A program made the translations under genes and the position numbers. Source: Epiperipatus broadwayi (lineage: Eukaryota; Animalia; Onychophora). From it: a stretch of 64,000 bases of DNA. Numbering within the stretch: the stretch's first letter is position 1; each line of letters starts with the position of its first letter. Shown here piece after piece: positions 1 to 64,000 of the stretch. The stretch is taken from positions 15,500,001 through 15,564,000 of the forward strand of contig JAQFVV010000010.1 of assembly GCA_028023455.1 (NCBI GenBank), in the 5' to 3' direction. The notes under the pieces are model-generated. The model saw only the letters and a list, made by a program, of their open reading frames with translations, had not been told where the DNA came from and did no database searches.

Positions 1-594
1 TAAAAATTACAGTTAGTTAAAAGTATTTTAACAATTCAAAGTTTTTATGCTGAAGTAATCGCAATTTAAAATTATCTAGTTTTCATAATTAATGATTGTT
101 TGATCACATTTTTCCAAAAATATTTTTGTATCCCATTGTGCCATAAACGTATTAATATTTCTGATATATTGAAGGTAACACATTATGAAGTATAATATTT
201 AACCACTTAGTGTGTTTGATTTGAAAATATATGTTCAGCGAATGTAGATGCAATTGTGTTAGCATTATGTTAATGCTGTAAACGAAATAGAAAACGGCAG
301 CACCTTCAGTGAAAAATAAAAACTTGCATAGAGCCACAAACATGATTTATATAGTCATACGTTACCATATTGAATTTCAAAAAGCAATTATGACTATTCT
401 GGTTAAAAGTAATCTAATCATCCTCCTTAACCCCTCCCCCCCTCTCATTATCCCATAACAATGCTTAAATAATTGCTTTATGTAAATTTTCTTTTTTCAT
501 TGTTTTTTTTGTAAAGTCTGTTGTCAATATATATAATTAAAAAATTGTTAGCTTTGACACATGTATCTTATTAATGTTTTCAATCTCATTTCAG

Positions 595-706
595 AAATTC
601 TTGATGTAGAGGATCCTAATTCTGCTGTAGATTTACCTTACATCCTGCATGTATTATCAAATGAAGAAATTGTGGGTTTACCTCCAGGGGGTGGTCTAAG
701 TGCCAA
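595..706 (+). CDS. PPM1A/PPM1B: Internal exon of a PP2C-family phosphatase (PPM1A/PPM1B-like), C-terminal domain
   Basis: tttcag acceptor at 589-594 and gtaagt donor at 707; translates (E)ILDVEDPNSAVDLPYILHVLSNEEIVGLPPGGGLSA(K), matching the PPM1A C-terminal motif [28 protein letters not shown] as I recall it. Confidence 0.93.
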
Positions 707-941
707 GTAAGTTTTGAATTTCAAAGGTATTCATTTAGAAATAATTAATTCTTTTTTAATATATGAGAGCATTTTTCTATTAACACAACTACATTTTATA
801 AAGTTATACTAAAAAGATCTTTTTGCACTTTAGTCTAAAGTGATAATATATGATATTTTAATTAATACGCAATGTAACTGAATATTATACAACAAAAGCT
901 TATAAAGTGAATACATATAATAAATAACAAACACCAGAATT

Positions 942-972
942 TCACATGATCACCATTTCCTATGCTTACTCA
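942..972 (-). repeat. Solo 'tail' of HHR fold-back family 1
   Basis: tcacatgatcaccatttcctatgcttactca matches the tail at 28435-28475, 53252-53300 and 54695-54730. Confidence 0.75.
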
Positions 973-3843
973 TCTTTGTCTTGTAAGGTTTAATATTCTA
1001 TATAAATGCAGAATTTAAAAAGTAATTAATGTTGATTTCAAAATTATAATAATTTTGAAGTGAACTTAGAATAAAAAATTATGGAAATCTAAGTGCTAAA
1101 CATGGAATTGCTAAATATCTGGTAGTGAAAATATTGTGCATATTTTATAAATGTTCTGCTTATACTATAATAATTTTAACCATAAGCCATAAAAATAGAA
1201 TTTGATAGTTGATTAATGTTGATGTCAGAAAAATGTGTAAACATTAAATTGACAAATATCATTGGCTACTGACTGACATAACAACTATGTTCCTAAGACT
1301 TTTCAGTGTTTCAATTTTGAGTAAATAAGTAGACATCTTTGTTATATTTTATGAGCTTATTATTGTTTATTATTTTGTTTGTCTTTACTAGGTTTTTTTT
1401 TTAATTATTCTCATATGCATACATACATTAATTTTATATCTTGAGTCAGAGAAATAGTTAAAACATTAATCAATATTGAAATGAAATAAAAAATCATTTC
1501 TAAAAATAGAAAGTAGTAAAATGATCGGCAGTTTAAATTCTGAATGTAATATGACTAAATCAATTATCTAAATTATTTAGTAAAATAAGGGGCCAGATTT
1601 TTGGATTGAACAACATCACAGAACAATCGGAATCTTTTACTAGTATGGACTAATCTTTTGCTCAATTATTTCGCAGGCTGTATCATATCCTATTTGCTAT
1701 TAATGATTGGAATAAGTTTTCAATTTCTAGCAGTAAAAATTTTAATTAAAAAATGAGTTTTCTATCTAGAGTATCGTCATCCGATAAAAATTACTAAGAC
1801 AGAGCCTAGTCACATTGAACAGAGTTGAAAGGACTAGCATACTTTTGCTATATCGCTTTTTGCTTAAAATGTGGAAATAAGTTTGTATATCTTTTTATTA
1901 TTTATGTTTTAGAACTTTATTCAATCTTCATTTCTAAATACATAAGTAAATCTTATATTTTGATTTTATTGAATTTTTGCAACTTTTTACAACAAATTAC
2001 TCAAAGAAAAACTTTATTGATGTCAGAGTCTAAAGAAAATAAAAATGCCTTGAAAGTAATTTCACAAATATTTTATAAGTTCAGTTTTAATTTTTGAAGT
2101 TACGCTTTAACGAAATATAGTTAAAAAGTTATTAAATTTTGCAATAATTATTATTTGTTTCTAAAAAATTTTTACAGCCTCCAGGTTAAAACAAAGACTT
2201 TTCCTATAGATAATTTGCATCTATTTATTTTTATTTGTTTATTTGCAAAGTTGTTATTTTATTTTTTTAGAATTTGAAAAGTGTAAAAATTGGAGACTGA
2301 AAATAGAAAATAAGACTATTTGTTTGAACAACACAATCAAGAAAAAATCTGAAAATTAAATATACAGATTAATTTGTTGATGTAATATACTTTATATGAG
2401 AGGTTAACCAAATACAAATGGCAAGTGATAAGTGTCAATGAGATGATCATTTGTGATGAAATGGCCAAGCAATTATTTGAAGAATTTTTTAAAATTTCTA
2501 GTATTATGTACTGTTTCTGCAAGGGAATTTATTACCTACAAAGTATAGTTCTCTGTATTCACATAGATAAGATAACTTATCTTGAGAATTTATGAAGAGA
2601 ATACTTTTCATGCAAATGATTTGTGAATTTTTATTAGAATTTCCGTTTTTATTATATCCTTTTAAAATTTGAAATAGTTTTCATTATAATCTAATTGTAT
2701 AGTATGTATGCATATCAATTTTATATATATTTCTACATTTACATTTGTGACTTTGTAATAATTTTCCTACCTAAATGTTTGTTTTGAATAGTAACTTTGC
2801 TTTTGTCCATAAACGTGGGATATATTATCCCTAAATACATGTATTTTATTGTAAGGTACCATGAATGCATGATATAATGAATGTTTTTCTAGAATCAATT
2901 AATTTGTTTTATCATACCTTATTGTATTATAAAAGAATTTTTTAAATAGTAACAACAATCAACAATAAAAAGAACAAATAAAATTTAATATCTACATTAG
3001 ATAAATATAAATAAAAATCATATTATTTATTATTGCAGCTAAAATACAATAAATGTTCATTAATATTAAAAAGGAAACGAACTTCATTTTTTAAAATAGT
3101 TTGAATTAAAAAAAAAAAACTTTTTGCAATTTGTCATAAACACAAAGAACTTCATATGTAGAAATTTTATTATATATTTAAATATCTTTAATATTAAACT
3201 TTATCCAAATCACTGAAAAAGTGAACATAGGATTGAGATATCTGAAATTACAGTATTATCATTACTTTGTGGTCAAACTGATTGAGGAATGTAATAAGTT
3301 GTTGGGGTTTTTTTTGTTTATGTTATAATATTAATATATTTGCACAAAATAATTATCAGGATATTAAAAAAATGTGAAATTTTTATCTACTGATGATAAT
3401 AGTATACTAGAACATAAAATAATGTAATATCTTTTTCTTTATAGAGAAAAAAATAAAAAAATATTCAGATTCTACTGAGATATAGAAAGGAAAAAGAGTT
3501 CATGGAAATAATAGGATCTCTGAACTATGTTTTTATGTCTTCAAGAAGTATAACTATTCTTTCTTAACTACTCTTTTTTAACAGTAGTAAAGTCCACGGA
3601 TGATTTAGTATTATATGGTTTTTATCTCTTCCTACTTCATGTTTTTTTCTTAATGGATTTGGTTGAGGAGTGAAGATATTTATGATATTATTGGTGTATT
3701 TTTGCCTAATGATACTTTGTCATGCAAACTAAATTACTGACCAAATTTTATGAGTTTCTATTTTTATATTCGATGCATGTTTTTAGAAGTGGAAATCAAT
3801 AATATAAAAGAATTTAAAATGTTTGCTCTAATCCTGCTCTAGC

Positions 3844-4325
3844 TGTATATCCAGAGAGCCATTTTATATACATATATAGATTAATAAAAAATTGAGATTT
3901 AGTTTTGTATGTATTAAAAAAACAATAGAATTAAAGATGTTCATGTAGTTAAATAATAAAGGAATGTAAAATTAAATCAGAACTGTGAAGAAAGTATCTA
4001 ATTAAGATTATAAATAAACAAATAATTAAATATGCAATTAATAATGAAAGCAAAGATAATGCATTCTAAACTTAATCCTAGGTGACTGATATTTTTAATT
4101 AATAAATAAAGTTTTAAAACTAATTGAATCCTAGGATTGCTTGATTATTATTTCTCACTTAGCATAAGTTATAATGTTATGTCCATATAATAAAATTAAT
4201 ATTATCACATTAATATAGAAATAGGGGCACACAAATGCTACCAATAGCTGCGAAGTGAAGTCAGTTGATACTAGACCACTGGAGGTGATACAGATATTAA
4301 ATAAGGTATGACAGAGCATACAGAG
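3844..4325 (+). repeat. Putative 5' LTR; its counterpart is split into 7733-8010 and 8765-8958
   Basis: 3844-4110 aligns by eye with 7733-8010, and 4135-4325 with 8765-8958. Confidence 0.65.
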
Positions 4326-4599
4326 CCTCAAAAAGCTAGAAAATGGATAGAGAAAACAAAATGTTAGGCTAAACAAGCATAGCTGAATTTGATGATGACA
4401 CAAAGCAAATAACTGGCCAACTTATTTACAAAAGATAAAAAAGGGTTTTATTGTAAATGATGTTAATATGTTTAAATGTCTTGCTACAAAAGAATCTTGA
4501 ATTAAGAAATAAATTAAGCAACCTGAAAACTCCAGGAGAATTAGCTTACTTAAAAAAGAAATTAAACAAGTATTGCAACTGTGTCTTTAGAAAAATTGT

Positions 4600-4691
4600 A
4601 AACCTTATTTAAATTTTCCAATTACTTTCAACTGTTAGTAAGTGTGTTGTTAATAACAGTTGAAAGTAATTGGAAAATTTAAATAAAGTTT
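4600..4691. repeat. Short near-perfect hairpin (41-bp arms, 10-nt loop) inside the Gypsy gag region
   Basis: 4600-4640 is the reverse complement of 4651-4691 with 2 mismatches. Confidence 0.9.
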
Positions 4692-7600
4692 AATTTTTTT
4701 TAAAATACATTGAATATTTATTTAATGTTAGATGATAGAAATAGTCTAACATATAATTACAAATATTTTATTCCTACCACATCATATATTGCAAGATTGC
4801 ATTTTCATATCATCCAAGAGATAAAAAATCAAAGAATATTACCTAGTGAAATCATGTGCATATGAATCCTTTTAGAAGATATTGGAACTATTATTATAGA
4901 GTATATCAAAGGAAAAACTTCACCGACACTTATTAGCAATTGAAGAATTGATATATGAAGAAGCATTTTGGAAAAGAATTGCATATGAATTAGTAATTGG
5001 ACAAACTGAAGATTTTCAGGCTGCAAATTGAAAGGGAGAGAAAGATTCAACAAATGCAAGTCATCAAAACAAAATATTAAAACTATAGCACAAATATCTT
5101 CAAAGTTGACCAGTCAAAACAAATAATGATTTCTAGTATATCTACGGCCGAAAAATTGTTACGGAGATTGTTCAGTGGATTATGTTTATCAATCATGTCA
5201 AAAAAAGATTGCGACAGAATTACCAGAAAGAGTATTCTTACTCATTCAATTATAATATCTAAAGATTTAATTAAGGTAACAATAGACAATATAAGAAATG
5301 ATAAAAGTAGATATCAGTTTAAATATAAAATAAGTGTTGCACATTGTTAAAAACATTAATTTTATTTATTATAGGCTAAACTGGTTCAAGCCTTGGAGCT
5401 TAGTCAAAAATGTGAAAATTGCCAAATATATAGAAAATTTGCATATCTTTTTTAATTCAGATTATGGACAATAAACATCCTTCTGTTGTGGATCTATAAA
5501 TAAAGGAGGATGCCAAATCAATAACTTTTAAACCCAGAAGCCTTTCTTTCGCAATGGAGAAAAAGTACAAAATGGTCTATGGGAAATGGTTAAGTGTGAT
5601 AATGCATTTCAATATAACTAGTTACCTTTCTGAATAATAATTATTCCAAACATTTTTCAAGCAAAAATTGATTCATTTTTAAGAGACATAAAAGGTGTAA
5701 TATCCTACTTGGGCGATATTTTTAATAATAACCACTACAGAAGCAGAATTTGAGCAGCAATTAGTTAGAATATGTACAAATTTAGAGAAACACATGAAAT
5801 TAAATTTCTAGATCATGTTATTACTGAAAGGGGGGGGGGGGAATCTTAAAAAAAAAATTAAGAGCTATGAAAGAGCCCCTATGTCTTATTTAGTAGAGTT
5901 TCAAACTTTTTTAGACCTTGTTAACTTTTTTGAAAGTTTTCTTTAAGGGAAAACTTATGTAAAAGTAAGACAACTCCTCTATGACTTGCTTATAAAAAAT
6001 CAAAAAAAAAAAATGGTCAGGTAAAATGCAAGAAGAGCTTTTAAACATACCAAGTCATTACTCACATCAATCTATTATAATGAAATGTTAGAGGTAATGC
6101 TAACTGCAGATGTCTCTGAATAGGGAATGAGTGAAATAATAAGAGGGGAATAAATCAATTGCATGTGTATTGCGAGCATTATCCAAATTCTAAAAGAATT
6201 TAATTACCTGGACAAAGAAGCTCTGGCGATCATTATCTGCATAAAAAAATGTCCCCATACCTGTACAATAGACCTTTTAAGCTAATTACCGACAATAAAC
6301 CTCTCCGGGATAAATAATCTCTCGTTAAATTACCTTGGAGCTGCATATTCTCCACATATGATTATGAACTAAATAAGGCAGAAAAAAAACCCCTCATTGA
6401 TGCGCTATCACATTTACACAACAAAATGGAAATGTTCTGAGATTTAACAAACATAAACTATATTAATACTTTTAAATCAGATATACTTACTAATAAGGCC
6501 ATTGCCAATTGGACTAGACAAAATAAAAATAATATATTTTTTATTAATTGGATAAGCAATGGATAGCCAGCAAAAATGGGCTACTATTTTTACATCAAGC
6601 ATTCTGGGATCAAAATACTATATTCTTCATGGAGACCACATAATCATTTCAATGGCAGGCAAAAAAATGACCTTGAACTTATACATAATAAGTAATCCCA
6701 GAATAATCGGAGCTAAAGCTTTAGCCTGGAAACTTATATGGTAATGTAATATAATCACGGATATGGAAAACTACACAAAAAAAATGTGATGCAGATCAAA
6801 GAAAGGTGAATGAAACAGCATTTAAAAAATTTATATTATAGCCAGAGGCAAAAAACATGCAGAAAATGCATGTGACCACATTTGGGACGATTGATTCTAG
6901 TAATTGTAGATTCATATTCAAAGTTGATCGATTACTATTTGACAAAAAAACACAAGCTCTAAGAAAGCATTAATAGGATTCAGATATCCTCATATGTTAT
7001 TCTGGAATTATTAATCTTAGACAGTGAGACTGCCTTCACTTCAGAAAAGTTTGAAGAAACAATACTGCATATTAACTCTTAATCTAATGGTCTGGCTGAG
7101 AGAATGGTGCAATAATTAAAACTGTTAAACAAAAACTGCATAAGTGATATACATGAGGTTCTGTATTCAGCATTCTTCATACGATGATTTCAATAGCGAC
7201 TGGCAAACCTTCTGCAGAAGATGTTAAATGTAAATCAGATAATAATTGTAAAATTAAATAGATGAGCTTAAGAGAAGCAAGAAAAAAGTATAGTAATGCA
7301 AATTGCAAATTTAATTATAAAGTAGATGATAAAGTGTGGATTTGAGACAATAAATAAAAAAGTCTGGATAAAAGATAGGGAAAAAGTTGCTATTCTGTCG
7401 AAGAATATTATGTGATTAAAAGCTAAAGTTGGGAATAAATATCAAAGACATCTAAATCATTTCTCACATGATATTAGACAAAATTCAAAATAATACAAGT
7501 GAAGCAGACAAAATGATAATACTAATTTTCCTTGAAGTGGAAAATCCAAATAGAGAAATGGGAAGTAACAGAAGCAATCAAAGAATTGGAAGCCAATGAT

Positions 7601-8959
7601 CATAGACATTCTGAAAGCCCAGAAATGAACCATCTGCAATACTGCCAAACTAAACAACTACTGAACTACCTTAAGAAATATCAATGCTAAATATATCAGT
7701 TATTCCATACTTTTGGAAAAGTAGGTAGTAATTTATGTCCAGAGTGTTATTTTATGTGTATATATAGATTAATAAAAAATTGATATTTAGGTTTTGTCTG
7801 TATTGGGGGAAGGGGATGAAATTGTTCATATAATTAGATAATAAAGGAATTTAGAATTAAGTCACGACCAAAAAGAATGTAACTAATTAAGGTTGTAAAT
7901 AAAAAAATAATTGAAGATGTAATTAGTGATGAAACTAAAGGAAATGCAAATCAAGCTTAATCCTAGATAAGGGTCGGTATATTTAATTAATAAATAAAGT
8001 TTTATTATTTTCTCTAGCATAGCCAAAAAGATAAACTAATTAATGTCCCCAGAAATCTAGGACAGGACATTTTCAGAGAGATGAGACATTATGGTTCCAG
8101 GAGTCTGGCTATAAGTAAAAATACAAATGCAAAGTATCTTTGTAATTATCCTACAATGTCTTCATGTGGTATATATTTCTGCTTTCAATTTTCAGTTGCC
8201 TTAATTTCATATTAATTTTTAAATTGAACAAGTGTCCCTTTCAGTATCTTCCTAAATATATATCTGTTTTGCAAAAATTAAATCAGTTTGAATTTAGCTC
8301 ACACAATTTAAATTTTATACCCCTTCAGATTTAGCAGTATGCTTCTTTTTAGCATGTTCATGGGTTTTTTTTAATTACTTTTTAAAACAAATATTTTAAA
8401 AATTATTGTGACTAATGGCAACAATAATAAAAAGCAAATTTCATAATCACTGATTACAAGAAAGCAAAATAAATTGAATCCAATTAAGCAGAATTAATTT
8501 GTTTTTTTTTTTATACAAACATTTTAATACTTATTGTAAATAATGCTTATAATAATAAAAACAAATTTAAAATGAAATTCTTATAAATTTAATACTCTTT
8601 AGAAGCGATAATGATATATTGATTTTAGCGTTTATGTGACTAAACTGCATTGCAATCATTGCGAGTAATAAATTTAATGAATTATTCATAAATATCTGCA
8701 CAAACAATTGTATATAATAATTTATTATTGTATATGTTTTCTACATAAGTAAAAGTTGCATCCTCTGATTGCTTCTTTTTTATTTCTCACTTAGTATAAA
8801 TTATATGTCTGTATGATAAAATTAACTCTCATTATCACACTAATGCAGAATCAGGGTTATCCAGTTGTTATCTATAGTTATGGAAAGTTATGACAGTTGA
8901 TACTAGGCTACTTGATATATGATGATACAGAAATTAAATTAGTATGACAGAGCATAACA

Positions 8960-9170
8960 AAGAAGGCTATTATTGGTCAAAAATTAATCGGAATGTTAAA
9001 AATATAGCATTATCATTTTGTATCCATTGTAATTGGCTCAGGAGTGAAACAAATTAAATGGATTATCCAAATGTGTTATGTCCTTAGGTACAGGCTTCAA
9101 ATATCTTGGAAAAATTTATAATCTAATTGGTCCTAATCTTAAACAGATTTGTTTTACTGCAGTTATATGA
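8960..9170 (+). mobile_element. Fragment of an LTR-retrotransposon integrase
   Basis: YYWSKINRNVKNIALSFCIHC (zinc-finger half) followed by a LIGP-like motif. Confidence 0.55.
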
Positions 9171-9802
9171 ATATATAATAATGGCTTAGACATTAGCTTA
9201 TAGAGTAATAAACTGTATATTTACTTTTGGTGTATTCTTTAAATAAATTATCTTTTTTAAAAGAAGCCCAACTTTTTTCTTTCTTAAGAGATTAAATAAA
9301 CGATAAATTAGAACCAAAAAATTATTTAAAATAGTTGTATATTTTCATTTCCTTATAAATAATATTTATATATGAATTTTTTATCAGTATTTTTTTTTAT
9401 ACTTATCTAAATAATCTTTAAAGGCATCACTAAATTTTGAATGTCAAAAAATATATTAATGAGTTCTTCCTTCTTTAAAAATCAATGTAAGTAGCATTTT
9501 TTCATGAAAAACTTTTAAAATATGTTATTAATTTCAGATAAAAGTTGTAAAATATATCAGTACTATCAAATGGGTTGAGTTAGTTTTTTTGTGCTATATA
9601 TAAATTTAATACACTTTGTGTGTAAATATATATTTGTACATGCATACATTTATTCATAAACAATCATGTATTTAGAGCACATTAAAATTGTATTTCACAA
9701 ATGTAACATTATTTAATTACTACTATATTTCTAATATAAATTCATAATTTTAGGAACTATTAAGTATTATAATTTTTTTTTACTTATAAATATTTTAAAT
9801 TA

Positions 9803-9898
9803 GTCTTGCATTGGTGGTCGAGAGGTCAGCGCGACTGCCTTGCACTTGCAGGCAATTGCCCGGGTTGCGGGTTCGCGTCCCGGCCGATGCTATGACAC
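9803..9898 (+). mobile_element. tRNA-derived SINE, copy 1
   Basis: A-box TGGTCGAGAGG, B-box GGTTCGCGTCC; homologous to 27001-27103 and 38837-38936. Confidence 0.8.
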
Positions 9899-10251
9899 TT
9901 AATAAATATTTTAAATTATGATATTTATGAATGGAATGAGAATTATTTGTAGTTGTAAATAATTTATTAATTTTATGAGATAGTATAATTTTATAAATTT
10001 GTAATTGCTTATGCACAATGAACATTTTTGCTTTATAGAAAGTACAGTTTTAATGATTTATTTATATAAAATTAATTAAATATATATTTGTTCTCTTATA
10101 GATAAAAACATTTCTCACTTAATTACTATTATTATGCAAGCAACTCACAAATGGTGGTTTTATATTTTTAAGTAATAGGTTTTGAAAACGTATATTATGT
10201 ACTTTGTTTTTATTATAGTGTTTTTAATTTAATAATTACTTTTGATTTTAG

Positions 10252-10306
10252 GCGTGTTTTTATTGAAAGTGTTTGCAACAAATTAAGACCTAATAAAACT
10301 GACTCA
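10252..10306 (+). CDS. PPM1A/PPM1B: Next exon of the PPM1A/B-like gene
   Basis: ttttag acceptor and gtaagt donor at 10307; phase matches the previous exon (AA|G = Lys); translates (K)RVFIESVCNKLRPNKTDS, matching PPM1A KRNVIEAVYNRLNPYKNDD. Confidence 0.92.
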
Positions 10307-13284
10307 GTAAGTAATACCCCACTTACTTTTGTTTCTTAGTATTAATTTGCCTTGAATTTCTCTTCCAGTTTATTAAGTAAATAGAAATTTTGTTTTACTT
10401 AGTTGCTAATTTTTTTATTGTTTAGTCATAATAATCATTATTTATAAATGATGATTAGAATTACATTTTTTATATATAAAATATGTAATATTCTTGTAAG
10501 ATAAAGTTAGTTACTGTTTGAAATTCCTTTAGTGAAAATAAAATTACTAATTGGCTGTTCCTTTTAAAAAGCAAATCAACGGAAGAAAAAATTTAAAATC
10601 CAGAACATCAAAATGTTGTACTGTAATTATCTTGTAATTTTTTTTTTTTTTTAACAGTTAAACTGTAGCAGTTAAAAATTTTCTGATTTCTTTACGTTGA
10701 GCATACACATTTGTAATATAATTGTATATACAATGTATTTAAAACACCACAAAAAAAAAGAAATTTATAAAAGTTACATTATATATCATTTACTCCCTTT
10801 TTATTTAATAATTTAGTTCTGTACAATAAATAAAAATTTTACAACTTGACAATGTAAATGTTCAACTTTATATTCATTTAATGTTTAAATAACTAATGTT
10901 ATTGCATTTAGAAAATTTTATTTATATTACCAAAAGTAATTTATTGAACTATTGTTATTGCACCTCTTACCCTGCTTATCTCTTGACCTTTATGCGAGAA
11001 TTCACTATAACAATCTTTTTAAAAAAAAATTGGGCAGCCATTTTGTAAGGTTGATGTCATCATAAGATAGTTATTAAAGCTATATCATCCAAAAGCAAAA
11101 TTGCTATTTTCATGCTGAAATTGTACTGTACAGGAGTGCTGTAGACAATATTTTGATTATAAACTTAAAATATGATTAATGGATGTGTAGTAACAGTATT
11201 TTATTTTTCATCCAGCGTCCTTGCAAGACAATCGGTACTTTATCAATGACATATTCAAAGTAAAGATTTTTATTGTTAATTACAAAACCAAAAAAAAAAG
11301 TATTTCAATATCAGTATAATAAATAATCAAAATCACATTTTGATGATTACAACAATCAGGTATATTAATACAATTTACTTTAGTTTAAAAACTGTATACT
11401 GTATTTACTCACTTTTATCGATGAAAATTCTTATGAACGTTACTTGGCTTGTAACAGAAATTATGAGCATAATATTGGAATTTAGTTATCATAATTACGC
11501 AAGTAATAATGAATTTTATAAGTTCAAAAATTACTAAATCTAAATTAAAAATAACACTTGCTCGAGTTTAAAATATTTCATAAATTGTTTCTGAAATAGT
11601 GGAGGATCATATAAAAATATAGAAACAAAAAAAAAGTTGAAAATTTCGTTCAACATAAGACTAAAAATAAAATTTGGTCATATATTATGAATATTTCATT
11701 TTACATTGTCTACAGTGTAATATATTGTGCTAGCTCAGTCAATCAATTTTGGATTAAAATCTTTATAAATGTCAATTTCTATCAAATCATATGCATTTAA
11801 AAAAAATTGAGCATAATTTTATGCAATTAATATGTGATGAAAATGCAATACAAGCAAATTGAAAAAAAAAAAGGTTATCACACTTATTAAAATGTAACAT
11901 AGCATGAGCATATTTGTATATTAACTGCTGCTTATTTAGATCTGCATATTACATATAGTTTTAAAAAAGCTTCAAATAGTGATTATTTTCTTTTTAAATG
12001 TTAGAATTTTTATTTTTTCAAATTAACCATGCCATTACAATTCTGTAATATACATTTCTATGATTTGGCCACACACTGTTAATAAATAAATCTTTATGAT
12101 TACAACAGTGCAGTTAAATGAAATATTATTAAACATTGCTTTTTTAATTCTAAATAATTTTATATAAATAATATAAGGTTGTGAATTTTAAAATGAAACT
12201 TCAGTATGGGCCTTTTTTCACCGCAAAAGTTAGTAGTTTTGCAGAAGAAAATAACTTTTTTTTTCTAATCATACCAGAAATTTTTTTTTTTTTAAATCTA
12301 CAACTAAATACATTTTTAATTGGACTATCTAATCTCAACATGCCTTAAATCAATGAATGAGACCTATTATTAGAGAAAAATCAAAGAAGCAAGTCAACCA
12401 TTCATTTTCAATATTTTTCTCGAGATTACAGGCATCAACACTTGATGTACACCTCCAAAAAAACCATGTCCATTAAAGGATTTAAAAGACAATGATAAGC
12501 CCATAGATTGAGTAACTGATGAGTCAGTAAACTAGATGACAATGAATGCTAAATGGATGGATTATAAGAAAGTGCAACTCTTAAGCTAAGTTTTTTTCTT
12601 TTTATGTACATTCATGCCTGGATGAATATTTTAAGTGCATATCTGCATAATACACATATAGCATAGTTTACACATGCATATATTATACATTAAGCTTTTT
12701 TTTAAACTACTACATATATATGCTAGGTTAAGTCCCAGGAATGAACTAAATTTTTTCTATAGAAAACCATTATAATCCCTTGCTTTTTATACAATGTTCC
12801 TGCTTTGCGATTGGAGACCAATTGTTTATGCTAAGCAAGCTAAAAATGTATTTATGTATGTTTAATGGATTTTTGATTGAAAATTAGGGACCAATTAAAT
12901 TATATTTTCTTTGAAAATATTCTAAAAAAATATATTCTTTTAATAATTATTTTGATTTGGAAATATATTTTAGGAGCACAAATAGAAGCAGAGGCTGTAT
13001 TTGAAGTAAATTTCATTATCAATAAAGCAAGTCATATATAATGTGACATTGTTTTTATAAGCTTGTATTTACAAAAATGTAATAAAGAGAGCGTACCAAT
13101 AGCTCAAACAAGCTCTTAATTGATAAGTAAATTTATATTTATACAAAAGTATATATGCATGTATGTAATTATCAAGTTATAAACAATACTGCTAGAGATA
13201 CTAATTAAAAATATATAAAAATTAATGTTAGTAATAAACCTCCAGCACCAGAATTTAGAAATGTGAAGACAAATCTTTAAAATC

Positions 13285-14133
13285 ACAGAGGGTACCAAAA
13301 ATAACCGGAACCATTCTCTGGTTTGTGCACCTATTGTAGTATATACTTTTTGTAGGAACCATTTTGCATCAATCTGCCAAATGACATTGTGTGAAATTGT
13401 GGTGCCTCAAAAGTGCATTTCGCATATTTGGCGATTATGACTGAAATGTTGGAATAATGTGAAATTCTTTTTTTTTTTTTTTTGTTTACAGAAAACAGTG
13501 AGGAAAATAGTTGTAATGTTTGAAACAGATTACAAGCAAGCTGATCTTGTAAAAAACACAAATATATGAGTGGTTTAATTGAAGTATTAAATTCACAGCG
13601 TCCCTAACAAGCATGGCAAGTGAAGTTCAAAGTCAATACAATGCTGTTTTTGTTGTAACACAAACAGTACTTTTTTCTCAGATTTAGTTCATAATGGTCT
13701 GAAACATTTACATGGTGGTAAAATGTAAAAATTCTGTTTTGTACAAAGGGAAGTATGCAAATTTCATCCCAACAAAGTGTCATCTGTCAAAGCCTTGAGT
13801 GTGAAACACTTTTTAATTTAATTCAGCATGACTCAGTTTATCTATCAGCCATATTCACTTGATGCAATTTTTTTTAATTCTCTCAAATGAAAAAAATGCC
13901 TTAATTTTTTTTTTTTTTTGTGGACTTAGAAGTGGTGGAAAAAAACACTGCAGACTTCAAAAGGCATCACTTTTCAGAGTGTTTCCAGACTGATTTGGAA
14001 AATTAGAAACACATTTAGACAGGTGTATTGCATCAAATGGATAGTAATTTGAAAGAGATTAAATTTATATTACTTAAATATAAATAAATAATTTTTTATT
14101 ATACAATTCCAGTTACTTTTGGGTATCCCCTTA
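13285..14133 (+). mobile_element. Internally deleted mariner (Tc1/mariner) relic
   Basis: Imperfect TIRs (cagagggtaccaaaaataaccggaa versus reverse complement of ttccagttacttttgggtatcccct); N-terminal HTH relic ...TDYKQADL..QIYEWF; QPYS (PYSPDL motif, ~13846-13857); C-terminal RCIASNG..FE. Confidence 0.8.
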
Positions 14134-14589
14134 TGTTTGTTGAGTTTACTTTTAAAATTAGTCTTTAGTAATAGTTTTGATACTTGATATATGGGAAATT
14201 GTCATGGTTAAATATTACATTTAAATAAATGTTATACAAAAGCTAATTATTGATTAAATTCTATCATTATCATTTTTGTGTGCATAGATTCTCTCTTTTA
14301 ATTATCTTGTAATTTTCAGCTTTTTCGGTTATTCAAAATATATATATTTTTGATAATTTCTTCTTCAACCCATTCCAAGTTTATTTCATGTCAACCCAAT
14401 TGCCACTCAAATGCATCGTGATTTGCTTATCTGTAAACTATTTAGTCAGTAAGATTCTTGTTAAAAATGAATAACTAAAAATATACAAGTAATGTATTTT
14501 GAAGATTTTTTTTATTAGTTCATCCCTCATCTTGACTCCTTATCACAACAATCTACCTGTAAAAAAATTAGGCCACCCTCCAATTAGAA

Positions 14590-15300
14590 TATCAAATACT
14601 TAAATCTTCTTATTCATGTTTACAGCTCAATATTTCTTTATTACACTAATCTCATGCAAGATAATGACTGTCTATATATATTTTACTAGTTTCTACGATT
14701 TTATCAGTATATCTCAACTCTACCCTAACTATCCACTATTGCAGAAAGTCATACTATTTATTCTGACTACGCATGCATTTTATGAACAATTTTTGTTTTT
14801 CCAGTGAGATCTTGATATCGCATCATTTTTACACAGTATAAAGATTGTTTTTTATCCACATGGAGAATACGTAAGAGTGGTGTGAATAAGATATATTGAT
14901 TTATTAACACAGTAATGGAGATTCTGTTATTTGTATCTCTAATTCTCCTGATAAGTGAAGGATACGAAATGCCTGCATAGTGAGAGAGAGCAATTTGATT
15001 TTCTGCGTAAGTGGAAGGTTGCAATATGGTGGAGTCAAAATGAGATATGTACTGATAAAAACCTAGAAAATATATATTTATAATATATAGATTGTTCACC
15101 TTTTTAAAAAGTGTTAATGGATAGAAATCAGTTCCTACCTTGCATGAAAGAGTATAAAGTATCAAGCTGTTTGCATGGATATGGAGATTCCCGTGTTTGA
15201 TATCTCTAACTCACCTGAAAAGTGAAAGTTGTTGGCAAAATGCTTGCATTATGATAGTGGAGTCTTGACTTTCTGTGCTGGTGTTATGGTTGTGATAGAG
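14590..15300 (+). mobile_element. Decayed non-LTR retrotransposon RNase H / C-terminal fragment
   Basis: ORF 14616-14807 (FTAQYFFI...VYIYFTSF...SQLYPNYPLLQKV) resembles LINE RNase H (FTAELYAI...IYSDS...HPLV); heavily degraded. Confidence 0.45.
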
Positions 15301-15885
15301 TTGTAGTAAGCGATGCACTGATAAAAACAAATACTTTGAAAATAATGTTTTTCTTTATTTCTATTATTAAAATTTAACTTAGAAATTCTGTTTGTTTGTT
15401 TGTTTATTTGATAAAATCTTGTAACTGATTTTTAACATACTTCGTCTTAGATTTTTTTCAAATTTTTGTATATGTGTTCGATATCGATGGCAGTACTGTA
15501 TTTCAGGATTATCCAGTTTAACAAACTGTGTTGATATCAGTTCAGTAAATTTTCAATGATCTGCAGTAGATGGCAGTATATTTTTTAAAAATATGCTTTC
15601 ATTGAATATTATAACTAATTTACTCACAAGCATTTATAGTTAATTAAAATAGAAAGAAAAAGAAATGAATGATGAAATCTTAATTTTTCTTGATTGTTTC
15701 ACTAAAACTTGCTTTTTTAAAAAAAGTTGTCTTCATAAATAAATAAAAATATTGTAAATGGTTTTTAACATGCACAAATTTCATTCAAATTACTTCTCAG
15801 TTTTTAAATTTGAATATCAATAGTTATATAAAGTCTATAGTAAATAAATATAATACTTCTGTTAATACAACTATAAATTACAATA

Positions 15886-16720
15886 TAACAATTCGCCAAT
15901 TGCTAAAACAGAGAATCTTTAATAAATAAAACCACTTTTGCCAAGCACTTTCAACTCCTACGAGTCCTTATCAAGGCAGTATAAAAAAATCCTATTTTTC
16001 TCCTAAGCGATAAATTCAAAGTTTCATTGCATTGGCCAGGAACAACTAATCGGAAAGCTGGTTAATTTTGAATTTATAGCACAAGATGAATTTTGTATAA
16101 GATATGATTCTTTAATCTTGCGTTTTTTTTATTGTGTGTTTCATGCATTAATATTGTAAAATCCTTTGGACTACATATATGGCCTGTACTACTTTGGTGA
16201 ACATAAAAAGCCGAATAAACTGTATCATCTTCTCTTGCTCTATTATACATATATTTATGTTGTTATAGGCGATATTTAATATTTGTCTTGGTTTCCCCAA
16301 CATATATTTTACTACAATTTATTTGTGGATATCTAATAGAATACATCAGACTGTTCTTATCCCCTTTACTCAATACTCCCTTAGAATTATATATTAATCT
16401 ATTAAGGTTAGGCAGAGTCCTCTATGCCAGTCGAAAATCATGACTTAAAACTTTTATTATCTTTTTATTAATATTGGATGGTTTAGTATTCACATTTACA
16501 TTACCATTATTAGAATGTTGTTTATAATGTTTCAATACAATAGATAATAGCCTTTGCTTATTATAACCCACTTGTATCAAATCTTGCATATAACAATTAA
16601 TATTATCTTTCTTAAACATTTTATTTGAACACAGTCGTTGATTACTTGTTAAAAAAGCTCTAAAACCAGCCAATTAGTTATCAATGACATTCAATGTCTA
16701 TGTGTATTGGTAGTGAAAAT
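15886..16720 (-). mobile_element. 5'-truncated Penelope-like element (RT C-terminus, GIY-YIG endonuclease, 3' hammerhead)
   Basis: A mostly continuous frame: ORF 16422-16673 (QRLCSNKMFKKD...DLIQVGY), TAG, then RTLPNL...LMYSIRYPQINCSKIYVGETKTNIKYRL*QH...SAFYVHQSSTGHICSPKDFTILMHE (frameshift) RKIKESYLIQ..AIN. This is the standard PLE GIY-YIG pattern; followed by an HHR and ATTAAA. Confidence 0.9.
15939..15978 (-). ncRNA. Minimal type-I hammerhead ribozyme motif, U3-A8 core variant (family 3)
   Basis: Minus strand: UGCC UUGAUAA G GACUC-GUAG-GAGUU GAAA GUGC UU/GGCA. Helix I UGCC/GGCA, 5-bp helix II, helix III AGUGCU (AGCGCU palindrome with CpG decay); predicted cleavage between 15943 and 15942. 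Confidence 0.75.
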
Positions 16721-17079
16721 ACTAAGATAAAAATTGTCATTTTTTAAACATATTGTGAATGTTATTGTTGAGACTTACCATATATGAGATGAAATTATAA
16801 AAGTTGTGCAAATATATTTATAAGAAGTAGAAAACATTGGATAGCTTTTGTACACAAAAGTAATACAGTAAGTATATTATTTTAAGAATATAAGAGAATT
16901 TTTAAAAATAAAAATTTTGTTGATTACATTATACTGTGGTTAGATATTTAGATACTTATGCTGTTTAGCAATTGTTTTTTAAAAGATTGGGAAAAGAATG
17001 CGAAAATAGCTATGCAATGATAATAAATTGGAATGTGGTGCTAAAACAGGAAAAGGAGGTAAAGTTTTGAAGATTGTGC

Positions 17080-19200
17080 ATTAAGGATAAGAAATAAAAT
17101 GAAAGGTTAATAGTTTTAGTTGATAATATTGCTTAATTAAAAAATTACAAAAGAATTTACACTTGGAAAATTTCAGCAATAGGAATAGACTTTATGTGTA
17201 TTATGTATTAATCCAAAATATTTTGAACTGATGTAAAAACTGAATATAACTTTTAGGAGATTAGTAACAAAACTGAGATGGAAATGGGGTGTTGGTAAAT
17301 TGAAGAGAGTCACTAGAGAAAATATTTCAAATTTATTGGGTTGGAAAATAATTATAAATTATTGAATACTATATGGTAGATGAATTTAGATGGGAGTTAT
17401 TTGAAGAAAATTTTAAAAATGCATTGTAAATTATTAAACAAATTAAGGAGTAAAAAAAAAAAAAAAAATGGTAAAGTGAGGGTGAAAAATATAAATACTG
17501 AAGAAGGAAGAAATATGTTTAGAGATGGTAAAATGAATTGAGAATAAATAGATGAAAAACATTAAATGAGGAATATAGAAAAATAAAGAAAATGTAGGGT
17601 TTTTTTTTAAAAAAATTTTTTTTATTAGAATAAAATAATTGAATTGAAAACACGATGTTGAAAAATGAAGCAAAAAATGATAAGTTATTGATAGATAAAA
17701 TATATATATATTGAAAAAAATGAGAAGATTTTGATATGTGTGTTAGTGATAAGATAGCCTTGTATGCCAATCAAAATAAAAATTGGATAGCTAAGGTCAA
17801 AATTGGTTGAGCAATAGTGAAGAGAGGAGACTTGTAGTATTATGATTTATGCATCCACCTGTCAGGCCCATAACTTCAAATGCACCTCTGGACTGAGTGG
17901 AATTTGGAAATTTTTTTACTGACTAGCACACTTAAAATTTTTTTTAAAAAAATAACTGGACATAATTTCAGCTAGCCCTTCATTTATTAGTTGATAAAAG
18001 AGTATCTAACTAATATTAGATAGAGACTAATAAATATTTCTTGTGATTGGGATTAATGTGTCAACTATAAAAATAAAAAAATATGATTGTAATATAATAC
18101 ACTCTTCATCACAGGTGTAGGACATCTCATACTTCTATGATTATTTGCCTCTTATTTATTTTTGATTGTGAAGAGATTGTAAAAGCTATGGAATCTAGCA
18201 AAGTTCATCATGAAATGATGTTTCATTAGACATACTGAAAGCTATAACGAAAAAGAACCTGAGAATTAATTTGTATTTTTAATGTTTAACTTAGCTGAAT
18301 AGCTAATATATTTTTTTTTTTAAAATTCTATTATAATAAATATAGTTGAAATAAGAGAAATTTAGAATAGTTATATTTATCTTAAAGAAATGCAATCGCT
18401 GTTGAACACCATTATTGAGAGATACTGAAAGAGAGTATTTGTTTTATTGATCCTGAATAGGTATTTGATGAATAAATTGATTAATTTTATTGGTCACCTG
18501 AGAATGAAGATTATAAATTGAAAGAAGAGATGACTATTAGGAAATGTGTATATAATATAAAAGATTTTTGTTAAGTAACAGGTTTTTAATGAAGAAATAA
18601 TATAAGAAGGGGTTAAAAATGAGAATGTTTTCTATTTGTTAATTTGTTTAATATGAGTTGCTATATAAATGTTATTTAATATTAAGGAAGAGGGAGTTCA
18701 TTGTATTATTCCATCAATCTTGCATAAGTTGGGCAAAAAGTTATAAAAATAGATTAATGTTTTTAATTACTTTGTAAGATAGTTAATTGATGACATAGCA
18801 GTAAATTACTATGTTTAAATAAGCTTTTAACAAGGATAGAAGATTGCTCTTCATAAATCAATGAGATTTGATTTAAGAAAGAATTTATTAAACATTGTTA
18901 AAATAAAAATGGAAACTTAAATGGTAAAAAAAAATAGGGAGAAAAGATTGGAAGCTTTTAGAGGTATGGTTATGGGAAGAAAAAAGAAGAGGAACCAAAT
19001 GTAGAAAGATTGGAAAGAGTAATTGAAGTACAGTATATACGAATTAAGAAAATTGAAAAATAGATTGTTTGGAATATTTACTTAGAAAAATTATTGGAGT
19101 TCAGAGTAGGAAAATAAAGAAAAATAAACTTAAGGCAGTAAGTAGTTATTTAAATAATTGAAAAGTAGAGCGTAGAGCAAGGTCAGGAGAAATTCAGCAA
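17080..19200 (+). mobile_element. Highly decayed RTE-like LINE
   Basis: APE-end motifs NER..YKRIYTWK and RNRL..VLI; RT motifs CFIDPE*VFD (~18440) and LIDDIAV (~18785); interrupted near 17860-18140. Confidence 0.55.
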
Positions 19201-20421
19201 ATGATATGAACATTATCAGCTTGGCTAAAAAAAATATTTTTTTCCATTTTAATTGACTCTTGAAAATTTGAGACTTGTGGGTGTTGTTTTATTGAATAAA
19301 TATTCAGTTGAGAAATAAGTGATAATAAAGATATTCCAGTTAAACGTTAAGCTTGTAATAAACTATATATATCAACAGTGTATGGACTACAACATGTTTA
19401 TTATAAAATAATTGGATAAAAAATTAGTAAGGTACAATAATTTACAGTGCTATTTTAATTCTTATTGATCAGAATATTTAATTTTTTTCAGGACAATTGT
19501 ATTTTTATTAATTGTTGTAAATTGATTTATCTACTAGACTTTTAAATTAGAACAAATGAGTATTTTTCTTCTAATTCAGCCCAAAACAAAACATTATTTT
19601 ATAGTATAAATTCAGATTTTCCAAAACAAATTTTTGATTTGTTGATTATAATTGGTTAGTATGTATACACATAACTATGGTTATTATTTTAAAAATGTAA
19701 AGAATTTAATAAATATAGTTTTACTTCTCACTATTATGTAAAATTCAATTAACATCTCATCCAGTTTATAATTTTATCCTGAGTCATGTTTTTTTTTCAA
19801 GTTGTCTGGAATAGTTTTCACACTTTTCTTGTGGTCCATCTACAATTTTAATTATGACAATTTGATAAAATATAATCTTACAATATATATTTTAAACTTT
19901 GTTGTTTTATAGTTTATGATATGATTAATTTTTTAATATTTGATAAATTATTATTTAATTTATAATTAAATTGAAATTATTAAAATATGTATTTTTTTTT
20001 CATTGCTCATAAAAATAAAGTGGCTGTTTTCTTTGTTTAGTATGATTTGTTGCTTAAGGATAACCCCAAACACCAAGGTTGATAATGGATAATTGTACTT
20101 TTTCAGTGGCTTAGTCCCGAAACTCTAACGAATGTTTCATTTGTTAATATTTTAAAATATCAGTAAATTCATTATAAATTCCTGCTAACTTTAAAAATGC
20201 AATAAAAATATTATAAAATTCCATTCACAGAAATAACTCAAAACTACAACAATAAATTTTAAATAAAATAAATTCAATAATTCAAGCTACAGGAATTTTT
20301 TTTAAAAAACAAAAAGTGATTAGCATGGGTTATTTCTGTTGGCGTCTAGTGTTTAGATATATATAATCTTTCAAACATACGACAAAACACACAGTTTTAA
20401 AAAAAATTTAAGAAGTCTTTT

Positions 20422-20747
20422 CTATATTATAATGTGTATTTTATTATATATAAAGTTTTAATTTTTATATATTTTGATTCAAAATATTATTATTTGTGAT
20501 TTAACTAATGATCATTTTATATCATTGGTATAATCTCCAAAATTCACTTAGTGTACTGATTATAATTCCATTTGCATAAATTTAACTGACATAATCTCAG
20601 TACATTAAGTGAATTTCAGAGGTTATACCAGTGATATAAAATGATTATTAGTTAAATCACAAATATATTGAATTAAATAATAATATTTTGAATTAAAATA
20701 TATAAAATGAAAGCTTTATACATAATAAAATACACATTATAATATAG
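20422..20747. repeat. AT-rich fold-back (arms ~140-155 bp, ~30-nt spacer)
   Basis: 20422-20562 is the reverse complement of 20592-20747 apart from a short duplication and scattered mismatches. Confidence 0.9.
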
Positions 20748-23269
20748 CAAACACTTGCTAAAATTTTTTTACAACTTATGTGTGGTTTATTGATATGTTT
20801 GAGAGAAAGATTATAAATATGCTAAACACTAGTCACTTTTATATAGCTTGAATTAGTAAATTTATTTTATTTAAAATTTATTGTCATAGTTTTGTGATAT
20901 TGCTGTGAATGGAATTTTCAAAACATTTATTAGGGTTACGGGACAACCATGCCGTTGAAAATGTATAATTATCCGTAATCAACTTTAATGTCCAGAATTA
21001 TCCTTAAGCATCTGTGATTTTTATTAGAAACAAGTGTATATTATATTTTGTGACTAAACTAGGATGGAAAAATTATTTAAAACTGTTTTAACTAATTATT
21101 TAATCTTTTATTTTCTATTTTTTTTATTTTCAGTTTGATAAATTAAAAAACACTATGCAGGCATTTACATTTTAACATGTTTTTTTAAATAAAGATAGCT
21201 GATTACTCTTTGGCTCATCAAGATTTCATTTAAGAAAGAACTTATTGTTTGATTGAAGCATAACTTTACATAGAATAGAGGTTTGAATGATTAGGAAAAG
21301 AATGTTGCAGTAGAAGTTGTTTAAGTTTTGTAAAAGAAAGAAAACTGAATTGTTACAAAAATACATTTAGGAACAAAATTTAGAAATAATTTACAGTATA
21401 TTTGAAGATTTCTCAATGTTGAATTAACAAAGAACAAATGATATTAATATGTCTATTTTTTATTTAAAAGTATTATATATATATTGAAATGAAATTTAAA
21501 AACTTAATTAATAGTAAAATTATAAACTGCTAATAGAAAGTACATGTTTTTTGAAAATTAGTATAGTCACACTTTGAAATCAAAGAAAACTATTAGTCTT
21601 TATAAATGAAACTTCATTGAGTTTGCAATTAAAAATGAGGTTAAACTTTGGACCATGTAGTTTTTATTTGGAATGCAGTTACATTTTTGGTAATGCAATA
21701 CTTAGCTCCCTACCTTTCTAGATTAATAATGTTGATATTAAGAGAACAAGTATATTCAAAAACACACGTTTTAAATCTTCTATACCTCACATTATAAAGC
21801 TTCCACATTTTTAATTACTCTTATATTGTTGAAAATTTAAATAAATACATGCTTTTAGATTTTTCTCCTCACACTTTATATTACATGTCAATATTAAATA
21901 GTAACATTATTGTAAATTAACTATATCTTGACTGAATATCTACAATATATTCTAATTATTAAACATATTTATATTACTACATCATAATAATATAATAAAA
22001 ATGACAAAATTTAATGTTTATTATCATATATTTTCAAATAATGTTTTGTGAAATCAATTACAGTATATGTTTTAAAAAGTAATTAAAAGTTTATATTTGC
22101 CATTTTCTGGGGGGGGGGGGGTGCTAAATATAAAATAAGTAGAGCGCAGTTGGATTAAAGAGGAATAAAAACATGGCACATTAATTAAGTTCAGTAATTT
22201 TTTTTATGTGTGTATATTCAAGAAATAAATAGTTACTTAAATAAGACATTTCTCAAGTTTGTAAAAATATGAAGTACCTCACAGTTTTAGTATTTTACCT
22301 TTTGATAGTAGTTGAATTTTTGGTAACTTGAATAGTAGCATTAATTTTTATGTTCAGTTTAGTATATTTATTCTATTTAGTATATTTAATTTGCATTCCT
22401 TTCTGCATATATTTTCTATCAACTTTAAAAATCTCTTTATTTAAAGATTTTCCTGTGAAGTTAGAAATAATTATTTGAGACCTGTAAGTGACCATATTTC
22501 ATACTATATAATGCAAGATTAAGTTTGTCCTTACTCTCTTCCTTATGAATTAGTCCATTTAACATTGTAATAGAATTTATTTATTTTGGTACCTTTTCCA
22601 TCTAAGAATTATTCGGAGGAAGTCCACATTTATTTATTTTTGTTAATAGTTTCATATTTAAATTCAAAGACCCAAATGATTGTTTTTCATTAATCTGAAA
22701 GCTTTTCTAAGTGCTACAAATCCTATAAATTAAGAGTGGTGAATTTGAAAGCAAATGTTTCTAAAAAGGACTTCAATTGAAATAAAGAGAGAGTGTATCT
22801 CAGTTTGATCATTGTATCACTTTAATCTTCTAAGCAAGTGATTGGTAGTAATGATGTGTTTGTACATGTATATATGTGTGTACGTAAATTTTCATTTTTT
22901 ATATTTTCTTGTCTGTCAAAGTGGAGTTGCTGACTTATATATGTAAATCAATTTTTTTATTAGTCACTATTTAAATTTTATATTGGTTAGTATGCTAAAT
23001 GCTTATTAATTTATAAAATGAAAAGTGAAAAAAAAAAAAAGATTCAATGAGGCACACTTTATTTTTATATATATTCAAGCTATTTGGGAATATATAATTA
23101 TATGCACTAAGTTGAAAGTTATATATTTGTATGGTTATATAAATAAAAAAAAGTTTACGACTAAATAAAAATATTGATACAAAAAAATAGAATGAAATTT
23201 ATTAAAACCTTCATTTGGAGTAATGACATAAGGTTGTGGTCTTGGAAAAACAAGAAAGAAAAAGATTGT

Positions 23270-23480
23270 AAGAAATAGAATTGCAATTTTAGAAAAGATA
23301 AATTAGAACAAGTTCAATGGAAAAGAAGACTAATGATCGAATATTAATAGAACTTTGAATAAAAAGAGGATTATTGAATGTGATAAAAATGAGAAAGATT
23401 CACTATTTGGGTCATATTTTAAGACATGTAGGTTTATACAAAATATTTTGGAAGACTGAGAGATAGACAAAGAATATTTT
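23270..23480 (+). mobile_element. RTE-type LINE 3' fragment
   Basis: KTNDRIL..L.IKRGLLNVIKMRKIHYLGHILRH matches the RTE C-terminal pattern (TNEEVL...LL..IK.RKL.Y.GHI.R). Confidence 0.6.
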
Positions 23481-23916
23481 TATTTTAAAAATGTGATCAA
23501 TGAAATTGAATGTTTTTCATATACATATATAAAACACATTGCTAAAGATACAACAAGGCATTGGTTTTAGAAGCTGGTGATCAAAATTGAAAAAAGGTAG
23601 GAAAATGTAAAGAAAAAAATTTCCCATTGAGAAAAGTTAAAATGTATAACAGCTATTATGAATTTAGAATTGTTCTTTTATTCAGTATTTTCCAAATTAA
23701 TTTTGTTATTAGAAACTTTGCTTATTCAAATTTTTCATGTATATATTATTGTTTTACATTATACTGTATTTATTCATATATCTAGTAAGTTTATTCTTAA
23801 TGTATTAATAGTGATTGGACTTTCATTGTCATATATGTATACTATGTATAATACATACTCTTTTCGTATAAAATAAAATTATGTAATTTGTTCTCTTTTT
23901 TCTTTTTTTTAAATAG

Positions 23917-23940
23917 AACCATGGAGATAATTCCTGGTAG
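23917..23940 (+). CDS. PPM1A/PPM1B: Probable terminal coding exon of the PPM1A/B-like gene (NHGDNSW*)
   Basis: Long polypyrimidine tract plus aaatag acceptor; in phase 0 after ...TDS it reads AAC CAT GGA GAT AAT TCC TGG TAG. The C-terminal Trp resembles PPM1A (...DDMW) and the short PPM1B isoform (...DLEDPW). Followed by T/A-tract-rich, 3'UTR-like sequence. Confidence 0.55.
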   Translation, partial: NHGDNSW

Positions 23941-26900
23941 TCAAAAACAATATCTGCAGTGGTGTTAAATGGAATTAGAGCCCATGGCTGAAGAACCCAT
24001 GCTTCGTCTTTAGTTTCCATTGATCAGTTTCATCTCCCAGCACAACTGAATCAATAAGAGAGTTGCGATTTGCTCAGAAATATATATATATATGTAATAT
24101 ATGATATCAAATTGGGACCTTAAAAGGAAAAAAAAATAAAAGAAATATGCTATGAACAGTATTTGTCCCAGTCATTGTTCTGAGCATAGGACAATGTGAA
24201 TGTTACTTAGACAATTTTTGGCGGCTGCTAATTTCCCTTTTTCATGTTCAGTTAAATATTCAGTGTTAATAATTAAAATATATATATTAAAATTAACCAT
24301 CTCATTTTTTTCCCTTCCCACTTTTTTTTTTCATTTTTTAAAAAAAAAAACAAAAAAAAATGAGATTTGGGTGCTATAAATTTATCTTCTCTCTCCTTTT
24401 TTTTTTTTAATGTGTGAGCACCAGATCCTAACAATTTTGGAACAGAGTTTAAAATAAGTATATAAAAAGTCCAGTTTTTCAAATAAATGTGAAATGGTAA
24501 AAAAAGAAATGAGAATCAATAATGTGGGTACTATATATTTTTTTTTATTTAAAAGATTATTAATGATGTATTTTTCACAGCCAGAAAAATAAACTGCAGT
24601 GACATGACATCTATAATTTGTTTTTGCAGGAAGAGCTCCTCTCCAAGTCCCGCAGTTTAGAAAATTTTTAGTTGTAGATTTGTGTGTTACAACAAATTGC
24701 AAATATTGGCACAAACTGTAGAGTATTATAGAAGAGTTAATTCCCCCCCCCCCCCATGATTTTATTATTATCTGTAGTCTCCAATGTGCTGTGTTTATTA
24801 TCATCACTGTATATTACTTGTGAAAAAGGGGGAAAATTGCAGCCTGGCTTTTAAAATAAAAAACTTAATATTTTGAAAAATTGATTTTAAACATTTGAGA
24901 CTTGGATACCATGCAAAGACAACATCCATATCATTTATAAGTTCTTTATTTAAAGGAATGACAAAAATTATTTCCCCTTTATTATACAATGCACATTGTT
25001 GCTGCATAAAATATTTTCTGTCAGCTTCTTTATTTTTCTTAATTTCTTTTAATTATTTATTTTATTTATTTCATGTTATTTTTGTGGGCAGGTCCCTGTT
25101 CATAAAAATTCCCTCAATTGTGAATTCCAAAATAAAACCATTGTCCAGTTTCATATTTTAAAGTGATACCAGAAATTACAGAATGAATTGATTCCAGTTT
25201 ATTAATAATGGGGCCTTCCTGCAACCCACCTAAATAACAACACCTATTTATATGAAAATAAATAAGTTGTATTTCATCATTCAAGATTTACATCTCCCAC
25301 CAAAAAAAATCAAGAAAGATTAATCAATTCTTTTAACTTTTTTTTTTTTTAAATAAAAATGATCCCTTTCTTTGTTTGCTATTTTTCTTATTCTTTTTTT
25401 AAATATATATATATATATCCGCTGTAAAAGAAGTGTCAAAAATATGCTAGAAATCTTCAAATAGCAATAGAGTATTAGGAAATATGTAATGGATTAAGTT
25501 GAAAATTTTGTGATATATTCCTAAGGACTTTTAATGCAATTTTGAAATAAGTTTCTAGTACTTGTTAATAAAATAATAGTAATACAATGAAAAAAATTTT
25601 GAGGCAATCTTATTTACTGTATAAAATTTAAATATTTATGAGAATATATAATATTTTCATTTAACAATCAGTTTTTTACTTAATATGATTTTTTTTTAGC
25701 ACATGTTTGACATTTCTATGATTTTCTAATTCACTTCTGTTGAAAAGAAATATGAAGATTTTTTTTTTTTTTTTTGCAACTATCTGTTAAGTATACAAGA
25801 CTTTATTTTTTAAAAAAAAAAATATTTCAGAGTTACAAAAAAAAAAGTTATTCGCTTCAGAACATCCCTTTGTGCTGATGTCCATTTCATAACCAAGTAG
25901 ACAATAATTTGAATGAATATTCTGAAAGAGAAATATCCTATTTGCCAATGTTATATAACTTTGTTGTAAAGCAGTTAGCATAAAAATTCAGTGTATGGTT
26001 TGTTTGTTTTTAAGTTTTTAATTTGTTTTTTTTTTTTTAAAAAAAAAAAAAAAGAAACAAAACAAAAAACAATTGTCTGAAGTTAGTGTACACTTTTATT
26101 TCTTATTACATTACCAAAACAGAATAATTGCTGGAAACAAGTGTTTATAAATAACTGCTACTCTGGATTCTGAAAGTAATAAAGAGTATTAATTTTTAAA
26201 AAATTACACCAAAGATTTCATCAGAGAATTTATATTAAGTTTTGTATTTTTACTATATATATATATGTATACAATTTACACGAGTTATACTTCATGTGTT
26301 TTAAAAATCAATACTTTAGTGAAACAATATATTTTTCAGCATATCTTAAACATGATTCACGTATGATTCATTATTTCCAATCATTTTGGATTAATGAAAG
26401 GTTTTATTTGGTGTAATGGTTCCATGATTTAGTGTTCAAATATAATTGTAGCTTGGAAAATTTTTCAGGTAATTGAGAAATTCTTGGGCAAATTCAGTAA
26501 GCTGATTGACAGTTAACTCTTATATTATTTGGTAAATGGATATTTAGCTATTGTAAACCAGAGGGTAACCATTCCAGAAAATCTGGATTGGTTAGCTAGT
26601 GTATATGCACTGACTAAAAGAAATTGATTACACTATGATATAGATGGCACTATCAATAACATGGATGCCTTGCACTTATAGGCACTCTAGATTGAATTAG
26701 TATAGCGATAATAAAAATTTCTTTATGATTGTCAGTCTTTCAAAGATAATCATTTTATTTTATGAAATGAATTCTTCATTTATCTGTATAACTGGTGAGC
26801 ACTTGTTAAAACTTGCTTAAAATACAATAAATTATTACTAATTTTAAAATGCAGTAGACTTAATTTATAATTAGTTGGCTGAGAAACATTGGAATGAGTT

Positions 26901-27000
26901 TATACAATGTTGAGAAATTATGCTGAAGAAATATCCATATCAACAAAAGTACGACTCGCAGGCTATTATGTGATCATGACCTATAGATAAACTAAAAATT

Positions 27001-27103
27001 GTCAAGCGTTGGTGGTCGAGTGGTCAGCACAACTGCTTTACAAGCAATTGTCCCGGGTTCGCTTCCCGGCTGATGTTATGACACATGAGAAGAAAAAAAA
27101 AAT
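27001..27103 (+). mobile_element. tRNA-derived SINE, copy 2, with A-rich tail
   Basis: A-box TGGTCGAGTGG, B-box GGTTCGCTTCC, poly(A) end. Confidence 0.8.
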
Positions 27104-28581
27104 AGTAATTAAATATAAAATCCATAGAGATATTGTTAATGATATTATACATATGAAATGATATTTTGAAATACTCTATATATTTACATTGACATCTGTT
27201 GGACAGCAATTAAATGCAGAGAATAATACTAATATAGAGCTCTGAGGATTTTTTCAAATAGTCATTGTAAGTAATTGCTTTTAAAGAACAGTGGAGTATG
27301 GATTACTTCCGTAAGAATATCAAAAAAATATTGCAGTAATTGAAAGAATACAACATTCTGACATTATCAAATTGAAGTATTCAAATAATTATTCATATTG
27401 GCTAGAAACTTGTTTTCAGATAAAGTGGAGACTTTGAAATACAGCTTATCATCACAACAGTCAATATTTTAAAGAAATTAAAGATAAAAATAAAGCTACT
27501 GTAGTATTTATTTAGTTTGAGAATAAGTTTTAATTTTTAAATGTTAAAATATAATAGGCCTAGTTTAAATTTATCTCTTTATTTGTATTTTATATTTTCC
27601 ATTTTAATTTTGAAGGATTGAACGTGTTTTAATTAAAATGGTAAAAATCTATAGTTTTATTAATTTGGCATTGCTATTAAGAGGATAAATAACTTATTTA
27701 CATTTTAAGAAGTTTAAGATTTCTGCATTGGAAGAATTTTGAGTTTTTACCTGAATTTTCATTACATATATAAAATGTTTGTATTATTTATTTTTTGCAA
27801 TATAAACCATATAGTTTGTAAATTTCATTATGCAAAAATTAAGCACATCTATGGTTCCATAAGTATGTATGTATTACTAATTCAAAAATAACATCTTTAT
27901 AGGAATAATAATTTTACCATCATTATATTATTTTTACCCTTACTCTTTAGACTAACTTTTTATTACTTTTTAAAAAGAATTAAAGCCATCTATTTTCAAA
28001 ATCTAATATTTTTTCTTTTTAGTAAAAAAATTTTTTTCCCCTACTTCTAAATAATGAAATACTTAAATTTTTTAATGTATTTTTTTAATACTTGTTCACT
28101 CTTTTTTTGTTATTATGTTTTCAAATTTTTTATCTACCTTATAACGACAAACTTATTTTTCCCCAAAATCCAATCACACAACCAATTCTAATGTTAAAAG
28201 TAAGTTTAATTTTCCATATATTATCTTCACTTAACTTATTCATAGTATTTTAATTCATTAAATGCCTAACTAATTCATTGATCATTTTTTAAAATTATTA
28301 TATATGTTGTCAGTTAACAGAGAAATGAAATGGGGAAGACCCAAAAACAATGAAAGAAATGAATAAAATGGATTATGCATTTAAGAATCACAAAAAAAAA
28401 TTAGGTATAAATAATGATAAAAATATATAAACTGCTAAACATCACATGATCACCATTTCTTACTTTCTCAAGCTGTTAAAACAGGCAAAACTCTCCATAT
28501 AGTAGTGCCACTCAGTGCAAGCCAGAGTAATCAATGGATGCCAGAAGGCTTGTGCATAAAATCCCTATCTAGTGCCTACTC

Positions 28582-28640
28582 ATCCAATATTCCCAGACTA
28601 GTTTCTAGCTTGTGACTTTCGTCAGTGAAGAGCTTTGGAT
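28582..28640 (-). ncRNA. Type-I hammerhead motif, family 1 (left arm)
   Basis: AUCCAA AGC UCUUCA CUGACGA A AGU-CACAA-GCU A GAAA CUAGUC/UGGGA AUA UUGGAU. Helix III is the perfect palindrome ACUAGU; distal helix I AUCCAA/UUGGAU; predicted GUC cleavage between 28596 and 28595. Confidence 0.8.
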
Positions 28641-29133
28641 CTAAGAGCACTGCACCTAGATCGTAATAAGATCTATTGCATCCCTCCAGCAGCTACCTTT
28701 TATCTCAATTACAAAACTGAGTTTAAAATTTGACTAGATGTTAGGATTTAGTGCAACCCTCCAGCAGCCATCTTTTATCTCAACTTAACTACAAAACTAT
28801 GAGTCTAAAACTGAAAACATATTTTCAATCCAAGCTCATTAGTTTATATAGTCATATAGGTCTGAACTCAACTTGAGCAAGCATAAGAAGTGGTGAGCAT
28901 GAGTGTTTAGTGGTTTAATACTAATCCTGCTAATAGGATAGTGGTGGCTGTGGTTATCACCAAAATGTATGGGTACTAAACTGAGTTTAGATCTATATGA
29001 CTATATAAGCTAATGAGCTTGGATTGAAAATATGTTTTCAATTTTAGACTCTTAGTTTTATAGTTAAGTAGTAATAAAAGGTGGCTGTTGGAAGGTTGCA
29101 TTAGATCCTAAGATCTAGGTGCAGTGCTCTCGG

Positions 29134-29192
29134 ATCCAAGACTCCTCACTGACGAAAGCCACAAGCTAGAAATTAGTCTGGGAATATTGGAT
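29134..29192 (+). ncRNA. Type-I hammerhead motif, family 1 (right arm)
   Basis: AUCCAA GAC UCCUCA CUGACGA A AGC-CACAA-GCU A GAAA UUAGUC/UGGGA AUA UUGGAU; core at 29149-29155, GAAA at 29169-29172, predicted cleavage after 29178. Confidence 0.8.
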
Positions 29193-30687
29193 GAGTAGGC
29201 ACTAGATAGGGATTTTATGCACAAACCTTCTGGCATCCATTGATTACTCTGGTTTGCACTGAGTGTCATTACTGCATAGAGAGTTTTGCCTGTTTTAATA
29301 TATAAACTGATTGGACAATAATAAAATAATATTTGAGCATATACTCTTTAAATAATATTTTTCCTTTTGGCTATTTTCAAATCATAGGTCTTTTTCAAAT
29401 AATAGTTCACAAAATTCAACAACTTCTTGCTTTCTCCCCATTCTTTCTAAATTGAAATCCTCTGTAAAAATTGATCCGATTTACTTTTAAAAAATGTTTT
29501 GCATCAATTCTGAGCAATAATTTGGGGTTGCAATCGATTTTTTTTTTGGGTCAGTGCTTTCAAAAAATTTAATGGAATTTTATTAGTTTTATATTTACAA
29601 TTGTAAATTGTATATGATAGTTTTGCAAGAATTCTTATTGTTAATTTACATTTCTTTATTTTTGTTTTGACATAGAAATATTTTAATATAAAAATAAGAC
29701 TATTTTCTACTTTTCATGGTAATTTTAACTTGAATATTTTTTTCAGCAGAATTACCTCCATGAAATCAAATTATGTCTCCATTTTTCTGAATCATTAACA
29801 TTTGTTTTATGTATAAACATTTACAATATTCATATTTTTCTTCAGGCCATAACAAATTTCTTATTGCAAAATATGTGTGTATATGTGAATAGAATATTTT
29901 TATGGATAAAACATATTTTTGCTTATGAGTTTTAATAAGAAGCTGTTTACTGTCTGCACTTAAATTCTCTTGAAAAGGAAATTGATTTGCTGTATTTTCC
30001 ATTGCATGTTTTGAAATTAGCCAGAAGTAAATATAGTTAATTTTTATTGTATTATTTTCATAGAATTTAGATAAGAGAATTTCTGGGTGACTTTTAAATA
30101 CCTAATAAAAGAAATATAGCATTTTTTATCAAGAGGATTTAACTAAAGACAGTTATTATTAGTTCAAATAAGTTTCTATCATATATACAGAATGCTGTTT
30201 CAATTTTTGAATTTTCATCTTTTAATTTACAAAATTATGAATATTAGGTTTATTTAGGATACATATTTTTACACAGAAGAAAACATTGAGATATGAACAC
30301 CATATGTGTATACACAAATTTATGAGCTTTGTAGAATCATTGTTTCATCTTTGCAAGAATTTTCTTAAATATAATTATTATTTAGAAATATAAACTTTTA
30401 TAAAATGATTTGATTCTTAGAACTTTTATTATCTTGTCTTAATATTTTATACAGATTTTGAAAGTTTCTCTAAGATCCAACTATGTCCACATTATCCACC
30501 TTTTTTTTTTTTTTATCTCCACTGGTTAGAACTATCTTCAATTCCGATTTTTAGATCTTATGTAAAATTTTTATATTAATGAATTTATTTTTTAAAATGC
30601 TGCGTTACTTAATCATTCTGGATTAGTAATATTACCAAATTCACCACTTTCTTTATTTTGCAGTAATATCTTATATCTTATATAAAT

Positions 30688-31935
30688 GCAATTTATCCAC
30701 CCTACTTCAAAATCTTTTATTACACACATATGCATACACAATCTTGTGTTTCAATTGCCCTGCAGTCTTCTTCAGAGCTATGATATAATGAACAAAATAA
30801 AATACATAACCATATAAATAATATCATTAAAAATGTAAACAAAGTTAATAAAATAATAAAAAAATTATGTAAAATATAATAAAACAAATAAATATAATCA
30901 AACCCAAATAAAATAATCCAGTTATTATAAAATAAAATATACAATATAAAAGAAATATAAATTATACGTGTGTATTCCTGATTGTATATATACCTATTTA
31001 TAAACAACTTAATATAAATATATTATTTTTAATAATCTCCTAATTACTTCTATTATAGACTTAAAACTTTAGTTTTATTAGCTCGCTCTATCTTAATAAA
31101 ATACTTAATAATTTTATTTTCATATAATTCTCAGTTCAACCTCGATTCATTTATTAATATTCTTTTTAATTTTTAAATCTTATAATATTTATTGTTTTGT
31201 TATTCATTCTTCTGTTATATTTTATATTTATCTTTTTTTTAATATATAAAGTATTAATAACAGAAAAATAAATAAAAAAATAATAGATATTATATGATTT
31301 AAAAATTAAAAAAAATATTAATAAATGAATTAAGGTTGAACTGAGAATTATATGAAAATAAAATTAAGTATTTTATTAAGGTAAAGCTAATAAAACTAAT
31401 GTTTAAGTTTATAATAGAAGTAATTAGGAGATTATTAAAAATACTAAAAATGAATACTATATTTATATTAAAAGGTGTTAGGTGTTCATAAATATGTATA
31501 TATACAGTCAGGAATACATGTGTATATTTTACTTTATATTAACTGGATTATTTTATTTGGGTTTCATTATATTTATTTCAGTTTTATTATGTTTTGTTGT
31601 ATTTTTTTATTTATTGTTTACATTTTTTATGGTATTATTTATATGGTTATGTATTTTATTTTGTTCATTATATCATAGCTTAGAAGAAGGCTGTAGGACA
31701 GTCGAAATGTAAGATTGTGTATACATATATGTGCAATAAAAGGTTTTTTTGCTAAAAAGTATTTGAAGTATAATGGATAAATTGCTGGATTAGTAAGTAA
31801 ATGAATCATAGCTCTGAAGAAGACTGCAGGATAGTCGAAATGTAAGATTGTGTATGCATATGTATGCAATAAAAGGTTTTTTTGCTAAAAAGTGTTTGAA
31901 GTAGAATGGATAAATTGCTGAATGTAAGTGAATAT
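30688..31935 (+). mobile_element. ~1.1-kb palindrome with a tandemly duplicated HHR-containing end (family 2, Penelope-type termini)
   Basis: 30688-31219 is the reverse complement of ~31258-31785. The terminal unit (HHR, AATAAA, gataaattgc) is repeated with a 133-bp period (catagct at 31674 and 31807). Confidence 0.88.
31807..31852 (+). ncRNA. Minimal type-I hammerhead motif, family 2 (best-preserved copy)
   Basis: CAUAGCU CUGAAGA A GACUG-CAGGA-UAGUC GAAA UGUA/AG A UUGUG; 5-bp helix II, helix III AUGU (ACGU with CpG decay), predicted cleavage after 31844. Degenerate copies at 31674-31719 (+, core UAGAAGA) and 30737-30782 (-). Confidence 0.7.
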
Positions 31936-34900
31936 AGATTACTTAAATAGACCACTGTTTATTAGTCAAACACATTTATTCATAACATGACAGTTTAATC
32001 TGATCACTTGACATTATAATATAACAATATAGTAAAATTGGGATTAAATTATGGGAAATATTAATAGCATTGCATTTAGCTATTGACTAGTTTATTCAGT
32101 TATTTCTAATAGACAAGGTACTGGACTGGAATCAATATTATTCAGATACAAAAATATGAAAACATTGGTAATCTTGTTTTAGTATGCATTGTCATTCTGC
32201 TCGATTAAAATTAGTTGCATTTTATTTAAAACTAAAATGTATAATTTTTGGTCTCCGTATGTACAAGTAGGTTAGAATTTTGTTTGGAATCAAACCTTGG
32301 AGCGTTGAAAGTTTTAATACAATTTGGTTTGTAAAATAAGAACAAATTAGTCATCTAGCTGGAAAAACTTGGAAATTAGTTTGGCATGCCATTAATGATC
32401 ATTTATGTAATCATCACTTACAATAAAGATTATGATCTCTTTATATATATATTGAGAATCTTTAAATGCTATATTTTTAAACTTTTCTTACAACTTTTTC
32501 GTACAAGTATATGTATTATACATATATACAAAGTGTATATGTTACTAAATATATATAGCTTAAGATGATTTATAAATTATGCTTGTGTACAGAGCATAAT
32601 TTATACATGCACAAAGTTTGAATATTAAGATAGCATAATAATGTAATATAAATATTTGACAATGTAAACTATGGAGTCAACAAAATTATTCCAATATGTG
32701 ATTTTTTTAAAAAAAGAATTTGATCAATGAGAGCATTAAGTAAGAAAATAAAATTATTACATATCCATATTTTTAATAAAAGTTATTTATGCATTTAAAA
32801 AAATTATTAAAAAAAAAAACAAAATATAGGTAAGCTTCAGTATGCATTTTCTTGCTGGTTTTTTTTTTTTGTCTTCTATTAAAAGATGGCCACTTAGGAT
32901 GCATTGCATTTAACACCAATGGGTTCACATGAAAAACATAATCACCTGGTTAATAAAAGCCATGATATCTGCTAAAATTTATTTTAATCCTTACTGTATA
33001 CATTGTATATCACTTGTATTAGCTGGCATTTTGTTAACTGTGATTAGAATAGAACACAGTTGTGTATTGAACTGCAAGTGTACAGACATATAGCAGACAC
33101 TTTTATATTTATAGTATCTTATATAAATTAAGATTGTAGTATAAAAAGTTAAAAGAATAATATAAATTGAGAGGACATATTTACATATAATAAAAAAAAA
33201 ATTATTTTTTTTTAAAAAAATAGCAAAATATTTGACTTTAATCGCAATTAAATATGTTATGGTCAATATTCTATTTTTTAAGATAACTTTTTTGGAAAAC
33301 TTATAGCAGTAGCGAAATTGTGCACATCAAATTTTAAAAAGATAACTGTAAAATAAAATTATGTGCTTTCAATATAAACAAAAGAAACATGATTGCATAC
33401 AGCACTCAGATGGAAAATCGGCTGCTGGGATATTGTAAAATTTATTTACAAATTTTTTGAACATACATAGTGCTCAGTAAGGAAAAATAGCTGCTTGTGT
33501 ATCGTACAATATATTAGATTTACAGATTTTAATGGGTTTTTTTTGTATTTTTATTTTTCTTAGTTTACATTTTTTATTGGATAGCATATAGTTGGAAGTT
33601 GTACATTTATATATATGCTAATATCACTTGACTAATTATGCTAATCATCTGTTCACTATAAATAGTAAGAGATTATGTACTATTAGTATATTCTCAAATG
33701 TATTTCATCATATAAGATTATTATAATGGTATAGAGGGGTGTACAATAATTGTTAAGTGAATATGAGCATGGAAAAGGAGCAAAGAATTAAATCAAGCAA
33801 ATACAAGTGATAAACATATGAGCAACTATCATTAACAATTGATAGCCATTCTTTGTGACTGGATTTAAAAAAGACTAAAGTTTTAAGCTAATCATCTAAC
33901 CAATGCTAAACTTGGGGCATAATATAAAAACAGTCAACATTTTTTGCTACGTGCTTGAGCAAGTGATAAAATAAAATCTGAGATGGCATCAATGCTCTGA
34001 ATCTTCAGGTAATCTTTAAATATGCCAACCATCAATAAAACTAATGGTAGTGGACTTTAAAGGTGACCATTATTTTGGTACCATCTAAATAATTCTACAG
34101 GGAACCCTATAGATATCCACAATTGTGTTAGTCTGAAGCTAGTTTTGGAATTGCATGAAACCTAGTGTCTAAGAGTAAATATAATACTTAAACTGTTATT
34201 GCTAAATAATTTCATTGAAATAACAATGATAATTGATAAATTTAATGATGAGAAAGAAATAATAAAAATGAAAAATCAGTTGTATTACAAAACATTTTGA
34301 TCTTGATTTACAAATATTAGAAAATATTTCTATAGACAGACAATTCGATATGTGTAATATTTAAATAGAAGTCTATACAATAGTAGATTATAGGCATATA
34401 TATATATATATGTAAGCACACATTTGTCTGAGTACCAAAATCTAATTAATTATCCCATATTACTCAAATAATAAAGGAATTGAGATATGTATATGCATAT
34501 AGATACAGTCTATGCATTATATTATAGATTTCATTAAATCTATAGACCAATATTCTTTCGTAAATAGTAAATATGGTAGTACTTGTATGATGAATATGTA
34601 CACAAATATTTCTTGTTCGCAATTTTTTTTAAAATTATTTAAATCTAATCGTTAATATACGTATTTCCAATTTCCTCGTTATGTTTGTAGAACAGATCTC
34701 GTATATGGACATGACTATTTTATCCTTCCATGTGTATCTAAAATAGTGTATAAATAAAATATTAGCACTGGAACTGAATGGTTACACTGGCTTGTAATGT
34801 AATTGCCAGAATGTCGTCCTATATAGCATAGATAAAGTAAATGCAGTTTCTATAAATTTCATGAGCTTTAGTCGGGCAACTGGTTTACTTTGCACATATT

Positions 34901-35685
34901 GAATTATGAAATTGTGGAAAAAATACTCTGCTCTAAGAGTTCAAACTCGATCAACATCCACACTCCAATAACTATCAGTTAATGTGAACCCACTTCTTAG
35001 AGCAGATATAGTGGGATATATAAAATGAATTAACGGTATTTTCATTTTGCATTAATAAAAACGATAATACCCAACTGTTGATGAAAACATCCACAGGAAA
35101 AGATTTTTTAAAAAAAATAGCTTTATTATTGTGTAGCATGCTTTCAATATAACATGTAAATCATTCATGGCTTACAGTAATATGACGAGTTCTTGGTAGT
35201 AATATATAAGTAGTAGTAACTAATTATCCATGACATTAAAATTTATTTAAATGCCCCACTTCTTTGATAGTGGTGTGCTTGTGTCTTCTATTGATTGAAA
35301 AACGGTCATTTGCTATTGGCCAAGCCTCTTAATTACTACTCAACATTAATACCAAGAACTCAAGTCACATTACTATAAGTCATGAATACGATACATGTTA
35401 TATCAAAAGCATGCTAGGCAGTAATACAGCTGAATATTAAAAAACAGCTTCTGTGGTTGGTTTCATTAATAGTGGTCTTTCATTAGCTCAGAACAGGAAA
35501 TTATTTCTAGTTGAATTAAAAATACTATAACTAAATAATTTACTCAAACGGAAAATGTTTTGATTAAAAAATTATTTATTAAAAAGTGAATTATAGAATT
35601 AACTTTGCAATGCAGATGTGTGTTACAATTGAACTATAGTGGTTGGCTATCTATATACCGAAAAATGATAATATATGTAAGAATG

Positions 35686-35740
35686 TGATCTGGGCCAATT
35701 GATGGACGTTGGTTCAGCATAAATATGTATCTTAGAGGAT
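35686..35740 (+). ncRNA. Decayed hammerhead relic, family 4 (copy A)
   Basis: tgatctgggccaa TTGATGG acgttg-gtt-cagcat -AAA tatgtat c ttag; homologous, including flanks (cttttcacatgt), to the minus-strand copy at 48757-48815. Confidence 0.45.
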
Positions 35741-36535
35741 GGTACATCTTTTTCACATGTCTTTGGATATGTTTATAATTGCAATTCTTCACAATGTATT
35801 AAAAGTGAATAGAAACCAATCCCTATTTTGCGTGAAAGTGGTGTAGTGAAAATTATATTACGGACATTCATTATTGGAGAATAATTTTACATATTTAGAA
35901 AACATTGATAAACAGTTTAGGTAAATTTAAAATAGATTGAATCTTTTAAGAAATTGTTTAAATTATTTGAGAAAAAAGAAACCATTATTTTGTAAAGTTG
36001 CAATTATTTTGGGAAAAGTTTTAATGTGGAAAGGAAAAAAAAGACTTCCATATAGAATATGGCATATTAAATACAACATTTAGCAGCAAACAGTGGAACA
36101 TAGATTCTTTTAATTGCAATTTGTAGAATTTTTAAAAAGTCTACCTCCAAATATAGGAATATACAGGAGCAATGATAACAAAGGAAATTGTAGAAAATTC
36201 TGTTTCATCATCATATAATAATATTTTTTTGTAAATTCTATAGATGTAGTTCATGTTTACTGAGGTAAAATATGCAGTTTTAAATATAAAAAAATGTAGT
36301 AACCATAGAAAGAGATGCAATAAGTGGAATGGTTTTAAAACTATTGATACTATTTACAATTAATCATCACTGGTTCTCAATTTTAAATTATTTAAAATAA
36401 GATATTGAAAGTTTACTGCATGTTTTGAATCTTATGGTAATAAATTGAATTTATATCATGGAAAATTATATATAAAATTTTGATTTACAATAATTCATTG
36501 ATGCATTGTACAGGCTTAAATATGTAATATATGCA

Positions 36536-36627
36536 GGATTCAAACTCAGACTTTCACACGACCAGGTGGGTCAGCAATATGAGATGGCACTGAGAGTAGT
36601 GGGCTGTGTGAAATGAGTTCGAATCCC
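36536..36627. repeat. Short imperfect inverted repeat ending in outward-facing B-box-like sequences
   Basis: ggattcaaactca..ctttcacacgacc versus ggctgtgtgaaa..tgagttcgaatcc. Confidence 0.55.
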
Positions 36628-37542
36628 AAATAATTCATTCAGTAAGTTTAACATGATAATCATAAAATGTAACAATTATTAAATGAAGTAATTCAAAAAT
36701 ATAATGAATATGAACTAAATAATGAAAGATTTTGGATTTTAAAAGAATTAAGTATGTTGTATTGAAATTTTAAAGAAAATAAGTAAAAATGCTTAATCAA
36801 TAAAGAGTATATGAAAGTGTTGAAGAATAAGTATCTTAAAAATAAACATTAATGCTTAACAAATTTATATTATCAGCAGATACAATGGGAAGAAAATTTA
36901 AAATGTAGGTAATTGAGCAAATAAAATGCTCTATACTTAAAAAGAAAATAATTCGGTGTTTTGTTTATGGTAGTAAAATATAAATTGTAACATGAAAGAT
37001 TATAAATAAAAGAGTATAGAACCACTTTGTTAGAAATAACAGGAAGAGAAATATTCTATTGCTATTTGTTAATCGGTAGCAAAGGTTTTGCTATCTTAAT
37101 TACCATAATTAAGACAGCAAAAGCTCTTGACTACTAATAAACAAATACCATGACCCATAATATAATTAATATTTCACTTTTGGATTACAAATAATTATTA
37201 ATCCTCTAATTAACCTTGGAAAATAAATTTGATGGTAAAATATTTAAAATTCATTTCGAGTTACCACTAAATTATAAAAACTTAATATTATTTAAAAGAA
37301 TGATTTTAAAAGTTACCTATTAATAACTTACCTATTAATAAATATTTCTTTTTAAATTGATGCTTATAAAATGTAAACTTGTGCACACCAATAATTTAAT
37401 GTATATATATATATGATGATTAAATATCAAATTTGTATTAATTTTAAATATGCTACCCTCTATTTTTCTCAACTATTCCTGTAAATTAGCATAAATGTAC
37501 ATGAAATATCTACCATGATTAAAGCTTTACATTAATCCATAG

Positions 37543-37774
37543 ATCCAGAATGCTATCGTAATTGGCTAAAATTACAGATTTATGGCATCTAAATTTGATA
37601 AAGTTAGAGCTTTTGGTACTTGCATATTGGACCTGCCCATGTTTGTGGTGACAGAATGAATGCCTTATTAAAAAGTCACAACTACGGCATTCTTCCGTCG
37701 CAAACACCACCACTCCCCACACTGGAGAAAGGAAGAACATTTTGCCATTGCAAACACAGCAGCAAGTCTAATAA
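37543..37774 (+). other. Possible exon of an unidentified + strand gene (maybe first coding exon, ATG at 37656)
   Basis: catag acceptor, gtaagt donor at 37775, locally higher GC; ATG frame gives MNALLKSHNYGILPSQTPPLPTLEKGRTFCHCKHSSKSN(K). No homolog recognised and no partner exon found. Confidence 0.3.
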
Positions 37775-38084
37775 GTAAGTATCAAACTTTTTTTAACTTT
37801 CACTAAAAGTAATCAAATAGTTTGTTACTTGAATTAGTAACTTTTTTATTTAATACAAATAGTGTAATTTTCTGATTATAAATTTTTACAGGGCTCATGC
37901 AGATTGCATATTTTTAAGATGCATAAATTAAAATTGTAGGTATATGCATAAAATAACAATCGCACACAAACGAATGTGGCCTATTCTAATTACATAAGAA
38001 AAATAAAGACTATTTAAAAGAGAGAATTGCTGTATGTATAAATAAAGTGAAATAATGTTTTAAGCTAATTGGGATAATTAGTAA

Positions 38085-38553
38085 CCATTAGACACTACCA
38101 GTAGCCACATAAACATTCACAATAAGGATAGTAATCGACATTTCTCACTGCTGTTACCCTTTTAATAGCAAGAATGGAAATCCATTCTTACTAATGGTCC
38201 ATTGAATATATATGGACATTTAAAGATTGCAACTTGACTACAGAGTATGAAATATTGATACAATGAAGTTTAAATAAGCCTCTTTAAACATGTCACTGTA
38301 ATGCAGACTAATAAATAGTCAATTATAACATTACAAACTGCAATACTTTTAAATTGCTTCGTTGTATCAATATTTCATACTCTGTAGTCAAGTTGCAATC
38401 TTTAAGTGTCCATATATATTCAATGGACCATTAGTAAGAGTGGATTTCCATTCTTGCTATTAAAAGGTGAGAAGGTTGCCTTGACAGCAGTGAGAAATAT
38501 TGATTACTATCCTTATTGTGAATGTTTATGTGGTTACTGGTGGTTTCTAATGG
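38085..38553. repeat. Near-perfect fold-back (arms ~185-195 bp, ~90-bp spacer)
   Basis: 38085-38268 is the reverse complement of 38358-38553 except for a ~13-bp indel and a few substitutions. Confidence 0.95.
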
Positions 38554-38836
38554 ATATAAATAAAGGTACAAATTAGTTGTTCAAACACTCATTCATTCTA
38601 TTGTATACTAAGATAAAAGAAAATGGAAAACAATGATTACTATAATTATAAATGGTAATTCTTAGTGAATTGATATATATTATGTTTTTTTAATTTTTTG
38701 ATTCCAAGAGCAGTACGCCAATTTTAGAAAATTTGAAATTAGACTTGAAACATTTTATACATATGGGTCGATGTCATTTTTGTTATAAAAATTATCTCGA
38801 AGACTACATCATACTATAATACCTAATATTGATTGC

Positions 38837-38936
38837 TTTTTTTTTTCATATGTGATAGCATCGGCCGGGATGCGAACCCACAACCAACTACTTGCTTGCA
38901 GGGCGGCTGCGATGACCTCTCAGCTAACCGCTTGAC
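38837..38936 (-). mobile_element. tRNA-derived SINE, copy 3, with poly(A) tail and TSD
   Basis: B-box GGTTCGCATCC on the minus strand; 11-bp direct repeat TAATATTGATT at 38824-38834 and 38937-38947. Confidence 0.85.
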
Positions 38937-39014
38937 TAATATTGATTACTTTCTATCTATTATAGCCAAGTAGGAATAACTGAAATTTAGGATAGACAAA
39001 ACATTTTAATAAAT

Positions 39015-42000
39015 CATTTAATGAAATTATATATATATAACAATTACTAATTGTGAGATTATATGCAGGAAATTATTATGCCGTTTATAATTTTATATTA
39101 AAAAGATATTTATAATTATTAATCTGAAGGTGTATACAAATAAGACCTACGAGTCCATTAAATAATCCTAGATCTGTTTTGGTAACTTTGGAGATGGATT
39201 TCTCAGTTCCTGCAATGACTTGCCACAAATACAATTGCAGAAATTCCAAAACTTCTTCAAAAATCAGAAGAGTGATGCTTAAAAAAGGAAGGAATCTCTG
39301 ATTTGCTCTCCTATTTGTTATTTTTAAATCTTATTTTCTTTCATATAGTAATTTTAACTTATGGGAAAGAGTAGATTAATTAATTATAGTTAAATGGTTT
39401 AAATTAAATTCCTCTAATTATACAACATTTCTCTTCCAGTGTGTATAATTTAGATTATAGATATTTTTTTCCCCACTTCCACAAAAAGTTTTTAACAAAA
39501 ATACTCTTTAAAATATCTTGGTGGATTTTTTTCGAGTTCTCAATGTTTCCATTTTGCATTCCTGTATATTTTTATTGTTGATCTCTGCTGTCTTTGTCAT
39601 CTGCTTTTTTATTCTCTTTGACACCTCTTATTACTAAATTCTGTTGTTTTGTTTTATGCTATCACTTATAGTTTGTGGTGTCTTGTTTCTGATTCAGCTA
39701 TTTGATTTTTGCAGCTTTTGACTAGCTACTGTTGCTTTTGCTAGAGATTAGTTTTTCCCAGCTTTCACAAATTATTACTATTATCCCCGACATTAAACAT
39801 TTTGCATTCTGCTGTTAAATTCGTAAGCATATCTTTAAGGAGTAAAAGAGTTCTGTCCTCAGTTTTCTTTTCATAAGCAATTCAGCTGGACATTCATTAC
39901 TTACTGCTGAGAAAATAGAATGCTAGTATGACAACATCCGATAAATTGTCTCTTTCACATTAGAAATTTCTTCTCTCAGTGAAAATTGCAGTTGATTAAC
40001 AATGCTTCTGCCAAACCATTAGACTCTATGATATGCTGGTAAGCACATAAGCTTAGTGCCCAGACTTCTAAATATTTTTCAAATTTTTCCGAAGTAAACC
40101 CAATCATTATCCATAAGTATTTCTGGATAACTGCATTAAAAATATTTGTTTAGTTTATGAACAATTTTATCAGCATCAATATTTTTTACAGTGATATTCT
40201 AACCAATGGCAGTGAGCATCAATGAGTATTAAGAGTATATGGTCCATAAAGGAACGTGTATGATCAACATGAACATATTGCCATGAATTTGTAGCCTGTG
40301 ATGAATTGTATTCTTATTTTAGTAATCGAGCATTTTGATTGAGATGCTGTGCACTTTTTGGTAAATGTCTTGATATCTTAATTAATTTTAGGCTACCGAA
40401 ATATAGCTTCTAGTAAGTGTTTCAGCACTTATTACTTCCGGATGTCTGTTGTGCAGTATCTTGAGTACTTTACTATGATCTTGGAGATATATTTCTATTC
40501 TATCCCCATCTAATATGCATTTTTTATATAGACATCTTCACGAAAATTCCAAAAAGACAATGACAAGACCTGAGGCTATTTAACGGGTCAATCTTTACTA
40601 ATCGACTTTATTAATAGTTGGTATCCTGGATCATTGATAGTAAACTGCTACTATTTAATAAGTGGAGATGATCAACATAAGTAATGTTTACTGTTTTTAC
40701 TTCCAATCTATCTGGCATTCACAAAATGCATCTGCATGTTGTATTAATCCATCTTTTTATAGCTTAATTCATTGTCATAAACTGAAAGTTGATATATATG
40801 GGCTGAGATGATCTGGGGTGGGTTTTATTCTTGCCAATATACCAAGCAATGATTTGTGAGCAGTTATGGTAGTAAAATGAAATATAGTAGTGATGGACTT
40901 TTTGAATTCCAAAAACCATAGACATAAAGACTCGTTATCAGGCTGAATCCACCCATTAAATAATGTATCTGCTTTCACCTGAAAAATGATTAGTGCCACA
41001 ATAATATCAAATGGGAAAGTTATAAATAAACAATCTGACTAGTTGTAATCAACAACTCTGAGGTTTTTATTGACAGGTATTTGATGAAATGTAGCATGAA
41101 GATTGAGTTTAACAAAGTACAATGATTTCTGTAACAAAGCTAGGATCTCTTGCATTGGGTATTTGGTATGCAGTATTACATAAGTTTTTGTTGTCATCCA
41201 GTAATCTGCAAATTCGTATATTACTATCTGGTTTGACAACTATCACAATAGTAGTAGTCCACTGTAAATTTTTGGTCAGATTGTATACCCCTTTGAATGA
41301 AATCGTTAAGCATTACTACCATTGCTGTCTGTGCAAATAGCACCTTTTGGTTTTTTTTTGCATATAATTGGGGCTGAGTTTTCTTTAAACTCCAATTGAA
41401 CATGTGTTCTTTTTATATCCCCCAATTTTGTCTTACATAGAACCAGAAATTTATTCTGGATTACTTTTCCAATGTTAATTTTTTCTATGACATTGATGCT
41501 TATCTCAAGAGATTTAAACCAGTTCTAACCTATTAATGGATTTATCTTCTTGGAAACTATGTACAAAGGCAACTTATGGCTTTTCACATTTGATTTTACT
41601 TGTATTTTAATAATTTCTATTATTTCCACAGTATTGCCATTTGTGTTTAGCTCTCAAGTTTTTTTTTAATTTTTGGGGACTGTGTCTATTAGTGACTGCA
41701 ACCTTCCAATCTTTAAGAGATTAATGCAACGCTGAACCACTGTCAATCTCCATATTCAAATGTTGCCTACAATTAATACTAGGAGCTTTGAGAGTTCTAC
41801 TTCATTGCGATTAAGATTTTTAATTTTAAGGTTGCCTTTGTTTTTCTTTCTATTTTATGTTTATAACATACTGTTGCTAGATGACCCTTCAGACCACAAC
41901 TTATGCAGTTCTCTTTATTATGCATATATTACAAGTTCTGTAGCCTGGTTTATTGAAGCAATAACAAATTTACTATCATTTACATTCTGCTGTTTTTGTT

Positions 42001-43007
42001 TTATCCTTTTGTTAGGATATTATCAATCAAGCCCCAATTTATGTGTGATACCTTTTTAATGGCCTCTTTATATGTTAAGTCTATATCTGCAAGTAGTTGC
42101 TTTCTAAATTTAATTTTGAACATATCCAAAGCAATTGTTCTAAAAGGATCTCTTCCGGAATTTGCCATAGGCACAATTCATAGCAAATCTCTGAGAGCTT
42201 CTTTTTTTGGCAGATGCTGATTTCTAAAATATAACCTTACAATATGTTTAGAGGAAAGAGGGTAAAAATAAGCAGATATCTTTTCTATCACTTCATTGTA
42301 AGCAAAGTTTTCCAGTTTTGCCAGTTCATATAAATGATTTGCAATTTCTCTTATTTTAATCTGGCAAACCCCAGCAACATTGCTACTTTTACATAGTCTT
42401 TTTGACAAAAAAAATCTTTCCTACATGTTTAATATACAATGACCAATTAGCAGCATTCTTGATATCAAACTCTCCAAATGATATTTGCGCTATTGAGATC
42501 ATTATTAATAATAAGTACAAAATTCAATTACAATTAGGTTCTAGACTGATTGACTGTACCAACTGTATTATTTAACCTAACTGAGAATAACCACAAAATT
42601 CAGAACACTGATAAATTTAATACACAATTAGCCATTTAATGAAATATATATACTGTATAATAATATTTGCTAATAATAAGATGATACATAGGAAAATATT
42701 ATGATGATATAATTTTACATTAATAAAAACATTTAAAATTCTCTACTCAAAGGCCTTTAAATAATCCTAAATCTATTTTGATACTCATTGGGTCTCTATT
42801 TTCTACACTTCATTGCCATGAGTACAATTACGAAAATCCCAAACAGTTATTTGCAATTCAGTAGCAGAAGAATATATCTAAAGAGAGGCAATCGCTGATT
42901 TGCTCGCCTATTTGTTATTTATTACTTTGTTCTGCGCACATAACTTTACTGGGGATGATTAATCAATTATAGCTAAAAGATTTTAATTCCTCTTTAATTA
43001 TGTAACA
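39015..43007 (-). mobile_element. Degenerate Ty3/Gypsy LTR retrotransposon
   Basis: LTR pair 39015-39427 and 42633-43007, both ending in ACA on + (TGT on -); polypurine tract GGAAGAGAAA next to the 3' LTR; gag-like ORF 42178-42408; RNase H TAHKSLLGILA..KP; integrase VHVDH, SNGLAE (~40007-40024) and PAELLMKRKL. Confidence 0.88.
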
Positions 43008-43789
43008 CTTTTATTGGGTAGAATGAAAATATATCGATCATTTATGATTTTCAGTTTTCCCCAAATAATATTGAATATACTGTATATGGAAACATTATTG
43101 GATTAATTATGTAGAATATGAAATAAAAACGTTGTAGAAAAGGCAAATTCTGTTTTTCAAATAAAGCAGTTAATAATTTTGATGGACTTGTCATAGCTTA
43201 CAATTCAGGAGTTAGTCATTATATATCTTATTTGCCTATTATAAAATGATTGTTTTCTTATATATTCCAATACTGTATATAATTAAATGACATAATTGTC
43301 AAGAAGTAATATTAACTGCCAATATTTTGTGGATATTTATCTAAATCATTAAAATTGTAGAGATCAGGATCAATTAAACTAATTTAGCAGAAATGCATTT
43401 TGGGGATCATTTTCTTTTTTCTAGTTTTACTCACCTTTGAAAGACATTAACATTTAGAAAATTTTCAAATATATATATATAATAAAATACAATGTAGATA
43501 TTTTCATACAGTTCATTGTAACCCTAATTTACTTACTGGATGCCATCCATAGTTTGGTACAGTGATAGATCAGATTCTGAATCTTAAAATCCATACATCA
43601 CATTCCATTCTGTCTCTTCTAAATCCCAAGTAATAAAATCATTTGATTATTTATTTAGTTAGTGGATTACAGATGGAAATCTATTGCAGTGCTATGTCTA
43701 TAAGCTGCTTCTGGACTCAAATGCTTATCCAAGCAAGCAATTATAAATTTGCAAATTCTAAAAAAGTAGGCAGATGCAATGTATTATGG

Positions 43790-46600
43790 CTTTTCCTTTA
43801 TCAGAGTCAGGAAACCTGTTAGTGACCTTACCTCACCTTCTCATTCCCCACATAAGTTTTCCCCATATTCTTTTCTGTCCTGCTCCACCCTATTTCCACA
43901 ACATCATTATACACTCTATGGTCTTTATATCTGAATCCCCCTTATTTTTTTCCAAAACCAGCATAAAAACCAAGAACCCACTTTATTTTCCCATACCTAC
44001 ATTATTTGTACCCTTTCTGCTTGTATGCATTTACATTCAATTAACATATGCCTAATATTTTCCATGCCTTCTTTACATAACTTGCAAATTAAATCATTCA
44101 CATTCCTCCATTTATGTGTATATTCCCTTGTTGCTAATAATCCTGTTTGAGGCTTAAACTATTTTCCTTGTTATCATCATAAATTAACTTGCACCCAATA
44201 TTCTGTTTACTTCTATATATATATTTAAATTCCATACTAGTTCTCCAGATCCCTATTTTTTATTAATGCATCTATTCTATCCCATTCTTTGTCACTATAA
44301 CACTCAACAATTTTCCTAACATATTCATCCCATCTTTTGTACAAGTATACTAACATAAAATCTATCCAAATCTTCTGCATGCCATACTATCTTTCTTACA
44401 CATCTTGTTGCCTATCCTTTACTCATAACCCAATTAAATACTATTTTGGCTATTCTCTTACTATCCATTTATTGCAATCTACTGAACAGTTTCATTTTGT
44501 TTTTTGCATCTCTCATATAAAAACTTAATCATCACATTTTTCTTTGAATTGCCTCCTTTGCCATCCACACATCTGCATCTAATGCATGTCTTTCTATTTC
44601 TCTTTGTACTTTTTCTAAGTAATCTAACATCCCTTTATTAACACATAGGGCATTATTACTATAAATTAACCCTACTGCTGCCACTCCCATACAATTCTTG
44701 CTACATCATATTTATTATACAAAAACACTTAATTTCTTTGTCTTTTCTTTGCTTCATTTATCACTTTTTTCTCCCATTCATCCAAGCAATTTTTCTGATT
44801 ACTTAAGACAATTCCCAAATAGTTATTCCCTATTCACCACATTTAACTTTATATTCTCCAATAAAAATTATTTCACTTCTCTTTGCTCACCATTTATCAT
44901 CATTACTTTTAATTTTTCTTCACTAAATTTAATCTCTATATCTTTACCCACTCTTTGTGCATGTCTTCAGCATAACTTCCATATCTTTTCTACTTTCTGT
45001 GCACAAGATATCATCAGCAAATAATAGACCTGGTAATATATACACTCTCTTGTCATCTATTAATGGTATCTCTACCTTGTTTCCTAGTCTTTCTTTTGTT
45101 ATCTGCCTGTATTCCTACTCATATTTATAAGTTGTGTTATTACAAATAAACTATTTCCTATATCTATCCAATTTAAAACCTTGCAATTCGCCCACTATAT
45201 TAATTTGTACCATCTATTTGCCATTCTTCTAGCCACCATATATGGAAAACTTTATATAATACTGCTGTTACCACTATCATTCTACAATTGATTAACTTTC
45301 TATGGTCCTTACTCTTTTCTTTAAATACTAGCCTTACTCTTGTATTATTCCAGCTATCTGGAGTGTCTTCTGTGCCACCTTATTAAAACATAATAATACA
45401 TTTCCCCCTATTTCGCAAATTCATCACCATCTCTGCTGCACAACCATCTAAAATTCTTGCCTTTCTACTTTTCAATTTCTTCCCTGCCTCATTCAATTTA
45501 TTTTCTGTAAAACTAATATTTCCATTACTATATCTTTGTTTGTTATCACTGTCCTTCACATTTAACATCCTTGCTATATCCATTACATACTTATTTAAGA
45601 TTGTCTCTAATTCTTTTCTAGAGCTATACTCTTTTGTCTCATCATTTAGTAATACTATTTCTCTCGACCCTACATTTCTTCTTTTAATATATTCCAAATT
45701 TTTTACTCCCATTTCTTCCACCATTATTAATATCCTCCAATAATTTACTATTTAATTTTGTTCTCTCTATATAGTTTTTTATTTAGCCAATTTCTTTTTT
45801 AAAAAAAAAAAGTTTCTCATTTAATATTAACATCTTTTTCACTTTCTTTGTTTTTAATAGCACATAATTTCTGCAAGCTTTTCCCCCTCTTTTACACTTT
45901 CACTAATTCTCACTTTTATTCTTCTGAATATTCTCACCTAACACCCTATCTACCTCTTTTTCTACTTAACTACACCAATCCTTATATTCATCACCAACAA
46001 ACACTATGCTTTTTTTCTACATTTACATTCTTCTAACTTATTCTTATATCATTCATTCTCCATCCACATCTTTCACTATCCTTTCTACTTTTATTACTAT
46101 TTTCCATCACATTATTAATCATTTCTATTATAAAAAAAATTATGATCACTATTATATTATCTTCATTATCAAATACTTAATTTTCCATACTTTATTCATT
46201 TCCTCTTTTTCTATTAATACATAATCTATTGTGTGAAATATATTCTTTCTAGTCATGTATATTACCCCTCATAATATTTGACAAATTTCCAGTGATCAAA
46301 TTTACTCTCAGACAAAAATTTTTCAAAACCTGTCTATTCTTGTTATCCACATAATCAATTTCTTCAATATGCCCATTTATATCTCCAATAACCATTATTT
46401 TCTTTCCCTTTTTTTTGAAATGGTATATCCTTAACTAAGCATTCATATATGCTACAGTTCCATTCCATTATAGTTTGGCCATCTCCAGTGGTTATATAAA
46501 CTATAGCCACCATGCATTCTTGTCTTCCTAACCTTATCTCAAACCACAAATGTCCTTGATACTTTACGATATTTAAATATTTTTTTGATAATTGATTAAA
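43790..46600 (-). mobile_element. Decayed APE-type LINE (endonuclease, RT, C-terminal zinc finger)
   Basis: APE-like ORF 46364-46612; FTENKLNEAGKKLKSRKARILDGCAAEMV (ORF 45383-45724); RT motif PGLLFADDI (~45006-45032); ENIRHMLIEC near 44050. Confidence 0.85.
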
Positions 46601-48124
46601 AGAGAAATACAACTTAATATTTTTTTTGAGTGACCATAGGTGAGATATATAAAAGCATTTTGTTCGGAATAAATCAACAAATAAAGATATAAATAAAACT
46701 TAAAATAATTTTAAAAGCGAAACTTAATCCATGTAAGGGCATTTAAATTGAAACAAGAGAGCTTGAAATACATATTTTTTTCAAAGAAAAGTTAATTTGA
46801 TTAATTTGTAGATAAAAACAAATTGATAATATTAATTATAAAACAAAAGATGAATCACCAATTTATTATGTATTTTTAATTACTAATCTATTGTGTATTT
46901 TTAAAGAAAAATGTAGAATTTTTATAAAAACTCCAGAAAGTAGTATAACTCTAACTATTATAAGGCGACGTTTTCCTGTGAATTATACCTGCAGCTGATA
47001 TATAGGCATCACTGCTACAAAAAATAGAAATTCTCGATTTATGGATTATTCGTTGATAGAGCCACAGAAAATGCATTGCTGATTAATTTAAAGTGCACCA
47101 GCTTACCAAAATTATGTAATTATTTTCTGAAGATTACCTGAGATTGACCTTAATGCCATAACCCTAGATTAATTACCCCACCTATGAAGAATGTGTGTCC
47201 CCATCATTTTTGGAAACAGAACATTTAAATAGAACAAATTGGAAGAAACCACAAATTTTTACCTATGCTGATCAGTAATAGAAGTTATAAAATATATATC
47301 TTAGTAAGTCTGTTCTTTTTTAAAAACTTTAATAAAAGAAAAACTTTAAAGTTACTTTGTGTTATTAGAGTTAATTATATCTTATAAATAATTAGTTTAT
47401 AAAATTAGTTATCAGTACCCTTTCATTTCATTTCAAATGAACATACTAGCATTTATCGGTTTCCTGTTTATAAAAAAGTTAAATTAGAGAGAATGCTTAA
47501 CCACCAAGATGTTATTAGGAATTAGGCAATATAGGATTGGAAATTGGTCCATTCAGTTTTTTCCTTTTCACAAACAAATGAAAAAATAGTATCCTAATAA
47601 AGATGAAAATGCACGCTTTTTTATTTAAAAATTACTTCTGATTAGTAAAGCCTATTTTGAATTCCTAGTGTTGAATCTGTGGTGATTGGAAAATATCTGT
47701 TTTTAGGTTCAATCATCTCCATCCTTACTTTATATCCTTACTCTATAAAAGTTACAACCATTAAGTTATATATAAAGATGGTCCCTGCAGATTACTGATA
47801 TATTTGAGCTCCTATGAAAGTAATATTACATAAGAGGTTATTTTATTTACTGACATACAAATTTTATTTTAGCCATGTTAAATACAAGTTAATATAGTTA
47901 GCTCAATATATTTTCACAATATTTTACAAGCTTTGCTTATGTGTTTCTATTCATTTACTTAGATTTTACTGAAACTTAGTCACATTAAACAAAACCTAAT
48001 GAAGCCTCTTATTCTTTAAAATATACTTTGCTTTAACTATAATTTGGATGAAAATAATTTTTCCAGCTTTCAATATTATACAAAGATAAAATATGGACTC
48101 GACTGTAGGAGTGCAATGCATCCC

Positions 48125-48151
48125 ACATCACATGATCATTATTTCTTATGC
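48125..48151 (-). repeat. Solo family-1 tail fragment
   Basis: acatcacatgatcattatttcttatgc. Confidence 0.65.
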
Positions 48152-48670
48152 TAGAACATTACTGTTATTCCCACATCATTGGTTAGTCGTATCATATCAC
48201 AATTAGTTTTACAATCAGTGCACTGATATTCATTTAATCTCAATTTGTGGAATCATTGACTTTTAGCTAATAATTATATACTATTTACTGACCAATGTTG
48301 AGTGGCTAACTACATTGGTCATTCACTGATTATCTTTTTTTTTAAAAAAGTATGTTTGGAAAAATTTTCCAAGATCCACACAACCTGGATCTCTGAAAAA
48401 CAGATCATAAGAAGAACATGTGGATTTGTTAATCACTATGGCATAATGTTCATTATTTTGTAGCTACTCGTATATTTTTAATCAAAAATTAATTCATAGA
48501 TATCAAAAAACTCAAGATTCTCAGTGATGAAGCATTAACAATTATTTAAATGGTTATTTTGAGACATCTTTCTGCTTAGTTGTCTAACATAGTAGTTATT
48601 TTTGTACACACACACACATTTATATTTTTATCTAGTCTCATGATTATGTACAATATGTAATTAGATGACC

Positions 48671-49019
48671 TGAACCCAGATTTTCAAGCTTCCTTCAGTC
48701 ATTCATTCCATCTTATACAATCAGTGCACATGACCACATACATGTGAAAAGTAAAATGATCTCCAGTATATGAATTTCATGCTGAACCAACAATCATCAG
48801 TTGGTCTGGATCATCATCTTCCACACACATATATAATCAGTGCTCAGTTTATATTAAGATAGCAATTCTTCAAATTTAAATAAACATATTTTAATCTTCT
48901 CCACTCTCCAACTATCCATATCATTGAAAATCTGATGAGGGCATGTTTTTGCCAATTTTGTGTATCGGTTGTATAAGATGGAGTGGATGACTGAAGAGAG
49001 CTTGAAAGTCTGGATTCAA
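48671..49019. repeat. Inverted-repeat element (~60-bp arms) ending in outward B-box-like sequences, with HHR-like relics inside
   Basis: 48671-48730 versus 48959-49019; HHR relic on - at 48757-48815; CTGATGA-GGGCA-loop-TGCC lacking GAAA on + at ~48932-48953. Confidence 0.7.
48757..48815 (-). ncRNA. Decayed hammerhead relic, family 4 (copy B)
   Basis: AUGAUCCAGACCAA CUGAUGA U UGUUG-GUU-CAGCA U GAAA UUCAUAUA CUGGAGAUCAU; core boxes intact, proximal helix I has one mismatch. Confidence 0.5.
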
Positions 49020-52000
49020 ATCCCCTCTAGCTTAAGTATATATATATTATTTGTTAAAACAAAATGACTAATTTATTTAACAATAATTATTGCCTTAATT
49101 TGTTACTTTTAGTTTATTTATATTTCTGAACAGGACTTGATTTTAAAGTCCCTAAGATTAATTATCTTGGGCTATCTTAAATTAGTTAATCTCTATTGTA
49201 CCAGATCTATATATCCAATCACTACGCCACCAAACTAGTCTATCAGTTTGGAAAATTTATTTTGTGTGAATGAATATAATCTGGACACATTTTGATATAA
49301 TAATTGCTCCTGATGCTAGCTTAGGTTAGACTATGAGACTTGTACTTATTAAACAATTGATAGACACAGTAAACAAATATCAGCCAAATTAAATTTAATA
49401 ATGGATAGAAATTTATCACTTGCAGGCTTCTTGGTGGTTGTTGGTGGTACTGCATCGCCTAGCAGCCACATTACACCCCTATACAACTACCATAAATATG
49501 ATAGTTTATTAAAACTGAAAGAACAATTAAGAAATCAAAAATTAATATATGTATCATCTATGGATGTCTTAACAGAGTACAGTATTACTAACAGCTTTGA
49601 CAAATTAATCCTCTACTTAATTACTTCATGAGTCTAAAATAATCTTTCAACAGCATTTTTATAAGATAATTGGAATATTTGTGTCGTCAACTTATAAAGA
49701 AAGAACTAAAATATTCAATTTTATGTCACTGAATGCTTATGCATATATGCTCTAACAATAAAGATGTGTGGGTGTGACAATATAATACAACTTAATAATT
49801 ATTATAAGTAAAATAAGATAGGCTATTCAATATGAGTGACATAAGCTATTTCTAAGCTGACCATGCAAAATACACGTGAGCCAATTATTTAACAATTGGT
49901 AGCCTGGGTTTAAAAGAAATTGAGCTTGACTGAAACATCACAGTCAGAAGCTCTGATGAAATGCACCAACATGTGTGGCAATAATGAACCGAGCAGGCAT
50001 AGTAACTATGCCAAAGCATTACAACCGAGTAAATAGACTGCACTTCAGGCAGTAGGCTATCTGGGTGACCAGAAGAAATACAGTATTGACCAGATAGAAA
50101 CATAGCTATCCCGGTCAAGAAAAACAGAACAGCCCTATAAACTAAGAATGGTATTTATACAGATGAGTTTTAGGTCTACACACACAAGTAGATTTTATGT
50201 ACAAATGTTAAAAGGTGATTTAGTAAACCTAAAATCAAATCCCATACATGTAAAATAAATTGAGTAACACTAATTAAAAGAAAAAATTAATTTGAAATAT
50301 TACAATCTTCTTTAAAATATTTTTTTCTGACTAATTAAAATTCAGATTTGTTTTCTTAAAAGAAAACTTCAGTGTTAAATATTTTTTGACAGAAGGAAAA
50401 AGGGATGCATTATTGTATAATAATAATTAAACTTCATTGAAATCAAGAATTTATTGAAAGCTGTCAAAGTTATCAAAAAAAGAATTTCTGTCTTTTTTTT
50501 TAAAACATAATAAACTTTAAACTTAATGCATGCTCTAAAAAAAAGTAAAACATTCATACATGACAGGTATGTACAACATTAAATAATTGATGCATAAAAT
50601 AAAGAAAAATACATTTAAATATCTTATTAGTTAATAATAATAAAAAATGTGCATATGTGAAAAGGAAAGGTCAACCCTCGCTTTTTTTAAGGTAATTAAA
50701 AGTTTATAGTACCAAAAAGCACTTAGAGGTTGAGACTTTGGTTTGTGCAATTTATCAAGTAGATTTTCAGTTGTCATTTGCCAGGCACTCAGTTGAGTCT
50801 GATAATAGGTTAGTTTTTTAGGTCAGCTTTATGGTTTCATAACATGTTGAATGATGAAGGTTCAACTTAGAGCATGGAGTTCTTGGTGAGGTGCCTAGCC
50901 CAGCATATTTAAGAAAGCAGCACTAAAAAAGTTGATGAGTTCATTGTAGCACTGCAGGCAGCTTATTTAGAACTGTTGGCAGAATATCTAATTTTTATGA
51001 AAGAGCTGGCAAGAAGTGTGGCCAGCCAGACTGAATAAAAATCCCAGCATCTGGAATAGTGTAGACAAACTTAGTGAATAATCAAGGAATGCCTCTAATG
51101 AATGAATCACTTGAAATGATTGAATAACTTGCCAAATCTTGAATCATTTGCAGTATCTTGAAGTTTTCAGAATGAAACAATAGATTTTGAGGAGCTTCTA
51201 TATTTCTTCATTCTATCATTTACACACACAAATTTTTTATAACTTTTAAGATTTGCATCTCAAAATAGCCAGTTTGTTTTAATTAAGATATTCCTATAAT
51301 TATTTGAAAAATAAGCCAATTTTTACATTCCATACTAATTACTTTTATTACATGTATTCTGAACAATGCTTAACTTTTTATTACAACAGATTAAAATTTT
51401 ATTTGCAGATTAATAATTGTTCTACAAAATTTTTAAATAATCTTATACAAAAAGAGTTTACTTATAAAGTTTACTTTTTTAAAATAAAAATTTTACAGCA
51501 CTTTTAATAAACAAAACTATTCTATCGATTTGTGTGCACATATATACATGTGATCACACTTTTACAATACATGTTTAATTTTTAAAAAATTGGAAAATTT
51601 TAAAATAAATTCACAAACAGAAATTTTAAATGAAATCTCCCCTCAAATACATATATTTGAGATATAGCAAAGCATCTGTCTTGTGAAATTTAATGCAATA
51701 TATCTGTAAACTCTTGGATAAAGACAAATAGCAATTAAACAGTTTAGAAGTATTGAAGAGATAAATTACTGATAGTTAAGGCAATTGAAGTTCTAAGTTC
51801 ATTGATAGTTAGTTGAAACCAAATTTGCCTGAGAAGGGAGCAAGTCACTATGCAGTAAACTTTAAAAAAAGATCTACAGTCTAGCATTCTTGTTAAATAT
51901 TTGATGCTACATTTATTGATGGGCATGAATTTAAAAAAGAATGTCAAAGTAAATCTCTTTTGAATCGCTTTGTTATTCATCCAAATTACTTAAAACTGAA

Positions 52001-52275
52001 ACTTTTGACAAATTTATATAAAGGATTATCAGATAAAAGAATTCCATCACTATTAAACTTAAAATTACCATCATAAGTGATACAGCTAGTTATCCATTGC
52101 TAAATTGCATCAGAATATATACAAAACAAAAATTATTATAAACTAACTTAACTCTGAAAGTTTGAATTGGCAAATGTCTATACAACTTCTATTAAATAAT
52201 TTATTTAACAAACATCACAAATCTATTGTTTAAATACAGGTGAAATGGGTCATTTTTATTTTATCTTCTTAAATA

Positions 52276-52748
52276 TATTAAATTTAAGCGTAAACAGATA
52301 ATATTATAATAACGTGAAAGCTAAACACCTTCAAACAGATACGCTTTAAAAATGCTTACGTGACAGCCAATCAGATGGAATAATGGCATCACATGGGATT
52401 CTAAATTCTAAAACACAAGCCAGAACTATTAGAAAAAGATGGGACCCATCTTAATCTATGCCTCAATTATATTTAAATAAGCCAGACTAAAGCATTTTGA
52501 ACTAAGAGTATGAAGCTTAAATACCTTCACATTTAATCCACTAAATATTAGTTCAAAATGCTTTAGTCTGGCTTATTTAAATATAATTGAGGCATAGATT
52601 AAGATGGGTCCCATCTTTTTCTAATAGTTCTGGCTTGTGTTTTAGAATTTAGAGTCCTATGTGATGCCATTATTCCATCTGATTTGCTGTCACGTAAGCA
52701 TTTTTAAAGCGTATCTGTTTGAAGGTGTTTAGCTTTCACGTTATTATA
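52276..52748. mobile_element. Near-perfect fold-back (203-bp arms) with a 27-bp one-sided extension and an 18-bp flanking duplication
   Basis: Arms 52303-52505 and 52548-52750; direct repeat ATTTTATCTTCTTAAATA at 52258-52275 and 52749-52766. Confidence 0.92.
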
Positions 52749-53251
52749 ATTTTATCTTCTTAAATAATTCTGATATAAATGATTCATGTATTATGGCCAT
52801 AAATATTACATACAAATACCATTATAATTACTGATCCATTTAATTTGAAGTATTAATAAATTCTTTAGTAATAATATTCAGATTAAACTCACTCTAAGAT
52901 ATCAGCATTTGAAGATCACCTATTTATTCTCATAGCAATATTTTGAGTAGTAATTCTCATTGATTAAAATTTGTATATAATTTTGTTTACATGAATAATT
53001 TACATTGTAATATTAATGTTATTTTATTAATTAATTAAATACTTATTTAACTCATATTTTTTTCATTCTGTGCACTCCAAAAATCTTGATTACACTAGAT
53101 AATCTTATATTTCTTCACAAAGTTAAATTAACTGGGATATTATAATACAAGCATGTATAAATTTTTGGTTGCTTTCTATATGTTGCAGTTAATGTTATAG
53201 TGTTGTGGTTCCTATAGACCAGATATTATTTCTGTATTATAAAACAAAATA

Positions 53252-53583
53252 AGCCACTAAGCATCACATGATCACCATTCTTTATGCTTACATAAGCTGT
53301 TTACACAGAAGCAAAACTATCAATACAGTAGCACCACTCAATGCAAGCCAGAGTAATCAATGGATGCAAAAAGGTTTGTCCATAAAATCCCTATTGCCTA
53401 CTTATCTAATATCTCAGATTCAAGGCTCCTCACTGATGAAAATCACAAGCTAGAAACAAGTCTGGGGATATTGGATGAGTAGGCACTAAATAGGGATTTT
53501 ATGCATGAACCTTCCTGCATTCATTGATTACTCCAGCCTGCATTGAGTGGCGCTACAGTATTGACAGTTTTGCTTCTGTGTAA
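53252..53583 (-). mobile_element. Centrally deleted copy of family-1 fold-back with tail
   Basis: Tail 53252-53300, palindrome 53301-53583; the sequence jumps from the left arm to the right arm of the 28.4-kb copy. Confidence 0.88.
53418..53476 (+). ncRNA. Hammerhead motif, family 1 (partly decayed)
   Basis: AUUCAA GGC UCCUCA CUGAUGA A AAU-CACAA-GCU A GAAA CAAGUC/UGGGG AUA UUGGAU; one helix II mismatch and a broken helix III palindrome. Confidence 0.6.
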
Positions 53584-53710
53584 TCCCTTATAAAAGGAAG
53601 TTAGTTCATCAGCCTATCATATTTGGGTAATTATTAGCATTAGTTAAAATAGACAGCATGATGTGAAGTCCTATAATGATAGTTATTTGCCAGTCACACA
53701 TATTTTCCTT

Positions 53711-53740
53711 AAACCACTAAACATCACATGATCACCATTT
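53711..53740 (-). repeat. Solo family-1 tail
   Basis: aaaccactaaacatcacatgatcaccattt. Confidence 0.8.
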
Positions 53741-54694
53741 AAACTAATGCTAATTTTAATAAATTTTATTTTTTGTACTGTATAAATTATTTTCGGAAAT
53801 TTCATCAATGAATCATTACCAATTTAGACTATATTATTGCATATATAAATATATACAGACATACCTATGTGCATACATAATGTAATAGAATTTAAGATCT
53901 TTTTTTTTTGTATTGTAAATACACATTTTCTTGATTAATATATTACACATACTGCATAAAAAAAATGGTTGTTGATAATTTAATTTTTTTAGATTCAAAA
54001 TTTTTGATTTTGGAATTTTAAAGTACAGTAGTTGTTACTAACAACACAAGAAGCTATGATTAAAATGTTAATAACAATAATAATCATACAGCATGTTTGG
54101 CTTCTGTTTTAACTGGCCAATTTTAATAATCATGATTAAACAGTAGAATTGAACTCTCATTTCTACGGAGTCTTGACTGTCTTTTTCTAAACGATGTCTA
54201 GACTGAAAATCTGTATTTAATCTATAAGAGCCAATAATTGCTCTTATTTATATAATAATTATATAAACAATTGGTCAATAAAAATTAAATCAAAAGAGAT
54301 CGTTGGATGCACTAATTAACAAATTCTCATGTAACATATTTAAAGTTTATATTATTGTGGCACACATGTCTATTTTGTACTTATAGCCTTATATATATAA
54401 AAAAATACAAAAAAAAAAGCTTCTCAAGAAACTTTTTATTATTTATGTTTTATTTTAATCCAATGTCGACTTGATTTTTTTTGAGGTGCTTTTATGAAGT
54501 CCTGTCCAAAATATGGCTGCAAGGCCTTAACAATTTTTATGCTGCCATTCTGTAAATTAAATATATATATAAACATATTATTGATAAAGACTGCATTATA
54601 AATTTTGAAGTTAATTATCTGTAAACAGTAAAAAAGAAGCAAAAATAAAAACCAAACAAAAAATACATTTCATTTAAAACATTTTAAATATTAC

Positions 54695-54848
54695 ATCACA
54701 TGATCACCATTATTTATGCTTACACAAGCTGTTTAAACAGAGACTCCATATAGTAGGGCCACTTAGTGCAAGCCAAACCTTCTTGCATCCATTGATTACT
54801 CTGGCTTGCACTGAGGGAAGCTAATATATGGAGAGTTTAGCCTCTTTG
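54695..54848 (-). mobile_element. Minimal family-1 fold-back derivative (HHR deleted)
   Basis: Tail plus short arms; 15-bp direct repeat CATTTTAAATATTAC at 54680-54694 and 54849-54863. Confidence 0.88.
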
Positions 54849-55248
54849 CATTTTAAATATTACTGTAGCATTTTTTTTAAAGTATGTAATAAAGTTTACC
54901 AATGGCTTTTGAGTAGAAAAGTTTAGCAATCATTTGTAATACACCTATTGCATAAAATCATTTTATTATAAATTTCGTAGACATAATCTGGATTTAAATC
55001 CACAAATTTACTCTAAAAGATTTTAAGAGAAGGAAAAAAACTAATAAGTTTACTTTCAATAAATTATTGCTTTAATCAAGTTCACCACAAATTATATCTT
55101 TTTAAAAGAAAGTCAAACATTTATTTTAAAAAGACAATAGTTCCTTCTAAATTGCTTTTTTAGTTTATTTTGTTTATAAAGATTATTTACAACAAATTTT
55201 ATTTTCTATTCCATTGTTATTTCTATTTGATGATCTGTATATATATAT

Positions 55249-56391
55249 TGAAGCAGTTCAATCTTAGCCCAAGATTGAGCTTCATGGTCCTATCTACTAA
55301 CCCATGTTTAAACTTTAGATCCCATCCTGCTCCTTTAGTCGTCTATATATATATATTTCAGATGCTCATCTAAAAGTTATAAAATTTGAACTTTTCAATA
55401 ACATTTTTTATTATTCTTTTTTATTAAAATACATAGGTGCAGCTCAAATATATATATATAATAGAGGAGCAAATATACTAACAAAATATTATTTATAAAT
55501 ATTTTATTGTACGTTATTTATAAAACTTTTTCTTTTTAAATTGTTTTTTTTTTCTATTAAATTGAATATTTTGTAAAATCCAAGATGGAAGATGCAACTG
55601 TTAATCATCCAAAAATAATTAAAGGGGTGGAAATATATTGTTTTAATCTTGAAAAAAAAATTTTAATTAAGGTTTTACTGAAAATAAAATGGTGAATGGG
55701 ATGAATAAATTTTACTTTTGTTATAAACATTTTTGTCAAATCCCTTTCCAATCTGGAAGTAGATTTGAATATATTTTTGGAATGTTATATAATGTTTGCA
55801 TCTTCAAAAACAATGCACAAAGAAAACTTAAGAGTTTGTTAGATAGGAGATTAGAGTTTAAGCTTGAACTAAGAAATTAAAAGCATTCCACAAATATCTG
55901 TGTGGGGTATAAAATAGGCTAATTTTGACCACCAAGAGATTAGTTACTACTGAGAGAACTGTGTTGCCATCAATACTCCACACAACTTTAAAATCTAGGA
56001 TAATGAGGGAGTAGATGCCAATCATATTTCTGACTTTTGTGGGTCTTTTACCCGCTATTGTACCATCTTGCGGCTGCTCTAGAATGAAGTGAAGGCCAAC
56101 CTGAGAACTTTGGAATGCTGATCAGAAGCTTGCAGTTACCTAAGAATTTGCATGGGTCTTTTCAATTGCCATGCAATGAGCTGGACTTTTTAAAATGGAC
56201 TCTTAAGAAATATGCAAGGTAAATCAGTATCTCATGCCGCAACCCAAAAGTAAAGCTAGTCTAATTAATCTCAAACATTATTATCAAGTCTTATCCTAAT
56301 GTATTATTTAACTTTACTTCTAATATATAAATGTAAATTGGTCTCAAATGATTTTTTTATCTAATCTCTCTCATATGCTCTAACTTTCTTT
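55249..56391. repeat. Unclassified dispersed repeat, copy 1 (at least 1.1 kb)
   Basis: Collinear with 59050-59330 plus 63141-64000; no recognisable protein motif. Confidence 0.85.
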
Positions 56392-59330
56392 AACTTTGGT
56401 GCGGTCATTTATTTATATGTATTTATTACTTTATTTTATATATTTGTTTTAGTTATTATTAATATGCCAATGTCAAGCAATCTGATGAGCTGAATTTTTA
56501 AATTTTTTCTTTCCTCTTTTTTTAAGTAAACCCCCATGAATTAAGATTATTAATGTCCCCTTAAAATATAATGTATGATTAATTAATACGCTTGCCAGAT
56601 TGTTTTTATAAATCAACATTTTATGTTGGTTTTTATTATAAAATTGTTATTTGTTCAACTCCAAATAGGATAAAGTAATTCTAACCGGGGTGAATCCAGA
56701 ACTTAGGCTAATTAATGCTCTGAAAGCTTATTTATTTTATAAATGTTATTTATTCAATTCTGAAATGGTAACCTATTAATTGTTTTCTATAACTGCTAGC
56801 TTTCTTTTATTTTTCCATACTCTTAAAACATATGCTTAGATATTCTCAGTTATTGTAAAATCCATGAAGGTGGGATTAATTTATTTTAAATACCAGAACA
56901 GGAGGGGGTAAAATCTTAATATATTTATTTTATTTAAAGGAAATCTTCTCTTTATATATATATATATTATATAGCGGCACAACATATTATTTGTAGAAAT
57001 TATAGCATTAAAACAAAGGGGTCATTTATTTTTAAAGCAGTAAATCTTATTCAATGTCATTAGTGATATTTATCTGTACTGCATTACTGACATTTGGCCT
57101 ATCTTCATGAATATATATATATATTACATGCTTCTAATCTGGGGGTTGTGACAAGATCGAACACATAGATTTCTTCTCATGTCTTGTCCTGTGGGTAGTT
57201 GAGCTTCCCAGGACCATCTTTTTCGTATAAAAAGGCCTCTAGCAATGATTCCAGTACGCCTGACACCCACTATGCCTATCCACTTTTCTCTAAGCACTGC
57301 CCTAAGAAGGGGGTCTTAGACTTTGGTTTTCATCCAAAAGCATGACTTTTTCCTGTTATTTTTATGCCACTATGTCAGTACTGCCACATTCATATTATTA
57401 TTTCTTTTGCTTATGACCTAATTTTAGTGCTGTAATATTAAAATTGTACTCTGCTCAAATATATATGTAAATTCCAAATATTACTAGCTAGATTCATTAC
57501 TAATATTATTTTAGTTTTATTATACAATCCCACCATCGTAATTTATTATTTCTGTATTTAAGAGTATCTATCTGCCTTGGAGAAAATCAAGCGTTCTGTG
57601 TTTTAAATGCTAATTAAAAGAATCTTCAATAAATATTTTGTCATATAACTAAATGTAATTTTCAAATGTGTTGACTTATTTCACGACAGTAATGGCGTGA
57701 AAATAGTTTATATTATATCTGTAATGAATCCCAGAATGCTCCCCAAAGTCATATTCTAGTCACGGATGTTTCAGAACCGTAAATCAAAGTGTTAATGGCA
57801 ATCTTATGTAATCTTTTTAATAATTTATTGGCATCTTAATACTGTACCCACCAAAGATGTGTGTTAATGTATATATACTATTTAATTGATAAAGAGCATA
57901 TGAGAATAGTTCATGTGAATTTCATTATGTAATTATCTATCGTTTGGTAGATCGCTTGCTCATTTATGCACATACTAATGTATGCAATTAATTCATAATG
58001 TATATAATTAATTCATTATATTAAACTATTTTTATTGTCTAAACTTATTTGAGTCATTCAAATTCTTTTTTCTCCATGTCCACAAGTACAATCATACGTA
58101 TGCCTATTGTAATTAAGTTATAACATAGTTAATATTGTCTCATTGTCTTTTCCACTCTGCTAGTGGGCCGGATTAGAATAAATTCTTGTGTGCCATCATT
58201 ATGTTATTCATTAGGTGTTTGATCTGGGACTTGGGGAAGGGGTTCAAATCGAGGTTGGTCCCTGACCTAAATCTCAGGCTTGACTGGGTTTGAAACATGT
58301 TTCATTGAGTTCTGGCTCATGTTAGATGGATCAACATGTTTTGAGCAGAGTATAAAATTTTTTTTCCCAGGCTTGGCTTCCCAATGTGGGACTTCGATAT
58401 ATAAACCCACATACCTGAGTCATATATAAACTTTTTTTTGTCATTCAGATATATATGAAAAATGTTCAAATAATTCATAAATCATTGATCACTCTGTGTT
58501 GGCTGGTGCCCTTAATAAAAACAAAATTTTCCAAAACAGTAGTAGATTCAAATAATAAAGCATTGGAAGTGGAGGATTTGAACTCAGATAATTAAGAGCA
58601 AACATTTTTTTGACTTAATGCTATAATGATTTAATGTAAAACTTTAAACATGTAATAACCAGACTATGGGTTTTCTTTTTCAGATGCAGGGATGCGACCA
58701 AGAGAAACCAAAAGGAGAAATAGCTAGATTAGTATAGTAGGAATAAAATAATAAATAAAATCTTAAACATTTTTTTTCCAGCAAGCAAAGGTAAAGTTTC
58801 AGCAAAGCTATAGTTGGGCAGAGATATAGAAAGTGGGAGAGCAGTGGTTGTTTAAGCAGGAGATGATTTCTTTTTTAAAAAAGAGAGGAAATGACAGAAC
58901 ACGAACTCAGCATAAAAAAAAGAAATGTACATAAAATTTTAAATTGATTTTTTTTTTCATTGTTTCTTTTGGTCATTACCTGAGAACTTCTAGTCAAGGC
59001 GTTTTTTTATCAATTTTTTGTTTTTCGTTTCATTATATGTGGGGAAGTATGAAGCAGTCAATCAGCCCAAGATTGAGCTTCATAGTCCTATCTATTAACC
59101 CGTGCTTAAACCTTAGATCCCATCCCACTCCTTTAGTCATGTATATATATATATATTTGAGATGCACGCCTAAAAGTTATAAAATTTTAAAAATTCAATA
59201 ACATTTTTTTTATTCTTTTTTATTAAAATACATAGATGCGGCTCAGATATATATATAATACAGGAGCAAATATATTAACAAAATATTAGTTTTATAAATA
59301 TTTTATTATACGTTATTTATAAAACTTTTT

Positions 59331-62300
59331 GGTTCTCGTAGAATAGCTGCTAAATCCCACTCGATGGCGCACTTTTCATGCTAAAATTATAAAATATGAT
59401 CATTCACGGGCCATTAATTATAATCATTTTGATGTGTTTTTTGTCTTTTTTAAATATTACTTAATTTTAAATATTATTTTTTATTAACGTATACAAATTA
59501 AATGATAATAATAAATGTAAAATAAAATAAACATATTACAATTTGATTTGTCTTTTTTAGTTTTCTTTTTATTAGAAAAAATCAATTTTCTATCGGAGAT
59601 TTTTTCTATCGAAGATTTTGTTTACCACTAGTTTTTATTTCAAATAGAAGGATAACTAAAAGTAAAACTTGTTACGTTTAGGGTTAGGATTAGGGTTAGC
59701 TTTAGGGTTAGGATTAGAGTTAGTTTTAGGATTAGCTATAGGGTTAATTTAGGGTTAGTTTTAGGGTTAGGTTTACAGTTAAAATAAAAAATATCAAAAT
59801 CGTATTTTTGTAAATATTTTTTTTTACTAACATCTATAAAATAAATGATAACAATAAACGTAAACTATATTCAACAAAGAATAACAGTAGTCTGAGAAAA
59901 GAAAGAAACTAAAACTTTTTTAAACAACAAATATATATATAATGTTTATAATATATGCTTTTTATGACATTTAAAAAAAGTGTACAATTAATTGTACTTT
60001 TCTTACTGGATATTTTTGTGTTAATGCTTTTTTTTATTTCAAAAATATACACACTGTACAATCTTAGAATGTCCCGTGGAATGTTACGAACAGTACGTTA
60101 CTTGACTCATTACCTAATTCCAAATAACTTTATTCATATATCTCGTCAACATTTACTACTTAAAACTTCAATACACTACGGTGTAAAAAATCTGTTAATT
60201 ATTACTTTACAAAATCTGAACATTTCAATACTTTAAAATAAAAAAAAATCCAATGAAAACAACATTTCCATCAAATTCAAAAAAACACACCCTCTCTTCA
60301 AGCTGTAATCATTTTATAAACTGTGCGAATTTGCAAAATGTATTTGCTGCATAAAAACATACATGCTGTACTGCGACGCGACATAGTGAAGCAGTCGGAT
60401 CTGAGTTCGATCCTAGCTTCATGTTAGTTACCCTAATACTAACCTTAAATTTCCGATGCAATGGGGCTTTATACGTTCAATCCACGCTAATTTCCATAAT
60501 GAATAATTTATTTCAAATGTGTATTAAAATCAATTAGTTTCAGTTTAAAATTGAGCAATTCTCTTAATAAATTCATGATAAAATATTCATGAATTTATAT
60601 ATATTACAATTGCGTGGATTGTGCGTATATATTTGTAAATATTTAAATATATATAATTTTCGAAAGTTTCATTGCGTCGGGAATACTTGTTTTTTTTTTG
60701 TACTTTTAAATAATTTGTAAAGTTTTGCGAATAAAAGCTACATTCCTTCCATGGGCTTTCAAATTCTCAATAAAACAACAGTAAAGTTTTATTAATTAAA
60801 AAAAGATAAGAATTCAATTTTTAATTAAAATCATTTCAGACTTTAAGAATTCATTTTCTAATTAGAAAAGGAATTCACAAATTAGTTTGAAAGCTTATCG
60901 AAGGAATGTTTTGGAAAACAACTAATTATAAGAAAAAACCAGATTGATAACAAAATGAGCGCTAGCCGGAGGCATCAGGAAACAGTAGATATATAGCCCT
61001 GAAAAGTAAAGAAGGGGCTAGTGAGTTTTTGATTGTAGAGTAGTGCAGTGAACTCTGTGCATATTAATTTGTTTTTCATCATGATAGAGGGCTAGAAAAT
61101 CAGGGATCTGGCTGCGGTTCCTAAAGTCTCGAGGAATCTTCACTGGAGCTGCTGAACCGTTTTCCGGATCGATAATTCTGCTAAAATAATGAAAGCTACT
61201 AAAATACTACTCCAGTAGTTAACCAATGATGCCTACGTTTTCAACAACTTGGAGGTGTAACTTAAGGACCAGCGGAAGGGGTAATATGAACGTTAAACTT
61301 TCTGGCCAGTTCGAACTTTATTTTATACTCCTCCTATTTAAGAGCTCTTTATTATTTAATGTAAATCTTTATAAAATGCTAATATAAATTTATATTGTAA
61401 TTCTTTCAATCTCTAGTCTTTAAACTTTTTCTTTTCTTACCTGGCGGTTCGTTTAATATATACATGTTGGTGTGCTTTATTAATGTCGTATTTAAAAATT
61501 ATATGCCAATAATCTTTCGACTCGATGAGCCCTTTGATTCCATTTGCCTCACGCAAATAATATAACATTAATTTCCAATAGTAATTCTCGCCCATTAGAA
61601 CTAAATTTGAAAGTTCTATTAATCATCGAGTCGAAAGAAAATATTACATGTTTATTATTTGATAATTGGCAAATAATAAACTATTAGCTTCATTTTTCAC
61701 CTATGTCCCCAGCTACTAAGTTACAATTGTTTATATACTCACAAAATGTTATAATATTGATTTCTTGTTCTACTAATATATATTTATTCGAATATAACCT
61801 TAAATGTTTTTATTGCCAAAAAGGGTCGATAAAGGGCTAAATGTATTTTAATTCCATTTTTGTTATTTTAAATTGATATTCAGGAAGGGCACGAATATTA
61901 AGGCATAATTAAGATAGTTTATAAATGTTTTCAAAATAGTTCGATAAAGCTCGTTTGACTTTAATTAATTGGTCAAGTCATCACGTAGAGCATTCTACAT
62001 GGGTTTTATTTTTCAACGATGACTATCAAGTCATCATCATCAAATGTTGCTGACGTAGGGCCATCTTCCGCTCCGTTAGGCTGGTCGGTGATCATATTTT
62101 TCGCATTTAAATTTCTCGAGGAAGAAAATACTTCCTTTCCGTTCCATTAGTCAAAGGGCGTAAGACTTGCCAAATGCAAGCCGCCATAGGACTTCGACCA
62201 TCGACTAGCAATCATCTTTCAATTTTACTCACTGCCTTGTAATTCGTCAGTACCATTGCGTCCTTGTTTCAGTAAAACCCGCTCCGTGCTCGTAATTCGT

Positions 62301-63140
62301 GATGGAGTGATTTAAATTAAAGTCGAACCAATCCTCAAGTATATTTCGTTTAAATCAGTTCTCAAATCAAGATTAAAGTTATGCCTTGAAATACGTTTTG
62401 CTCTTCAGGAATAGATTTCCGAATGTGGGAATAAATCTCACATTCCACCGTAATAAAAGTAGAATACCCATTTCCGTTCTTAATAAATACCTTTATCTGC
62501 CCTTATATTTCTCGTTGGGGGCATAGACATAGAACTCCATGTTGCGTAATACTGGTTGGCATATGATAAGGACCGCCATTCTTATTATATTTATAAATTC
62601 TTTTAAAGACTAGAGATCACTAATGCAATCTATATTTTCTTGAACCAAACAAATTATTATTATTATTAAATATTTTATAACATACTTGGTTTCTTAGTTC
62701 ATCATCCTTTTTATAATTATTTAAATGTTAATACTCGCTGTCTGTGTTGGCAACCCGAACATACATATGATTTGATTTGATTTAAAAAGTATTCAAAGTA
62801 ATTAATTATTAGATATTCGTGTCAGTGCAAGGAGTCTCTAGTCATCACCAACCGTTGAGCTAGTTCTTGGCGCATAGCACTGTGCCGTCGATTTCTGCTA
62901 TCTGAGCTGTTGAGTTGGGTTTGAATTCAGTTTGGTTCAGCTGAGTTTGAATTCGATTTGACTTGCGGTGGTGGTGGATTTCGACCGGTACAATAGCGGC
63001 CTGCAATCTGTAGCACAACAAAAAGTTGTATTATAGAAAATGCAGGTTCGAAGGTGTCGGCCACGGAAACGGCATTTTTATGTGTTTTAGCACGAAAACA
63101 GCGCCATCCAGTGGGATATATCTGCTCATCGACGACAACC
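59331..63140. mobile_element. 3810-bp DNA transposon-like insertion with ~65-bp imperfect TIRs and 8-bp TSD
   Basis: Starts GGTTCTCGTAGAATAGCTGCTAAATCCCACTCGATGGCGC; the end reverse-complements to GGTTGTCGTCGATGAGCAGATATATCCCACTGGATGGCGC; TSD AACTTTTT at 59323-59330 and 63141-63148; the empty site is visible in copy 1 of the host repeat (~55520). Confidence 0.92.
59678..59772 (+). repeat. Degenerate telomere-like (TTAGGG/TTAGG) array inside the TIR element
   Basis: tttagggttaggattagggttagctttagggttagg... Confidence 0.85.
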
Positions 63141-64000
63141 AACTTTTTCTTTTTAAATTGTTTTTTTCCTATTAAATTGTACATTTTGTAAAACCCAAGA
63201 TGGAAGATGCAACCATTAATTGTTCAAAAATAATTAAAGGGGTAGAAATATAATATTGTTTTAATCTTGGGAATGAATTTTTAATTAAGGTTTTACTGAA
63301 AATAAAATGGGGAATGAGATTAATAGATTTTACTTTTGTTATAAACATTTTTGTCAAATCCCTTTCCAATCTAGAAATAGATTTGAATATATTTTTGGAA
63401 TGTTATCTAACGTTTGCATCTTCAAAAACAATGGACAAAGAAGACTTAAGAGTTTGTCAGATAGATTAGAGTTTAAACATGAACTAAGAAATGAAAAGCA
63501 TTCCACAAATACCAGTGTGGAGTATAAAATGGGCTCATTTTGACCACCAAGAGATTAGTTACTACTGAGAGAACTGTGTTGCCATCAATACTCCACACAA
63601 CTTTGAAATCTAAGATAATGAGGGAGTAGACGCCAATCATCATTCTGACCCTTGTGGGTCTTTTTCCTGCTACTGTATCATCTTGCTGCTGCTCTAGAAT
63701 GAAGTAAAGGCCGACCTCAGAACTTTGGAATGCTGATCAGCAGCTTGCTATTACCTAAGAACTTGCATGGGTCCTTTCAATTCCTATGCAACGAGCTGGA
63801 CTTTTTAAAATGGATTATTAAGAAATGTGCAAGATAAATCAGTATCTCATGCTGTAACCCAAAAGTAAAGCTACTCTAACTAATCTCAAACTCTATTATC
63901 AAGTCTTCTCCCAACATATTAGTTAACTTTACTTCTAATGTATAAATTGGTCTCAAATGATTTTTTTATCTAATCTCTCTCATATGCTCCAACTTTCTTT

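Follow-up and report, generated by a model that had tools for sequence, protein, structure and literature searches.

The 863-bp inverted repeat at 28435-29297 is, with good probability, an old insertion of a non-coding tandem hammerhead non-LTR retrozyme that was integrated by the reverse transcriptase (RT) and GIY-YIG endonuclease of a Penelope-like element (PLE). The locus exemplifies a known kind cleanly and does not establish a new class.

The element lies in a 64,000-nt window of Epiperipatus broadwayi (GCA_028023455.1, contig JAQFVV010000010.1, 15,500,001-15,564,000, forward strand), the whole stretch that was analyzed and to which all coordinates refer. The host genome has a size of 5.6 Gb and a GC content of 27%. 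The features of the locus, together with two further insertions of the same family in the window, are as follows.

28423-28434, no strand: left copy of the target duplication (TSD), ATATATAAACTG, 12 bp, read directly.
28435-28475, minus strand: tail of 41 nt, extending the left (antisense) copy at its 3' end.
28476-28873, minus strand: left arm, a 5'-truncated copy, unit positions ~109-424.
28582-28640, minus strand: hammerhead of the left arm, core boxes intact, helix III the palindrome ACUAGU.
28874-29297, plus strand: right arm, about one monomer, stopping at the upstream 3' site, without the tail.
29134-29192, plus strand: hammerhead of the right arm, helix III AUUAGU (one C>U).
29298-29309, no strand: right copy of the TSD, the 12-bp repeat ATATATAAACTG.
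53257-53583, no strand: second insertion of the same family, shorter, head-to-head, with the tail on the left arm and a decayed hammerhead in the right arm (53433-53462).
54693-54848, no strand: third insertion of the same family, very short, head-to-head, with 3' ends only and without a hammerhead.

An earlier note on this DNA had described a non-coding inverted repeat of ~860 bp flanked by a 12-bp target duplication. Both were recovered: the arms are complementary at 92% over 190 nt (28476-28665/29109-29298) and at 89% over 137 nt (28734-28870/28982-29118), an ORF scan of the 863 bp found no ORF longer than 53 aa, and the two 12-bp TSD copies are perfect. An automatic flank comparison gave an identical 13-nt string at both element ends. 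The one-sided tail of ~40 bp was also confirmed, since an arm alignment placed it on the left side only, but the sequence is not unique to it: the tail matches positions 1-41 of the unit, the ~40 nt with which the next tandem unit begins, and at other loci the tail is likewise identical to the start of the unit that comes next. By BLAST, the left arm matched the unit at 167-465 and 109-245 on the minus strand, and the arms are unequal because the left one contains an internal direct repeat of ~79 nt (28667-28708 again at 28742-28783). The right arm may really start at 28869. Both arms carry the minority A-U/C7 haplotype and a rare variant at 29183; as these are held in common and a single TSD surrounds both arms, the two arms stem from one insertion event, and two independent insertions were rejected. 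Each arm has about 5% private substitutions, there was no sign of a host function for the locus, and 28435-29297 is an old, ordinary copy.

A genome-wide survey of copy number and end structure, which the earlier note had proposed, revealed a very large family. The 30-nt core pattern had 46,854 exact matches in the genome, compared with none for the reversed control, and hammerheads on the same strand were spaced by 432 to 466 nt, including a 456-nt series. The unit is AT rich (GC, 27%). The 3' end is fixed across the family, with two alternative stop points, ~40 nt apart, that correspond to copies with or without the tail, and 5' truncation falls at variable points. Single and tandem forms were both found; many copies exceed one unit, as head-to-tail repeats, and arm lengths are unequal within single insertions. 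In assembled contigs from at least four related organisms (four compared), whose contig type is uncertain, the family was abundant and showed tandem joints, with 29297 running into 28874 across about 6 to 20 letters. A defined 5' end of the unit at 28874 was rejected, the family being a tandem unit. Thus, the replicating unit is the tandem monomer of ~430 to 456 nt and not the fold-back. The earlier note had proposed an element that integrates as a fold-back; a head-to-head product of integration was indeed found, but the fold-back is not what replicates. The fold-back, and with it the presence of a hammerhead on each strand, is probably a by-product of integration. The earlier note had further suggested that read-through would yield a double-stranded RNA trapping both ribozymes, and the predicted fold agrees, with both hammerheads buried in the duplex (MFE, -537 kcal/mol; z = -51.7). 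According to this model, any read-through transcript would form a long hairpin and not active ribozymes.

We then considered the form of the insertions. Of 29 insertions sampled with the 3' end as the sole anchor, 25 were head-to-head ('-+', 3' ends outward) and none was tail-to-tail ('+-'). The tail, of 30 to 40 bp, was present on exactly one arm in 25/25 head-to-head insertions. The head-to-head arrangement was also seen in 8 of 12 insertions of a hammerhead-anchored sample, and neighboring hammerheads on opposite strands were '-+' in 28 cases versus '+-' in 2. TSDs of at least 11 bp were detected in 19/42 insertions and ranged from 11 to 15 bp, mostly 12 to 15 bp. An inverted 5'-truncated copy with a one-sided tail of 30 to 40 bp is a PLE signature (PMC3846280, PMC8557442); moreover, a PLE protein cuts and extends both DNA strands, and the tail is bounded by two neighboring internal sites at which this protein initiates reverse transcription (PMC11167929). 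The head-to-head form, the one-sided tail, and the variable TSDs support the mobilization by PLEs that the earlier note had put forward, and candidate PLE genes abound in this genome (counts below). Inner junctions recurred at unit positions ~309-311, 353/354, and 239-248, the symmetric ones at an AGATCT palindrome. The junctions at 309-311 lie 3 to 5 nt beyond the predicted cleavage site. A pile-up of 5' ends was rejected as evidence of cleavage, since the ends cluster at 309-311 rather than precisely at 306 and there are further hot spots.

These features suggest a route of integration in which the GIY-YIG endonuclease would make a staggered double-strand break, and both exposed 3'-OH ends would serve as primers for the reverse transcription of retrozyme RNA in multimeric or circular form. 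Synthesis would begin at the downstream (tail) site from one DNA end and at the upstream site from the other, and the cDNAs so made would meet 5' to 5' and be joined, at times after a template jump; the 79-nt internal repeat described above may be the outcome of such a jump back.

The earlier note had reported a hammerhead on each strand, and the CUGACGA, GAAA, and GUC cores were confirmed at minus 28582-28640 and plus 29134-29192, along with the 3-bp helix II, the 6-nt helix III, and the two-part helix I; the ACUAGU palindrome was found on the left, whereas the right arm has AUUAGU. The loop of helix II is CACAA in each arm. The conserved type I core (C3 U4 G5 A6 N7 G8 A9, G12 A13 A14, A15.1-U16.1, H17) is complete in both and is surrounded by the three helices, of which helix I is open-ended. 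The left hammerhead carries two wobble changes, one in helix I and one in helix II, and one helix I pair of the right hammerhead is now C.A. From the motif coordinates, cleavage is predicted at 29178/29179 (plus) and 28596/28595 (minus). Helix II does not directly abut A9 and G12, as one A lies between A9 and 10.1 and another between 11.1 and G12; equivalently, 10.1/11.1 is an A.A mismatch. Helix III has a single base pair, closed by CUAG, a palindromic tetraloop. A loose hammerhead pattern matched 7 times in the window versus 0.9 expected, and motifs of the published min-HHR type occur in the window at 30735 and 31814.

Scoring with the Rfam Hammerhead_1 model (RF00163; gathering threshold, 34 bits), a check that the earlier note had suggested, failed at that threshold. 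A 1.1-kb query gave no match at the gathering threshold and none at an E value of ≤10, the majority haplotype gave no match, and a 76-nt slice of the window copy reached only 12.6 bits (E = 1.5). Such subthreshold scores do not allow the family to be classified on its Rfam score. The closing pair of helix II is G-C in 38,024 genomic copies, A-U in 6,550, and mixed in 2,280; in 82 distinct copies, the counts are GC 56, AU 22, and other 4. The two helix II columns are completely associated (39:30:2), with only 13/424 columns polymorphic. Over the 82 distinct copies, the 15 proposed pairs were formed in 92.7% of cells, and 0/500 shuffles were as high. The A-U/G-C switch that separates the subfamilies in helix II is therefore fully compensatory. 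Helix I lacks independent covariation support, since its changes are only one-sided or wobble. Among copies, the hammerhead showed no added conservation over the rest of the unit, with a majority frequency of ~0.90 to 0.95 in all bins; such flat conservation is expected of dead copies and neither supports nor contradicts the hammerhead.

The compensatory change in helix II between subfamilies, and a 1-bp helix III with a palindromic tetraloop, point to action as a dimer. As in newt and axolotl retrozymes, the motif most likely acts in this way in tandem transcripts, releasing unit-length RNA. Alternatively, the motif may not cleave now or may never have done so, and may be kept as a structural element or a recognition signal for the RT or simply be inherited, with the family spreading from uncleaved multimeric transcripts. 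We hold this to be possible, although rather unlikely. It would fit the subthreshold Rfam score and the A.A at the base of helix II. Furthermore, metazoan PLE minimal hammerheads are poor cleavers in vitro (PMC4209133), and in the one PLE assayed in vitro, insertion did not need hammerhead cleavage and none of the reads terminated at the site (PMC11167929). The many genomic copies longer than one unit also fit, and they imply that uncleaved or circular templates were certainly used. However, the invariant core nucleotides are all kept in the 46,854 copies, and the compensatory switch argues that the fold was selected in master copies. In addition, two axolotl retrozyme hammerheads do cleave, and do so best as dimers: one whose helix II has a U.U mismatch at its base, and one that, like the motif here, has a 1-bp helix III under a palindromic tetraloop (PMC7229834).

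The family can be read further, as a genome-scale natural record of Penelope integration on a retrozyme whose A-flanked hammerhead is an active variant, a proposal that we regard as tentative and unlikely to hold in full. Under this proposal, the rule of exactly one tail (25/25) would mean one RT start site per DNA end, that is, a single coordinated, asymmetric priming of the double-strand break. The recurrent inner junctions would mark joining guided by structure or palindromes, and the 309-311 group could reflect the use of hammerhead-cleaved RNA. Despite ~47,000 intact copies, current models could be overlooking an active variant of the hammerhead, one in which an A flanks the 3-bp helix II on either side.

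Another explanation is that the arms are 5'-truncated ends (pseudo-LTR pieces) of a protein-coding PLE and do not belong to an ORF-less retrozyme family distinct from it. Heavy 5' truncation is usual among PLE insertions, so most copies of a coding PLE look non-coding (PMC8557442, PMC4209133), and PLE ORFs are plentiful in this genome: we found 10,242 candidate GIY-YIG Penelope ORFs, with open frames of up to 901 aa. Yet copies longer than one unit run on as head-to-tail repeats of ~450 nt and never into an ORF, and 0/20 GIY-YIG loci had anything resembling the unit downstream of the ORF, which makes this explanation improbable. The 3' end of the unit was not found in an autonomous PLE among these 20 loci; they carry hammerhead variants other than that of the unit. 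A motif of the min-HHR type also adjoins a GIY-YIG locus (L058). Finally, a DNA transposon of the MITE type or an inverted duplication that arose later in the genome, with incidental hammerheads, can practically be dismissed, because despite a superficial resemblance (terminal inverted repeats and a TSD) the "repeats" are whole element copies, unequal, of variable length, and with one fixed end as their anchor, single and tandem forms coexist, 3'-anchored pairs are '-+' and never '+-', and variable 5' truncation, arm lengths that differ within and between loci, a one-sided tail, and TSDs of 11 to 15 bp reject symmetric terminal inverted repeats with a fixed TSD, in agreement with the earlier note's choice of a retroelement.

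The retrozyme integrated by PLE enzymes, which we favor, shares traits with known systems. Retrozymes are tandem repeats of type I hammerheads (PMC7229834) and have been proposed to be derivatives of PLEs (10.64898/2026.07.22.740005). Like the metazoan non-LTR retrozymes (newt satellite 2, axolotl Rtz_331 and Rtz_353; Cervera & de la Pena 2020, PMC7229834), the family has a non-coding, AT-rich tandem unit with one type I hammerhead, a very high copy number, and TSDs longer than 4 bp. Published repeats measure 150 to 450 bp, which places the unit of ~430 to 456 nt at the top of the range. The helix III arrangement is that of HHR_Amex1, and the base of helix II is weak, as in HHR_Amex2 with its U.U mismatch; unlike in these retrozymes, helix II is limited to 3 bp and flanked by an A at either end. 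The head-to-head layout with a one-sided tail is not mentioned in PMC7229834, the text of which does not contain the word "inverted."

That layout is instead shared with PLE insertions (PMC3846280, PMC8557442, PMC11167929), namely, an adjacent inverted 5'-truncated copy placed head-to-head and a tail of 30 to 40 bp at one end only, together with heavy 5' truncation, partial tandems, and variable TSDs. Unlike an autonomous PLE, the element has no RT/GIY-YIG ORF. In Schistosoma, pairs of motifs on opposite strands, 100 to 700 bp apart, have already been recorded (PMC4209133). The minimal hammerheads of PLE pseudo-LTRs (Cervera & de la Pena 2014, PMC4209133) resemble ours in the extra nucleotide between A9 and 10.1, in G10.1-C11.1 (the majority haplotype here), and in a palindromic helix III region. 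They differ in having a helix II of 6 to 8 bp and a short helix I, whereas here helix II has 3 bp and helix I is long and two-part, with an internal loop; there is also an extra A before G12, so that of the two A's flanking helix II, only the one between A9 and 10.1 is a described feature of PLE hammerheads (PMC4209133). The link between retrozymes and PLEs has so far been argued from common hammerheads, co-occurrence, and pseudo-LTR similarity. A hammerhead family of ~47,000 copies, missed by the standard Rfam model, offers in its tens of thousands of natural integration products material on the priming of both DNA ends, and as a retrozyme family with the complete Penelope footprint at very high frequency, it provides direct structural evidence for its mobilizer.

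The studied element is a fold-back with one hammerhead motif in each arm, on opposite strands. Its features, and those of two smaller relatives in the window, are as follows.

Features of the retrozyme family in the window
28435-29297: element, 863 bp, fold-back bracketed by perfect 12-bp duplicates
28423-28434 and 29298-29309: 12-bp direct repeat, two perfect copies
28435-28475: one-sided stretch (tail), 41 nt, left end only
28476-28665 and 29109-29298: outer inverted-repeat arms, 190 nt, 92% complementary
28734-28870 and 28982-29118: inner inverted-repeat arms, 137 nt, 89% complementary
28667-28708 and 28742-28783: internal repeat, ~79 nt, left arm
28582-28640, minus strand: hammerhead motif, left arm
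29134-29192, plus strand: hammerhead motif, right arm
53257-53583: smaller fold-back, same family
54693-54848: smaller fold-back, same family

This layout bears out an earlier note, which had described an inverted repeat with a hammerhead on each strand, a ~40-bp tail on one side, a 12-bp target duplication and no open reading frame; indeed, our scan of the element found none longer than 53 aa. Both motifs consist of CUGACGA, a 3-bp helix II with a CACAA loop, GAAA, a six-letter helix III region, GUC and a two-part helix I. Both retain an intact core and differ slightly from the family majority by degradation: each has a C.A in helix I, and the helix III region of the right arm reads AUUAGU instead of ACUAGU. 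Since the two arms share the minority haplotype (helix II A-U) and a rare variant at 29183, and carry private substitutions at 17/316 and 14/316 positions (~5% each), the fold-back is a single old event, not two. A tRNA-Val (anticodon TAC) is predicted 1.3 kb upstream, at 27005-27078 (+), by ARAGORN and Rfam (36.4 bits).

At first look, the 5.6-Gb assembly (GC 27% in the window and across 297 kb of scattered sampled loci) contained at least 11,821 relatives of the element. A 30-nt hammerhead core pattern allowing three degenerate positions had 46,854 exact genomic matches, and its reversed control had none. Neighboring hammerheads on the same strand are spaced 432 to 466 nt apart, and mapping of 71 loci showed that the repeating unit is a tandem monomer, not the fold-back. 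Homology places the tail at unit positions 1-41, and in tandem copies it is physically the beginning of the next unit, a correction to the earlier note. Copies end in 3' at two fixed points ~40 nt apart, are truncated in 5' at variable points and often exceed one unit in length. These features indicate that the family behaves as a retroelement whose RNA strand would be the hammerhead strand. A defined 5' end of the unit at 28874 was rejected, as this boundary was an artifact of the query sequence. With window 28874-29297 as a query, thousands of contigs from four related organisms (runs X1, X4, X9, and X11) matched at 80 to 99%, with the greatest density at 29084-29263, a stretch that takes in the hammerhead and the ~70 nt that follow. 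Related species share the family or, at minimum, this module.

The fold-back is the usual insertion form of the family. In a sample blind to arrangement, obtained with the 3'-terminal 70 nt of the unit as the sole query, 25 of 29 insertions were head-to-head pairs with their 3' ends outward, 4 had a single orientation, and none was tail-to-tail. A sample anchored on the hammerhead core gave head-to-head pairs in 8/12 cases, and among neighboring hammerheads on opposite strands, 28 pairs had the '-+' (head-to-head) order and 2 the '+-' order. The tail was present on exactly one arm in all 25 head-to-head insertions, and direct repeats of ≥11 bp, mostly 12 to 15 bp, flanked 19 of 42 insertions; the symmetric terminal inverted repeats and fixed target duplications of MITE behavior, named in the earlier note as counterevidence, were not seen.

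The inner (5') arm junctions, analyzed at loci L064 to L092 of the same genome and at window position 53412, are nonrandom. Three clusters stand out: nine cases at unit positions 239-248, six at 353/354, and five at ~309-311, which is 3 to 5 nt beyond the point where cleavage is predicted. Symmetric junctions occurred among the sampled insertions (239|239, 242|242, 188|189, and 160|157), those at 239-242 coinciding with the palindrome AGATCT; this suggests that a minority of insertion events involved snap-back priming. Short segments copied again beside the head-to-head junction in independent insertions (window 28667-28783, L065 1501-1812, and L067 1454-1796) look like template jumps of the reverse transcriptase during integration.

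The family motif contains all invariant core nucleotides, and its A15.1-U16.1 pair is capped by CUAG, a palindromic tetraloop. This 1-bp helix III is the design of the newt and axolotl hammerheads, which cleave as dimers (PMC7229834). Also in favor of the motif, helix II shows a fully compensatory switch between the two main subfamilies genome-wide (G-C, 38,024; A-U, 6,550; mixed, 2,280). Among the 71 loci, aligned to the right arm on the hammerhead-sense strand, only 13/424 columns were polymorphic, and the two helix II columns were completely associated (39:30:2). A formal count for the helix II closing pair gave 56 GC, 22 AU, and 4 others. The proposed pairs were formed in 92.7% of cells and 0/500 shuffles reached the observed covariation score, a measure inflated by sequence relatedness, the helix II switch being one evolutionary event. 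Several results count against the motif. Helix II is flanked by a single A at either side, and only the 5' A is a described feature, although an active axolotl hammerhead tolerates a U.U mismatch at the corresponding place. In helix I, two-sided changes are absent. The Rfam Hammerhead_1 model, proposed as a check, did not support the call: nothing matched at threshold, a 76-nt slice of the window copy scored 12.6 bits, the majority haplotype had no match, and none of the ~47,000 intact cores was reported. Likewise, no extra conservation of the motif relative to the rest of the unit was seen among copies. Altogether, we regard the motif as a genuine hammerhead type, kept by selection in master copies, with putative activity. 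A transcript of the whole element is predicted to fold into a hairpin (-537 kcal/mol, z = -51.7) with both hammerheads fully duplexed, so that the trapping by read-through proposed in the earlier note would be thermodynamically sound.

The genome is extremely AT-rich and abounds in Penelope-type sequence, with 10,242 GIY-YIG candidates (open frames up to 901 aa) besides the hammerhead cores; sequence shared with the retrozyme unit was found in 0/20 GIY-YIG loci compared. Short broken ORFs at 16074-16673 (-) also lack similarity to the unit. A second hammerhead type, at 30735-30775 (-) and 31814-31854 (+), comprises CUGAAGA, one extra A, a 6-bp helix II, and GAAA and matches the published Penelope minimal hammerhead. 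It also adjoins a GIY-YIG locus, L058 (near 2809, -), where helix II reads GACUGC/GCAGUC; this helix is decayed in both window copies.

Penelope-like insertions comprise an adjoining inverted 5'-truncated copy, partial tandems, a 30- to 40-bp tail confined to one end, and a target duplication of variable length (PMC3846280; PMC8557442), and our family has the same inverted truncated pair, tandems, one-sided tail, and variable duplication. In work with a purified protein of a Penelope-like element, the enzyme cut and extended both strands of the DNA and initiated reverse transcription at two neighboring internal positions, the interval between them being the tail (PMC11167929). We infer that if both 3'-OH ends at a staggered break serve as primers, exactly the head-to-head ('-+') orientation observed here would result, and the tail-to-tail ('+-') one would be forbidden. 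The earlier note's observation and its proposal of a Penelope-mobilized fold-back retroelement are both upheld, with the corrections that the replicating unit is the tandem monomer, that the tail is the beginning of the next unit, and that the Rfam model does not back the call. In Schistosoma, paired minimal hammerheads on opposite strands lie 100 to 700 bp apart (2014; PMC4209133). Metazoan non-LTR retrozymes are tandem type I hammerhead repeats of 150 to 450 bp (PMC7229834), and a 2026 preprint argues that retrozymes descend from Penelope-like elements, based on co-occurrence and pseudo-LTR similarity (10.64898/2026.07.22.740005); the texts of these last two reports do not mention a head-to-head layout with a one-sided tail for retrozymes. 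Judged by its sequence features, the family joins two known kinds, the non-LTR retrozyme and the Penelope-type insertion.
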